From assembly GCA_964057225.1 (NCBI GenBank), contig OZ059894.1:14136001-14200000 (forward strand): 64,000 nucleotides of DNA, in the 5' to 3' direction. The translations under genes were made by a program, and so were the position numbers. Source of the stretch: Auanema rhodensis (Eukaryota > Animalia > Nematoda). The first letter of the stretch is position 1. Each line of letters starts with the position of its first letter. The notes under the pieces were generated by a model. The model saw only the letters and a list, made by a program, of their open reading frames with translations. It was not told the DNA's origin and made no database searches. Positions 1 to 64,000 of the stretch are shown here, piece by piece.

Positions 1-287
1 TAGTGTATAGACTGCTGTGCAAGAACGATTAAGTTGTTTGATGGAAAAATGAGTTTTAAACTTAATCTATCAATTGAGCAAAAGACAAGGAAAAAAAAAG
101 TAAAAATATATGAAAGTAATTGATGTTGATTTATATTTATCTAGCTAGTATAGTATAGTATAATATATAAATTATAAATATTATTAAGGAATTTCCGTTC
201 AATGATCTTATAAGTTCATATTTACAAATAGTATATATGTATTCAGAAGTCTAGCTTACCTTAGCTGTTTGTTTTAACTGACTATTC

Positions 288-3200
288 TTATCCAAAGGAC
301 CCAAATCTTTCTGTTGTACTTGCTTTATCTGAGGATTCCATGTTGCTATAAATATATATTATTATTATATATATATATACTTAGAAAAGTATATAAATTT
401 TCACTAACGTTTATTTCCGGTTGGTCGTGGAGCATGATGAATCAACGTTGCTCCGCCGCCTTGTAATTCAGCAGTATGCAGTGTATCCGATGATTTTGCC
501 ATTTCAGTTGGCTTCTTCTGAGCTACCATGGCTGATCCAGTAGAAGGTTTAGAGCTAACGGCAGTAGGAACTGGAGGTTGAGGCTTCTGAGGTGTGGATG
601 GCACAACTGGTTGGCGCTGAGAAGGAGTAACAGCTGATTTCACGTTTTGATGTTGTTGTTGTTTTTGCTGTTGAGGTGTTGCTTGTGATTGAGCAGAAGC
701 ATGGGTCTTTGCTGAAGCTTGCGCCTGAGCTCTAGCCTGAGCTTGTAAGTCATTCTGTGCTTTAATCTGAAGAAAGATGAATACAAAATTTAATCAAAGT
801 GTCCTACTTGAGCATCTTTTTGTGCTTTGAGAGCTTGTGATCGCGCTTGAGCTTCAGCTTGAGCTTTAGCCTAAAAATATCTTCTTTGAGCATAGTCTTA
901 TTTTTTTACACTACCTGAGCTTCTTCTTGAGCTTTTTTGACGGATAATGCTCGAGCTTGAGCTTCTGCTTGCGCCTTAGCTTTTGCCTCCGCTTGAGCTT
1001 TTTGAGCAGCTTGAGCTCTAGCTTGAGCTTCTGCTTGAGCTCTGGCTTGAGCCTCTTCTTGAGCCTTTTTAAGGGATAATGCTCGAGCCTGAGCTTGAGC
1101 TTGAGCATTTGCTTGCGCTTCTGCTTGAGCTTTTTGGGCAGCTAGCATACGTTGCTGAGCTTCACTTTGTGCTTTAGCCTGAGCTTCCTGAGCTTTCTTC
1201 AAAGCTTCTTCTTGTGCTTTTTTTGCTTGCTCTTGCGCGACTTGTAAAGCTCGAGCTTGAGCTATTCGAGCCTCTGCAGCTTTTCTTTCAGCGTCAGCTT
1301 GCTCACGAGCCTATAAACGATTCATAAACATGTATATACTCTATAAACAACTTACAGCTTGTTCTTTAGCTTCCATCTCAGCTTGATTAAACTGACCACC
1401 ATTTTTCTAAATTTCAATCAACTACTTTAAAGAAGTAATTTGAACAATTACCTGATGCTGTGCCTGTGCTACTTTTGCGGCTGCTGCTTGTATGGCAGCA
1501 GCTTGCTGAGCCTTAAAAAGCAAGATTAGATTCAAGGATTCAGAAATCTAAGATTATGTATTCACCTTGGCTATCTGTTGTTGCTGGAGCATTCGTTGTC
1601 GTTCTTCCAATGCCTTCTTCTCTTGTTCTGTTTTTTCGACTACAGCTGGACTAGAAACGACGACTTCATTCGCTTCAAAGATTAACCCTTATTTTCATTT
1701 TAAAATAAAGTTCAAACTTTGTTGTTGATTAGCCAAACTCAGAATTTGACCTAGTACAGCTTCTTTAGCTTGTTGTGGATTCGATGTAGCTGGTGCTACT
1801 GGTTGATTACCTCCTAATACTCTGAAGCCTGAACTACGACGAGGCTGGATGATAACCTAAAGTTGTAACAATTAGTGTTGAAATCCTAATTTTTAACAAA
1901 GTGCTTTAGATATTTCAAATTTCAAGAAATAAAAAACAAGAAGTAACCTCGTCATCTGACTCTTCTTCCGAAGATGTAGCATCATGTCGTTCACTTCCTA
2001 AAATAAAATAATTAATGTAAATTCAGATAATATAAATATATTTTTTTAATAATTTAAAAACTATACTATGTGTTGTGTTCCACTCAAATAGAATCTAATC
2101 TAATTCAATCAAATTAAAAAATAAAATAAAGATGAAAACCGTTAGTGAAAACTCATCACGCCAAAGTTTTCAAAAGATCACATTGTACGGGCATAAACAT
2201 GATTTTTAATTTCTCAATTTTGATAGTTTATTCAAAAAGGTAAAGTTGAGAAATCATTCCAACCTATCCAACAACTACTGCTTGCTGTTCCGGGAAGCTG
2301 AGGTACAAGTCCAAATAAGTTGAAAGGGCCTAGAAGGGATCCAAGAAATATGTTTTTTTATTTTGGATACTTCAAATGTAAGTGGTGTCCAAATTGAGGT
2401 AAGTAAGAAAAACATTAGTTTTACTTAAAAATTTAAATTTCATTTGAATTAAAGATTAAGTAATTGGATTAAAACATTACAAAACATTTTTCAAAAAGAC
2501 ATTGATGATATTGGAGAAAAAAAAAGAAACTTTTACACAGATTAACTTTTCCTCAACAAATATCTTCGATCTGTCTTTTAATCGGACAATTTATGAAAAA
2601 AATATTTAGTTGAATTTGAGTAAACGAAATTCTTCAACTTTTCTTCACATAATTATTTATATTTTATTTTATTAAACACAACGTAGGTGGCTAAAAGCCA
2701 GCTGACCTATTGTTAGATGAAAACGACAGAAAACATGAGGTTGAATTACTTTGGAAACTATAGAATTGAAGTTTTAAAATAAGATAATAAACACAAAATA
2801 TAAAAGATAACATATATTAAAAATATATTTAAAGATTAGAATTGTTTTTCATTTTTTAATTTTTATAATATATTAGAATGTATCCAATATTTTAATAAAG
2901 TTGTAAGCATGTATACAGGTTGAAGGATTTTTCGGAATGCAAACTTTAATAAACTTGTATCAATCAGATTATTATTATAATATTTATACATATTATGTAT
3001 ATATATTGTGTTATTTATTATTTATTTGTCTATGAAAATTATTTTATTCTTCTATTATTCTGAAAAAAAATTAAAAATATAACTGAAAATAAAATTTTGA
3101 ATATCGTTGTTTCTCAAAAATAATAGACATATGTATGTATTACACAGCATGGGTATGCAGAATTTCGATTGATTAGTAGGAAAACAAATGAAAACGTTTA

Positions 3201-3322
3201 ATTATATGTTAATTATTAAATTATTATATATAATTATTTATTTCATATATACATATATTAATATTATTTATTTAAATTAGTACAGGAAATATGAATCATG
3301 AAGGCTTACCTCTAGCCGGCAT
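288..3322 (-). CDS. Low-complexity Ala/Gln/Lys-rich, probably coiled-coil protein; multi-exon, function unknown
   Basis: Spliced frame reads MPARGSERHDATSSEEESDDEVIIQPRRSSGFR...(AQAEAQARAQ)n...PTWNPQIKQVQQKRFGSFG*. Includes ORFs 906-1202 and 404-643, with GT-AG junctions. Start codon inferred. Confidence 0.65.
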
Positions 3323-3768
3323 ATCGTCGTCTCGTTTCAACAACAACTGCTTGGAAACCTTTTTCTCTGTTTCATCTATGCGTTCTTCATTTTCTTCTCT
3401 CCCTATTCTTTATTCTATTTCTTTCTCTCTCTTTATTTTGACTTGTGAAAGTTAGGGGGAGGAGGAGGAAAATGTTGAGAGATGAAAGAAAATCATCATC
3501 CGTCTCTAAGATTACAGAGTTTCTGAACTGAGCATTGAAAAGCTTTGAAAATGTTAAGAAAAACTGCAAAAGAAGATATAAAAGCTTGAACACCAGACTA
3601 AAAATTGTTTGAAGTACGGAGGTCATTTACTGGATAATACTGAATGACAAAAAGCTGATTGATTAGGCTATTACAGCAGAAGTTACGCGCATGAATTTTG
3701 AAAGAAAGAAAAGTTGTTAACAATCAAATCAAGATAGAACTTTGAACGAAATAGCTTAGTAATAATAA

Positions 3769-3772
<4 letters not shown>

Positions 3773-3811
<39 letters not shown>
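3773..3811. repeat. (TA)n microsatellite
   Basis: Uninterrupted TA dinucleotide run. Confidence 0.95.
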
Positions 3812-3816
<5 letters not shown>

Positions 3817-4039
3817 TTAAATTAATTATCATTTTATTATAATTAATCAGATTGAAATCTTTAATTTTTTTATGAAAAATGAGAGAGAAAGTGATTATGT
3901 TATAATATGTTTAAGACTTTAAGATAAGATATCAATATTGTACTTAAATAGTGTTTATAGTTTCATTTATATTAAAATATTATAACAAACAAATGATATA
4001 ATTTCAAAAGAACAAGAACATATGTATACTTACATACGA

Positions 4040-5589
4040 TTAATTTTTCATATAACGGTGTGATTCATTGAGTTTTCGAGTTTTTTCTAGTGCAGATCGA
4101 TTTGTCAAGCTTTTCTGTTTTCTTAAAATAGGTAAATGATTAATAAAAGGATTATCATGTTGTTCAATAATATCTGCTCCAGCATCATGTTTTCGAGAAA
4201 TTATAATAGGATATCGATATGATTCTGATTCTTTACGAAGTTTTCCAGAATGAATTTCCAACTAAAATTATATTAATATGATTAATATATAAAATATATT
4301 TACCCATATATAATAATTTACATTAATTAAATGACTTTGCATTGTTTGTACAACAGCTGGAACTGTTATATTACATTGAATGACTTCTTTTGAATCCGGT
4401 AAAATGTGGATACACTGAAATTATTTATATATTGTATAGTATAATATAATAAATATAAAGATATAATAATACATTTTTTGATTCAGCAACTGGAAGACAT
4501 TCCATTTCAGTATTGAATTTCATATTTGTTAATCTTTCTTGAAAATTTTCAGAAATTATATCCGAATTATCTCCTATTTTATATTGAGCTTCTTGTAAAA
4601 TTTTAATTGTTGCCTAAATAAATTAAATAAAATTCTTTTCTTTTTTCAATTTAATATTAACCTTACAAAGAAGACGATTTGAATTATTCTCAATATCTGC
4701 TTCAAATTGTATATCTTCTCCTGGATAAAATACTTTTTTATTTAATCGAAAACACTGCAAAAATTGTTTTTTTTTAATTGAAAACGTTATCTGAGAAATG
4801 TTTTACCGTAATTGTAATCCGTTTGTTTCGTTCAACATTAGATGTTCTATGCTCAATATTTCTAAAGTATTCAATTGGATATTCAACTGTATCCTTATGA
4901 ACAACTAATAAAATATATAAATATATTATTTATTATTATATAAATATAATAATCAAACCTGTAATTAAATTTTTTTCCATTTTTAAAAAACGATCATCTA
5001 CTTGCACACAAATCTCATATCTGACATAACCATAAAAACCTTAAAACATAATTTATATTAATTATAAATAATTTAAATTTAAAGTTTTACCTTCAAAGCT
5101 TACTGGACAATTTTTTGGTAAATGAAATCGAATAGGAAACTGATTACGTCCAGCATTAACTGTTGTATTACATGGTGTTGTAAACCATACTGTATTCTTT
5201 TCTTCAATATATAACAATTCTGTACAACATTGTTGTTTCAAATTAACACTATAATTAAAATATTTAATATATTTAAAATTATTTTAATTATTTCATTTTT
5301 AATATTATTATTAAAAACATTTCTTACCTTTCAGTTGCTGTTGGATTTGTTGTATTTTTATGTGTTCTTGAACGACCATAGATAGAAACAGTTACACATA
5401 GTTTGGGCTAAAATAAAATTAATTATACATATACATATAAATTAAAAATATAAAACAAACTTTAAGTTTTTTAACTAAATCCATGACAACAACACCAGAA
5501 ACTAACTGGCCAGGTAAATAAATCCTTGTAGGATTATCAAATTTGACAAAAATTTTAGATCTTTTAAATTTGATACAAGATGGAAACAT
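4040..5589 (-). CDS. Alpha-arrestin / arrestin-domain-containing protein (arrd family)
   Basis: Exons translate to FVKFDNPTRIYLPGQLVSGVVVMDL, GRNQFPIRFHLPKNCPVSFEG..GYVRY and NKKVFYPGEDIQFEADIEN, typical of arrestin N and C domains. Confidence 0.85.
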
Positions 5590-5872
5590 TTTCAACAAAT
5601 AATTTGAAATTCAAATCTTATTGATGAATTTGATATGATATTAATAGAAAGAATACGAATTATATCATGATTAAAATTATAATCTGTTCAAACACTAATA
5701 TTATAATCAATACATAAATATATATTGTATAAAAACTTATAAAATTTTTAATTTATTTATAAATATAAACAAATTAATTTTTTTTGCTTTTTTCAATAAA
5801 ATAAAATATTTATTCTAAATCTAAACAAAACATTTATGAATTCATGAAAAACTTTTGAAAGTATGGAATGGA

Positions 5873-5888
5873 GGGGGGGGGGGGGGGG
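5873..5888 (+). repeat. Poly-G tract (G16), G-quadruplex capable
   Basis: 16 consecutive G in an otherwise very AT-rich intergenic region. Confidence 0.9.
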
Positions 5889-6617
5889 AGTTTTACAGAA
5901 CAAACACCAAATGAATGATGTCAAAGCTCAAATATGATGGTGTTTGTTTGTTGTTCTCATGATCATACATGATGTGCACATTGTTCAAAAGAATTTTCAA
6001 TTAATTTTTTAATTTTTGTAAAAAATTTGATATTGCGTTGGCGGAAGAACACTGATTATTTGGAATTATATCACTTAAAAAGCTTTGACGTAATTAAATT
6101 ATTTTACATGACGTGTAAGGTGAAACTGTTTTTGATGACAATATGAAAAATGATGAAATATATTTATAAATTATTTAATCTTATAACCATATGTAATATA
6201 TTAATTTCAAAAATATCATTCTTTGAACTTATTTTGAAAAACAAATCATATCCTTTCATCAACAAATATGAACAACAAATTGTACTAAACATATTAAATA
6301 CTTATAGATAAACAGATATAATTATCTAATAATAAATAAATATTATATTTGAATGATGTATATCATTTTGAATTGCATTTCTATCTCTAGTTTGACTTAT
6401 GACCTCAACACCATTTGAAATTATTTGATTTTACTAACAGAAATAACATGACGTTTCTTCATTTAAGCTCATCATATTATTAATAAAAACTAAAATAAAT
6501 ACAAATGAAATAAAGCAGCATTTGTTTAAATATGAATAACCTTTAATCCATTTTTTTTTTGGATTAGTATTTAAGTTAAGGAGGAAGCTACGTTAATCAT
6601 CATTCCAATAGTACAAT

Positions 6618-7539
6618 ATGAAGCTTATCTTTGTCATTTTAATTATAATCGCTAAATCTGAAAGCAGTAAGATTCATGTAAGCAGTTAACTAAATATTCT
6701 ATAATTCTGTCATATTTAGCTTTATAACAGATGCCCATTCACTGTTTGGCCGGGAATCGTAGGATCATCCATTCCAAGTAATGGAGGATTCCGGTTAGTT
6801 CCTGAAGAGCGTCGAGATATTCATGTGCCTGAAGGTTGGACTGCTGGTAAAATCTGGGCTCGTCGTGATTGCGATCAGAACTTCAAATGCTCCACTGGAT
6901 CTTGTGGTGTACGTAATACACGAAACTCTAATTGAAATGAAAATTACTATTTTCAGAATAAATTGGAATGTAATGGTAGTACCGGTGAACCTCCATTCAC
7001 AACAGCTGAATTCACTCTGAATGGTCATGCTAATCAAGATTATTACGATGTAACCCATGTCAATGGTTATAATTTACCAATTTTCATCGAACCATTGCCT
7101 AATACATTCACAACAAATAGGGAAAATAACGACTGTAAGCGAGCCGGAGGATGTTTTACCGTAAGATTAGTATAGAAATTTGAAAAATAAATTGCAACAT
7201 ACAGGATCCAAATCAAAGCTGTCCTCAAGAGCTACAAATAAGATTTGGTAGTTTCGTCGTTGGATGCAAGAGTGCTTGTATCGGTTTTAATACTGATCAG
7301 TTTTGTTGTCGAGGCAAGTTTAATAAACCTGAAACGTGCATCACAGATGATTGGTCAGTAAATACAGCACAGATATTCAAGGTAATTGGATAATTTAGTT
7401 TTATAAATTACAATTTTTACTTTATTAGGATGGTTGTCCTGCTGCTTATAGTTTTACTTTTGACGACGAAACATCTTTATTTGTCTGTAGAGGAACAAAT
7501 GGACTTAAAAGTGCCGATTATGTTGTCCAGTTTTGTTAA
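6618..7539 (+). CDS. Thaumatin-like secreted protein (thn family)
   Basis: Signal peptide, then YNRCPFTVWPG, GKIWARRDC, PPFTTAEFTL, DYYDVTHVNGYN, GCKSAC and CPAAYSFTFDD, ending YVVQFC*. Confidence 0.93.
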
Positions 7540-8575
7540 TCAAGTTCTAGAATTCAAATAGAAAAAGAACATCATTAACGAAATGGTTCAAAATAATAAT
7601 AAATTTATATGAATATATTAATAAAACCTTAATAATTATTTATTTATTTCTAATATTATTTATTTTTTATATTATAATATATTATATTTATTAATTTTTA
7701 AATAAATTATTGATTGTAAATTAATTGAATTGAGTTTTAGTAAATATATAAATAAATATACAAAATAGTTTAAATAAGAATGATACATCATCTATATCTT
7801 CGATAAAAAAACATATTATGTTAGGTTAACTTTGAATTTTCCTGATCCGGTCCAATTCAGACTTCTAACATTTGCCTGAGCTATCATAACTTTATAAAGT
7901 ACCGGGTATGTACAAACCAAATCGGATGAAAATGTTTAAGAAGGGGGGTGTAGATATTCAACACCTGGGAAAATACTCCTGTTTTCCGGGTATTATCCAA
8001 ACCTGGTACTCATATTTCTAAATAAAACTTCCTGGCAAACTAATTTTTGAACCTCATCTGCGTTGATTATGACTTCACATCACAAATGTTGAACACTCAT
8101 GTGAAATAATCATAAAAGAACGTCTGTTCTCAGACTATGAGACCATGAGATAAACAGAAAAGAACAACAACTGACCAAAAACTATGTTTCTTCTTTTAGG
8201 TGGATCTTTAATGTATGCGTGATCTCGCAGAATTCCGTCAAGAACCTTAATATAAAACTTGTTCTAGCTTTTCAACTCATGTGAAGATATCATGATATTA
8301 TTACAAAACTTTTACCCATCAACATGCATCTAGTCATATGATGATGTAAAATTTATGTTTCTTTTAGAACATCTAAAGACCGTAAAAGCCCTCATTATAT
8401 GGATTTCATTCGTAAACATTGAACAATTCTATAATATTACTTATATTTTTTTTCCGTTTGTTATATATTGAATATTAAAAATGAGCTTTGAAATGAGATT
8501 TATGATGACATGATCAATAAATTTTAGATACAATTAGTAATGAATTATCAAATATAACTTGATGTACAACTCATC

Positions 8576-9407
8576 TTATCCCAAAACCCGTCGATAGAAT
8601 GCAGTGTATGCTTCGGTATCTACATTAGTCTCAGCTCTAACTTTCATAATCAAGCGATCGTGATTTGGTTGCTCGAATTGTCTTTCAAACTAAATATGAA
8701 GCATAAATTTCGTTAATTTCTCCAAAGTACCTCGCGAATTTCCAAATCATTACGGTTACCAACATCAAAGCTTCGTCTCAAATATTGTTTCAAGTGGAAT
8801 GTCATAGTATCTCCTTTAACTTGTCCCTGTTCCATCATAGACCATCCTTAATAACACAAATTGTCATTCACAAAGTTATATCAGAAGCTATTTACCTTCA
8901 CTAGAGGTGGTAAGATAGGCAACATGTACTCGAGGATCTCTTCTTGTAGCATTTTTAACTGGCATATAACCATAGTCATGACGTAATACTTGCCCATTTT
9001 GATAGTATGTATGACTGAAAGTAAAATAATTTAATTTTGTATTAAAATAACTTGAATTCTAATAAGATCTTACGTGATATTAACTGCTCTAGCTCCGAAT
9101 TTGGGAATTGGATTGATAGAATAATCAATTTGATCTGGTGGTGGTAAATCCTAAATCTTCTTTTCACATATATCTCTTATAATTTCAATCATACCCTTGA
9201 TCTTCCATTTAGACTTTCTAATGCCCATAATCCAATAATATTTTGAACTGGACGTAAATCAAAGGGCATTTTATTCAAATCATATTCTATATAAAGAAAA
9301 TATTGTAAAGCATTAAAATAGTATTATGATAGAGACTTACTATCTTCATATCTTGCACCTACTAAAACAGCCAATACTATAACTCCCAAAATAATTTTAT
9401 GAGTCAT
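8576..9407 (-). CDS. Secreted nitrobindin/THAP4-like beta-barrel protein
   Basis: Signal peptide; DLRPVQNIIGLW...HDYGYM...VAYLTTSSEGWSMMEQG...FERQF...AFYRRVLG* follows the THAP4 heme-binding (DUF1794) fold pattern. Confidence 0.7.
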
Positions 9408-9799
9408 TCTATAAGTATTATGAATTAGTTTATAATATTATACACTATCAATCTTAATAAATATCAATGCAAATTATATGAAGATGGATTTTAAGAATTT
9501 CCATATAGAACTTTCTCGATATCGCAAACAGGATTGTTGGCTGACAAACTATGAAACTATGATGTGGGCTTGAATGCTGTAGATGATACAAGATGCCGAA
9601 CATAAAACTAAAATTTCCATCTCTGATCACAGAAGTTTTCCGGCTATTTGGAACGAATAGGCTATTATTTTTCATGGAAATTCTAGATATGGATTTGAAA
9701 AAAGTTAAAAATAAAATATAATTGGAATATATTCAAAAAGAATAAATATAAAAATATTTCTTACACATTACGTATAATTTTAAAACAAAATAAAAAAAT

Positions 9800-11070
9800 C
9801 AATTCATTTAGACATTGATTCAAGAATCCAGAAGAACAAAGATAGTATATTAAGCTAACAAAAGCAGTAAATGGTGATCGAAAACTGGCTGACTGAAGAA
9901 TGATTGTCAGAAAAAGCCTAAAAAGTCATTTTATTTCAAAAAGGAGAAGAAAAGAAAAGCCACAGACAAACAGTCTTGGGAAGAATGATAATGATGACGA
10001 TAATAGAAGTTATCAAATAAAATTCCTCTTTCTTTTTTCATAGACTGGTTCTCTTTCCATCCTGAAGTAAATCCGAGAACAAAAGTCCCTTTGCAGGACT
10101 ACATTTGATTACAACTTTTAAAAAAACTTTTTTTTAAATAAAACAAAATAATTATATTTCATCTAAAACACAATAAGTATGAAATGTTCAGCTTATTTGA
10201 AGAAAATAATTTTTTTCAACAAATCAGCTTGTTATACGAGAAGACTGCTTAAAGACGTCATAATATATTGTACTGTTCTCTAGTTGGACAATGAATGATG
10301 CTTCTTCATTAACCAAGCCTCTAAGAAACATGTTCAACAACTAGTCATACACCCTTTTCAATTTAATAAAAGTACTTGATGCCAGTATTAAAACCTATAG
10401 CTAGCTTTAAACTATCATCATTAGAGCTATCATACATAAGAGAAACAGTGAAAAACAACGAAAAGCATATATAAGTTCATTCATATGAAATTATTCATCA
10501 AAAATGTCAACGACCGTTCCCAGTGTATAAATTTAAAAAATAATATTTTTATAAAGGAATACGCTTGAAACAAAAAGAGAAAGAAATAAGTTTAATAAAT
10601 ATAATTCAACCTTCTTAATTAGCAGAAGAGGTGTTCGTAAGAAATCTTGATGTAGAGTCTGAAAGATTCAAAGATTGGCGAGAATCAGGAAATAACCTCC
10701 GTAATTCATATCACTATCTCTATTTCTCAAACATTTTGTATCATCAATTTCTCATAAAGACAACTTCACATTTGTCTTAAACCGGACCGAATGATAAAGG
10801 GAAAGTAGAGAGATGAAGGACGAACACGATATGATTTGAAGAGTCAAAGAAACATTGGCTACTTTGAAATATATATGGGTTTTTGTTGAATATTAATACA
10901 AACTTATTTATGTTTATTTCATTTTCATCAACCAATGGTCAATTCTGAATAAGAAGAAAAAGAAATTTACATGTATAATTCAACCATTGTTGGGAAAATT
11001 AATTTTGAATGTTTTTTTTCTCAATATAGACGAGCATCTTCTTATTTTCTACAACCTGTTTCATTTCAGG
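9800..11070 (-). pseudogene. Decayed multi-exon gene or spliced lncRNA directly downstream of BTBD9
   Basis: Repeated acceptor/exon/donor blocks with short AT-rich spacers, but in-frame stops in the frames tried. The first acceptor (11071) lies about 76 nt after the BTBD9 AATAAA. Confidence 0.3.
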
Positions 11071-11425
11071 CTGAAACAAAATATATTAATAACACATATG
11101 TACAATTAAATCAATTCTATGTAATTAAAGATGAAACATAGAAAAATGTTTATTTTAAAATATTTAGACTTGGATTTAACAATAACACTGTATTTGGAAT
11201 AGACCTTGATGAAGATACATCGAATGAGTTATCATACAAACTAACCAAATGTATTTCAATCTGAATTTTACAAATAATATACACATTCACCAGGAAATCG
11301 ATATGTACATCATGCTATATACAATATTTTCAAAAAAAAGTATGGCAATTTATAACTACAAAGGCAAAGATTGAGCTAAATACTAAAGCTTGTTATTAAG
11401 TATATTCATAATAATGAATAGAGAT

Positions 11426-13896
11426 TCAATTTTGAGCGATCTCCATAGGAGATATAACCGATCTGCTACCAGGGGAAGCATTTTTGGCACTAGGGCATTC
11501 GAAATGTACACAGTGAAAAACCTAAGAACAGTCACTAAGATAAATTCATGACAATGCGCTTACCTCATTAGCTGAATTGTACGTCCCTACAATTCTGATG
11601 AAAATAGCAACTTCTGGAGGAAAGTTAATAACCTGCCAGCTTCTGAAAAAAAAACGTAGAAATTAAATAACTTTTTACTGTTTAAAGACCTGCAGTGCAA
11701 CTCTGTTCTATCAGCTACTTTTGTCCAATGTTCTCTATTAGTGGAAATCTCAATGTAGTATGAGTAATAACGATCATCACAATCCCATAACAATAACCTG
11801 ATATAACTTCTATTTAGAAGCGAAAAATTTAAAAAAAAACCTCATAGTACTGATAATATAAGGCTGATTAAGCTGGATGGTTATACATCCACTTTCCAAT
11901 TGATGGCATGTATATCCACTATCCCAGTCATATCCTGTTGTCTAAAGATTGATTTATAGTCATTTATTTAAAAATTAAAATTGTACTTCTCCGTTTAAAA
12001 GACAATTTCGACAACGAGCTACACCTTCAAGTACGGTTGCAAAGTTCTCAATAGTGGCAATGTTACAACTTGGAACTGGATTTAACAATAAATAAAATTA
12101 ATATATATAGGCCACTTACTTATCACTCCATTCTTTTCATCAGTTTCGGGAATTTCTTGGAAATAAAAAGCTTCGAATAAGTAAAGATGAACAATTCTAC
12201 TCTCAGAATTATGAGTTCCCACTATTCGAATAAATCTAAACAAGCAAAAATTACAATATCAAAAACTTTGAAAAAAAAAACTTACCGTACAACACGTGGT
12301 CGGAAGTGAATGACTTGCCTAGCACGACACAAGTATTTAGTGTAATCTACAACTCGAACCCAGTCACGACAATCCATGCTAACCTAAAGACATGAAGAAA
12401 CGACAAAACTGAACGTTTTCGAAATTTTTATGTTACCTCAACAACATAGCTATACATTCGAGCATCCCGTTCTGGGAAATGAAACTTCAAGGTATTGATA
12501 ATATAAGGATTTCCTAATTGAATGGTTACTCCCTTTTCATCACCAATATAATGCCTCGTCAGAAAAAGATCAGTTTCATACATAGTATGTACTGAAATTG
12601 ATATTTAAAAAAGTCATATTTAAACTTTAAAAGAATAAAATACCAGGTAGCTCTCCAGAGAGCAAACTATTTGGGCTTTCACCGTATATGACTACAGCAC
12701 CAAGTTGAGGCGTAGCAACATTCACATCAGGTGCTATAAAAAAGAATATTGCTTTCATTAAATAAATACCTACTCATAAATCCTCTATGCATTAAATCTG
12801 TCGTTCTTTTACTTGTTTGCTCCTCAATAGCATCTAATAAAGTGTCAGGATCGAGCAAATTAGATGGACGAACAATATTTAGTAAATCTGTTTGCCCAAT
12901 CAAAGGTAGACGAAGACACTTCATCAAAGTTGGAGCAAATGCTTCCTAATTAAATTAGAAAAATACAGCTATGCAGATATTAACTTACTCGCGAGACAGC
13001 ATCGAACTTAATCCACTCTCGGATAGCATTAAAAATTTCGATTTCAGGAGCACAAAAGGAATCTCGTGATATCAGTTGCATAACAGCACCCAAACATAAC
13101 TGAGAAAATCCCTACAAAAAAAAACAAAAGGTCATCAAAGTTTTAGTAAAAAACTTACAGTTGTCGTAATAATTTCTGAAGCGTTTCTATCAGCGAATAC
13201 TAGGCAATATTCTGTGAGGTCTTTTAAGGCAAATAGTAAAGTGACATTGAAAATATTGCATAAATTTCTAGTATTTAAAACTGCCTACAACATTATTATT
13301 ACTGTTTGATTAATTAAAATGAAAGAACTTTTAAGTAATCAGATATAGAACTTTGAAGTTTAGGAAAACCATATTTATGAGCCAAAGCAAGAACATCCAA
13401 AACCATATCTTCTTTGTGATTTTCTAAAGTAAGTCGTCCACAATATATATATCTAAAACAAAAACATTTTTTTATCAGCTATTCATCAAATGTCTTTACT
13501 TCATTAAGAGGCGAAAGGCTTGCTTATTTTTTTCGTTAATATGTACTTCGCGAGACTCACTTTCTTTCATGCCACCAAAAAATAAAGCTCTAAAATACAC
13601 AAATTTAAATATTATATGTTCTGTTCAAACGCTTACCTAAAGTATTCACTTCTAGCTGCTAAAACAATTTTATGTACATCAAATCTTTCATTTTCAACTA
13701 TTAAAGTAACATCACAAAACTCTGGTTTCATAAATAATGCTTCAAAACTTTCTGATAAGAAAAGAGAATGATCTATTTCTCCGCATGCTCCTAAATGAGT
13801 TTAAAAATTAAAAAAAATAGATAGCTAAATCAAACCTGGACTTACATCCATTAAGCCATCAGATATTAATTTTATAATATTTTGATTATTACTCAT
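11426..13896 (-). CDS. hpo-9: BTB/POZ domain-containing protein 9 (BTBD9): BTB + BACK + two discoidin-like domains
   Basis: VHKIVLAARSEYF, DSFCAPEIEIF, LRLPLI, MLWDCDDRYYSYYIEIST and VFHCVHFECP motifs across the spliced exons. Confidence 0.92.
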
Positions 13897-14294
13897 TTTT
13901 AAAACTGAAAATTATAATCAATATTAGGTTCAAACAAATTTTAAAACAAACAAAATTTCTTTTTAATATTTTTATTCAACAGTTATTCAAGTCAAAGTTT
14001 TATAAGTATTAGGTCCTGCATGGAAATTCCTTTTGTTCACTAAAAAAAACGGTACGCAATTCGGGCAACACATTATCTGGAATAATGTTGAAGCTCCAGT
14101 TAATTTATGCAGTTAAGTTATTTTGTAAAAAGTTAGCTTTACTTTCGTAGTTCTTTATGATTAAAAGTAGTGAAAGATTCAATATGTTTCTATTTTTTTA
14201 TTTGGATGTGACATTAGTTACTTTTTTTTATTTGTGATTTTTCACTGGTTGTTGATCTCCGTTCCCATCATTGTTTTCCAGGTACAGAACCATC

Positions 14295-16409
14295 ATGCTG
14301 GGTTCACGCGCGTCTTCTGTTCAGAAATGTGCAAGACTTGCAGCTCGTCAGGTATGTTTGGTCAATGTTGTTTATACTGATAATATTTTTGAAGAGACTC
14401 TTTTCTACCGTACGATTTTCTGTAGCACCAGGTATGTCATAATTAATGTTACATTATTAGGTGTGTAAATTTTCAGTTAGATCGCGTTCATTAGTCGATA
14501 CGAACCGTACATCTTTAACTTCTCTGGTTTTTACTCCTATCCGCTCTATTCATGCTAGTGGAATTCATTGTATGTTCCAACCTGTGTGATTTTTGTTTAC
14601 TATAACTTGTTTGCAGTGGCTGATGTCATTGTTGTTGATGGACCAGCATTTGCTGAATCTATCTCTGAGGGAGATATTAGATGGCTTAAGCGTATGTTTT
14701 GTTTTTTTTTCGTTTCTAGTTGCTGCATTTTACAGAAAAAGGAGAGTTTGTCAAGGAAGATGAATTAGTTGCTGAGATTGAGACCGACAAGGTTATCACA
14801 ATTTAAAAATAAAATAGTACAGTATTATTATAGACTTCCGTTGAAGTGCCTGCTCCACAATCAGGAACTATTGTTGAACTCTTAGTTGAAGATGGTGCTA
14901 AAGTCACTGCTAAGCAGAAGTTGTACAAACTCCAACCTGGCGGTGATGGAGGAGCAGCTGCTTCTGTATAGTGTGTGATAATTTATTCAATTTTAGTTTT
15001 ATATTTAGGCACCTGCACCAAAGAAGGAAGAGCCTAAAGCAGCTCCTAAGCCGGCTGCTGCCGCTCCAACTCCAACTCCATCTCCTTCTCCATCAGCTTC
15101 CACCAAAGGTATGAAAATAAAATTGGTATATTAAAATATGCTGTATATCAGGAGATATCCCTAAGAGTGCCCCTGCCATTGCTAGACCACCAAGCGCTCC
15201 CGCATCTTCTACTCCAGTTACCTCAATCCCGGTTACTCGTGTTGTTGTTCCTCAAGGAGTAGATCCCGCTCATGCTATCAGCGGAAGTCGCGATGAGGCA
15301 ATGTTTAAAATCATTAGGTTATTAAATTCAGTGTTTAGGTTCGAGTGAAAATGAACCGCATGCGTCAACGTATCTCTCAGAGACTGAAGGATGCTCAAAG
15401 TACCTATGCTATGCTCACCACTTTTAATGAGATTGACATGAGGTTACATTTATTATCATAGAGCTAGCGATAACTGCTACAAGTTTTAGCCACATCATGG
15501 AAATGAGAACTAAGTATCAAAAAGAATTCACAAAAAAACATGGAATTAAGATAGGATTAATGTCTCCATTCGTCAAGGCTGCAGCTTACGCTCTTACAGA
15601 AATGCCAGTTGTAAACGCTGGTAGGTTACTAAAAATCTAATAATATAACTGTTTCGTGTGTCGTATAATGGCGCAACACGATAGTGCGCTGTTGCAGCGA
15701 GGGTCCAAGGTTCGGTTCCCACCCAAGACAACAAATTCCAGTTATGGTGTAATATCATAATTGAGCCGACGTCTTGGGATATAGAACCATCGATCGATCC
15801 TTCCTTCTCTAGAAAAATGGAGTTGGATGTTTGCACACTGATGAACATTTTAATAACTTTTATTTTTAGTCATCGATGAAAACGAAATTGTCTACCGTCA
15901 CTTTGTTGATATGTCTATTGCCGTTGCTACACCTAAAGGTCTCGTAGTTCCTGTTCTCAGAAATGTTGAGTCCATGAACTATGCTCAGGTTGAGCTTGAA
16001 TTAGCTGCTCTTGGAGAGAAGGTTATTTCAAAAATGTTTGAAGTTTAAATCATCGAATTATAGGCTCGTGACAACAAACTTGCTGTAGAAGATATGGATG
16101 GCGGAACCTTCACTATTTCCAATGGCGGAGTCTTTGGATCTGTCTTCGGAACCCCAATTATCAATCCTCCACAAAGTGCTATTCTTGGAATGCATGGAAT
16201 CTTTGACAGACCTGTTGCCATTAATGGAAAGGTTCCAGGAATAGCTTGGTTTTCTTCTTAACTTGGTATTTTAGGTTGAAATTCGTCCAATCATGCACAT
16301 CGCTCTCACCTACGATCACAGACTCATTGACGGAAGGGAGGCTGTTACTTTCTTGAAAAAAATCAAGACTGCAGTTGAAGATCCCCGTATTATGCTTATG
16401 AACCTCTAA
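14295..16409 (+). CDS. dlst-1: Dihydrolipoamide succinyltransferase (2-oxoglutarate dehydrogenase E2), mitochondrial
   Basis: Transit peptide, lipoyl domain [55 protein letters not shown] and catalytic [14 protein letters not shown]. Confidence 0.97.
15651..15846 (+). ncRNA. Candidate intronic structured RNA (snoRNA-like; class undetermined)
   Basis: GC-richer block in a 249-nt intron (the other dlst-1 introns are about 40-50 nt). Nested stems, paired ends, and ACA and CTGA at the 3' end. Confidence 0.55.
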
Positions 16410-16797
16410 GTCACCTCACTATGTGAAAACTCTGTGTGTTTCTTTTGCATCTTAATTATTCGTCTATGAACATAGTTAAATGGTTTATCTCCAAGGGAAC
16501 CAACAAAAATGCTTTTTATATTTTTGATCCTTAAGGTTTACTTAAAGATCATATTGATAGCACGAATTGTCTATAGAAATAGGAGGTCGTTTTTTGTCCT
16601 TAAAGTCTCAGTCATTAGTAAAAAAGATTATAGTAATTCGTGTTCATTATTTTAATTTTTTTTCAATCAAGCGCGTTTTCAGATATTCTATCACAGAGTC
16701 GACGGTTTAAATAAAAATCTCAAAGTTTATTTTACAGCCTTGAATTATTACAATGAACGAAAGATGGGAACTGTATGGACAAAAGGATAATATAATT

Positions 16798-17853
16798 CTA
16801 AACTCGAACGATATTTTTTCGGGAACGTAAGACGGTCTTCACTGTGTAGTGTTTGAGAAATAGAGAAATTCTAAACAGTTTGTATTAATTTGGTAATGAC
16901 CGAACAGAAACCTGCACAGACTAATCAACAAGAAGAATTCAATCATCGCGCACAAGACGAAAACGAAGAACAAACCAGAACAGAGTAGCTGAGAATCAAT
17001 AGTAATAATTTCGAATTTTCTTTTTATGTGATGAGCCAATGCACCATCGAAGAACACTGCACTAAATGTAGTCAACGCTCCGATCCAGGATAGAGAAATT
17101 AAATAGAGCTAAAATAATTGTTTCTCTACTTCAAGAAATAAGTGATACTTGATTTATAATAAGTAATCCTATTGGAAGACCCCAACCAGAAAGAATGGAA
17201 ATAACAAAGGAGCATGTGCTAATAAACAAAAAAACTTCATAATATGTCTGAAAAAATTAGTCAATTTAGTTTTTTCGTATTGTAAATGTATTCGTGTTTT
17301 GAATAAAACAGTTTTTTTCTCAAAAAAATGTAGAATAATTCGCACTATAGATTATTGATTATTAAATAATTCATTTTGAAATAAAAAGCATAAGTTATCG
17401 GTTGGTTTTTCTCTTTACAGTATTCCGTCAGTTATCTACAGTTTAAACGGAAAACAATTATTGAAATCAAAAGATATCTTGTTTAAAAACATCACAATTA
17501 CCACAGAGAAACCACTAGTATAATATAGCATTTCAAGGAAAATATCTCCTCGATTAGAAGTTGAAACAATTAATCTTGTAACATAAAAGCATAGAAGAAC
17601 TCTAGCAAACTTCTATAACATTCATTATGTTATGACAGAGCAATACTATAAAAAATATATACCGCAGTGCTTATGCCACAGGTATGCTTAAGGTCAGCAA
17701 TACTTTTATCATCAGCTTCCAACCATCTGAATATGTATTGTTGCCAGTAAATATTATGAATTAAAATTACGCTTGCTTAACGGTGCCAATAAAACTTCTT
17801 TTATCCTTATCTCCGCCTTCTACGGAAGCAGACGATTGTACCAAAGGAGCCAT
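16798..17853 (-). CDS. Uncharacterised multi-pass membrane protein (paralogue B)
   Basis: MAPLVQSSASVEGG..., several hydrophobic exons, ending LCR|ISLFLKHYTVK...VRV*. Middle exon structure uncertain. Confidence 0.6.
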
Positions 17854-18236
17854 TCTCTATAGCAAGTAATAAAAAATAAAATAATTTATCAAAGCAACAA
17901 TGTTCAATAACGATTAACAGCTAACAAAGCAAACAATTGGATTAACCTAGCTAATTATTAAATTAATAAGCGATAACATTACCACAAATCGGTGGGTGGA
18001 TATATCTGTTTGAGGTTAGAAACTGAAACCGAACGTGAAACTGGCAGAATGAAATTTGTTATAGTTTTAAAATAAAAACAAAACATAGGAAGATATTTGA
18101 AAGAAAGTAAGAAAAACGAGATTCAAATCGCAACAGAAAAGATGGATGATCAAACAAAACAGAACACATACCAAAATTTCTTTAAAAAATGCACAATTCT
18201 GAGAAGATACTAAAAAACACATTTCAGCGCTAACTG

Positions 18237-19183
18237 TTAACACGAAAACAATGACTGCCGTTGCTTAGGAACAATGCTGGTTCTGTAGTGATAGAAATAT
18301 CGGAAAATTCTGTAAAATGATGGTTTAAGATTTATATTTTTAATAAAAATGAAACCAATATATACAAGAAAGCAAACCTGCACTGAATGAATAAATTGAG
18401 CACATATCCAAATAAGATGATGTACGATGTGAAGTAGACACTTTTTGCATATGAAGAGTTAATATCAATTCGATAAATGGTATTATAGATGTATTCGATT
18501 AAATACCTCAACGAGGTAAAAAAAGTAACAACAAGTACGAAAGACTGAAAGATATTAGCATTTCAGTAATATTGTTCTTCAACTTACATCATGTACCATT
18601 ACTGGCAGTAAGGTTAAAGGATGATGATATACGATGGAGATAAACATAGAGAGTAGTGAGGTGAGATAGAGATGACCAAAACTAATATTGGATGAAAATC
18701 CAAAGTTCTAAGCATAACATTAACAAACGAAAATATATATAACTTACATCAACAGTGATCCCACTTACTTTCTTGATGAAGGCAGACCCGAAATTATAAG
18801 TAAAGTATGGACTGAGAACATAATAAACTAATAAAATCACAGAAACATGCTAAACAAGAGAAAAATATTAAAACTTTTAAAGTAAAAGCTTGCCTTCGTA
18901 GAGATACCTAAAGTAAGCTCCATATGAGCTTCCCGAGGTAAAAAAGTTGTTACTACGAGGTTAATTCTAAGAATATAAGAACAAACAATAGAGCCACAGT
19001 GTTTTTGATAAACCTTTTCTTGCATTCCTTAAAGATATTGGATGAAGAGTACGGAATTCTTGGCAGGGGTCTGTCTACAGGCACACAAGGTGGTGCATAA
19101 ATTGGTCGATCTATGGATACAAACGAATGTGAAGGGACTGCCGAAACGGATGGGTCAACTAATTGACGTTCTTCCGCAAGCAT
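18237..19183 (-). CDS. Uncharacterised multi-pass membrane protein (paralogue A)
   Basis: Open spliced frame through a 14-nt micro-exon, about four hydrophobic segments, ending QCR|IFRYFYHYRT...FSC*. Same last-intron position and phase as the neighbouring gene. Confidence 0.7.
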
Positions 19184-21161
19184 TTCTGAAACAAAAATAC
19201 TAATATATAATTCGAAAAAAACTAAGAGCAGGGTTGCAGAATCTTAAATTATTTAAGTTTACAAGAGATAAGTACATTTATTTATATTGTTGAAAAACAA
19301 AAATATATATTGTGCACACAAACATGGAATTTTTTTAGGCGCGTTATTATTTACGTTATCTTAACACACATGAATCACGTCAACAGTGTATTGTTGATTT
19401 TTTAATTAATTGAAACGGTTGGTGTTGCTGTGATTGAGGGCGTGTAGCTAATGAAGTGTTTAAGATCTGTTAGATTTTTATCTATTCCATAATGATTAAG
19501 TTTTTATGATTACTGGGTGATGGTGAATCTTGAACCCATCATTGTTTTTCACTGAAAGTCACTATAAGATAAATATTTTAACAAGAATTAATAATTTTTA
19601 ACTTTTAATTTTATGTAACAAATATAATTTTTTAAAGATTGTTTATGCTATGAAGAGAAAAACAATACATAATGAAGCATTTTCATCTTTTTGCTTCGAA
19701 AAGTTTGAAGTTTAAGTAACTAGCTATCGTCTCCAAGTTCAGTTTCTTGTGGGGTTTCGAGTGACAACAGGCTTTACACCTTTAGCATCTAGTTCCTCTT
19801 TATGTTGATGCATTCGTATGTTATAACCAATTTCAACTTCCATTAAGGATTCATGTTTTCTGATTCATTATGAGAAAAGTTTAAAGCTTAGCAATTGAAT
19901 ATATACTTAAAATGTCATCATTTTTTTGTAGTATTTATATATTATTTATTTCGTTCGAAACTATATTATGTTCAGGTAAGTATCTGATAATGTGTAAACA
20001 AACTAATGTTCATGAAGCAAATAAATAGAACAAGAAGAGATTTCTTTTATTTTCAATTCTTTTACTTGTAACTTTCATTATTGCTATTATATTTTAAATC
20101 TTTTAATTACTTATTAGATTTTACATAATATCATCTTACAATTCCTCATTGTGACATCAATTTTTTCCATTAGAAATTATCAGTTTTCGAGTTTCCTAAA
20201 TATGATCAAACCACACCCCGTAATCATTAAAATCAACGATTCCAAACAAGGTTTCTCTTTAGAAGATATTTCTTGATTTCTATGACTTTTGTAATTGATT
20301 ACTTATTTGTATTGTATAGTATTTATATATAATTTATAAATATTAAACATTAATTGTATTTCATTATTGGAATTATGAAAACTTTTGATCTTAGTTCTTA
20401 CAAATGAGTCATAGTTTCATTATAATTTGCTTCAATCTTAAAATTACAAAGATCTTTCAACATAATTAATTATTCCTCCTTCATAGTATTCAACTTTTCA
20501 GAAGTATTCACAGTTATACTAAGATGTATTTACGTTCTCACGATATCAATGATGTTCTATGAGAGTGATGCGAACTCATTCCCGTGACTACGAACCTATT
20601 GAATAGAAATCTTGGTACACTCTTAGACCAAGAAGTTACTTAACTCACTGACAATTATTTGATTAGTTTTTCTGATCCTTTAAGCTTCAATCTTCTGGAA
20701 TAAAAATACTTCGTGAGTTTTCATTAATCATTACAAAACTTAAGTGAATTTGAACAGCTTCGAATAAAGATGAATCATTTGAGAGTTAGTGATAAGAATT
20801 GTTTCGGAAAAATTATCTGAAACAAATTACTTTTTTCTGTTCAATAACCTTATCATGACTTGTTATGATAAAGAAAAAAAACTAGTAGAATGATATTCAG
20901 TTATATTATTCGTTTCTATGCTCGACAATGAAAATCTAACGGGGGGTGGCTGAACCACTATGTCTGTGATTCAGAAATATTGTATTGAAATGTTTCCACC
21001 ATTTTTCCTTTAAAAATTGATTGCTTTGTTAACTTCGTTATTCGTTTTTCATGATTTTTCTCGTTTCTGTTTTCTTTTTTTTTTAAATTTAAGTCATTAA
21101 TTAGCGTGAAGTGATAGAGTACTAAATATGAAGTAGTAAGAATAGAAATCGGTACATATAG

Positions 21162-21234
21162 GGTCTTGTGGTGTAGCGGTTATCACGTCTGCTTTACACG
21201 CAGAAGGTCGTCGGTTCGATCCCGGCCAAGACCT
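21162..21234 (+). tRNA. tRNA-Val (anticodon TAC)
   Basis: GGTCTTG/CAAGACC acceptor stem, A box TGGTGTAGCGG, anticodon arm TCTGC-TTTACAC-GCAGA, B box GGTTCGATCCC, and a downstream TTTT terminator. Confidence 0.97.
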
Positions 21235-23532
21235 GCTCTTTTATGAAATTTTAAGTTTTTTTATTAGTCTGTTTATATGTACTCTGATACATGCGGAGAA
21301 CATTTATGCATTGACGAGAAAGGCAATAGCAGCTAATCAAAGAAATGAGTGATGTTTAATGGACACACTCCAGTCGAATATTAATTGTGGAAATAAATAT
21401 ATGTGGCTGTTCATTTTGTGATACTTTGACCATTTATGAATAATCTTGATAATTTCTCTTTTTCCAGTGACTCAGTTATGAATCAGAAACCGGAAAATGA
21501 AAGATATATCAAAGCTTCACAATAAGAATTACTAATTCAAAAAAAAGGTTCTTGTTGTGAGTTTGACATTGCCGAACACTTGCACTACATAATAGTTTCA
21601 ATAGTTCCAGAAAACGTTTTTAAATGTTCAGTAATATTCCCAAAAATCTTTGTTATTCTTCCATTTTACTATTAGTTTACATTCATCATTAACACAAGCT
21701 AGTAAGAATATCTTAATAAGTGTGGTTCTTGTAATTTTTCTATTTGTTTGAAAATTTTATTAATGGTGTTGGTCAACGCACGAATTTTATTCGAAATAAA
21801 ATAAACGAAAAGCTCTACACAATCAGTCTATGTCGTTGTTCTAATTCTTAACAGGTCCTCAGGGCAAATACCGTATTATTATAACTATATAACGAAGAAA
21901 CGGTGTTGTGAAGAAATGAAGCATGTGCACCAATCTCGTCAAGCGGCTTCTCTTTCATTAATGAACTGTCGTGGGTGTGCTCTCTATTTCTTCATTCTTC
22001 CCCATCTCCTTTTCTCATTCTCCCTCCCACATTCGGCCCTCTCATCCGATCTTTATGAACAGATAGAATGGACCTGCATGTGCCAGCTCATCTGTTCTGT
22101 TTGCTCATTTCGTATTGACACTTGCTGCTGCTTCTCCTTCTCCACCTGGTCCAGCCTACCCTTCAGCTACGGACAGTGCAGCTTCTGTTCTATCTCTCAT
22201 CGTTTTGTACATTCTTCGTCTCACCTTCCCTCTTCTCTTTAACCTAATCTCTATTCCTCTGTATTTTTCTATTGCTGAACGTGACGAGACAGAGATAATT
22301 CAAATTCAAGCGAACGCTGCAGCATAGGCGACTTGCTTCATCTAATAGCACCCACAAATTTCACATTGTACAGGAATTGGTCATCATAAATCGTGAGACT
22401 CTATTTGGCCTCGTCTAAGAAATTTCTTTTCTTCAGATAGCCACCAGATAAAATTTCAACTATATCCGTTGTGTCTTCGTACTTGCTTCATGTCATGCTC
22501 GTCTCGTGGAACCCATGAGCTTTGTATTGTATTATTCTTAAACCTTTCTACCTACTTTCATAACTCTCTTTGTTGTTATTCTTTGCTCTTTTATCATATA
22601 ATACTACTGTAAATTCAATTTTACTCTTTATCTCCTTGAGAATATTTTGCGCGAAACACCTCATCCAGTAATTAGATGTTGTTCGTCATCTTTTAATATT
22701 CGTATACAATATTGCAAGCATTTGCTCATAGTAAACCAAGTTCTATCCAATTCAACTCAACTTTCCGCTTTTCTCATAATCATAAAAGTGTATCAACGAT
22801 CATATTCTCTTTCTCTCTCATTATTCTTTGAAGGCACCTTATACGGTTCCAATTAGCCTAATCGTTTGTTTGCTTTCACCTTGCTAGTAATCATATTACG
22901 TCACACAACCAGCGACTGACCACACTATGGGATAAGGATTCATTTTCCATTCTCAATGTTGCCAACGGCGGTACGACTACTGAAAAAGAATATGATCATA
23001 CTATATATTGAAATACTAAATGAGAGCGTATAAAGAAGAGAACACTTAAGAACGTTTGAAGGGAAACTGGAGTAGTTCCGACTTCGTGGGAGGGTATATT
23101 CCTTTCCAGAGAATATCCTGCTCTTCAGCCGCTTTCTGCCACAACGTTCAGTGAATATAAATCTTCAGAGTTGACACTCAGTGCAATATTTCATTGAATA
23201 AATTTTGCCGTTTTTTGGTTCATTTGTCAAACAATGAAAAAGATCAAAATCCCTACAATCAAAAAGCGGCAAGAATGTTGCGGATGGTTTATTTACCATG
23301 AAGTTAATGCCGTCATCTGAGGAACACCCACACGGACAGTCCTCTTGTTCAGAATACCTCACATACTATCGGACTTTCATTTTTCTCGCTCTCTTGATTT
23401 ATCTGGTAAGCTTGGTTTATTCCTCAGTCTTTTTCCCTTGCGCTTTTTCAAATTTGAAATCTGAGGAATCTTCTATTTATTCAGATTATTGAACTATATA
23501 TAATATGACAGAGACCTATACTAGTATATAGA

Positions 23533-23536
<4 letters not shown>

Positions 23537-23567
<31 letters not shown>
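23537..23567. repeat. (CT)n microsatellite
   Basis: Uninterrupted TC dinucleotide run. Confidence 0.95.
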
Positions 23568-23570
<3 letters not shown>

Positions 23571-24847
23571 ATTCTCTCTCGCAGTCCTTCTCTGCATCAT
23601 CATATAGTAAGAACAAATTATTAAAATACTAACTGTAAACGTTGTGTTACATCTAGTGTCATTTAAGCTTTAACTCAACTATCTTTGATACTTGTTAAGT
23701 AGACTTACTCAAATCAAACAACATCTAAGTTTCATTCAAGTTTACACGAACTTTGTTAAGACAACAAAAAAAATAAAGACAATTTTGCTCGTGATTGCTT
23801 ATTTTTCGAACTCTGGCAGTCTTGTACTTTCTTAAAATCAACAACTTTTGTAGTTTATTTAGTAAAAGTTCTAATGCGAAGATGTATATAATATCTAAGT
23901 AGTAATACGTTTTTTGATATAATTGCTTTTATCCACTTTGGATACAAAGAACAGAATTTCTTCTAATACATCAGAAAACATCCATCATATTTACCGAAAC
24001 TGTTCGAATGTTTTTCGATTATCGTCCCAGTAATTATTAATAATGAAAGTAATTATTAAACCTACTCTTATTTTATTATCATTTAAAGAAGGTTTAAAAT
24101 ATATTTTATATCAAACAACAACAGCTCTTTGATGTAGCATTTTGGCCTTGATAGCCAATTGAAATTTCTCCTATATTGTTCTTCACGGCTGTTTGCCATG
24201 GATGGACCCAGATCTTAATACATTCCCTTTCAATAAATCATTTCAGAAGGTAATCTTATCAAATCAAGCTCGTCATTTTCTTCTTTTTCTTAAATTTGAA
24301 ACGTTCCACCGTTCCATGAAGAACACACGACGTCATCAATGAACATTCACGATAAAAGCTCTTCTTGCAACTCTCTCTCACCTTTAAAATATTTTTTAAT
24401 ATTTACTAAAGATATGTCGCAATTAATCTTTATAGCTATATCAAAAAATATTTATAAAAATGTTTAAAGCCTTTGTTTTATTTTTAAAAAAAACTTGATA
24501 TCTCTTCATTTCAAACAGTATTTTTTTTGTTTTTACCATTTCTTTCAATTAAAAAATTCTAATCGACCCAAAAATCTGAAACGAGATTGCACGTCTGATT
24601 TTTGAAACCATAATAACACAATCAGCTGGTTCCACCATTTCTCATCATCCTCTCTTTCAGTCAACCCCCTCCCCCCCCACTGTTATCGTCGGATACAATT
24701 ATCCATTAGCAGATTGAATGATACCCTTTTATCATAAATGATAAAATTAGATCAATATAAATGTTTTTCTTCTTAATAATTTTTAAATAACTAATATTCA
24801 TTTCATTTTATCATTATATTTCAGATGTCTGATAGGGACGTCTAACT

Positions 24848-27456
24848 ATGAGAAACGTGAATATTTGTCTCATAGCTCTTGCTTCACTACTATTTCTACT
24901 AATTAACTTATATGGACTTTTAGAAATTTTAAGATATTTTAAACTTAAGCAGTTAAGAGATTTGAAAGATCGCTTAAAAGGTATTAAGTTATCTTATGTT
25001 TATCTAATTATAAAAGTTTTTTTCTTCAGAAAATCGTATACGCGGCGAGAATCCAAATTGGCATACTTTATATACTAGCACATCTCAATATGATTTAGAT
25101 GATCATGATTATACAACGAAAAAACATAATATTATATCAAAAATTCATTTTTTATCTACAATATCACCGAAAGTAATTACTTCTACGGTTCCTTCTACTA
25201 CTATTAGTGATATTACTAGTACTACTACTGAAATAGAAGAAACAACAACAACTCGCATACATGTAACAACACATGTATGTTATTTTACATTTTTAATTTA
25301 GTGAAAGATTTGAACGGTTCAATCTACAACCCTCATGTTTTAGAAAATTATTCCACAAACAATAACTTCACATACTGTTCCTTCAACAATTCGGGTTACA
25401 ACAAAGAAACATGATTTTGTTAGTTCTTCTATTCTTCATATTTGAAATTTCTAAGAAAAACATTTATCATAATTCTATAATCTTCTAGATTCCTGAAGTT
25501 ACTACTCCACGCATAATAGTTACTACTAAGCCCGACTGGTTTGAAGACAGTCGCCAGATTGAGGAACGGAGACGTCAGAACGCAGAGCGTCGCCGTCAGC
25601 AGTACCTACAAGAAGAACAGAACCGTCGTCTGAAAGAAGAAGAGGAAAAAAAAAGGATCGAGCAAGACATCGAAGAGAGAAAAAGAAAGGAAGAAGCGGA
25701 AAGAGAGAAAATTCGTTGGCTGGGAGAAGAGCGACGTCGAAAAGAACACAAAGAAAAGATGGAAGCTCGTAGACTTAAAGCACTGGAGGAACAAAAACAG
25801 CAAATGATACTGCAGCAGGCTCGTGAAAGAGCTGAACTAGAAGCTAAACGACGATCTGAAGAGGAAAAACAGATTCTAGCGGAAGTTCAGAAAAAAGAAC
25901 GTGAACGTTTGGAAGCTGAGGAGAAGAAGGAACTGCTCAAGAAGCAACATTACGAGAAGGAGCAAAGACGCTTGGCAGAACTTCAACATCTGGAAAGAGA
26001 AAAACTTCGTGAAGAACTTCATGCTATAGCAAAATTACGAGAACAACAAAAAGAAGAAGCAGAAGAAGGTAAAACCATACAGATGAGCCTAGAAGAAGAT
26101 TACGACGATCAAGAGGATGAGGACTTCAAAAAAACCGTAAAAACTACGACTGAGCCTCAATCTTTACAAGAAAATCAAGAAACTTCTGTTAGTGCTAGCC
26201 AAGAGCCTTATCATATTGAGGGAGATTGGTCGGTTGGAAGACATCGTCATACTTCAACTTCATCACCAGTTGATGACCTTGTAGAAACACCAGAACCACC
26301 TAGAAAGTTAGATTATATTCTCATTTAATATCTAATTTTGAATAATTTAGTGATGAAATTACAATCGTCACAGCTCTACTAGACATTGGACGAGGAGACT
26401 GGTTTCATTATCAACGACCACTCGAGAAATATCACGAATTCATGGAAAACCTGCTCAGTCTACAAAATAATATGGTGCTTTGAACTCTCAATTAGATTAT
26501 ATAACCTTTTCTTATTCCAGGTCATATTCACAGATCATTCAAGTTATGATTTCATCCACAAATATCGTAAAAATCTAGGTTTAATGCCGATGACCCGAGT
26601 ATGCGATAAAGCCTTATATCTTAACTCTTGTAAATTTTTTTTCAGATCCATTTAGTCAACATAGATGATCTTCCATTGTCTAGACATTTGCCTTATGCTC
26701 AAAAAATTATTGAAGACGAAATGAATAATGATGAGTTATACTTACATGATCCAGATATGAAAAATCATCCTGAGGCAAAATCTGCAGAATATGACATTGT
26801 CGTCAATTCAAAAACATATTTTCTTTACAACACTACGGTACATAAAACAAATTTATGTTGCTTTTCTAATTTTTTAAATTTAGCTTGAAGATCCATTCCA
26901 AACCGATTTCTTTGTTTGGATCGATGCCGGTTATGGTCATGGGAATCAAAATGTTTATCCTTATGATAACTTCTGGAAACCAACCTTCCCTAGAAATAAA
27001 ATATCAATGATCAAAGTAACCTTAGTTTTTTTGAACGGCTAGCACGAATTGAAACATTTCAGTTAACCCCAGAGCATGATTCCATCAAGAATTATAAGAT
27101 TGATAACCTTTATCGCCGAAACTGGTCTGTTGTTTCTGGTGGATTTATAGCTGGAGACAAAAGGTTAGTCGAAACTATTTTATTCCAAACTTTGATACAA
27201 ATATCAATTTAGAAGCATTGGACAACTTTACACTGTTACTCATAACAAATTTATACATTTGATATATCAGAACAAAGTTGACGATGATCAGGTTTGATAC
27301 TCTAAAACAAAAACCTAATGCATCCATCCGCTTTAGACAGTTATGGTTTTGGCTATCAACTCTTATCCTCATCTATTCGATATCAAACAAGGTGATTGGT
27401 TCGACGCATTCCGGCTTTATTCAGACCCAGCAACACCTTTCGGACAAAAGTTCTAA
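24848..27456 (+). CDS. Type II membrane protein with Thr-rich stem, E/R/K-rich helix and C-terminal HtrL/YibB-like (putative glycosyltransferase) domain
   Basis: N-terminal TM segment; charged helical ORF 25759-26328; ITIVTALLDIGRGDW, YDIVVNSKTYFL, FVWIDAGYGHG, VSGGFIAG, VDDDQ and GDWFDAF motifs. Confidence 0.8.
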
Positions 27457-27792
27457 CAAGCAGAAAATTCTCAAAATAGATCATGTTGTCTTTCTCTTAG
27501 ATATGATTCTGTGGTATACACACGTGTTTCATTTATATTTTCATAATTATGTGATAGTTTGTTCGAAAAATCTAGTCACCATTACCAACTCAGTCCCTGT
27601 GTTTTAAAAAATAGGAAATGTTGACATTTTCTCATGAAAATAATTCTCGAAAGTGTTCCCAATATCTACTGTGATACTCATTTTTATATTAAATCTTCTT
27701 TTAACAATCTTCTGAAATATAACAAGGCCTATGAATGGATCAAATTAAAAACAATGTACTAAATTATTTACTTTTCCGAGGAACTAATTCAC

Positions 27793-28913
27793 TTAAAGAT
27801 CGTTTACATCATACTCTTCTGGTTTCAATCCCCAGCTAGCAAGGACATTCTTAGATAATGAACGAGCCTGGAAATAAAAAATTATTTTGATAACTGATAA
27901 TAAAGTTGCCTTTCCGTCAGCAGAGTTCCTTGGGAGAGTTTCAATGGCTTGCTTAAGGGCCTTGATAGCATCATCCTTCTTTCCGCTAGCTTTAAGGGCA
28001 AGACCGTTATAATAGTGGTTGGCGGGAGAGAAATCACGCTAAGCAAGAACAAAGTTATAAATATAAGAGGAAATATGATAAGCATACCTTGAGTTCCTCA
28101 GCCTTGGCAAAATTCTCAATAGCCTTCTTATGGTCCTTATTATTGTGGTGAGCAACACCTACAAATTAGAATATTATTTATACTAGCAAGTCATTCTCAC
28201 CGAGAAGATGGAATGCGTATGGGTCAGTGCTATCAAGAGCAACGGCCTTTTCAAGGTGCTTTACGATGTCTTCACCATGGTCGGTTTTTTCGACGGTATC
28301 AAGGCGGGACAAAAGAATAGCAAACCTAAAAATAATTTGATATTGGAACTCTGTAAAACTTCAACCAATACCATTTATGGGCTCCAGCGGATCCCTTGGC
28401 GGGTTCAACAGCTAAAGCTTTCTTTACATGCTCCTTGGCCTAAATTTATTCTTTTAGTTCACGCAGATAGAAACCTTTTTTTACTTCGTGGAGAAGGTGA
28501 GCCTTCTCCTTTGCATCCTTAGTGAGGTCAGCCTTTTCAATAAGAATACGAGCGAATCTCCACTGGATTTCAGTATGATGCTCATCAGATACCCTTGAAG
28601 ATGAAAAGAATCTTTAAGATTATTAAACATTGATATATCTACTTGAAGAGAGCTTCCTCAGCCTCTTGTAAAACAGAAGGAGACTCGATGAAACCCTTCT
28701 TGCTGGTAGTCTTCAAAGCTTCCTCTAAAGACTTGACGGCCAGTTGGTACCTAGAACAGAAAAAATACAAAAATACAAAAATATCGACACTTACCAGTCA
28801 GGCTTCTTAGAGAGTTCTTTGTCAGTAAGAGCTACAGCAGCAGCAGCTCCAATTTGAACTCCAGCAGCACCGGTAGCAACACGGCCAAGAACTGTAGCTG
28901 CCCGACGGAACAT
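27793..28913 (-). CDS. Regulator of microtubule dynamics (RMD/FAM82)-family TPR-like protein, probably mitochondrial (rmd-2-like)
   Basis: MFRRAATVLGR targeting-like N-terminus, EIQWRFARILIEKA, AGAHKWFAILLS and HLEKAVALDSTDPYAFHLLG. Confidence 0.8.
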
Positions 28914-29253
28914 ACCTGAAACAATTCCCAAAGTTCATAGAACGTCAGATTTAAGAATATTAATGATATAGAAGAAGCCCTTATTAATTATAAATTTTAT
29001 TCAATTCATATTTAATTTTTTAAATTAATAAAAAAGAAAAACTGCCCAAAAACAAAATAAGGAAAAATTGTATTAATAGACAAGAAGATCGTACCGCCCA
29101 TTTGTTAAAGGGCGTATTAGTAATAATTAGGTCTTACACCGATTTTTCATACTTGAATATATGCCAAATTTTGAAGCACTTTATTTATTCATTTTAAAAT
29201 AGCTTATTTTAATTTTTATTGTTTTTATGAAAATATAAATTTACATAATTAGG

Positions 29254-31658
29254 ATGACCGAAAGGGACGATGGGTTCAGTTCTGACGAGGATGGGAAACA
29301 TCTCACCAAAAAACAGCTTCAGGTTAGATTTAGTTAAGTTTATTGTCAGTACGTTCTGATTTCTAGGAAATTGAGAGAAGGCGCCTGAAGAATAAAAAAA
29401 AGAAGCAATCAAAAAAAAATAAGTCAGATGTTGAACAGAAGGAGTCGGGAATTGATTCTCAACCTGATGAAAAAAATGAAAAAGAGGAAAAGCCTGTAAT
29501 TATGGGTGATATGGATGTTGATATGGAAGACTCGAAAAATAATGATGAATCCAAAATGGATATAGAAGATTTAGTAAAGGCTAACATGGAGGAGGTTAGT
29601 TACATGATTAAGAAATTCTTTATTTCAAAAAGTTTTTTTCAGGAAGAACTCTCCGTTGAGATAGAATATGTTGGCGAGTCTCCACAACTCGATGAAGAAG
29701 ATCCCAATTTCCAATATTTCGCAAGTGTGTTTAATTCATTCACGGTTTGTATATTTTCAGTTTAATGTTACTTTTCCCTTTGAAGGTTGATAGCGTGGAT
29801 GAGAAGAAAGAAAATATTCATCGTTTTTCCAAAATAGATGATTCACAGAGACCTACATTGGATAAAATTTTAGCTGAAGAATTCACTGTTTGTTGATATC
29901 ATTTATTTCATTTTTTTAATTGAGAATTTTAGGAAAAAAATGATGAAACAGATCTGCAGAAAATGTCTAGAAGAAAATTAAGACTTGCTATGCAGCCTAG
30001 TGTTGCTAAGCTCAAGGAATCTACTACAAGGCCTGATGTAGTTGAATGGGCTGATGTAACTTCTAGGGATCCGTTTCTATTAGTTCACTTAAAATCTATC
30101 CGTAATACTGTTCCTGTTCCTCGTCATTGGAATTCCAAAAGAAAGTAAGTTAGCAGAAATTAATGCACATTGAATTATTTTATCTAAGATATCTTGCTGG
30201 TAAAAGAGGATTTGAAAGACCGCCATTCCAACTTCCTGATTTTATTAGAAGAACTGGTATTCAAGAAATGAGAGAGTCGCTTTGGGAAAAGGTTCTTTAT
30301 TTGAATGTTTCTTATTGAGCTTATCTGTTTAGGAAGACCATCAAAGCTTAAAATCTAAAATGAGGGAACGTGCTCGTCCAAAACTTGGTAAAATTAACAT
30401 AGATTACCAGAAGCTTCATGATGCTTTCTTCAAATGGCAAACCAAGCCACTTATGACTGGAATGGGAGAACTCTACTATGAAGGAAAAGTGAGTACAACC
30501 TTTTTTCTATTCACAAAAGTATATTTTTTAGGAAATTGAAGGAATCATGAAAGACAAGAAGCCTGGCCATTTATCCGATGAACTCCGTATAGCTTTGGGT
30601 ATGCCAGTTGGTCCTAACTCTCATAAATTCCCTCCTCCCTGGTTGATCGCCATGCAAAGATACGGTCCTCCTCCTAGTTATCCTAATCTGAAGATTCCTG
30701 GATTAAATGCTCCAATCCCCGATGGATGTGCGTTCGGTTACCATGCCGGAGGTTGGGGTAAACCACCAGTCGATGACTATGGTAAACCTCTATATGGTGA
30801 CGTATTCGGAGTCGAAGTAAATTTGCTTTACATGCTTTTTTTTAAAGTTACAAATATTTAGCCTCAATCTCAATTAGAAGCTGAAGATGAATCACGCATC
30901 GAACGAAGACATTGGGGTGAAGTCGGTTCCGATGAAGATTCGGATGTTGAGAGTGAACCTGAAGAGGATGAAGAAGATGAGCCAACTAAAGGTTGATTAT
31001 TTACTCTGATTTGTTAAATATTGTTTTTTTAAGTTGATGGTATTGCTACTCCAATAACTGAAACTGGTCTCGTTACCCCTAGTGGAATTAGTACTACAGT
31101 TACTGGTCTAGAAACACCGGAATCCATAGAACTCAGAAAAGAAAAGAGAGATGAAGGGTTGGAAATATTTGAATAAACAAATGTGTAAAAGGATAATTAT
31201 AGATTGGGAGGCGTCGACACTCCTGCTGCAGCTTATCATGTCATTCCTGAGAAAAAGGTTGACAGAGTTGGCAGTCAAATGATGGGATCTACTCACGTTT
31301 ATGATTTCACGGTTAGTGTTTCGCTAAAGTTTCATATACCTACTATTATTCTCAGAACAAGAAGGCCATGAATGAAAGTGGAATAGTTGTAGCTTTGGAC
31401 CCTGACGCTATGGACTTAGATCAAGGTATTCTACAAGAAAAGTATGAGGAACAATTACGTAAACAAACGCGTCCTGATGACCAGGAAGATCTCACTGATA
31501 TGGTTGCTGAACATACAGCTAAACAAAATGTAAGTGTTCTTAATTTTTTTTAAACAATTACTGAACTATTTCAGAGAAAAAGAAAAGCTCAAGAACAGAA
31601 AAAACAAACTTCCAAAACTCAAGAATCTGGTAAAAAACATAAAGATTTCAAGTTCTAA
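29254..31658 (+). CDS. SF3B2: Splicing factor 3B subunit 2 (SAP145)
   Basis: RPDVVEWADVTSRDP, RNTVPVPRHW, IDYQKLHDAFFKWQ, PPPWLIAMQRYGPPPSYPNLKIPGLNAPIP, ending KDFKF*. Confidence 0.97.
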
Positions 31659-31893
31659 TTTATTTTGTAAATTCTTTTTTGTGTATTGTGTAAAAATCCT
31701 GCATTCTTAATTTTATATCTTCTTGTTATTTTTGCTGATCACTGGTTGTCTGTTGCTCTTATAATAAAATTTGCATCCGGTATTAATGCTATTCTTTTCA
31801 CACTGTGGCTTTGTCAGGATAATACATTGCATCTCATCTTATACTCATATTTGGTACTTAATAGATTATTTTTTCTAGTTCAAGCGCTACAGT

Positions 31894-33821
31894 ATGGCAG
31901 GAAATGCTGATGATGTAGATGTTAATAGAAATATTCTTAATAATTAAAATGTCTTTAGATTTATCATTCCTTGTCTGCTGACGACTATGAAGCAACTCCC
32001 ATGGAAGTAGAATCTTTATGTGTTAGTTGTGAAGAGAATGTTAGTTTTTAATGTTCCATAAATTATGTTTTTATTTGGTGTTAGGGTATCACTAAGTTGA
32101 TGTGTGTTAGTATTCCTTACTACAAAGCCGTTATTCTGATGTCTTTTGAATGTCCACATTGTGGGTATCGTAATAATGAAATTCAAAGTGGAGAAGCTGT
32201 TCAAGTGAGAACTATTATATAGCTTTTAGATTACAGCATTTTTTAAGGAACATGGAACTGAAATTGTTCTTAAAGTGCAAGAACCTGAAGATTTAAGACG
32301 GCAACTAGTCAAATCTGATGTTGCTTCTATCGAAATACCTGAAATCGAGCTTGTCATTCCTCCACGCAGTCAACCCGCAGGTATTATCGTCATGTATTGG
32401 GAAAATTATTGTTAAATCTTCAGAAGTAACTACGATCGAAAGTGTTATTCAACGTGTTCACGCCGGATTGTCTCAAGATCAAGCAAGACGTAAAGAGCTG
32501 GACCCTGAAAGTGCTGAAAAGATTGATGTATTTCTGCAACGTTTGGAAAAATTGTTAGATCTGACAGAAAAGTGGACATTGGTGAGGATTCCTGTAACAT
32601 AAAAAAATGAATTTATTTAAAAATGCTTTAGAAATTGCATGATCCAACTGGTAACTGTTTTATCCAGAATCCCGACCCAAGACATGTTGACCCACGTTGT
32701 ATTGTGTCTCATTACCACCGTAATTTAGATGAAAAAAAGCTTTTAGGTTTAGCTGATGATGATGAACAGTACGATTTTTCAAGATTTTAAGATATGAGTG
32801 AGCCTTTTCAGGGAAGAAGAGCAAGAACCTGCATCAGAATGGAAAACCCCTGATGATGCTACCCAAGAAGTTTTACATTTCAAAACTGATTGTCCTAATT
32901 GTGGGCGCCCAACCGAAGAACTTATGAAGCCAACAAGTGTGTTCAAGTGTTATAATATTTTTCATATATGTATGAGTTAGATATACCATTCTTCCAAATG
33001 GTCATCATTATGGCTTTGACTTGTGAGCACTGTGGACATAAATCAACTGAAGTTAAAAGTGGAGGATCAATAAAAGAGGAAGGTTGCAGATTAGCTGTTA
33101 CAATCAAGCAGGTATATTTACTTATTCGCTTACATATCGGAATTTTTTTTAAGGATGTTGATCTAGCTAGAGATGTTTTAAAATCTGATACTTGCAGTTT
33201 GAGTATACCTGAGCTAGATCTGGAAGTTTGTGCTTTGTAATTTCATGTTTGAACTAATTGTATTCAAGGTTGGCCCTGGTGCTTTGTGCGGTCGATTCAC
33301 AACAATTGAGGGACTCCTTTCTGCCACAAGAGATCAGCTTTCATCGGTTTGATGCTTTTCAATGCTTTGATCAACATTAATTTTCTATAGCAATCGGCTT
33401 TCTTTATGGGTGACAGTGCCGACAATGAAGAGAGATCCAAAATTAATATCTTCTTAAATCAGTTTGACGAGGTATACATAAAACGTTTCTTGGCTACAAA
33501 TACTCATAAGTTATAGGTACTTAATTTAAAAAAAGAAATAACTGTAGTTCTAGATGACCCTGCTGGAAATAGTTACATCCAGGTAGAAAATCAAGCTCAA
33601 ACTCAAGCTGAAATTGTTTTTCAGAGTTTAACGGCTCCTCTTGAAGATCCTCGATTGCAAAAAGAATTTTATACTCGTAATTATGAACAAAATGAGGAAT
33701 TGGGCTTAAACGATATGAAAGTATAGTTCTAATGTAGTAATGTTCTTAGCCACTCGTTTAGGTTGAAAACTATGGTGAATTAGAAGCTCTTGCAGAAGAA
33801 GACGAAGATGCAGATAACTAA
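31894..33821 (+). CDS. zpr-1: Zinc finger protein ZPR1
   Basis: Two ZPR1 units: ESLCVSC...[25 protein letters not shown] and CPNC...[15 protein letters not shown]; [17 protein letters not shown] and [14 protein letters not shown]. Confidence 0.96.
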
Positions 33822-34029
33822 GAGATGAGAAAATTTATTTGTTTTTTATTGTTGACAAATTTTGTTTTTTGTTATAAAGTTTTTAAAACATACACGTGCT
33901 TTAACAAAGAATGATATGCCTTGCATACCTGTAAGTAATAATATAAAATTCGTATAAAGTGGTTAGTATATCACAGAAATAAATATTGTCTAAGTTTAAG
34001 TAGCAGGCCCAAAAGTTAAAATTAACAGC

Positions 34030-35930
34030 CTAAGCTTGTTTCTTCAATCTCTTGCTTTCAATTCTTCTCGCAACTTCTGCACTGGTTCGCTCATTGACAG
34101 CAAGCATATCTTCACGAATTTTGTTCGCTAGTTCCAGAACATCTTCAGAACTTTTCTAAATATTTCAGAAGTAAAAAATGAAAAACATATTATACTAACT
34201 CCTTTGGTACAAACAGGTGGCAAAACCTCTACTATGATTTCTCCATCGCTGTGGAAATATCTATCTTTTCTCGAATAGAATGGTGTGTATTCTGAAGTAA
34301 CAATTGGCACAATTGGAATTTGAGCCTGAAACCATGAAGCTCCATAGAGAAAAAAATAATTTGAAACCCACGTTAACAGCAATATTGAAAGCACCTTTCT
34401 TGAATGATAGCATGCCACCCTTGGCATTTCTGGTCCCCTCTGGGAAAATCCAGAGCTGACAAAATGAATTATTGAGTTACTCTACAATTAAATCTCTTAC
34501 CTTAAGATTTTTCTGGGTTAACTTTTCTACGCATTGATCAACTGTACTCATTGCTTTCTCTCTATTGAACCGATTAATGAAAATACAATTAGCCTGCAAG
34601 ATTGAATAAAATTCTCTACAAGTTTTACACACTGATCCCTCGTTACATATTTTTCAAAACTCAAACAAAGATGAGAAGTATCTTCTGCGCTGTTATACCT
34701 TCTCTCATTCCTTCACCGTTTCGGAACTATTGACACTTGCACTCACATCGAGCACAATCCCGGTTAGTCTGATGTACAGAAAGCGAGATGAGCGTATCTC
34801 TTCATACTCTTGTTCATAAGATCTGATAGACCTCGAAGAAAACACTCAATACAACAACCGTAATATAGCAATAAAGAGTTTTAAACCTTTCAAGCAATAT
34901 AAACCATCTTACAAACTGGGAAACACTTAACCACAAAGGCAGTGTAATTTCAGATTTTCTGACTAGAATTAAATAGAAGAAATACCCATCCGTTTCGAAT
35001 ATACAGGTATATATCAGTTTCCAAAGTATACGTATGTATGACCAAGCGGACTAAAACATCCCTCTCTTCGGGACAAATAATAACTCTCAACAAGAATTTC
35101 TTTCGTATTTCACCCGATTTCTTCTTTTTTCCTAACAAAAACCACACACAGACACACAGACACATACATAGAGACATATATATGTAGACACCATCACATA
35201 GTACACACGGATCCCATTTAATAAATTTTGTGAATAGAAGCAAAAGAAACCATATTTCTTCTTATTTACGGAGCATATATGACAAAATGGATATTCTAGA
35301 AGATAATGGAACCTACCATTAAGCTGCAAGTATTAAAGAAAGGTATGTATTTCAAAGAACTTTTCATCATCACAACTCCTCTCGGAGGCCAGACATGTGT
35401 CATCACAACGATGTCAATCGTACTCTAGAAAAAAATAAACTTAAATACTAGACAGTTTTTTCTACTTTTCTTTAAATAATTAAAACAAAACTATCAACTT
35501 ACTTGATGATTGCAAATCACAACAGCTGGTCCTTTCAAGTCTTTTAGATGTTCATCGAATCCCCTAACTTCAACCTTGATACCAGTCCACATACACCAGT
35601 ATCGGAAGCTGTGAAATATGACATCCGCTCCCTGAAAAATATTATAAGAATAAAATGTTGAAAAAAGTGTTAGTTTCTCCAAAATCTTTGAATATCAAAC
35701 TTTAATTAATTTCAGACACAATAAACTAACTAGAATATGAGAAGCACATTGAAGAAATATAAAATACATACTTCTTGTTTGATAAAGGACGGTATCATCA
35801 GAATATGGCAAAGAACTCCATGTAAGAAGATTGTGATGTAGAAAAAAATTATTTTAACATAGTATTGAAAGGCTGTCGAGAATTTGAACAGCACGAAAAA
35901 TGCTATAGCGAACAGTATCAATAACCACAT
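34030..35930 (-). CDS. 1-acyl-sn-glycerol-3-phosphate acyltransferase (AGPAT1/2; acl-1/acl-2-like)
   Basis: Acyltransferase blocks NHQSTID, FINR, WIFPEGTRN, FKKGAF and PIVPIV. Confidence 0.93.
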
Positions 35931-37842
35931 ATCTCTAAAAAAAACAATGATACACGTGTTAATCATTTCATTACTAATGGAAATTCAGAATCCTCTATGA
36001 ACCCATAAAGAACGGAGTTGTCGTTCTACACAAACAGAAGATGTACAAAGATAAGAAATTATATACGAACATTATCACAGAATAATTAAGACTTATCGTC
36101 TGATAATATTTTAGAGTACAAAACAAAGCTTTCAAGAAATCGTATCTTCTTAGCAATCATTTAAATCAATATCTCAATCATTCGGCTAGTAACAACCACC
36201 CCCCCCCCCCTTCCTTTAAAAGACCTAAGATATTTTATATCACGCTATACATCTGAGTTTTCACAGCACTTCCATTATATTTCAGTGGTAACTTCTGCTC
36301 AAAAAATTCAAAATCAGTTACACGAAAATATAAGAAACAGGAGAAGGCAGAGGCCATAAGTCATGCCATTCTAATTGCTTGAAATAAAAGACGACAAATT
36401 TTCGATCCGTTCACTGCTCGTTACAAGCCCAAGCAAACACACAAGTAGTCGAAAGTTAGACACAGGTCCCCAGATTACGAGAAAGATGGGAAACAGAAAA
36501 CATAAAAGGAGATAGCCGTGAGCTTTGCTGACTTGACCAAAGTCTCAAGAGATCGGAAGACGACTAGTGTGGCCCCACAAGGGCAATTGTCGCCTTATCA
36601 TAGCATGACGATCAAATTTGTTCCACTATCATCCAGCGTATTCCTAAACAAATTGTCAGAGCCAACGTGTTGGATGGATTTCAAATCTCAAAAACCATAG
36701 TTTTTGCTAGAAACTAAGCACACTTATACACACAACAATTACTTAATTTACTATATATTGATGGGATTTTCAATCGCAATCTGATATGGACAACCGAATC
36801 ATATTTCTAGAAAGTTTTGGAGGAACAGCCAAGTTAATAATAAGAAGTATTAAAGGACAGATGCCAGAACAGGGAAACTTGTTTCCATATTCATGTCAAT
36901 TTGAAAGTAATTACGTACAGTCATAGGGGCAGATTTTTGTTCTCACGTCGTAACCTGCATTGTTGGTTACGACTGGCAATATCGACAATGCGTTCTATTT
37001 GCTATGCTTATCTCAGTTTTCGCGGTAAAGTTATGTAAGAACAGTGTACCCTATAGTAGGCACTCATAATTCCAAAAAAATTTGATTAAATTCGGTGGTA
37101 ACAATTTCATATCAAATTAGACACAAATTGTATGTCAATAAATAAGTGAGTATGACTGACGATTAAAAAAGAATTGTTTTACAGAAAAGGTGACTATAAT
37201 TATTAAAGTTTGATTAAACTAATACCCTACTATGTAACTTTCCAATAAGATTTGGATATTTAAAAGGTTTTTTATTATTCAATATCGAGAGCTGGAAAAC
37301 ACATCACTTACAAGCAATGTGATAAATAACTCAAAAAAACTATTGGTTTCAATGTCAATTTACTTTTCTATTCATATTCGTATCCTTTATTTTATATTTT
37401 ACAAAATGATAAAATCTTGAACACTGAAAAATTGCATATCATATAGAGAAATGCAAATAATTGGTGGAGTACCCTTCATTTTAGTGTTTCGTACATTCAT
37501 GATTTATTTGAAATATAGAACGCTATAGCTTGGACAAAACCCTCCACGTAGATTCAGCGTATAGATTGGAATTTCCTTCTAGAAGTGGAAGTGCAACATA
37601 AAGTTGATTTGTAGCCAGAAAACTTTACTCCAATTTGCTATTTCGTTTCGTTGCGTTTGAAGTTCTGAATGTTCATTGAAGCCTTAATTATTGCCTTATG
37701 AATAGGTAAAATGAAAAGAAAACAAGCCGTGAAAGATATAAAGGATAAATATTTAATTTCTCTCAACCTCTACCAGAACATCCATTGATGATATTAATAA
37801 CTACTTTTTTGGGCAATGATCACCGTGTCGTTCAAATCTTAA

Positions 37843-39822
37843 TTGGAACCAAGCCAACTGTCAGAAGTCTTGTTCTCTCTTATTTTCTTTCTTGTCCTAT
37901 TCGTTCTCACAAATACACTACGGACAAATGAACAACCAAGAGGAAAGAGAGGAGCGAAGAGATAGAGAGATAGAGTTGGCTGAGCGCCAATAGAGAGAGC
38001 TGGCGCTCTGCCAGCGTTCTGGCAAGCTGCCAATTTGGAAGATGGCCAAATGCTAGTCTTTATAAATAGAATTGTCGGTTGATCATATTGAGCACCTACT
38101 AACCTTCGTGATAAAAGACTGCAATGTCAAGGGAAATGTTTTTCTTACTTTGCTAGAACATCAACTTATTTTTGAATCTAGAAACTGTAAGTCGTTTTAA
38201 ACAATGCCATCACTTTTTCAATGATCTTATTTTATTTCTACCATATGTTTGAGAATGATTGGTTAATATTCAGTTTAATTATGTTTTTAGAATTCAATCG
38301 TCCTGATATTTCTATCTTTTCACTTTTGTACATTCATTCTAAATTATATTATCTAACTTAAATTATTGAACATGAAGGATCAATTTAGAGATACACGTTT
38401 TTTTTCTTTTTCATAAAGTATATAGATGCCAACAACAATTTGTCAGCGGTTGGACCAGCCTTTTCCGATCAATTATTCAGCACTTTCCTACTATTACCAC
38501 AGACAAGACTTATTTCTGACTTTTTATATAGCCTTACAAAACTGTTGTACATTTCTTCTATATTCTGCTTTCGCCCCTGGTTCCAGTGCTCGTTTAGCTA
38601 GGATCGAATTACCCTGCCGACGAAGAAGTGACATTGATTTCTGAGCTGAAGGGTAATGGCAGCCGTGCAGCCATATATGGGAGTTTGTGTATCTACATAA
38701 ATAGAGCAGCTCTTTCCTTAATAGAATCCATTTATAAACCCCTAGTCAGTTAACAATCATTCTATATTTCAATCTTTACCACTTAAACACGATAGAAATA
38801 TGGCTAAAGACAAGCGAACTGTATCTTTAAAATTTTCTTGATTATTTGTTTCCCCATCAAAACAGGAAGAATTGATTGTACTATTTTGGAATCTAAGATA
38901 AGAATATCAAGTATAATACATATCCTTACATCTCACATCCAATATTTATTATTTTAAACCAACAATAACCATAAATGATTTCCAATCTAACGAATCAGTC
39001 TTAAATTTAGTTTATAGAAAGTAATTATATTCTCACAGCAAAAATAACATATGAAAGAAATTTCGTCTATTCGATGTTTTTTCACTACCCTGCTTGTTTA
39101 AAAAACTATTTTCTCGAATAATGTTTCGTATCACATAACATAGATATGGGTTTTGTGTATTGGCTTCGGGCCAACGAGTTCTTTTCAGTCGTTTCAGTAC
39201 TACTGTTCCAATCGCTGTTTGGAAAAATGCCAAGATTATAAAACGTTAAGATGGGAAAAAAGTGGAATTTCCAAATCCGAAACGAATTCGTTTATCAAGA
39301 ACGCTCATTTAATTCAGTAATTTTTGTTAATTTGTTAATATATTTTTTTCTGAAACTTCCGCATTCAACTTTTGAATTAAAAAATTTACATTCTTATTAG
39401 AGAAAATCGTCGGGTAATCTAAAAATGTGATGTATTTCTAAATTCTTTCTAACACGGATTCTGAACTGGTTGAATATAGTTATAAAAGAAAGCTGCGATT
39501 CTTACATAAAGCCCTTCATCTTGAAACTATTTTGTTAGCTTGTCTATTTTTATTGTTTTCGATAACGTCAAAAACTTCGAAAACTTTTCATTTTCCTCTA
39601 GTCTCCCATTATTTTATATATTTTGCTATTGATTAAGTTATTTGAAAATAATGAATCTGAAGGCGTGATCCCTTTGTTCATGCTTATGTTACTCTCAGCT
39701 TTGACTTGGCTCTAAAAGCGACCATGAAATAGGCAACTAACAACCAAGAACAAGCCACATGTGCTGGAACAGAGCCAAATTTTTTTGACCTTTTAGTAGA
39801 TATTTTGCTGGCGCACTGCCAA
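37843..39822 (+). promoter_or_regulatory. Homotypic cluster of nine NFI-type sites with a TATA box (38061-38068)
   Basis: YTGGM-N5-GCCAR at 37843, 37976, 38000, 38019, 38035, 39160, 39219, 39764 and 39808. TATAAATA follows the four tandem sites, and a GTAAGT donor follows at 38187. Confidence 0.8.
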
Positions 39823-42800
39823 AAAGCCCAAGAGCTTGTTGAGAATTTGGGAAAACTGAATTTGGTAGAAGATAGGCGTACTTCTACTCAGACCACCTCA
39901 ACGGATCATCACTGTTGATAAATGAAGATGGTCCTTAAAGAGTTGAACCTGCTAGATACAGCTAGCAGAGTCGGAGACACGCCAGAGACGCAGGGTGTCC
40001 GTCAGCCTCCCCCTTCCCTAGCCAACACCAGCCCCATTCGTCGGCCTGGTGAGTGAGCCTGTCCGTCCTATTCCTCATGTTTTCTTTCTTCACTTTCCTT
40101 TTATAGCATACATGACAGTTCAATATGCCTGTTGTATTTGATGCTACATTTTTCTTCCTGTAAACACGTGAAGATCTTCAAAATATCTGATCCGATGCTG
40201 GTTGAAAAATTCACTGAGCCTATGTGTTTGCTAAAACCAATTTTCTTGATCTTTAACTTATTTTTTCCAGTATATATCATTGAAGCAACTATATATTTCA
40301 AATAGCTAGTGTTGTACTGCATTGTGTTTATGCTGTGAGATGTATAAGAGAAGGCGAGAGAACTTCTGAAACCGAGAAATAAAGAAGAGAAATAGAGAAA
40401 TAGAGAGAAAGAGTGGTGTTGGGGCCGGGGTGTGTATGTGGTTGGCTGGTTGGTGTGGAGAGGAGACCGAGCGCTGTGTCTGGTTGGGTGGTTGCTGTGT
40501 GTCTCTTCTGTCCGTGTCGAGCGTGTGAGCGTCTTCTCGTTCCTTTGCCCTGTGTTGCTGAGATCGTCGTCACTTATGCTAATCAATATAAACTTTTTTG
40601 GCAACTTGTTATCCGACAGCTCTTCCTTTCACATGTGCTGTAATAGTTGAGCATATTGCAAAGAAAGAATTTGGGTCAACATGTAGCACTTCGCTACCAT
40701 ACGTCTGAGATCTTGGCTGATCCTCACTGAGTTGCGTCATTTTCTGTGGATCAATCAATATATTAGCATAGCGAAAATATAATTATTTATTTGCCATTTG
40801 TGCTAAGGCCTAGAAAGACTCATAGTTGCTTTTTCATTTCAACTTGACTTGTGTAAATTACTTTTATTTTGCAGCTTCAGCCCCATGTAATTGCTTCTGA
40901 ATATTTCTTATGGCTTTTATATCCTTGACAGCAAGCTTGTAATTGAATGCTTCTGTCCCCTTACGGTACCAATCATTTTCATTTTTGTTTTTGTTAATAT
41001 GTTCATCCTTACGTTAAGCACTTTTGTACGTTGTTATCTACTGCAAATGCATTGATTGTTTATATTTTACCATTGTGAGGTAACAATGTTTCTACTAGAA
41101 GTTAAGTAAATTTGAAGATTTCCTATGTTAGTACTCTTTTGACTCAATAACCATAGCAGAGTGGAGGTAGCAATACTGGAAAACGTGCCTCGCACCAAAT
41201 TATCCACTTCATGGGTAGTCGAGGTAGGATAGAGATGACGATGTTAAAATAATTTTCCGCACTGGACAAGGTAACAATGCCGATTATTGTAGTCTCACAT
41301 TGTTTATTATGAGAATTGATGTGCACTGGTTATTCCTCTTGACCGCTTCTTTCAAACCATTGATTTCTAATAAGGCTGCTGACTGGATCCTAGTGCACAT
41401 ACACAGTTGTCTGATGAACAGGTATCGAATGACGACCGTGTATGCGACTCCGAACAGCCGTCACTCATTATCCAGTCCTACATAGTCATGCACCGTTTCC
41501 TTTTTATGGAGTGCCGATATAATTTCTGTTACATAACGATTTCATACGCCATTCTACGGAAGAATAAAAACAAAAAATCGTATCAAAACTAGGGGATTCA
41601 CTTCATAGTTCTTTATCCACTTCTGAATTGCCAATTTCTAATTTAATTTCCAATTTTTAAAAATTTCTTTCGAAATGAGTATTTTTTAAACGTTTTGTTG
41701 TGAGTAAGATGTGCATATTGGAATTTTTGAAGCATTGGGAAGGGGGGTTGAAAATGTTTTTCTTTTTCTCATCTACTGTGTTTGCGTTCGTCAACCCTGA
41801 ATAAAAGTTATAAATGAGTCTATTTAGTTTGTGATTTTACCAATCTTTCAAATTTTTTTCTATAATTTGAATATATATATATATATAATATTTTCTCACA
41901 CTACAACTTGTGTCACATTCGTATCTATTTTGAAGATTGTTCTCAAATGAACTAACCGTGAGAATGAACAGTAGACTTGCACTTATCCTGCTCCGCTAAC
42001 TGTCTTTTTTGATACGACCTGTAAATTTATTTTTTCCTTGCCTTATAAACATATACTGTAGCTGTTTTCAACTTTTTTATAGGCTGAAAAGAACTGTTCT
42101 CAACAGTCTACAGGCATCGGAAAGTTTTCTAATTTTTAACATATGTCTTGCGTCAAGTAGATTCTATATCAGTCCGGCGAAAAATATTGCCTCAAAACAC
42201 GCATCGAGACCCAACATTGGATTGGTCAATGACACCCGCTTTTGCCTCTCTTCATTCTTCTTGCTTTTCTCATTTTTGTTCACATTCTTTTGTTCCATGT
42301 CTTTCGTCCTGTTCTGCTTTCTCTTTTTCTATTCTCTGAATAGGATGCGACTGTCGGATCTCTCAACGTTTATGCAAAATGGTTCGAGCCTCTATCAAAC
42401 ATTTTAAAGAGAAAACTCTTTGTCGTGCTCCTCTGTTGTCATACTCAAATACATGAAGCTTATGTGGTTTTTCCGAACGATGCATGACCATACAAGGGGT
42501 ATTTGAGCAGACAAATAAATTCAGACTTCAAACTCTTGCAACCACTAGAGACCGCTTGAGCTTTTTGCGTAACTAGCTGTTTGTTAAAAGAGCAATTTTC
42601 GTTGATCTGGACCTTTCAGTAAATTGGAGACGTTCATAGGTTCATTATCAAAAAGTCACTTGTCTGATTGTTTTTGTTGGCAATAAGCAACCTCGATGCT
42701 TTCTGCAACTAACTTATTTGCCCCTAGGGCGTTGTCTTGACCCTAGTTTGCCTTTATGTGCTCATTCTTCGATTCTCTTTTTCATCTCTCGCTATATGTT

Positions 42801-43335
42801 GCTTTCCTTTAGCTATCTTTTATTCGTATAAATTCAGTCTTTCGGCGACTCACTTCCTCTTCTGACAATGTCGTGCGGTTCCCAATTCTTACAATGTGAC
42901 TTTTCTAATTTTCTGTGATTTCTTTTTGATTCGGGTAAAGCTTCTATTCACCAATTGCATGTATTCTTGGGAAACGTATCCCTAACACAGTAAATATGGT
43001 ACTCTCTTTGTATGAACATCGAATATCGTTACGCGAATATCATATCATTTCGAGAAAAGTGCTCTAGTGCGAATGCAAACCATGGGCGGAGCTTTTACCC
43101 ACCCACTTTGGCTGTAGTTTTCCAGTCTGTTTATGTCAAATCTGTAAATTTATGTTTTCTGAATGATTTTTCTTTTTTGCGTTTATTTTTCTATAGTATA
43201 TGCTTTGTTTATTATAGATCAATGCTGGGTAGCTGAGATTGTCGATTAGAGAAGCTCAGATATCGACGAAATAAAATCGACCACGACCACAGCTTTTACG
43301 GCACCTTCGTGGTTTTATACGGGTAGAGGATCATC

Positions 43336-46300
43336 ATGATGCAGCAACTAGTCAACGATCTTCGTAAACAAGCTATTTCTAATAAGGAGACTGAACATGA
43401 ATCGATTTCTCGAGTTGGTTCTTCTGGTGTACGTCATAAGCCCATTGCTGTGGTAAGTTCATTAATCCTAACTTAAATACTTGGGTTGTTTATTTCAGAG
43501 CTACTTGAATGACTCTGGTACTGAATCCGATGAAGAACTCGAAATGTTTGGAAGTAAGTTTGATAATTCAACTGTTATATTATTAAGATCACTTCAGTTT
43601 TGAGGCCGTAAATTATACAGTTTTACAGGTTCTTTATTGTTTTTTTTTCAGATGCTATGCAATATCAACGTGATTACGAAGACTTCCTTAGTGGAGCTGC
43701 GAGGCCTCCAGAGCTCTCCGATTTACCTCCCACAGCTGATATTGATGACGTTAGGTTAGTGTATATTCTTGCTATTTATTATTGAATAAAATAACTCTGT
43801 AGAATGACAGGACTAAACTGAAAAAGAATATCTGTAAGATTTATGTGCTAATTGCTCCAGGAAAGATAACAATGAAATAGTCTTCAACTTTCAAAAAAAA
43901 GCAAACCTTTAAATAGACTGGCATTGTTAGCCATATTATTCTCGCTGTTCGCGTATAATTTATCCAACATTCAGATCTTTTTTTTCAATAATATGTTCTG
44001 AAAAACAACATAGTTGGGCCTTTCCTTTTTCTCCCGGTTGTGTTAGAGCTTGATATCGATGAGTTGTATGGCTCTCTCTCTGTTCAGGAGCCATAGTCCG
44101 CATTAGTTACATCTTTGGCTCTAACCACTGTATGGGAAATAAAACAAGTGTGTCTAACATGTAATCTAACTAAGACAGTTACATACTTGAAACCAAAGGC
44201 TGATACATGAAAAATATGATTCAAAGGAGTACTCATTCCATTCTCAAGTTTTAGCCTGAATCAGACGAGCAGACATTCCACTATGGTTAGAGACGCAGGG
44301 TAGGATATGCGCTGTTAGCGAGCACTCTGCACTCTTCTCCGTTTTTCATCTTTCTTCTTTCTTTGTATCGTTATTTCATGTTCTCTGCATCTTTGAGACA
44401 ACTAGCTTGTGGAAGAAAAGTCGCGTTTTGAGCTTCTGATTAATAATTGAACAAATTTCTGTGAAGCCTTTAATTAAATTAACAAATGTACTATAGCATT
44501 TATGAATGAAAATTAAAAATTTTAAGAGTTGTGACGAGGAAATTCAACAAGCTTAGAAAGTCTCTTTTTTTAATTTAGGCCTTATAAGATAGGTTGAGCT
44601 ATAGAAAATAAGGGAGGCTGTAGGTTTCAAAGAGAAACTATGACAAGTGAATAAATTCGCGTCTTTGTCACGACATTCTTCTTCGTTGTTGCATAAAATA
44701 GGAATATATGGGTCATCTCTTGTGATTTATCCAACTATATATATAAACGTTTAATTCATGAATTTATGATAGAATTGGAGGCTCTAAATTAAGGGATTAT
44801 GGTCTATGTGACTAATAATGCGCCATATAGAATATACATATAAATTTTCTATTTTATCAAAGTATGGGTTAAACTTTACTAAAGACAACTATCCGAATCA
44901 ATAGTTTCTCTAAACTGAATTTTTTTTTTAATTGCAAAATGATTTCTGCCAACTTTCGTTGTGTTCGGTCTCGGTAATTAACGTAGTAGTGAAAGTAAAT
45001 AGACAATTTCTCTGAGTGAAGTGAAGATGAGAGAACAATAAAATTTGTTTTACGTAGTTCACTGCTTTTAAAACAGAAAGTACATCGTTTTATTTTAAAA
45101 AATATTTTTTTTAGCTGGGACAGCATTGGTCGTGAGTCTGGAATTTTGACTGGAGATGGTTCCGATTCTGATGAGGACCCGACTACTCCTAAACAGCAAG
45201 TTTTAATTTTGTTTGATTTTTATTTATATACGTAATGTATTGTTTGATGCTATAATGTTTTTATTATGGAAGTCATAAATTAATTTTTAGACGTCGTCGT
45301 ATGGTACTGACTCAGACTTCTCCATCTACAATCAGCAAGGTTTTTTTTAAACTTCTGTGCTTAAGATAAATTTTATTTTACCTTTCTGTGCGATTTTCCA
45401 AATATTCATATACGGATATTTTTAATTTAGCGCATTAAAATTTAGTTTTTTGAACATGATTTTTTTGTTTAACCTTGATTTCTCTACATTGAACACTTAG
45501 TTAAAAAAATCTTTTTATTGTTATATAGTTGCAGTTATGTACTCTACATAGCAATATCTATAGCCATTAAACCTCTATTATACCATCAGAAAGGAAATGA
45601 TTATGAGAAACTTTGCCCAAGCGAATTTGAAATCCCAAAGTGCAAAGTAGACGTTGTAGATATAATGCATTGTTGATATTTTTCGGTGTTAGAAGAACAA
45701 TTTTGAAGTATATAAAAACTTTTGAAAAGGCCCGAAAAAACACTGATTGTGCTTTTATAAATTCCTGACAACTGATGAGCTAATTACTAGTTATTTTATT
45801 CTTATTCAGAAGGCACTTATCTTCTAGAATATATGAAACCTTTTTTACATGTCTGAAATCTCTTCGCCTGTGAAATTTTCTTTTTTTTAAACGATTATAT
45901 ATAAATTTTCTCTTTATAACCTTACAAAGATATATCTCTATAAAATTCACTACCGTTTGCATTAAAATTTTTTTTTATTTCAGCAACAATGTGAATTTCC
46001 ACCAATGTCAATGCTTGGGGAAAAAAGACGCCATGCCGACAGATCTGAGGGAGCCGTTACACCACAAGCCAATGGTCTCGGGTCTCCTAATGGAAAGGGT
46101 TAGTTTAAGAATGTTATATTAAGTTATGTTTTTTTCCATTTTCAGAACGTCCTCGTAATGTAGCTGTCAGACGCTGCCCAGTTCGTTTACTTGTACATCG
46201 TCCTCCAAAGGAAACTGAAAGACCTCTAAATCAGGATGCGTTTGATCCAGGCTCTGAAAATCACGAACCTATTAAAAGATCAAGGCTCTGTCGCCCTATG

Positions 46301-46446
46301 CTGGATTTTGATAAAATGCTCAGGGTATTTAACGTTTTTTTATGGCTATGTTATCTTCCATCTTTTAGAATCGTTTAGACGTAACCGCCGCCGGCTCGGC
46401 GAGTTCGTCTTCAGCGTTTAAATCCTATTCATCTCAGGATAAATAA
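43336..46446 (+). CDS. Uncharacterised disordered protein with RPxLDFxKM motif (OSER1/FAM53-like motif)
   Basis: Spliced frame MMQQLVNDLRKQAIS...DSGTESDEE...KRSRLCRPMLDFDKMLR...SQDK*. One junction (45196 vs 45232 donor) is ambiguous. Confidence 0.7.
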
Positions 46447-48216
46447 AATGCGTTAGTCTTACTTCCCAGTTGACGACTAAGGTAGCAAGTATGTTCAATC
46501 ACATAACATACTTGCTCGTTTTCTGTTTATTTCTTGTCTACTCCATAAATTTACCTCATAAGTCTAAGCGCTAGTTATAAAGACTTTTTTAAAACTAAGT
46601 ATTTACAGTTTTATACTTTTTAATAGATTCTTGTCTTTAATCCTCCTCTCAGCTTCATCTCTCATATTTGCATTCATCTCTTATTTAAAAGCATAGTGAT
46701 TAAATTTGTATACCAGAAAATATTTAATAACCAAATAACCTTTGATTTAGTCTAATCAACATTTTCGTGTAATATTTTGTCTTAACTGCTGTTGAACCTG
46801 ATTTTATAGCTCCTACTTAAAACATTTCTCGTTGTGATCTAATTCAGCATTGCTTCAGCGTTTATTCCTATTTGGTTATAACCTAGAACGATTGCCTTTT
46901 CTGCTATCCGTATAAGATATTAGTAGCAGACCTATTTTTTCGTTCATCTTGTCAGCTGGCGAGTGGCCGACGTCTCGAAGTCGGTTTTGCTCAATTGCAA
47001 GTTAGCAAACTGCATATTCGAACTATAAATATGAATGAGCACCAATGAATTAATAAGAACAGAAATTAGTTTCGTTCATATGAAGTTATGTATTTTTTTC
47101 TTCTCTTTTTTAACTGTAGGCAGTTTGCTGACTTAATCCCGTTCACTTTCATCTGAAAACATGAACTGGTTAACGCCTTGTCGGGACTTCGTCCACCTCG
47201 CGATGACAATTTACTTTTGTACCTTTTGTTTATGCTAGTTATGAGCTGGAACAGAAAATAATAACTCGACTAGTTATTGTTAGATTTGGAATGTTTTTTG
47301 TCGGGATATGGTTCGTTTATCCGTTGATATAATTAGCCATTTTGGTACACACTTTAACTCAACTTTATATGATTCCTCTGTCGTTGATTAGAATTTGTAG
47401 GTCTTGCTTAGTGTCTGTTTGTTACTTTTCCATTTTTGTTAATAAACTTAATTGAATTTTCTTGTCTTTTAAATTATGAAAGATTTTAATCTTGCAACGA
47501 AACATTAATTAAATCAAGATTATGTGAACAATGGTACATGCATCCAGTTTAAAATAAAGTAAACTTATATCCAAATAATATAATTTAACAATTTGCTTTC
47601 GTACAATATATCCAGAGTGTTTTATAGTATATACAAAATGTAAGACTTCCAAATCACAACGAGTGACCTCACAGAAAGGCACAGCTGTTCCTTCTATTCA
47701 CTAATATCAGTAGAACGAATCGTGGTGTGCTTCTAGAATATGATTATCAGGCAAGTTCTATTTATTTCCCAATTGGCTTAAACATTTTGTTCTATTTTTG
47801 CAAAATAGAAACATAGTCTACGATTTTATATTTAAAGTCAAACCTTTTCAAACAACATCCTATTATAAAATTTTTATTTAAAAAAATAGAACTATAATAT
47901 TATATAATATTTCACATTGTAAGTTATTAACATTGAACATGAAATAACAAAACACTTGAACAAGAAATTTAAAAAAAGCTTCAAAAAATTTATTTTAAAG
48001 TTTTTCGAGCACTGTAGGTGTATATACGTGTTACGTAGATGTGATGTCGTAGACAAAAAGTATTTTTCAAGCAACGCACTTATTTCTTTTTTTAATTCAT
48101 AACCATATAAGCTTAGAACAGTGATAAAACAAATTTTCCTATAGAAACATAAAAAATTTTAGAATATAATCTTATTATTTTTCTACATTGTATCAAATTT
48201 TCAAATTTGTTTCAGC

Positions 48217-49962
48217 ATGTCGAACGATTGGGGTAGTGGATGGGATGATTCCCAGTGGAGTAACAACCAGTATAATCAACAATCAACTGGGTAAGGTTAG
48301 CAGAAATATTCATATCAAGCTAATTTCAGTTATTCAAATAATGGGTATTCTGGAGACTTCTACCAGAATCAACAATCTCAGCAAACTTATGGGCAACAAC
48401 AAGGTTATGGAAATTTTCAACCGACCCAACCTTCACAGCCACCTCAGCCAACACAGCAAAGTAACATGGGTGGAAATGGTAAAAATTGAATTATATCGTT
48501 CTTTCATTATTTTACTATAGCTTTTGGTGGATTTCCTGGCCAACAGCTCATGTCTGAACCAATGTTTGCTGCCGCTCAACAATTCGGGGGCCAATTTGCA
48601 GAGCAGCAAAAAGAAAAAGTACGACTTATTTTCATGGCTATCTAATTATATTGTTTCAGCTCACCAAATATATTAGCGGTTTCAACTTGAAATACTACTT
48701 TTCTGTTGATAATACTTATGTCGGGAAGAAGTTAGCCATTTTATTATTCCCATTTTTGCATAGGGTTCGTGGATTGAACTTTATTTTAAAATATCAACTT
48801 TTTATATCTTAAGGAATGGGCTCCTCGGCATACAGGTGGTAACGGCCCTGTGTCAGCGAAAGATGATATAAATGCGCCTGATCTCTATATTCCTATTATG
48901 GCTTTTATCACTTATGTTCTTGTATCTGGATTTCTTTTAGGAACCCAAGGAAGGTAGTGAAATATGAATATTTTTTTGTTATAAATTTTTATTTTAGGTT
49001 TTCTCCTGAAATGCTCGGTATTTTAACTAGTAACGCTTTTATTTGGGTTATTTTAGAGAATATTCTTATTTTTATTAGTAAGTATATTCTGAATATATCT
49101 CAGGTACCGTATTTTAAAAATAAGTTTCTCATTAGTTTATTTCAGTCTCTTACAGTTTGGCATTCATTGTCATTTAGTACATATAAGTTTGTTGGGTAAG
49201 TAGTTAATACTTTAGTGCATGTAAAACTTTGTTTTAGGATGATTGCTTGCCTCATTGTGTTCATGACCGGCGGAAAGATGTTTTATTACTGTACATTGAT
49301 ATATACTGCTTTTGCTCTTGTTTTCTTCTTGGTATGGAATCTCATATTTGAATTATTTATTTATTTCGTTTAGTTGCAAACTGTCAAAAATTTTCTTTTT
49401 GACACTAACCACTTTGGTGGGGATGATGGAAGAAAGAGAAAATTGATTTTGATTTTGTTCATTGCTGTGTCTCAGCCCTTCATTATGTGGTGGTTGACTA
49501 GGTATACATTTTTTCTCTTTTTATTCAAATTTTCACTCTAAAAGTTATTTTTTATATTTCTTTTTTTTGTGAATTTGTTTTTATTCAGCTCGCAGATATC
49601 CTCAGTTAAAGCTCAGCCCATGGTAGGCCAGAGTGTAATTTATGTGTGCATGAGTTGTGATATTCTAAAAATTTATTACGTTTTCGAGTTTAGATTAAGG
49701 AAGTGTGAAATGACTTAATTTGTCTTATTGTTCTAGGATTTTGCATGTTGTGTGTTTTATGATCATTCGCAGCATGTTACATACTTCCAATGATTTTACA
49801 AAATTTTTTTTCAGTGGCGCAACTAGTTTCGAATATGGTAAGTACGATTTTGCCCGTTTGGCCATGGACAAGATGGGAATGGCAAAGGGTGCTGCCGGCG
49901 ATGTTCCTTTGACTGATGATGGTGACGTTGATTATGAAGCGTTGCTTAAGATGCCTAAGTAA
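48217..49962 (+). CDS. yif-1: YIF1 (Yip1-domain ER-Golgi membrane protein)
   Basis: [59 protein letters not shown] and QPFIMWWLT. Confidence 0.95.
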
Positions 49963-51050
49963 TTACCCAGTTTCTGTCCTAACTTGATGTGCCTTAATGT
50001 TTTTTGTACCAGTATAGGACCTGATAACTGTTTTTACTATATTTCATATCAAACACTATCAATTTATTTATTAACATAATGCATGTTATATTAACTGATT
50101 GTTTCATTATGGGGGGTGGTTTATCAAAGTCTGGTCTGTTATTTAAATGATTTATATTCCTCAAATTTAAGTTATAATTTTGTATAAAATAGCATCGTTC
50201 CTAGACACAAAATTGGGTTTCATGAATACTGAGATAATGTTACATATTTCTATTAAACTTATTGCTTTTTTTGTTAGATGAGCAAGACTCATTTATTTCA
50301 TATTTCATGAAAATAACTTTTCTACTCAAGGATTCGTTATAGGATCATCGCATATTTCCCCACTTAGTGTTCATGGTACTGGTGTCAACATATTTTATTT
50401 TTAAAAATAAATAAAACATTTTAACATTGTAGCATCTGAGATATTTTACCTGTATGCGCATCAATCTGCGCTGTTTTCTTGGAATCTGTGCTCTCTGCAC
50501 TATTTTTACGTTGAATTGCTGCTAGCTCGCCCTCTACTTCAAGCACCGCCCATTCGCGCTATGAATTGCTGTCGGAGAAGATAGCTGTGTCTCATCCGTA
50601 GTCAGTTATCGAGGAAATATTTTTCCTAAAAATTCTTAATATTTAGTTTTATGCTAATTTAATTTGTTTAATAAATTATTTCTTGTTACTAGCCTTATTA
50701 TGAGTGCAACATTTAGAATTAATGGTTGAATGATTTATATTCTGTACAGTAACGATCAGGTTTTTCATTACAATTATTATATTGTAAATATTTATAGAAC
50801 TCAACCTAATCGTATAATGTATAAGAGTTGAATTTTTTAATATTTCATATATATATAAGTTTAAATGCCTTTTATTTTCTATTTCTGATAGATGTTTCTA
50901 TTTTTAATACCACTATCCGTTAAATGATGCAACCGTGTAATAACCGTTCACAGCGTTTGATATGTCTTGATTAGTTATAATAATAATAGAAATAAGTTTT
51001 GTAGATTTGTGGGTCTATATTGTACATATTTTTGTGCCTTTTCACTGGGA

Positions 51051-53601
51051 ATGTACAAAGCTGGTCATTCTGCCGTATCGAGAACTGTCTTACCTTCAAT
51101 TCAACATAAGAGACGAACCGTTTATACCAGCCCCCTTCAAGCTAGTATAAAAAAAGAAGAACGTGTTCTTTGTATGTATTTTCTTTGTATTTTCTTTAAT
51201 TTTACCTTTTCAGTAACAAATATAACGTCTAATGAACCTATTTTTCCTGTGAGGTTCGTTGTTTTTCATCCTGTTCATCCTATCTTCTTCAATTTAGCCC
51301 GCTGTCTCTTTTTCCTAAAAAGAAGGGGAATGATATTAATACTTTGACACCACCATCAACTCCATCATCACCTATCGTAGAACAGCAAATTGAATTTCTC
51401 CATAATTGTAAGTTTAATCCAGCTTTTCTTTATTTGTCCTTCGTGTGTCTGGATAGTTTTATTGATTTCTTTGCAAATTAATTTGAAATCATTATCGCCA
51501 TTGATAACAATCATCGTCTAAGATCTTCTCGCGTGTCTAGGCATAGGCTACCTATCATTGTTTCTCTTTTTTCTATACTCTTTCTCTTTTAGTTTTGAAA
51601 CGAAATGTTACACACTATGTGAGCATTGAGCAAAGTTTTTTGTCTGTTCTTCTTTCTTAGCTCATCTTCTCATCTTCCGTTTCTTTAACTACAAACTTGA
51701 GGAATATTGAGAGAGAAAATGAAAAAAAAAAAGAAAAAAAAACGAAGGAAGTCTTGGCAATAAAATAATTACTATCTATAGATATTTTTCTTATTGGGTG
51801 GTAGTCTAATCCTCCAAAGTTTATCTTATCGTGCATTGCTAAGAAATGGGTCATATTTTCTTTTCTTGTAGCCGTACAATTTTCCAATAGCTTCTTCTTT
51901 ACCTTGTGACTTCTCAGATTATCTTCACGTCGTTTTGATCGATATATCGCCGAAGTGTTCGTGAGTTATCATTTAGTATTCTTTAACCTGATTCTTTATT
52001 TGCTCATTTCTCCTTCCTGAAAATTGATGCACTAACACGGGTTCTAATGGAATAAAATGATGTATAAAACCGTGAATTTGGTTAAGCTATCCATCTTATT
52101 GCTTTTGAAATTGTTTGCAATAAATATCGACAGTTTTAATCTATTTGAATCGTTTAAGAGATGATTCTTGATTAAACATCATTGACCACCCTATGTTGAC
52201 AAGTTATTTTTGGGGTCCGATTGGTAAGCTAAGATAGGTTATCGTATTTGGGTACTGGCCTTCGTCTTCAGTTTGGAGTAGATCTTATGGTCGGAAAGAT
52301 ATGGAAACGCTTTGAGATAGGGAACATAAAAATCAAAGAAAGTTAAGATCAGACACCTCGTGAAAATATAATTTAATTGCTTTATCATTGTACTATTTTT
52401 TATGTTTTTGGTTTGCTTTCTATTTTTAAAACATCACATTAGTTTCTGCAATGACAAACAAATTAAAAGAATGTGATCGCTTATATACAAGCGTCTGTCA
52501 AAAATGATATTCTACTTTAAAAGTCTGATAAATTACCTTTTAATTATTTTTGTTTATAATTATTATTATTCATATTTCTTTGTGTATTTTCTAAAGCTGC
52601 CGACACATATAAAAGCTAATAGCGGTCGGAACCTATAGAAGTATCGAGATCGAATAACAGAAATTAGTTTGCCAGATTGAATTAGAGGACTTTTTCGCCA
52701 TTAGCTTATATTCTTTGACTTCTGCTCTTTACCATATGACCGGTTCCAATAGTTGATTTCCTACAGAAGCTGGTAAAGAAGAAAGGCATCAACCTTTCTG
52801 TTGCAATGTGTCATTGGTTTTTGAGTGGTAGGGGTCTAGCGACTGTTGGTTCTGGCAGGTTGTGTGTTCTTTGGATATCAGCACTTGTGCATCTCTGTAC
52901 GATCTTCCCTTTCTCTCAGATTTTTACTTGCTTTTCTCTTTGCCTATGTCCTCTTTTTGTTTTCTAACCTCCCATCTTGAGATAGCTAGGCTTCTTCAAT
53001 TACGGCTCCTTGTGTGCACTGTTATCTGAAAAAGTTATATAGTTTCGTAAATGTGTACCAATTGGTACGACTGATTATTTTTATATTTTTGCAGAAAACT
53101 CGCTATGACTTAAAACTATTGTAATATCATCTGACTGATGTCATGATATCTGACATGTCGAGTTTCAACATCAATTCTCTAATTTCGAATTTATTTTTGC
53201 TTTTCTTTTTCATCTGGTCACTTTTTTTAAACATTCTTTGTGTCCAACGTCATGTCATTCATAGTCTTTCGACAGCGGGACTAGATATTGTGCGTGAAAA
53301 ATGATCTTTCATTCGATATAACGGCAAAACGTCTAAGATTAAGAATACTTTTAGTTGATTGAAAATATTTTTGAGAATTACAGCATGGCGAGCTTTTCGA
53401 GAGACTCCGGGTGGTGAATTAGATCCTCAAATTGTGACATATTCTGCTCAGGAATCAGCTAAGGTAATTTTCTTAAAAGTATGCAAATGTATTGATTTTT
53501 TCCAGGTTCCAGTGGATTTTCAACCATTCAATATAGATAGATTTTTAGCTGAAAAATTGCTTAGTGAGCTTGACATTGATCCCAAAATTGCCCTTTTCTG
53601 A
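51051..53601 (+). CDS. MCRIP/FAM195-family small protein
   Basis: Five exons give ...EQQIEFLHNSWRAF...IVTYS...DFQPFNIDRFLAEKLL, resembling the FAM195 pattern F...W / Y / F.P.DL. The protein is about 150 aa. Confidence 0.65.
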
Positions 53602-54275
53602 TGGATTCCAGATGTTAATAATGTTCAATTAGAACAAGATTTAACAGCTCCTTTGAAATAGATATCTTAGCTTCATTCCCTATTTAGGAAAACAATTAGT
53701 AGTTAGCATCTAGAATTAATATTTAGATTAGTTTTTAAAATCATAGTTTATTCCAAGGTATGTCACCTTTGGTATGTATTAATGCCGGTAGAGTACGGAT
53801 TTTTATTCTTAAACATGCGCACCGATGTTGCTCAACTTCGTTCAACTCTTTCCGAAAACAAAGAGTTTGAATTATTTCTTTATCATTGTTAGAAAACGTT
53901 TTTATCAAAAACAAATAGATTTTCTTTAAAATTCTATTTCATTCTTTTCTTGCTCATTTTCTCTGTTTGTGATAAATTTTGAAATTTTGAATTATACATT
54001 TGATGAGGCTCTAATACTTGTACGAATCAACATTTGACTTCGAGATCCTTGTAACATCTTTTCTCAAAACTTTTTTTATTTTTGAAATATCTGTTACTGT
54101 TACTCAGCATTTACTATGGATTCTTATTGTATCTCAATTGCTATCAACTGTATACGTCTGTATTTGTTGTTTTGTTATCATATATTTACATTATATTGAG
54201 TACAACCTTTTCATCTTCATTCGTTACTTACCAAATATATAATCCAATTTCGATAATAATAGATTGTCAAATTAT

Positions 54276-56449
54276 TTATTTATCGTTTTCCAGTGATTTT
54301 TGCAATGTTCCTAATAAAGTTCGTTCTATTTCGTCTGTCCTATTTCTCAAATTTAAATAGCGTTGACCATTTAATCTTTCCATGTGCTTTACTCCTTTCT
54401 CGAGTTGAGCCATAAGTTCATCACGTTCTTTTTCCAGCTGTAAATATGGCACCATATAAGGTTTGTTTTTAATAATAATCTGAGTGAACAAACCAATGCG
54501 AATTCTCCCATGATAATTTGGTTGATATCTTTGTACTTAGTCGCTTCCTTTTTAAATCGCTCCACCTGTCGCATATCTCTCTGAAATAGAAAACGTGTTG
54601 CATTTCATTCAACTTTGACTGTTTGCAATAATCATCCATCTTATGTGACAAACCAAAGAAAAACGGAAAAATCATGAAAACATGTTTTAAAAGAAAATTA
54701 CCTGATAAGTTTCTTTATATTCTTTCAGTTTATTCATTTCATTAGTTGTATCTTCTAGTTGAATTTGAATTGTTGAATGGGATTTAGCTTGATTTGTTAT
54801 TTTATCTCGAGCATCCTGTAGATCACGATTTAACTGTTCGTTTGTGTCACGAACAGATGATAACTCGTTCTGAAATCCAAATACAAAAATTGTCATTCAA
54901 AATATCGAAAAGATGGTAGTTGGGTTATCATAAAAAAAATAATAGAATATCATTGCGGGCCTGAGTCACGAACTTGCAGAAATTCTATTTTTCCTTGTAA
55001 ATCTTGAATTTCAACCGCTTGCTCGTACTTGATTCGACGCATTTCCTCTTCGTGATTTGACTCTTCTTCAATAATTCGTCTCTCGTGCTCGGCTTCAAGA
55101 CGTCTCAACTAAACAGAACAATAGTTTAACACGATGAGCTTCAGCGTTTTTCTATTCACCTCAAAATCCATATCCATTTTCATTCGTTGTTCTAAACTAG
55201 CTACAGAAAACTTTAGATCGCTCTCAGCATTTGACTTCGCTTTTTGTAATTCGGTGATAAATGCAGTTAGAAGCTCATCGGATGTTTGCCGTAAAACATT
55301 TCCAGCCTGAATTTTTTTGTCATGATCTGTAAATCAGAAATCAAGGAAGAATTTTCAATAATTGTGATATTTCCAAGAAAATGTTATAAAACTATCATTT
55401 TATAAAATACCAAAAGTTATAACTAATTTAAGATGATATTTCATTTTACTATGCTAAATTTCAACAGTCATCTATTTAAACTACAAAGGCAAATTAGTTT
55501 TTATTAAGAAACTAAAGACAGTGCTCGAGTTTTTAACCCCTTTCTTTCAAGTTTTTTGCGTAACATTAAATTGGAAAAATATTTCCTCAGCAGTTGTTTG
55601 TGTGTAAGATTTCAGAGGGCCATAAGCATCGAAAAGATAGAAATAGTGAAAATTACCACGATTCCAATTTCAAAAATATTCTTTAAAACATACCATGGAA
55701 GGGCTATAAATCTCCACTGTTTGAGCATCTTTATCTTCGTATATTTTCGAATTATTGTCATACAAATGATCAGTTTGTGAGCAATTTGGTCTAAAGGTAG
55801 TAGTATTGAGTGTCAGCATACACATTTTTCTGCGCAACACCTCAAAAGGCAGAATAAAATTAGAAAAAATACTATAAAACACACTGATAACTGTTCTGCT
55901 TGTTTAGTTTTTAATTGGTTAATTTTTTTTTCCAAACATATATGTGCTTGTTTTTCCTTTTCATATTCTCCGCGTAATACATCCAAAATCTTGCGTTCTT
56001 CTATCTATCATAACATTAATGAAACAATTTATATTTATATTTATATTTTACCTTACAAGATTGCTCATTGAGCAATTTCTTTGTTAAGGATTGCTGATTC
56101 TTGCCTCCCTGAAAGTTTAAATGTACTTAATGCATAATCATATCACCATAATGTCAAAAGCTATGCAATAGGTAGTAAATGGTGATAATATTTAAGAAAA
56201 GTGCAATTAAAGAACATCGCGACTGACCTTTCTCCTAAAACTGGTAAATAAATCGATTCTAGATTGAAGTTCATCAGAAAAATGTTTTATTGGATCAGTT
56301 TTAGACTCACTTTTGACTTTTATCGCCTAAAAACAGCTTATGAATTCAGCTAATAACTGATTAACCTTTTTCTGTGTGGACAGCGGCTTTCGCATTGGGT
56401 GAACCTGTCGAATAGGTTTTTGGACAGGATCAAACGGAATCTTATCCAT
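54276..56449 (-). CDS. Uncharacterised coiled-coil protein, probably downstream of hsp-90 in an operon
   Basis: MDKIPFDPVQKP... with heptad-rich exons (LRRLEAEHERRIIEEE, NEQLNRDLQDARDKI, LEKERDELMAQLEKG). Internal exons are partly uncertain. Confidence 0.65.
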
Positions 56450-56894
56450 TGCAAGGAAGAAAAGAATGAAATCGAATTTTACCAAGATGACTTCCGCATG
56501 AACACTCAGAACATCCCGTAGCCTTGGTAACCATTATTGACCCAAAGCAAAACACACCCTGCAGCTGCAGACATATGAAAGACTAGACATAGTCATATGG
56601 GTCAACCTGATCAAAATTAATCTTTAGTAATACCAAATAAGTAATTTGAATCAACTTTGCCCCAAGGTCTAACACTGAATATTTCTTGCCCAAAGTAATT
56701 AACATTGAATATTTCAATTACCCGAGAAAACATGAGCATGGCTCATTTTCGGATTCTCGTCTCATATGTTACAATAAAATACAACCGAAATGGTAAAAAC
56801 TTTTATCTATAAAGAAAAAAAATGGTTTAACATATAGACGAGAAGTGGCGATTAATTAAGAGATCACATAGTTCAAAAGCTATTATGAAATAAA

Positions 56895-59413
<2,519 letters not shown>

Positions 59414-59520
59414 TTATAAAATTTTAGGTATCGAATACGAAACGTATTTAATAGTAGAAACCCTGGCTATCACACTGAGCATGTTGTGAAATGAAATTTA
59501 CTAGGCCTATGAAGGACGTT

Positions 59521-59651
59521 CGAAAATTCTCGAAGGGGGCGGAGCCAACGCCTCTGATTGGCTCAGAGAGCCGCCCAAGGCGGTGCGCGGAAAATTCTTA
59601 ACGGCACGGAACATTCTAGTATGTACGCAAATTGTTCGAAGCTTCTAGAAT
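59521..59651 (-). promoter_or_regulatory. hsp-90 promoter: heat-shock elements, GC box, CCAAT and E2F-like motif
   Basis: cGAAaaTTCtcGAAg (59521-59535), cGAAgcTTCtaGAAt (59637-59651), partial HSEs near 59590 and 59609, GGGGCGGAGC, ATTGG and GCGCGGAAAA. Confidence 0.85.
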
Positions 59652-60103
59652 GGTTTTTTGAAATGATCTACGATATAAATGGTTAAAAACTACAAGATAA
59701 ATATTTTTATATAAAACTACACGAAATTGAGAATCAAAATACAAAAAGAAATTGTTTCAATGCATGAAAAAGTGATTTTTTAAAAAAACTTGTTAAAAAA
59801 TAAATGCATAATGTAATTTATTATTTTTAGATGCGGTCTTTCATCTTAGTAATTGTAAAGTAATATTATTTTTTTATGTAGTATTTAGGAAAGCACTTTC
59901 TAATATTCGTTACTTTATCTTATCTTGAAATTTTTTTTCAAAATTCGCATAATAATTATCGGTCGCAATTGGTGTAATCTCGTATGAATTTGAAAATATA
60001 TTTTTTTGTCGAATTCCAAATTCTGAACACCCTGTGTATTTTCTATTCAAATTTCTTTCAATAATATAATCATAAACTGCTATTCTAACAGAATTTGTTT
60101 AGA

Positions 60104-61495
60104 ATGTCAAGAGCTGATTCGGGACGTTTAATTCACCTCTCCAAACGGAGAGAGCGTGCAAAAGAGGATCTGGAGCAACAAATGAAAAAAATAGAAGAAG
60201 AAGCTATGAAGGGTAAAAGAAAAATGTAATATTTGAAACATAGAGATGTCTAGGAGCCGCTGGTATTGCCTCTAAATTCACAGCAAATTACGATGCTATC
60301 GAAGAATCATTAAAGAATAAAACTGTTGGTTTAGTAACACTGGATGAAATGAAAGAAAAACAGAAAGATGCTATAGCTACTCGGTAATATAGTTCAAAAT
60401 TTTAAAATGAACACAATTAAGATATATAGAGAAATTTGTATTGTCCGTGGGGAAAGTTTAAAGAAGAAAGAGCCATCAACAACGGCGTCCCCTGATAAAA
60501 AATTAACACAGGTGTTTATTTCACTTGTAATTGAAATGTATTTATTCATTACAGAAAAGAGTTCTTTCTTTTGCTGATGATGAAGAGGAGGAAGAGGAAG
60601 ACGCACCTGTTATTACTAAAAAGGTTAGACATCATTTTTAATGAATACTGTTGCTTTATTTAGCGTCTCGGTATGAACCCTAATATAGATACAAGTTTTT
60701 TACCTGATCGAGATCGTGAATTGGAACTTGCAAAGTAATATTTCATTCAAGCTTATGTTTAAATGTTTATTTTATCGCTACTATTTAGAAAGAAAGAAGA
60801 ATTAGCGGCTGAATGGCGAATTCAACAAGAAAAAGAAAAGAATGAGGAAATAAATGTTGCATATGCATATTGGGATGGTTCTAGCCACAGGTATCACTTC
60901 TGTAATACTTTTTTTAGTATATCATTTTTATTCACCAGAAAGAACATGAGAATGAAAAAAGGTCAGACTATTTCTCAGTTTTTAGCCAAAGCTATAGATG
61001 TAAGACTCGTTATATTGGTACATATTATTTAACTAAGTTTCTATAGGCTTTAAAAAAGGAATTCACTGAATTAAAAACTTGTATACCTGAAAGTCTCATG
61101 TTTGTTAAGGAAGATCTTATAATTCCACATTTTTATACGTACGGTTCTATTTTGTTTTTAATTTTAATTTTAATTTTATCCAATGTATTTCTCACAGGTT
61201 CCAAGATTTTATAGTAACAAAAGCTATGGGAAAAACTGGACCGTTGTATGAGTTTGATGCTGTAGGTGAAGTTCGTGTTCGTCAAGATGCTGCGTTAGAT
61301 TATGGAGAATCGCATCCTGCGAAGGTAATTTTCATAACTAATTAATTTCACGTGTTCTCTTTATATTTTGTTTTTAAGGTTGTTCTGAGGAATTGGTATG
61401 AAAAAAATAAGCATATTTATCCTGCATCTCGATGGGAACCATTTGTTCCGAATAAGAAATATGGTAAGACTATTGATGATCTTACTACAATTTGA
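60104..61495 (+). CDS. FAM50: FAM50/XAP5 family nuclear protein
   Basis: [77 protein letters not shown]. Confidence 0.96.
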
Positions 61496-61737
61496 AATTG
61501 CGCAAAACATAATGCCATGAATGTATTTATTTTAATGATACGTGATTCATTTTTTTACAAGAAGCAAAATAACCCGTTAATTGACAATTGTAAAGTTTGA
61601 CCAAGAGCATGAGAATAATTGAAGTTTCAACAGCGGACAAATGCTTGACTGTTTGAAATTGCAGAATACAAACATAATAAAGAGGTCGATAAGATGTCGC
61701 AAAGTTATTATTTGTGCAGACGAAATGAATTTAATAT

Positions 61738-64000
61738 CTATAATTGCCATTCTTTCAGCTTTTCGTTGTAGGTGACTCCTGGAACTCTAGAGACATCCGT
61801 TTCAGATTGTGTATGTATGTCTATTGATGGGCAACTTTTCTCTCCAGACGAAATGGGTTCATAAACTAGAATAAGAATTCGATTATGAGATATCTATGAA
61901 GCCAGTACCTTTGACATCCTTATCACTTTTGAAAAACATTCTGGTCATTTCTGATAGAGTATCCTTAGATGATGTGTAGATAAGCTGATTGCAAGAGCAA
62001 TACACAGGAAAACGGAGGCAACTGCAAATAGATACATTACTTTTTTTTCATTATTAAGGACTCGCCTAGATAACAATGTCAAAATACTAAGAATGTCGTT
62101 GAGATATGAATAGAACTCATTCATTTCTACTAAACTTTCTTTATCGAACGTTTCCCAAAAAGTCAGAAGAACCTGGAAAAAATTTATTATATTACTTCAT
62201 TATTATTCAGATTTCACGTGCGTAATATAAGTAATCTTGCAATAATTATAGCATAAACTATGCCATATTTGGTGCAGAAGGTTCAATTAAGAGATGTCTT
62301 GTCTCAAAATGACCACTTAGTCTGATTGCTAAGACTTGCCATAACCTCTTATTCTTCTTTTGTGTCTATGTTTTCATGTCTTATTTTCGTTCTCAACCCT
62401 CTTCTCATTTCTCACTAGTGCTCTTTCTCTATCAGCTCATTACTCATCTGAGACTGATTTTATGCTTAAATTATGCTGTTAAGTGAAAGAGACAGCTGTG
62501 TATGGTGTTCATTCTATCCATTGTATATGGATTAATCATTCATCTTAATGCACGTTTATGAACCACTCACCTGGGGAAATTGTGACATTAAATACATAGA
62601 GACGATGCTGATTAAGGCTCTTGTAGCATCCTAAAATAAATGCATCGTATAAGAAATATCATATTTTCTACTGACTCTCAAACTTCTGCGATTAGTAGCA
62701 ACCATTACTCCATTCTTTTCATGAACACTGGTTTTGCCGTCATTTCTTTTATAATCTTTTTTCAAAGTCTAACAATGAAAATTATAAATCAATAGAATTT
62801 TCGCTAAAATTACCATAAATATAATGTAATTCATTGCAACTAAAATGAAAAATGGGAGAATACGATCAATTACATTTCGTGTAATGAACATCCACCAAAA
62901 ATGATATTCAGGAATTAGAGCCAATGGCCCAGCAATAATCTCATACTTGCTTAAAAAGACAAAATTACATTGCTGACTAAAAAAATTACTTTTACCTAAA
63001 TTCACTTTCGCATTCCGGTTTATAATGCACAGCTATTTCCCAGTAAACACATGTTTTGTATGGAATTGTAATAAGAATGCAAATCAGACTAACGGTCGGA
63101 CGATGATGCTCAAGAAATCTGAATATTTCTTGTATTACTTTTTCAAATTCGAATTCTTTATTACTTTCTTAATCGAAGAACCTTGTCTCCATCAAATGTC
63201 CTAAGAAGTCGTTCAGTTGTAGCTAAAAGAATAAGAAGCATAGATGAGAATATAGCCCAGTTGGATTCAGCTAGAACTATGCGGAAATAGGATAGAAATA
63301 AATGATAAGCTGGTACATATTGATAATAATCCATGTATACCTAAAATATAAAAAATAATTAAATTAATATTTCGTTCGATTAAAATATTTTGAAATCGAT
63401 TATACAATTTCATTTTGTTTCTCTCTCATTTCTCATGCTTTATGAGGATTTTCAGAGCTTCATTTTGTTTGTTTTTAGTCTTCGAGTATTATTCAAAATA
63501 ATTCTTCATGCTAAATTTACATGAATAATCGGTCAGTGCATAGTCTGTGGTTTCCAAATTTTAAGGAAACATGTGAGAGGAGAGATTATGTATAAAACTA
63601 ATAGGTTGATCGTTATCATTGGATTTAAAAATCGATTTGTTTTCATAATTAATCTAGATTTTAGTTCAATATGAAGTGATTATTTACCGGAAGTGACATA
63701 ACAGCCAAATAGTTAAAAGCCATAATGGTGTCGAGTACGGCAAGGATACCGAAGTAGAAAACAGATGATCGTCTGCAAAAAACTCAACGTAATTGAAATA
63801 TCTTTGAGCTTGCTTATTGAATGGACTATAGCCCAAAAACGAAATAGAGACTACCTGATAGTTTTTTTTGTCAAAAAGACAATAGTGAAAAATGTATTGA
63901 AAATTATTGATAACATAGCAATCATTGTTGCGAAAACTCCTATCAGATAAATTTTTCCTTCAATGAATTCTGTTCCCTGTAGAGATTTTACAAAATTAAA
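61738..64000 (-). CDS. Class A (peptide-receptor-like) nematode GPCR, 5'-truncated by the window edge
   Basis: Seven hydrophobic segments, including LSIIFN, LAVLD, LATTERL, RILPFFILVAMN, DATRALISIVSMYL and SSCLRFPVY. Confidence 0.85.

What the first reader, a model, noticed from the sequence alone, without database searches (positions are those of the whole stretch)
37843..39822. Nine NFI palindromes in 2 kb, four in tandem before a TATA box: a candidate dedicated NFI-1 response module
Seen in sequence: TTGGA-accaa-GCCAA (37843), TTGGC-tgagc-GCCAA (37976), CTGGC-gctct-GCCAG (38000), CTGGC-aagct-GCCAA (38019), TTGGA-agatg-GCCAA (38035), then TATAAATA (38061) and a GTAAGT donor (38187). Two further pairs lie at 39160/39219 and 39764/39808. 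Every spacer is exactly 5 nt and each has a different sequence, so this is not a tandem duplication. Established: Nuclear Factor I dimers, including nematode NFI-1, bind TTGGC(N5)GCCAA. My rough estimate at about 33% GC is around 0.01 such sites by chance in 2 kb, and I noticed no comparable cluster elsewhere in the window. Inference: the downstream uncharacterised RPxLDFxKM gene (43336-46446) is a primary, dosage-sensitive NFI target, possibly a feedback regulator. The divergent AGPAT is an alternative target.
Basis: partly seen in the sequence, partly recalled or inferred. Interest (0 to 1): 0.85.

Follow-up and report, generated by a model that had tools for sequence, protein, structure and literature searches.

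The report
Conserved NFI-site cluster driving F57A8.1 orthologue
Nine binding sites of the Nuclear Factor I type sit at the promoter and in the first intron of one uncharacterised worm gene; at least eight other rhabditid nematodes, including C. elegans, keep a cluster of such sites at the same gene, so it is probably an ancient direct target of that factor.

Summary
Nine YTGGM-N5-GCCAR palindromes lie at 37843-39822 and nowhere else in the 64 kb window (0.29 expected). They are not repeat copies.

RNA contigs show a GT..AG splice from 38186 to 43218. So four sites and a TATA box sit just upstream of a real non-coding first exon of the downstream gene. That gene is the orthologue of C. elegans F57A8.1, a disordered protein of unknown function.

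In the syntenic Auanema sp. JU1783 locus, seven of the nine sites have counterparts. Half-sites are 64/70 identical and spacers 18/35 (p = 7e-6).

The same gene carries an excess of these palindromes in C. elegans (6 vs 0.3 expected), C. remanei (9 vs 0.6), C. auriculariae, C. angaria and two Mesorhabditis species. Only the 5-nt spacing is enriched (58 sites, against 1-11 for every other spacing). Unselected flanking bases reproduce the extended NFI consensus.

Best reading: a conserved cluster of NFI-1 sites acting as promoter and intronic enhancers of this gene. NFI binding itself, the "dedicated" and "dosage-sensitive" claims and the feedback idea are untested.

This is a new member of a known kind, of moderate interest. 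The scan's notes held no earlier record of this cluster.

The parts
37843..37857 (.). Site 1, TTGGAaccaaGCCAA, a distal upstream site
   Evidence: Conserved in JU1783 (L001 5743): half-sites 10/10, spacer 2/5, flank CTGTCAGAA kept.
37940..37975 (.). GA-rich tract abutting site 2
   Evidence: GAAGAGATAGAGAGATAGA is identical in JU1783. A similar tract lies at 40388-40414.
37976..38049 (.). Array of four sites (2-5, at 37976, 38000, 38019, 38035) with centre spacings of 24, 19 and 16 bp
   Evidence: All four align to JU1783 counterparts. Site 4 has lost its left half there (TAGGC); site 5 is identical apart from one outer flank base.
38061..38068 (+). TATA box (TATAAATA), starting 12 nt after site 5
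   Evidence: Conserved as TATATAAAC in JU1783.
38090..38186 (+). Non-coding exon 1. The 5' end is inferred at about 30 nt after the TATA box; the 3' end is shown by RNA.
   Evidence: Joint 38186->43218, GT..AG, in a contig of run X1 with 30 nt on the exon-1 side. A GTAAG donor is kept in JU1783.
38187..43217 (+). Intron 1 (5031 nt), holding site pairs 2 and 3 and conserved non-coding blocks
   Evidence: Blocks conserved with JU1783: 38403-38723, 39908-40453, 41197-41430, 42252-42354. They match in several frames with stops, so they are non-coding.
39160..39174 (.). Site 6, TTGGCttcggGCCAA
   Evidence: The JU1783 counterpart at L001 6986 has one mismatch (GTCAA), and JU1783 has a further perfect site 31 bp upstream (L001 6955), which points to site turnover.
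39219..39233 (.). Site 7, TTGGAaaaatGCCAA, followed by TATAAAA at 39237-39243
   Evidence: No aligned counterpart in JU1783.
39764..39778 (.). Site 8, CTGGAacagaGCCAA
   Evidence: Conserved in JU1783 (L001 7397): half-sites 10/10, spacer 3/5.
39808..39822 (.). Site 9, CTGGCgcactGCCAA
   Evidence: Absent at the aligned JU1783 position.
39358..41390 (.). Low-depth unspliced RNA contigs inside intron 1, downstream of site pairs 2 and 3. Strand unknown.
   Evidence: table 8. All four runs cover about 40140-40820; none covers 41400-43200.
43218..43451 (+). Exon 2: 5' UTR with a 4-codon uORF (43222-43236) and the start codon at 43336
   Evidence: 43216-43237 is identical in JU1783.
43336..46446 (+). 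Coding region of the target gene: 258 aa in 8 coding exons, the orthologue of C. elegans F57A8.1
   Evidence: Gene model; 75% identical to Auanema sp. JU1783 P0001 over the full length. Introns 43452-43497 and 43554-43651 are seen in RNA from all four runs. Family and C. elegans member.

Best explanation
The nine palindromes are a conserved cluster of binding sites for one dimeric factor of NFI specificity, most likely the nematode NFI-1 orthologue. They control the gene whose coding exons lie at 43336-46446, the orthologue of C. elegans F57A8.1. Four sites are packed into 74 bp ending 12 nt before a TATA box, and together they form the core-proximal promoter of a non-coding first exon (shown: its 3' end at 38186 splices to 43218). 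One site lies 133 bp further upstream. Two pairs lie 1.0 and 1.6 kb into the 5-kb first intron, where they probably act as enhancers or alternative internal promoters (inferred). Each dimer reads the two TGGM/GCCA halves and ignores the 5-nt spacer. This explains why related species keep the halves and change the spacers, and why sites are lost and replaced nearby while the cluster persists. Sites 3, 4 and 5 are only 16-19 bp apart centre to centre. They probably cannot all be occupied at once, so the array may work by raising the chance of occupancy, or by sharpening the response to factor concentration, rather than by holding four dimers (inferred).
For: The sites are real and far beyond chance and are not repeat copies. 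The splice 38186->43218 links the TATA-proximal array to the gene. In the syntenic JU1783 locus (SF3B2-ZPR1-AGPAT-X-YIF1), six strict sites and one near-site lie in the same interval, and 7 of 9 window sites have counterparts. Half-sites are 64/70 identical and spacers 18/35, against a 47% background (Fisher p = 7e-6), and the TATA box is kept. Orthologous loci are enriched over shuffles: C. elegans 6 vs 0.32, C. remanei 9 vs 0.56, C. auriculariae 10 vs 0.66, M. spiculigera 9 vs 0.67, C. angaria 5 vs 0.45, M. belari 4 vs 0.41. All six C. elegans sites have collinear counterparts in C. remanei. Only the N5 spacing is enriched: 58 sites against 1-11 for N0-N11, and only in this gene's regulatory intervals. 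Flanks outside the search pattern are Y in 52/56 and R in 53/56 sites, and the spacer edges are A/T enriched, giving YTGGCA-N3-TGCCAR. Literature: C. elegans NFI-1 binds TTGGC(N5)GCCAA, and that binding activity disappears from extracts of the nfi-1 null (PMC1277823). Of 55 strict ChIP-seq regions, 49 carry this motif (PMC3337475, citing Whittle 2009).
Against: No binding data for this locus could be consulted; Whittle et al. 2009 is not held in the library. I could not check that this genome encodes NFI-1. The exon-1 splice rests on one contig in one of four runs from a single study. The contigs of the other three runs begin at the acceptor (43216/7), so most mRNA may be trans-spliced or start elsewhere. 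The start site after the TATA box was not seen. The two strongylid loci show no excess (0 vs 0.97 and 3 vs 0.98). Three of the C. auriculariae sites lie in a local repeat unit and are not independent. Only this locus was examined, so how exceptional the cluster is genome-wide is unknown.
Confidence: 0.65

Rival explanations
1. The sites are functional and conserved but are read by another dimeric factor with the same TGGM-N5-GCCA specificity, not by NFI-1.
For: No binding data for this locus. The presence of nfi-1 in this genome was not checked. Four of the nine sites use a TGGA half instead of TGGC.
Against: In C. elegans extracts, all activity binding the NFI site is lost in the nfi-1 null (PMC1277823). 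The pooled sites reproduce the extended NFI consensus, including unselected flanks and the strict 5-nt spacing. I know of no other nematode factor with this specificity (my own knowledge).
Confidence: 0.1
2. The cluster mainly serves the divergent AGPAT gene (34128-35966, minus strand), or acts as a shared bidirectional element or a boundary between the two genes.
For: AGPAT lies 1.9 kb from the array in divergent orientation. The AGPAT-X adjacency is kept in JU1783, C. bovis and C. angaria.
Against: The array directly abuts a TATA box and an exon that point away from AGPAT and splice into gene X. In C. elegans and C. remanei no AGPAT is called within 10 kb upstream, yet 6 and 9 sites remain. 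In C. bovis and C. angaria the sites lie within 800 bp of gene X's start codon or inside gene X.
Confidence: 0.1
3. The inner pairs (39160/39219 and 39764/39808) are promoters of a separate non-coding transcript within intron 1 (about 39.3-41.4 kb), not enhancers of gene X.
For: TATAAAA at 39237 directly follows site 7. Low-depth unspliced RNA covers 39358-41390 in up to four runs while the rest of the intron is empty. The block 39908-40453 is conserved and non-coding.
Against: The strand and ends of that RNA are unknown, since it comes from contigs only. JU1783 lacks the TATAAAA and site 9. No Rfam family matches. The RNA could equally be nascent pre-mRNA or enhancer RNA.
Confidence: 0.25
4. 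The cluster is a chance, compositional or repeat-borne artefact without function.
For: None found.
Against: Expected 0.007-0.29 against 9 observed. No repeats carry the sites. The enrichment is specific to one spacing. The cluster recurs at the orthologous gene in eight other species, and half-sites are conserved far more than spacers in the sister-species comparison.
Confidence: 0.01

Closest known systems
In vivo NFI-1 binding sites of C. elegans (Whittle et al. 2009, as summarised in PMC3337475 and PMC13637464)
   Same: Same motif, TTGGC(N5)GCCAA or TTGGCA-N3-TGCCAA, located in promoters and conserved between species (PhyloNet matrix H01M10.2.1).
   Different: Those reports describe 55 bound regions, generally treated as single motif sites. 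Here one gene carries 6-10 sites per species, kept across Auanema, Mesorhabditis and Caenorhabditis. Whether F57A8.1 is on the published list could not be checked.
Homotypic clusters of transcription-factor sites in promoters and enhancers, such as the Bicoid sites of the Drosophila hunchback P2 promoter (my own knowledge)
   Same: Several sites for one factor are packed next to a core promoter. Individual sites turn over in evolution while the cluster persists. The expected result is a sharpened or more robust response to factor level.
   Different: Here the factor is NFI-type and the sites are palindromes for a pre-formed dimer. Three of the sites are so close (16-19 bp) that full simultaneous occupancy is doubtful. 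No concentration-response data exist.
Mammalian CTF/NFI-dependent TATA promoters (my own knowledge: the proline-rich CTF1 activation domain is reported to contact the basal machinery)
   Same: An NFI site lies a short distance upstream of a TATA box.
   Different: Classical examples have one or two sites. This promoter has four in 74 bp, one further upstream and four more in the first intron.

Membership tests
NFI (CTF/NF-I) binding site | Palindrome TTGGC(N5)GCCAA with a spacer of exactly 5 nt | tested here: met
   Nine matches to YTGGM-N5-GCCAR. Other spacings give 0-1 in the region. Across 11 loci, N5 gives 58 sites against 1-11 for N0-N11.
NFI (CTF/NF-I) binding site | Extended consensus: outer T/A flanks and TGGCA/TGCCA preference | tested here: met
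   Positions outside the search pattern: -1 is Y in 52/56 sites, +1 is R in 53/56. The first spacer base is A in 25/56 and the last is T in 28/56.
NFI (CTF/NF-I) binding site | Half-sites are constrained and the spacer is free, the footprint of a dimer that does not contact the spacer | tested here: met
   Window against JU1783: half-sites 64/70 identical, spacers 18/35, background 47%, Fisher p = 7e-6.
NFI (CTF/NF-I) binding site | Bound by NFI protein in vitro or in vivo | not testable with these tools
   There are no ChIP or EMSA data for this species. The C. elegans ChIP paper is not held.
NFI (CTF/NF-I) binding site | The genome encodes an NFI protein | not tested
I infer its presence from the single nfi-1 gene of C. 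elegans (PMC1277823).
TATA-containing RNA polymerase II promoter with a non-coding first exon | The first exon is spliced to the coding exons | tested here: met
   Joint 38186->43218, GT..AG, in a contig of run X1.
TATA-containing RNA polymerase II promoter with a non-coding first exon | Transcripts start about 25-35 nt after the TATA box | tested here: inconclusive
   Only 30 nt of exon 1 are in the contig, and contigs cannot show starts. The TATA box is conserved in JU1783.
Homotypic cluster of transcription-factor binding sites | Several sites for one factor within a few hundred bp, beyond chance, and maintained across species with turnover | tested here: met
   Turnover is seen at sites 6, 7 and 9.
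TSSC4 (the source databases' name for the C. elegans orthologue) | Significant match to the Pfam TSSC4 family or to solved TSSC4 chains | tested here: not met
   No TSSC4 hit at E<=10 for eight family members. A profile of 15 members finds no TSSC4 chain in the PDB at E<=10. Disordered proteins can escape such tests, so the label is unverified rather than disproved.
Repeat-borne or transposon-borne motif copies | The sites lie in copies of a longer repeated unit | tested here: not met
   No repeat family in 36000-43400 carries the sites. The exception is in another species: three C. auriculariae sites lie in a local repeat.

The most novel reading that the evidence does not exclude
The F57A8.1-family gene is the ancestral principal effector of NFI-1 in rhabditid nematodes. 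Its multi-site promoter converts NFI-1 concentration into a threshold response. This would explain the unusual haploinsufficiency of nfi-1 reported in C. elegans (PMC13637464), and perhaps its egg-laying, movement, pumping and lifespan defects.
Probability: 0.15. Interest if true: 0.65.

Novelty: new member of a known kind. Interest (0 to 1): 0.45.

Why it matters
NFI-1 is the only NFI factor in nematodes. Its loss gives clear phenotypes and an unusual haploinsufficiency, yet the target genes responsible for them have not been identified; the one strongly down-regulated gene, Ce titin, has no excess of NFI sites and may be an indirect target (PMC1277823).

A gene that has kept 4-10 NFI-type sites in front of it across Auanema, Mesorhabditis and Caenorhabditis is a strong candidate for a key direct target. 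The idea can be tested at once in C. elegans, using the existing nfi-1 null and existing ChIP data.

The target is a conserved, fully disordered protein. It has an invariant DSGTES motif, upstream open reading frames and, in Caenorhabditis, an unusually large upstream region. These features suit a tightly regulated regulator better than a housekeeping gene.

The locus is also a clean example of binding sites being lost and replaced under selection for the cluster as a whole.

Tried and rejected
- **Repeat origin.** The repeat finder shows no shared flanks around the sites.
- **Known RNA gene in the interval.** Rfam at E<=1 finds nothing in 36000-43400.
- **Hidden protein gene in intron 1.** The conserved blocks match JU1783 in several frames on both strands, with stops and frameshifts. 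The ORF at 39922 has a stop in JU1783.
- **Identity of the protein.** Pfam on single exons and on eight full-length members gave nothing. The PDB profile search gave nothing. Three ESM Atlas queries gave nothing usable. My recollection of a resemblance to vertebrate FAM53 could not be tested and is not claimed.
- **Heat-shock elements.** F57A8.1 is an HSF-1-bound, heat-induced gene in C. elegans (PMC6927752). No canonical three-unit heat-shock element lies in the Auanema interval.
- **Reading Whittle et al. 2009.** The paper is not held under its PMC id or its DOI. The supplements of the G3 paper are not held. Only one open paper mentions F57A8.1.
- **My first relaxed pattern** had the wrong spacer length and is void.
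- **Missing loci.** Diploscapter (P0023) and Nippostrongylus (P0011) are not on record.

Full report
**Observation**

The pattern YTGGM-N5-GCCAR matches nine positions: 37843, 37976, 38000, 38019, 38035, 39160, 39219, 39764 and 39808. It matches nowhere else in the 64 kb window, and dinucleotide-preserving shuffles give 0.29 matches. From local base composition I expect 0.007 sites in 2.2 kb. With the relaxed core TGG-N7-CCA, 9 of the window's 17 matches fall here, while every other spacing gives 0 or 1 in the region. The sites do not sit in copies of a longer repeat, and all spacers differ. TATAAAT at 38061 starts 12 nt after site 5, and GTAAGT follows 38186.

**Which gene the cluster belongs to**

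Four public runs from one study hold spliced contigs of the downstream gene. One contig of run X1 joins 38186 to 43218 across a GT..AG gap of 5031 nt. All four runs show the next two introns.

- Only 30 nt of exon 1 are in that contig, so the start site after the TATA box is not shown.
- The contigs of the other three runs begin at the acceptor. Much of the mRNA may therefore carry a spliced leader or start elsewhere.
- Low-depth unspliced contigs cover 38702-38892 and 39358-41390, downstream of the inner site pairs. The rest of the intron is empty.

**The gene**

An exhaustive HMMER search with the exon carrying RPMLDFDKM found one relative, a 254-aa protein of Auanema sp. JU1783. Using it as a guide, the window gene encodes 258 aa in eight coding exons and is 75% identical over the full length. 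Exon 5 must use a GC-AG donor.

Profile searches extend the family to strongylids, Mesorhabditis, Diploscapter and Caenorhabditis. The C. elegans member is F57A8.1, next to yif-1. The source databases call it 'Protein TSSC4'. Neither Pfam nor a profile search of solved structures supports that name.

The Atlas model has a mean pLDDT of 0.45, so the protein is probably disordered. The family shares short motifs: DSGTESDEE, SWDS.G.ESGI, EKRR, RR.PVR and RP.LD..KM. Its function is unknown.

**Conservation in the sister species**

The JU1783 locus keeps the gene order SF3B2, ZPR1, AGPAT (minus strand), gene X, YIF1. It has six strict sites, all in the AGPAT-to-X interval.

- MAFFT aligns all five cluster-1 sites and the TATA box.
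- Site 8 aligns, site 9 does not, and site 7 has no counterpart.
- Site 6 has a one-mismatch counterpart, and JU1783 has a new perfect site 31 bp upstream of it.

Over the seven orthologous pairs, half-site positions are 64/70 identical and spacer positions 18/35. Outside the sites the alignment is 47% identical (Fisher p = 7e-6). This is the footprint expected of a dimer that reads two halves and ignores the spacer. Most of the interval cannot be aligned at all, so the conservation of the sites is not a by-product of low divergence.

**Deeper conservation**

I counted TGGM-N5-GCCA in each orthologous locus (10 kb flanks) and compared the count with block shuffles.

| Species | Observed | Expected |
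|---|---|---|
| C. elegans | 6 | 0.32 (maximum 2 in 300 shuffles) |
| C. remanei | 9 | 0.56 |
| C. auriculariae | 10 | 0.66 |
| M. spiculigera | 9 | 0.67 |
| C. angaria | 5 | 0.45 |
| M. belari | 4 | 0.41 |
| C. bovis | 2 | 0.52 |
| Cylicocyclus | 3 | 0.98 |
| Parelaphostrongylus | 0 | 0.97 |

- In C. elegans and C. remanei every site lies upstream of the start codon. Each C. elegans site has a collinear counterpart in C. remanei.
- Site density is 0.285 per kb in the upstream-plus-gene intervals and 0.050 per kb in the remaining 141 kb.
- The enrichment is confined to the 5-nt spacing: 58 sites, against 1-11 for every spacing from 0 to 11.
- Bases outside the search pattern are Y at -1 in 52/56 sites and R at +1 in 53/56. 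The spacer edges favour A and T. Together these rebuild YTGGCA-N3-TGCCAR.
- Three C. auriculariae sites lie in a local repeat unit and are not independent.
- The strongylid loci show no excess. Their promoters may lie beyond the 10 kb I could fetch.

**Which factor**

C. elegans NFI-1 binds TTGGC(N5)GCCAA just as the vertebrate NFI proteins do. Extracts of the nfi-1 null lose all activity on that site (PMC1277823). Of the 55 strict ChIP-seq regions, 49 carry the motif (PMC3337475, citing Whittle 2009). NFI-1 is therefore by far the likeliest reader of these sites. I could not check that this genome encodes NFI-1, and I could not read the ChIP target list. Only one open paper mentions F57A8.1, as an HSF-1-bound, heat-induced gene.

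**Which target**

The array abuts a TATA box and an exon that point away from AGPAT. In C. elegans and C. remanei no AGPAT is called within 10 kb upstream, yet the sites remain. In C. bovis and C. angaria the sites lie next to or inside gene X. Gene X is the better-supported target.

**Mechanism**

- Shown: the sites, their selective maintenance, the splice, and the conserved TATA box.
- Inferred: NFI-1 dimers occupy the proximal array and activate the TATA promoter. The intronic pairs act as enhancers or internal promoters. Centre spacings of 16-19 bp probably prevent full simultaneous occupancy, so the array more likely raises occupancy or sharpens dose dependence.
- The reported haploinsufficiency of nfi-1 (PMC13637464) fits a dose-sensitive readout, but that link is speculation. 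I found nothing bearing on a feedback role.

**Verdict**

This is a new and unusually dense, deeply conserved member of a known kind: a homotypic cluster of transcription-factor sites. It points to a specific candidate NFI-1 target that can be tested directly in C. elegans. The organism is an Auanema species according to earlier scan notes. That fits the closest orthologue and the shared gene order.

Noticed in passing
window 38591-38646: A 56-nt stretch in intron 1 is identical in Auanema sp. JU1783, within a 320-bp conserved non-coding block (38403-38723), although most of the intron cannot be aligned. It has no Rfam match, and the local hairpin is not conserved.
   Followed up: partly
window 39908-40453, and 44290: This conserved, non-coding block just downstream of sites 8 and 9 is transcribed at a low level. 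It includes a GGTGAGTGAGCC donor-like string kept in JU1783. It contains GAGACGCAG (39985), which occurs only once more in the window, in an intron of the same gene (44290; 0.07 expected). It may be a second recurring regulatory motif.
   Followed up: partly
window 45195/45196: Exon 5 of the gene must end in a GC-AG donor (AACA|GCAAGT) to keep the reading frame. The orthologous JU1783 donor is a canonical AACA|GTAAGT. I did not check this with reads.
   Followed up: partly
window 43222-43236; L001 about 9900; L009 about 9855: A 4-codon uORF (ATGCTGGGTAGCTGA) starts 4 nt into exon 2 and is identical in JU1783. C. elegans F57A8.1 has ATGCTGCACGACTAA 2 nt after its acceptor. Exon 1 also carries a short uORF in both Auanema species. 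This may indicate translational control.
   Followed up: partly
protein family alignment A4 (window residues about 44-52): DSGTES followed by an acidic run is nearly invariant in the family. From my own knowledge it has the form of a DSGxxS phosphodegron of the beta-TrCP type, which would suggest regulated instability.
   Followed up: no
L004 3950-4270 (C. auriculariae): Three NFI-type sites lie in copies of a local repeat unit (aaaaaggNtcTTGGACTGGNGCCA...), so in that species the cluster grew partly by local duplication.
   Followed up: partly
L007 24995 and 25077 (M. spiculigera): Two NFI-type sites 82 bp apart lie about 800 bp upstream of a neighbouring metallophosphatase gene, which may be a second target.
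   Followed up: no
L009 and L010, 1-10000: The region upstream of F57A8.1 in C. elegans and C. remanei is largely gene-free for 7-10 kb, which is large for Caenorhabditis and suggests a complex regulatory region.
   Followed up: no
window 2688-2700: An isolated TGGCTAAAAGCCA without the consensus flanks is the only other full TGGC-N5-GCCA in the window.
   Followed up: no
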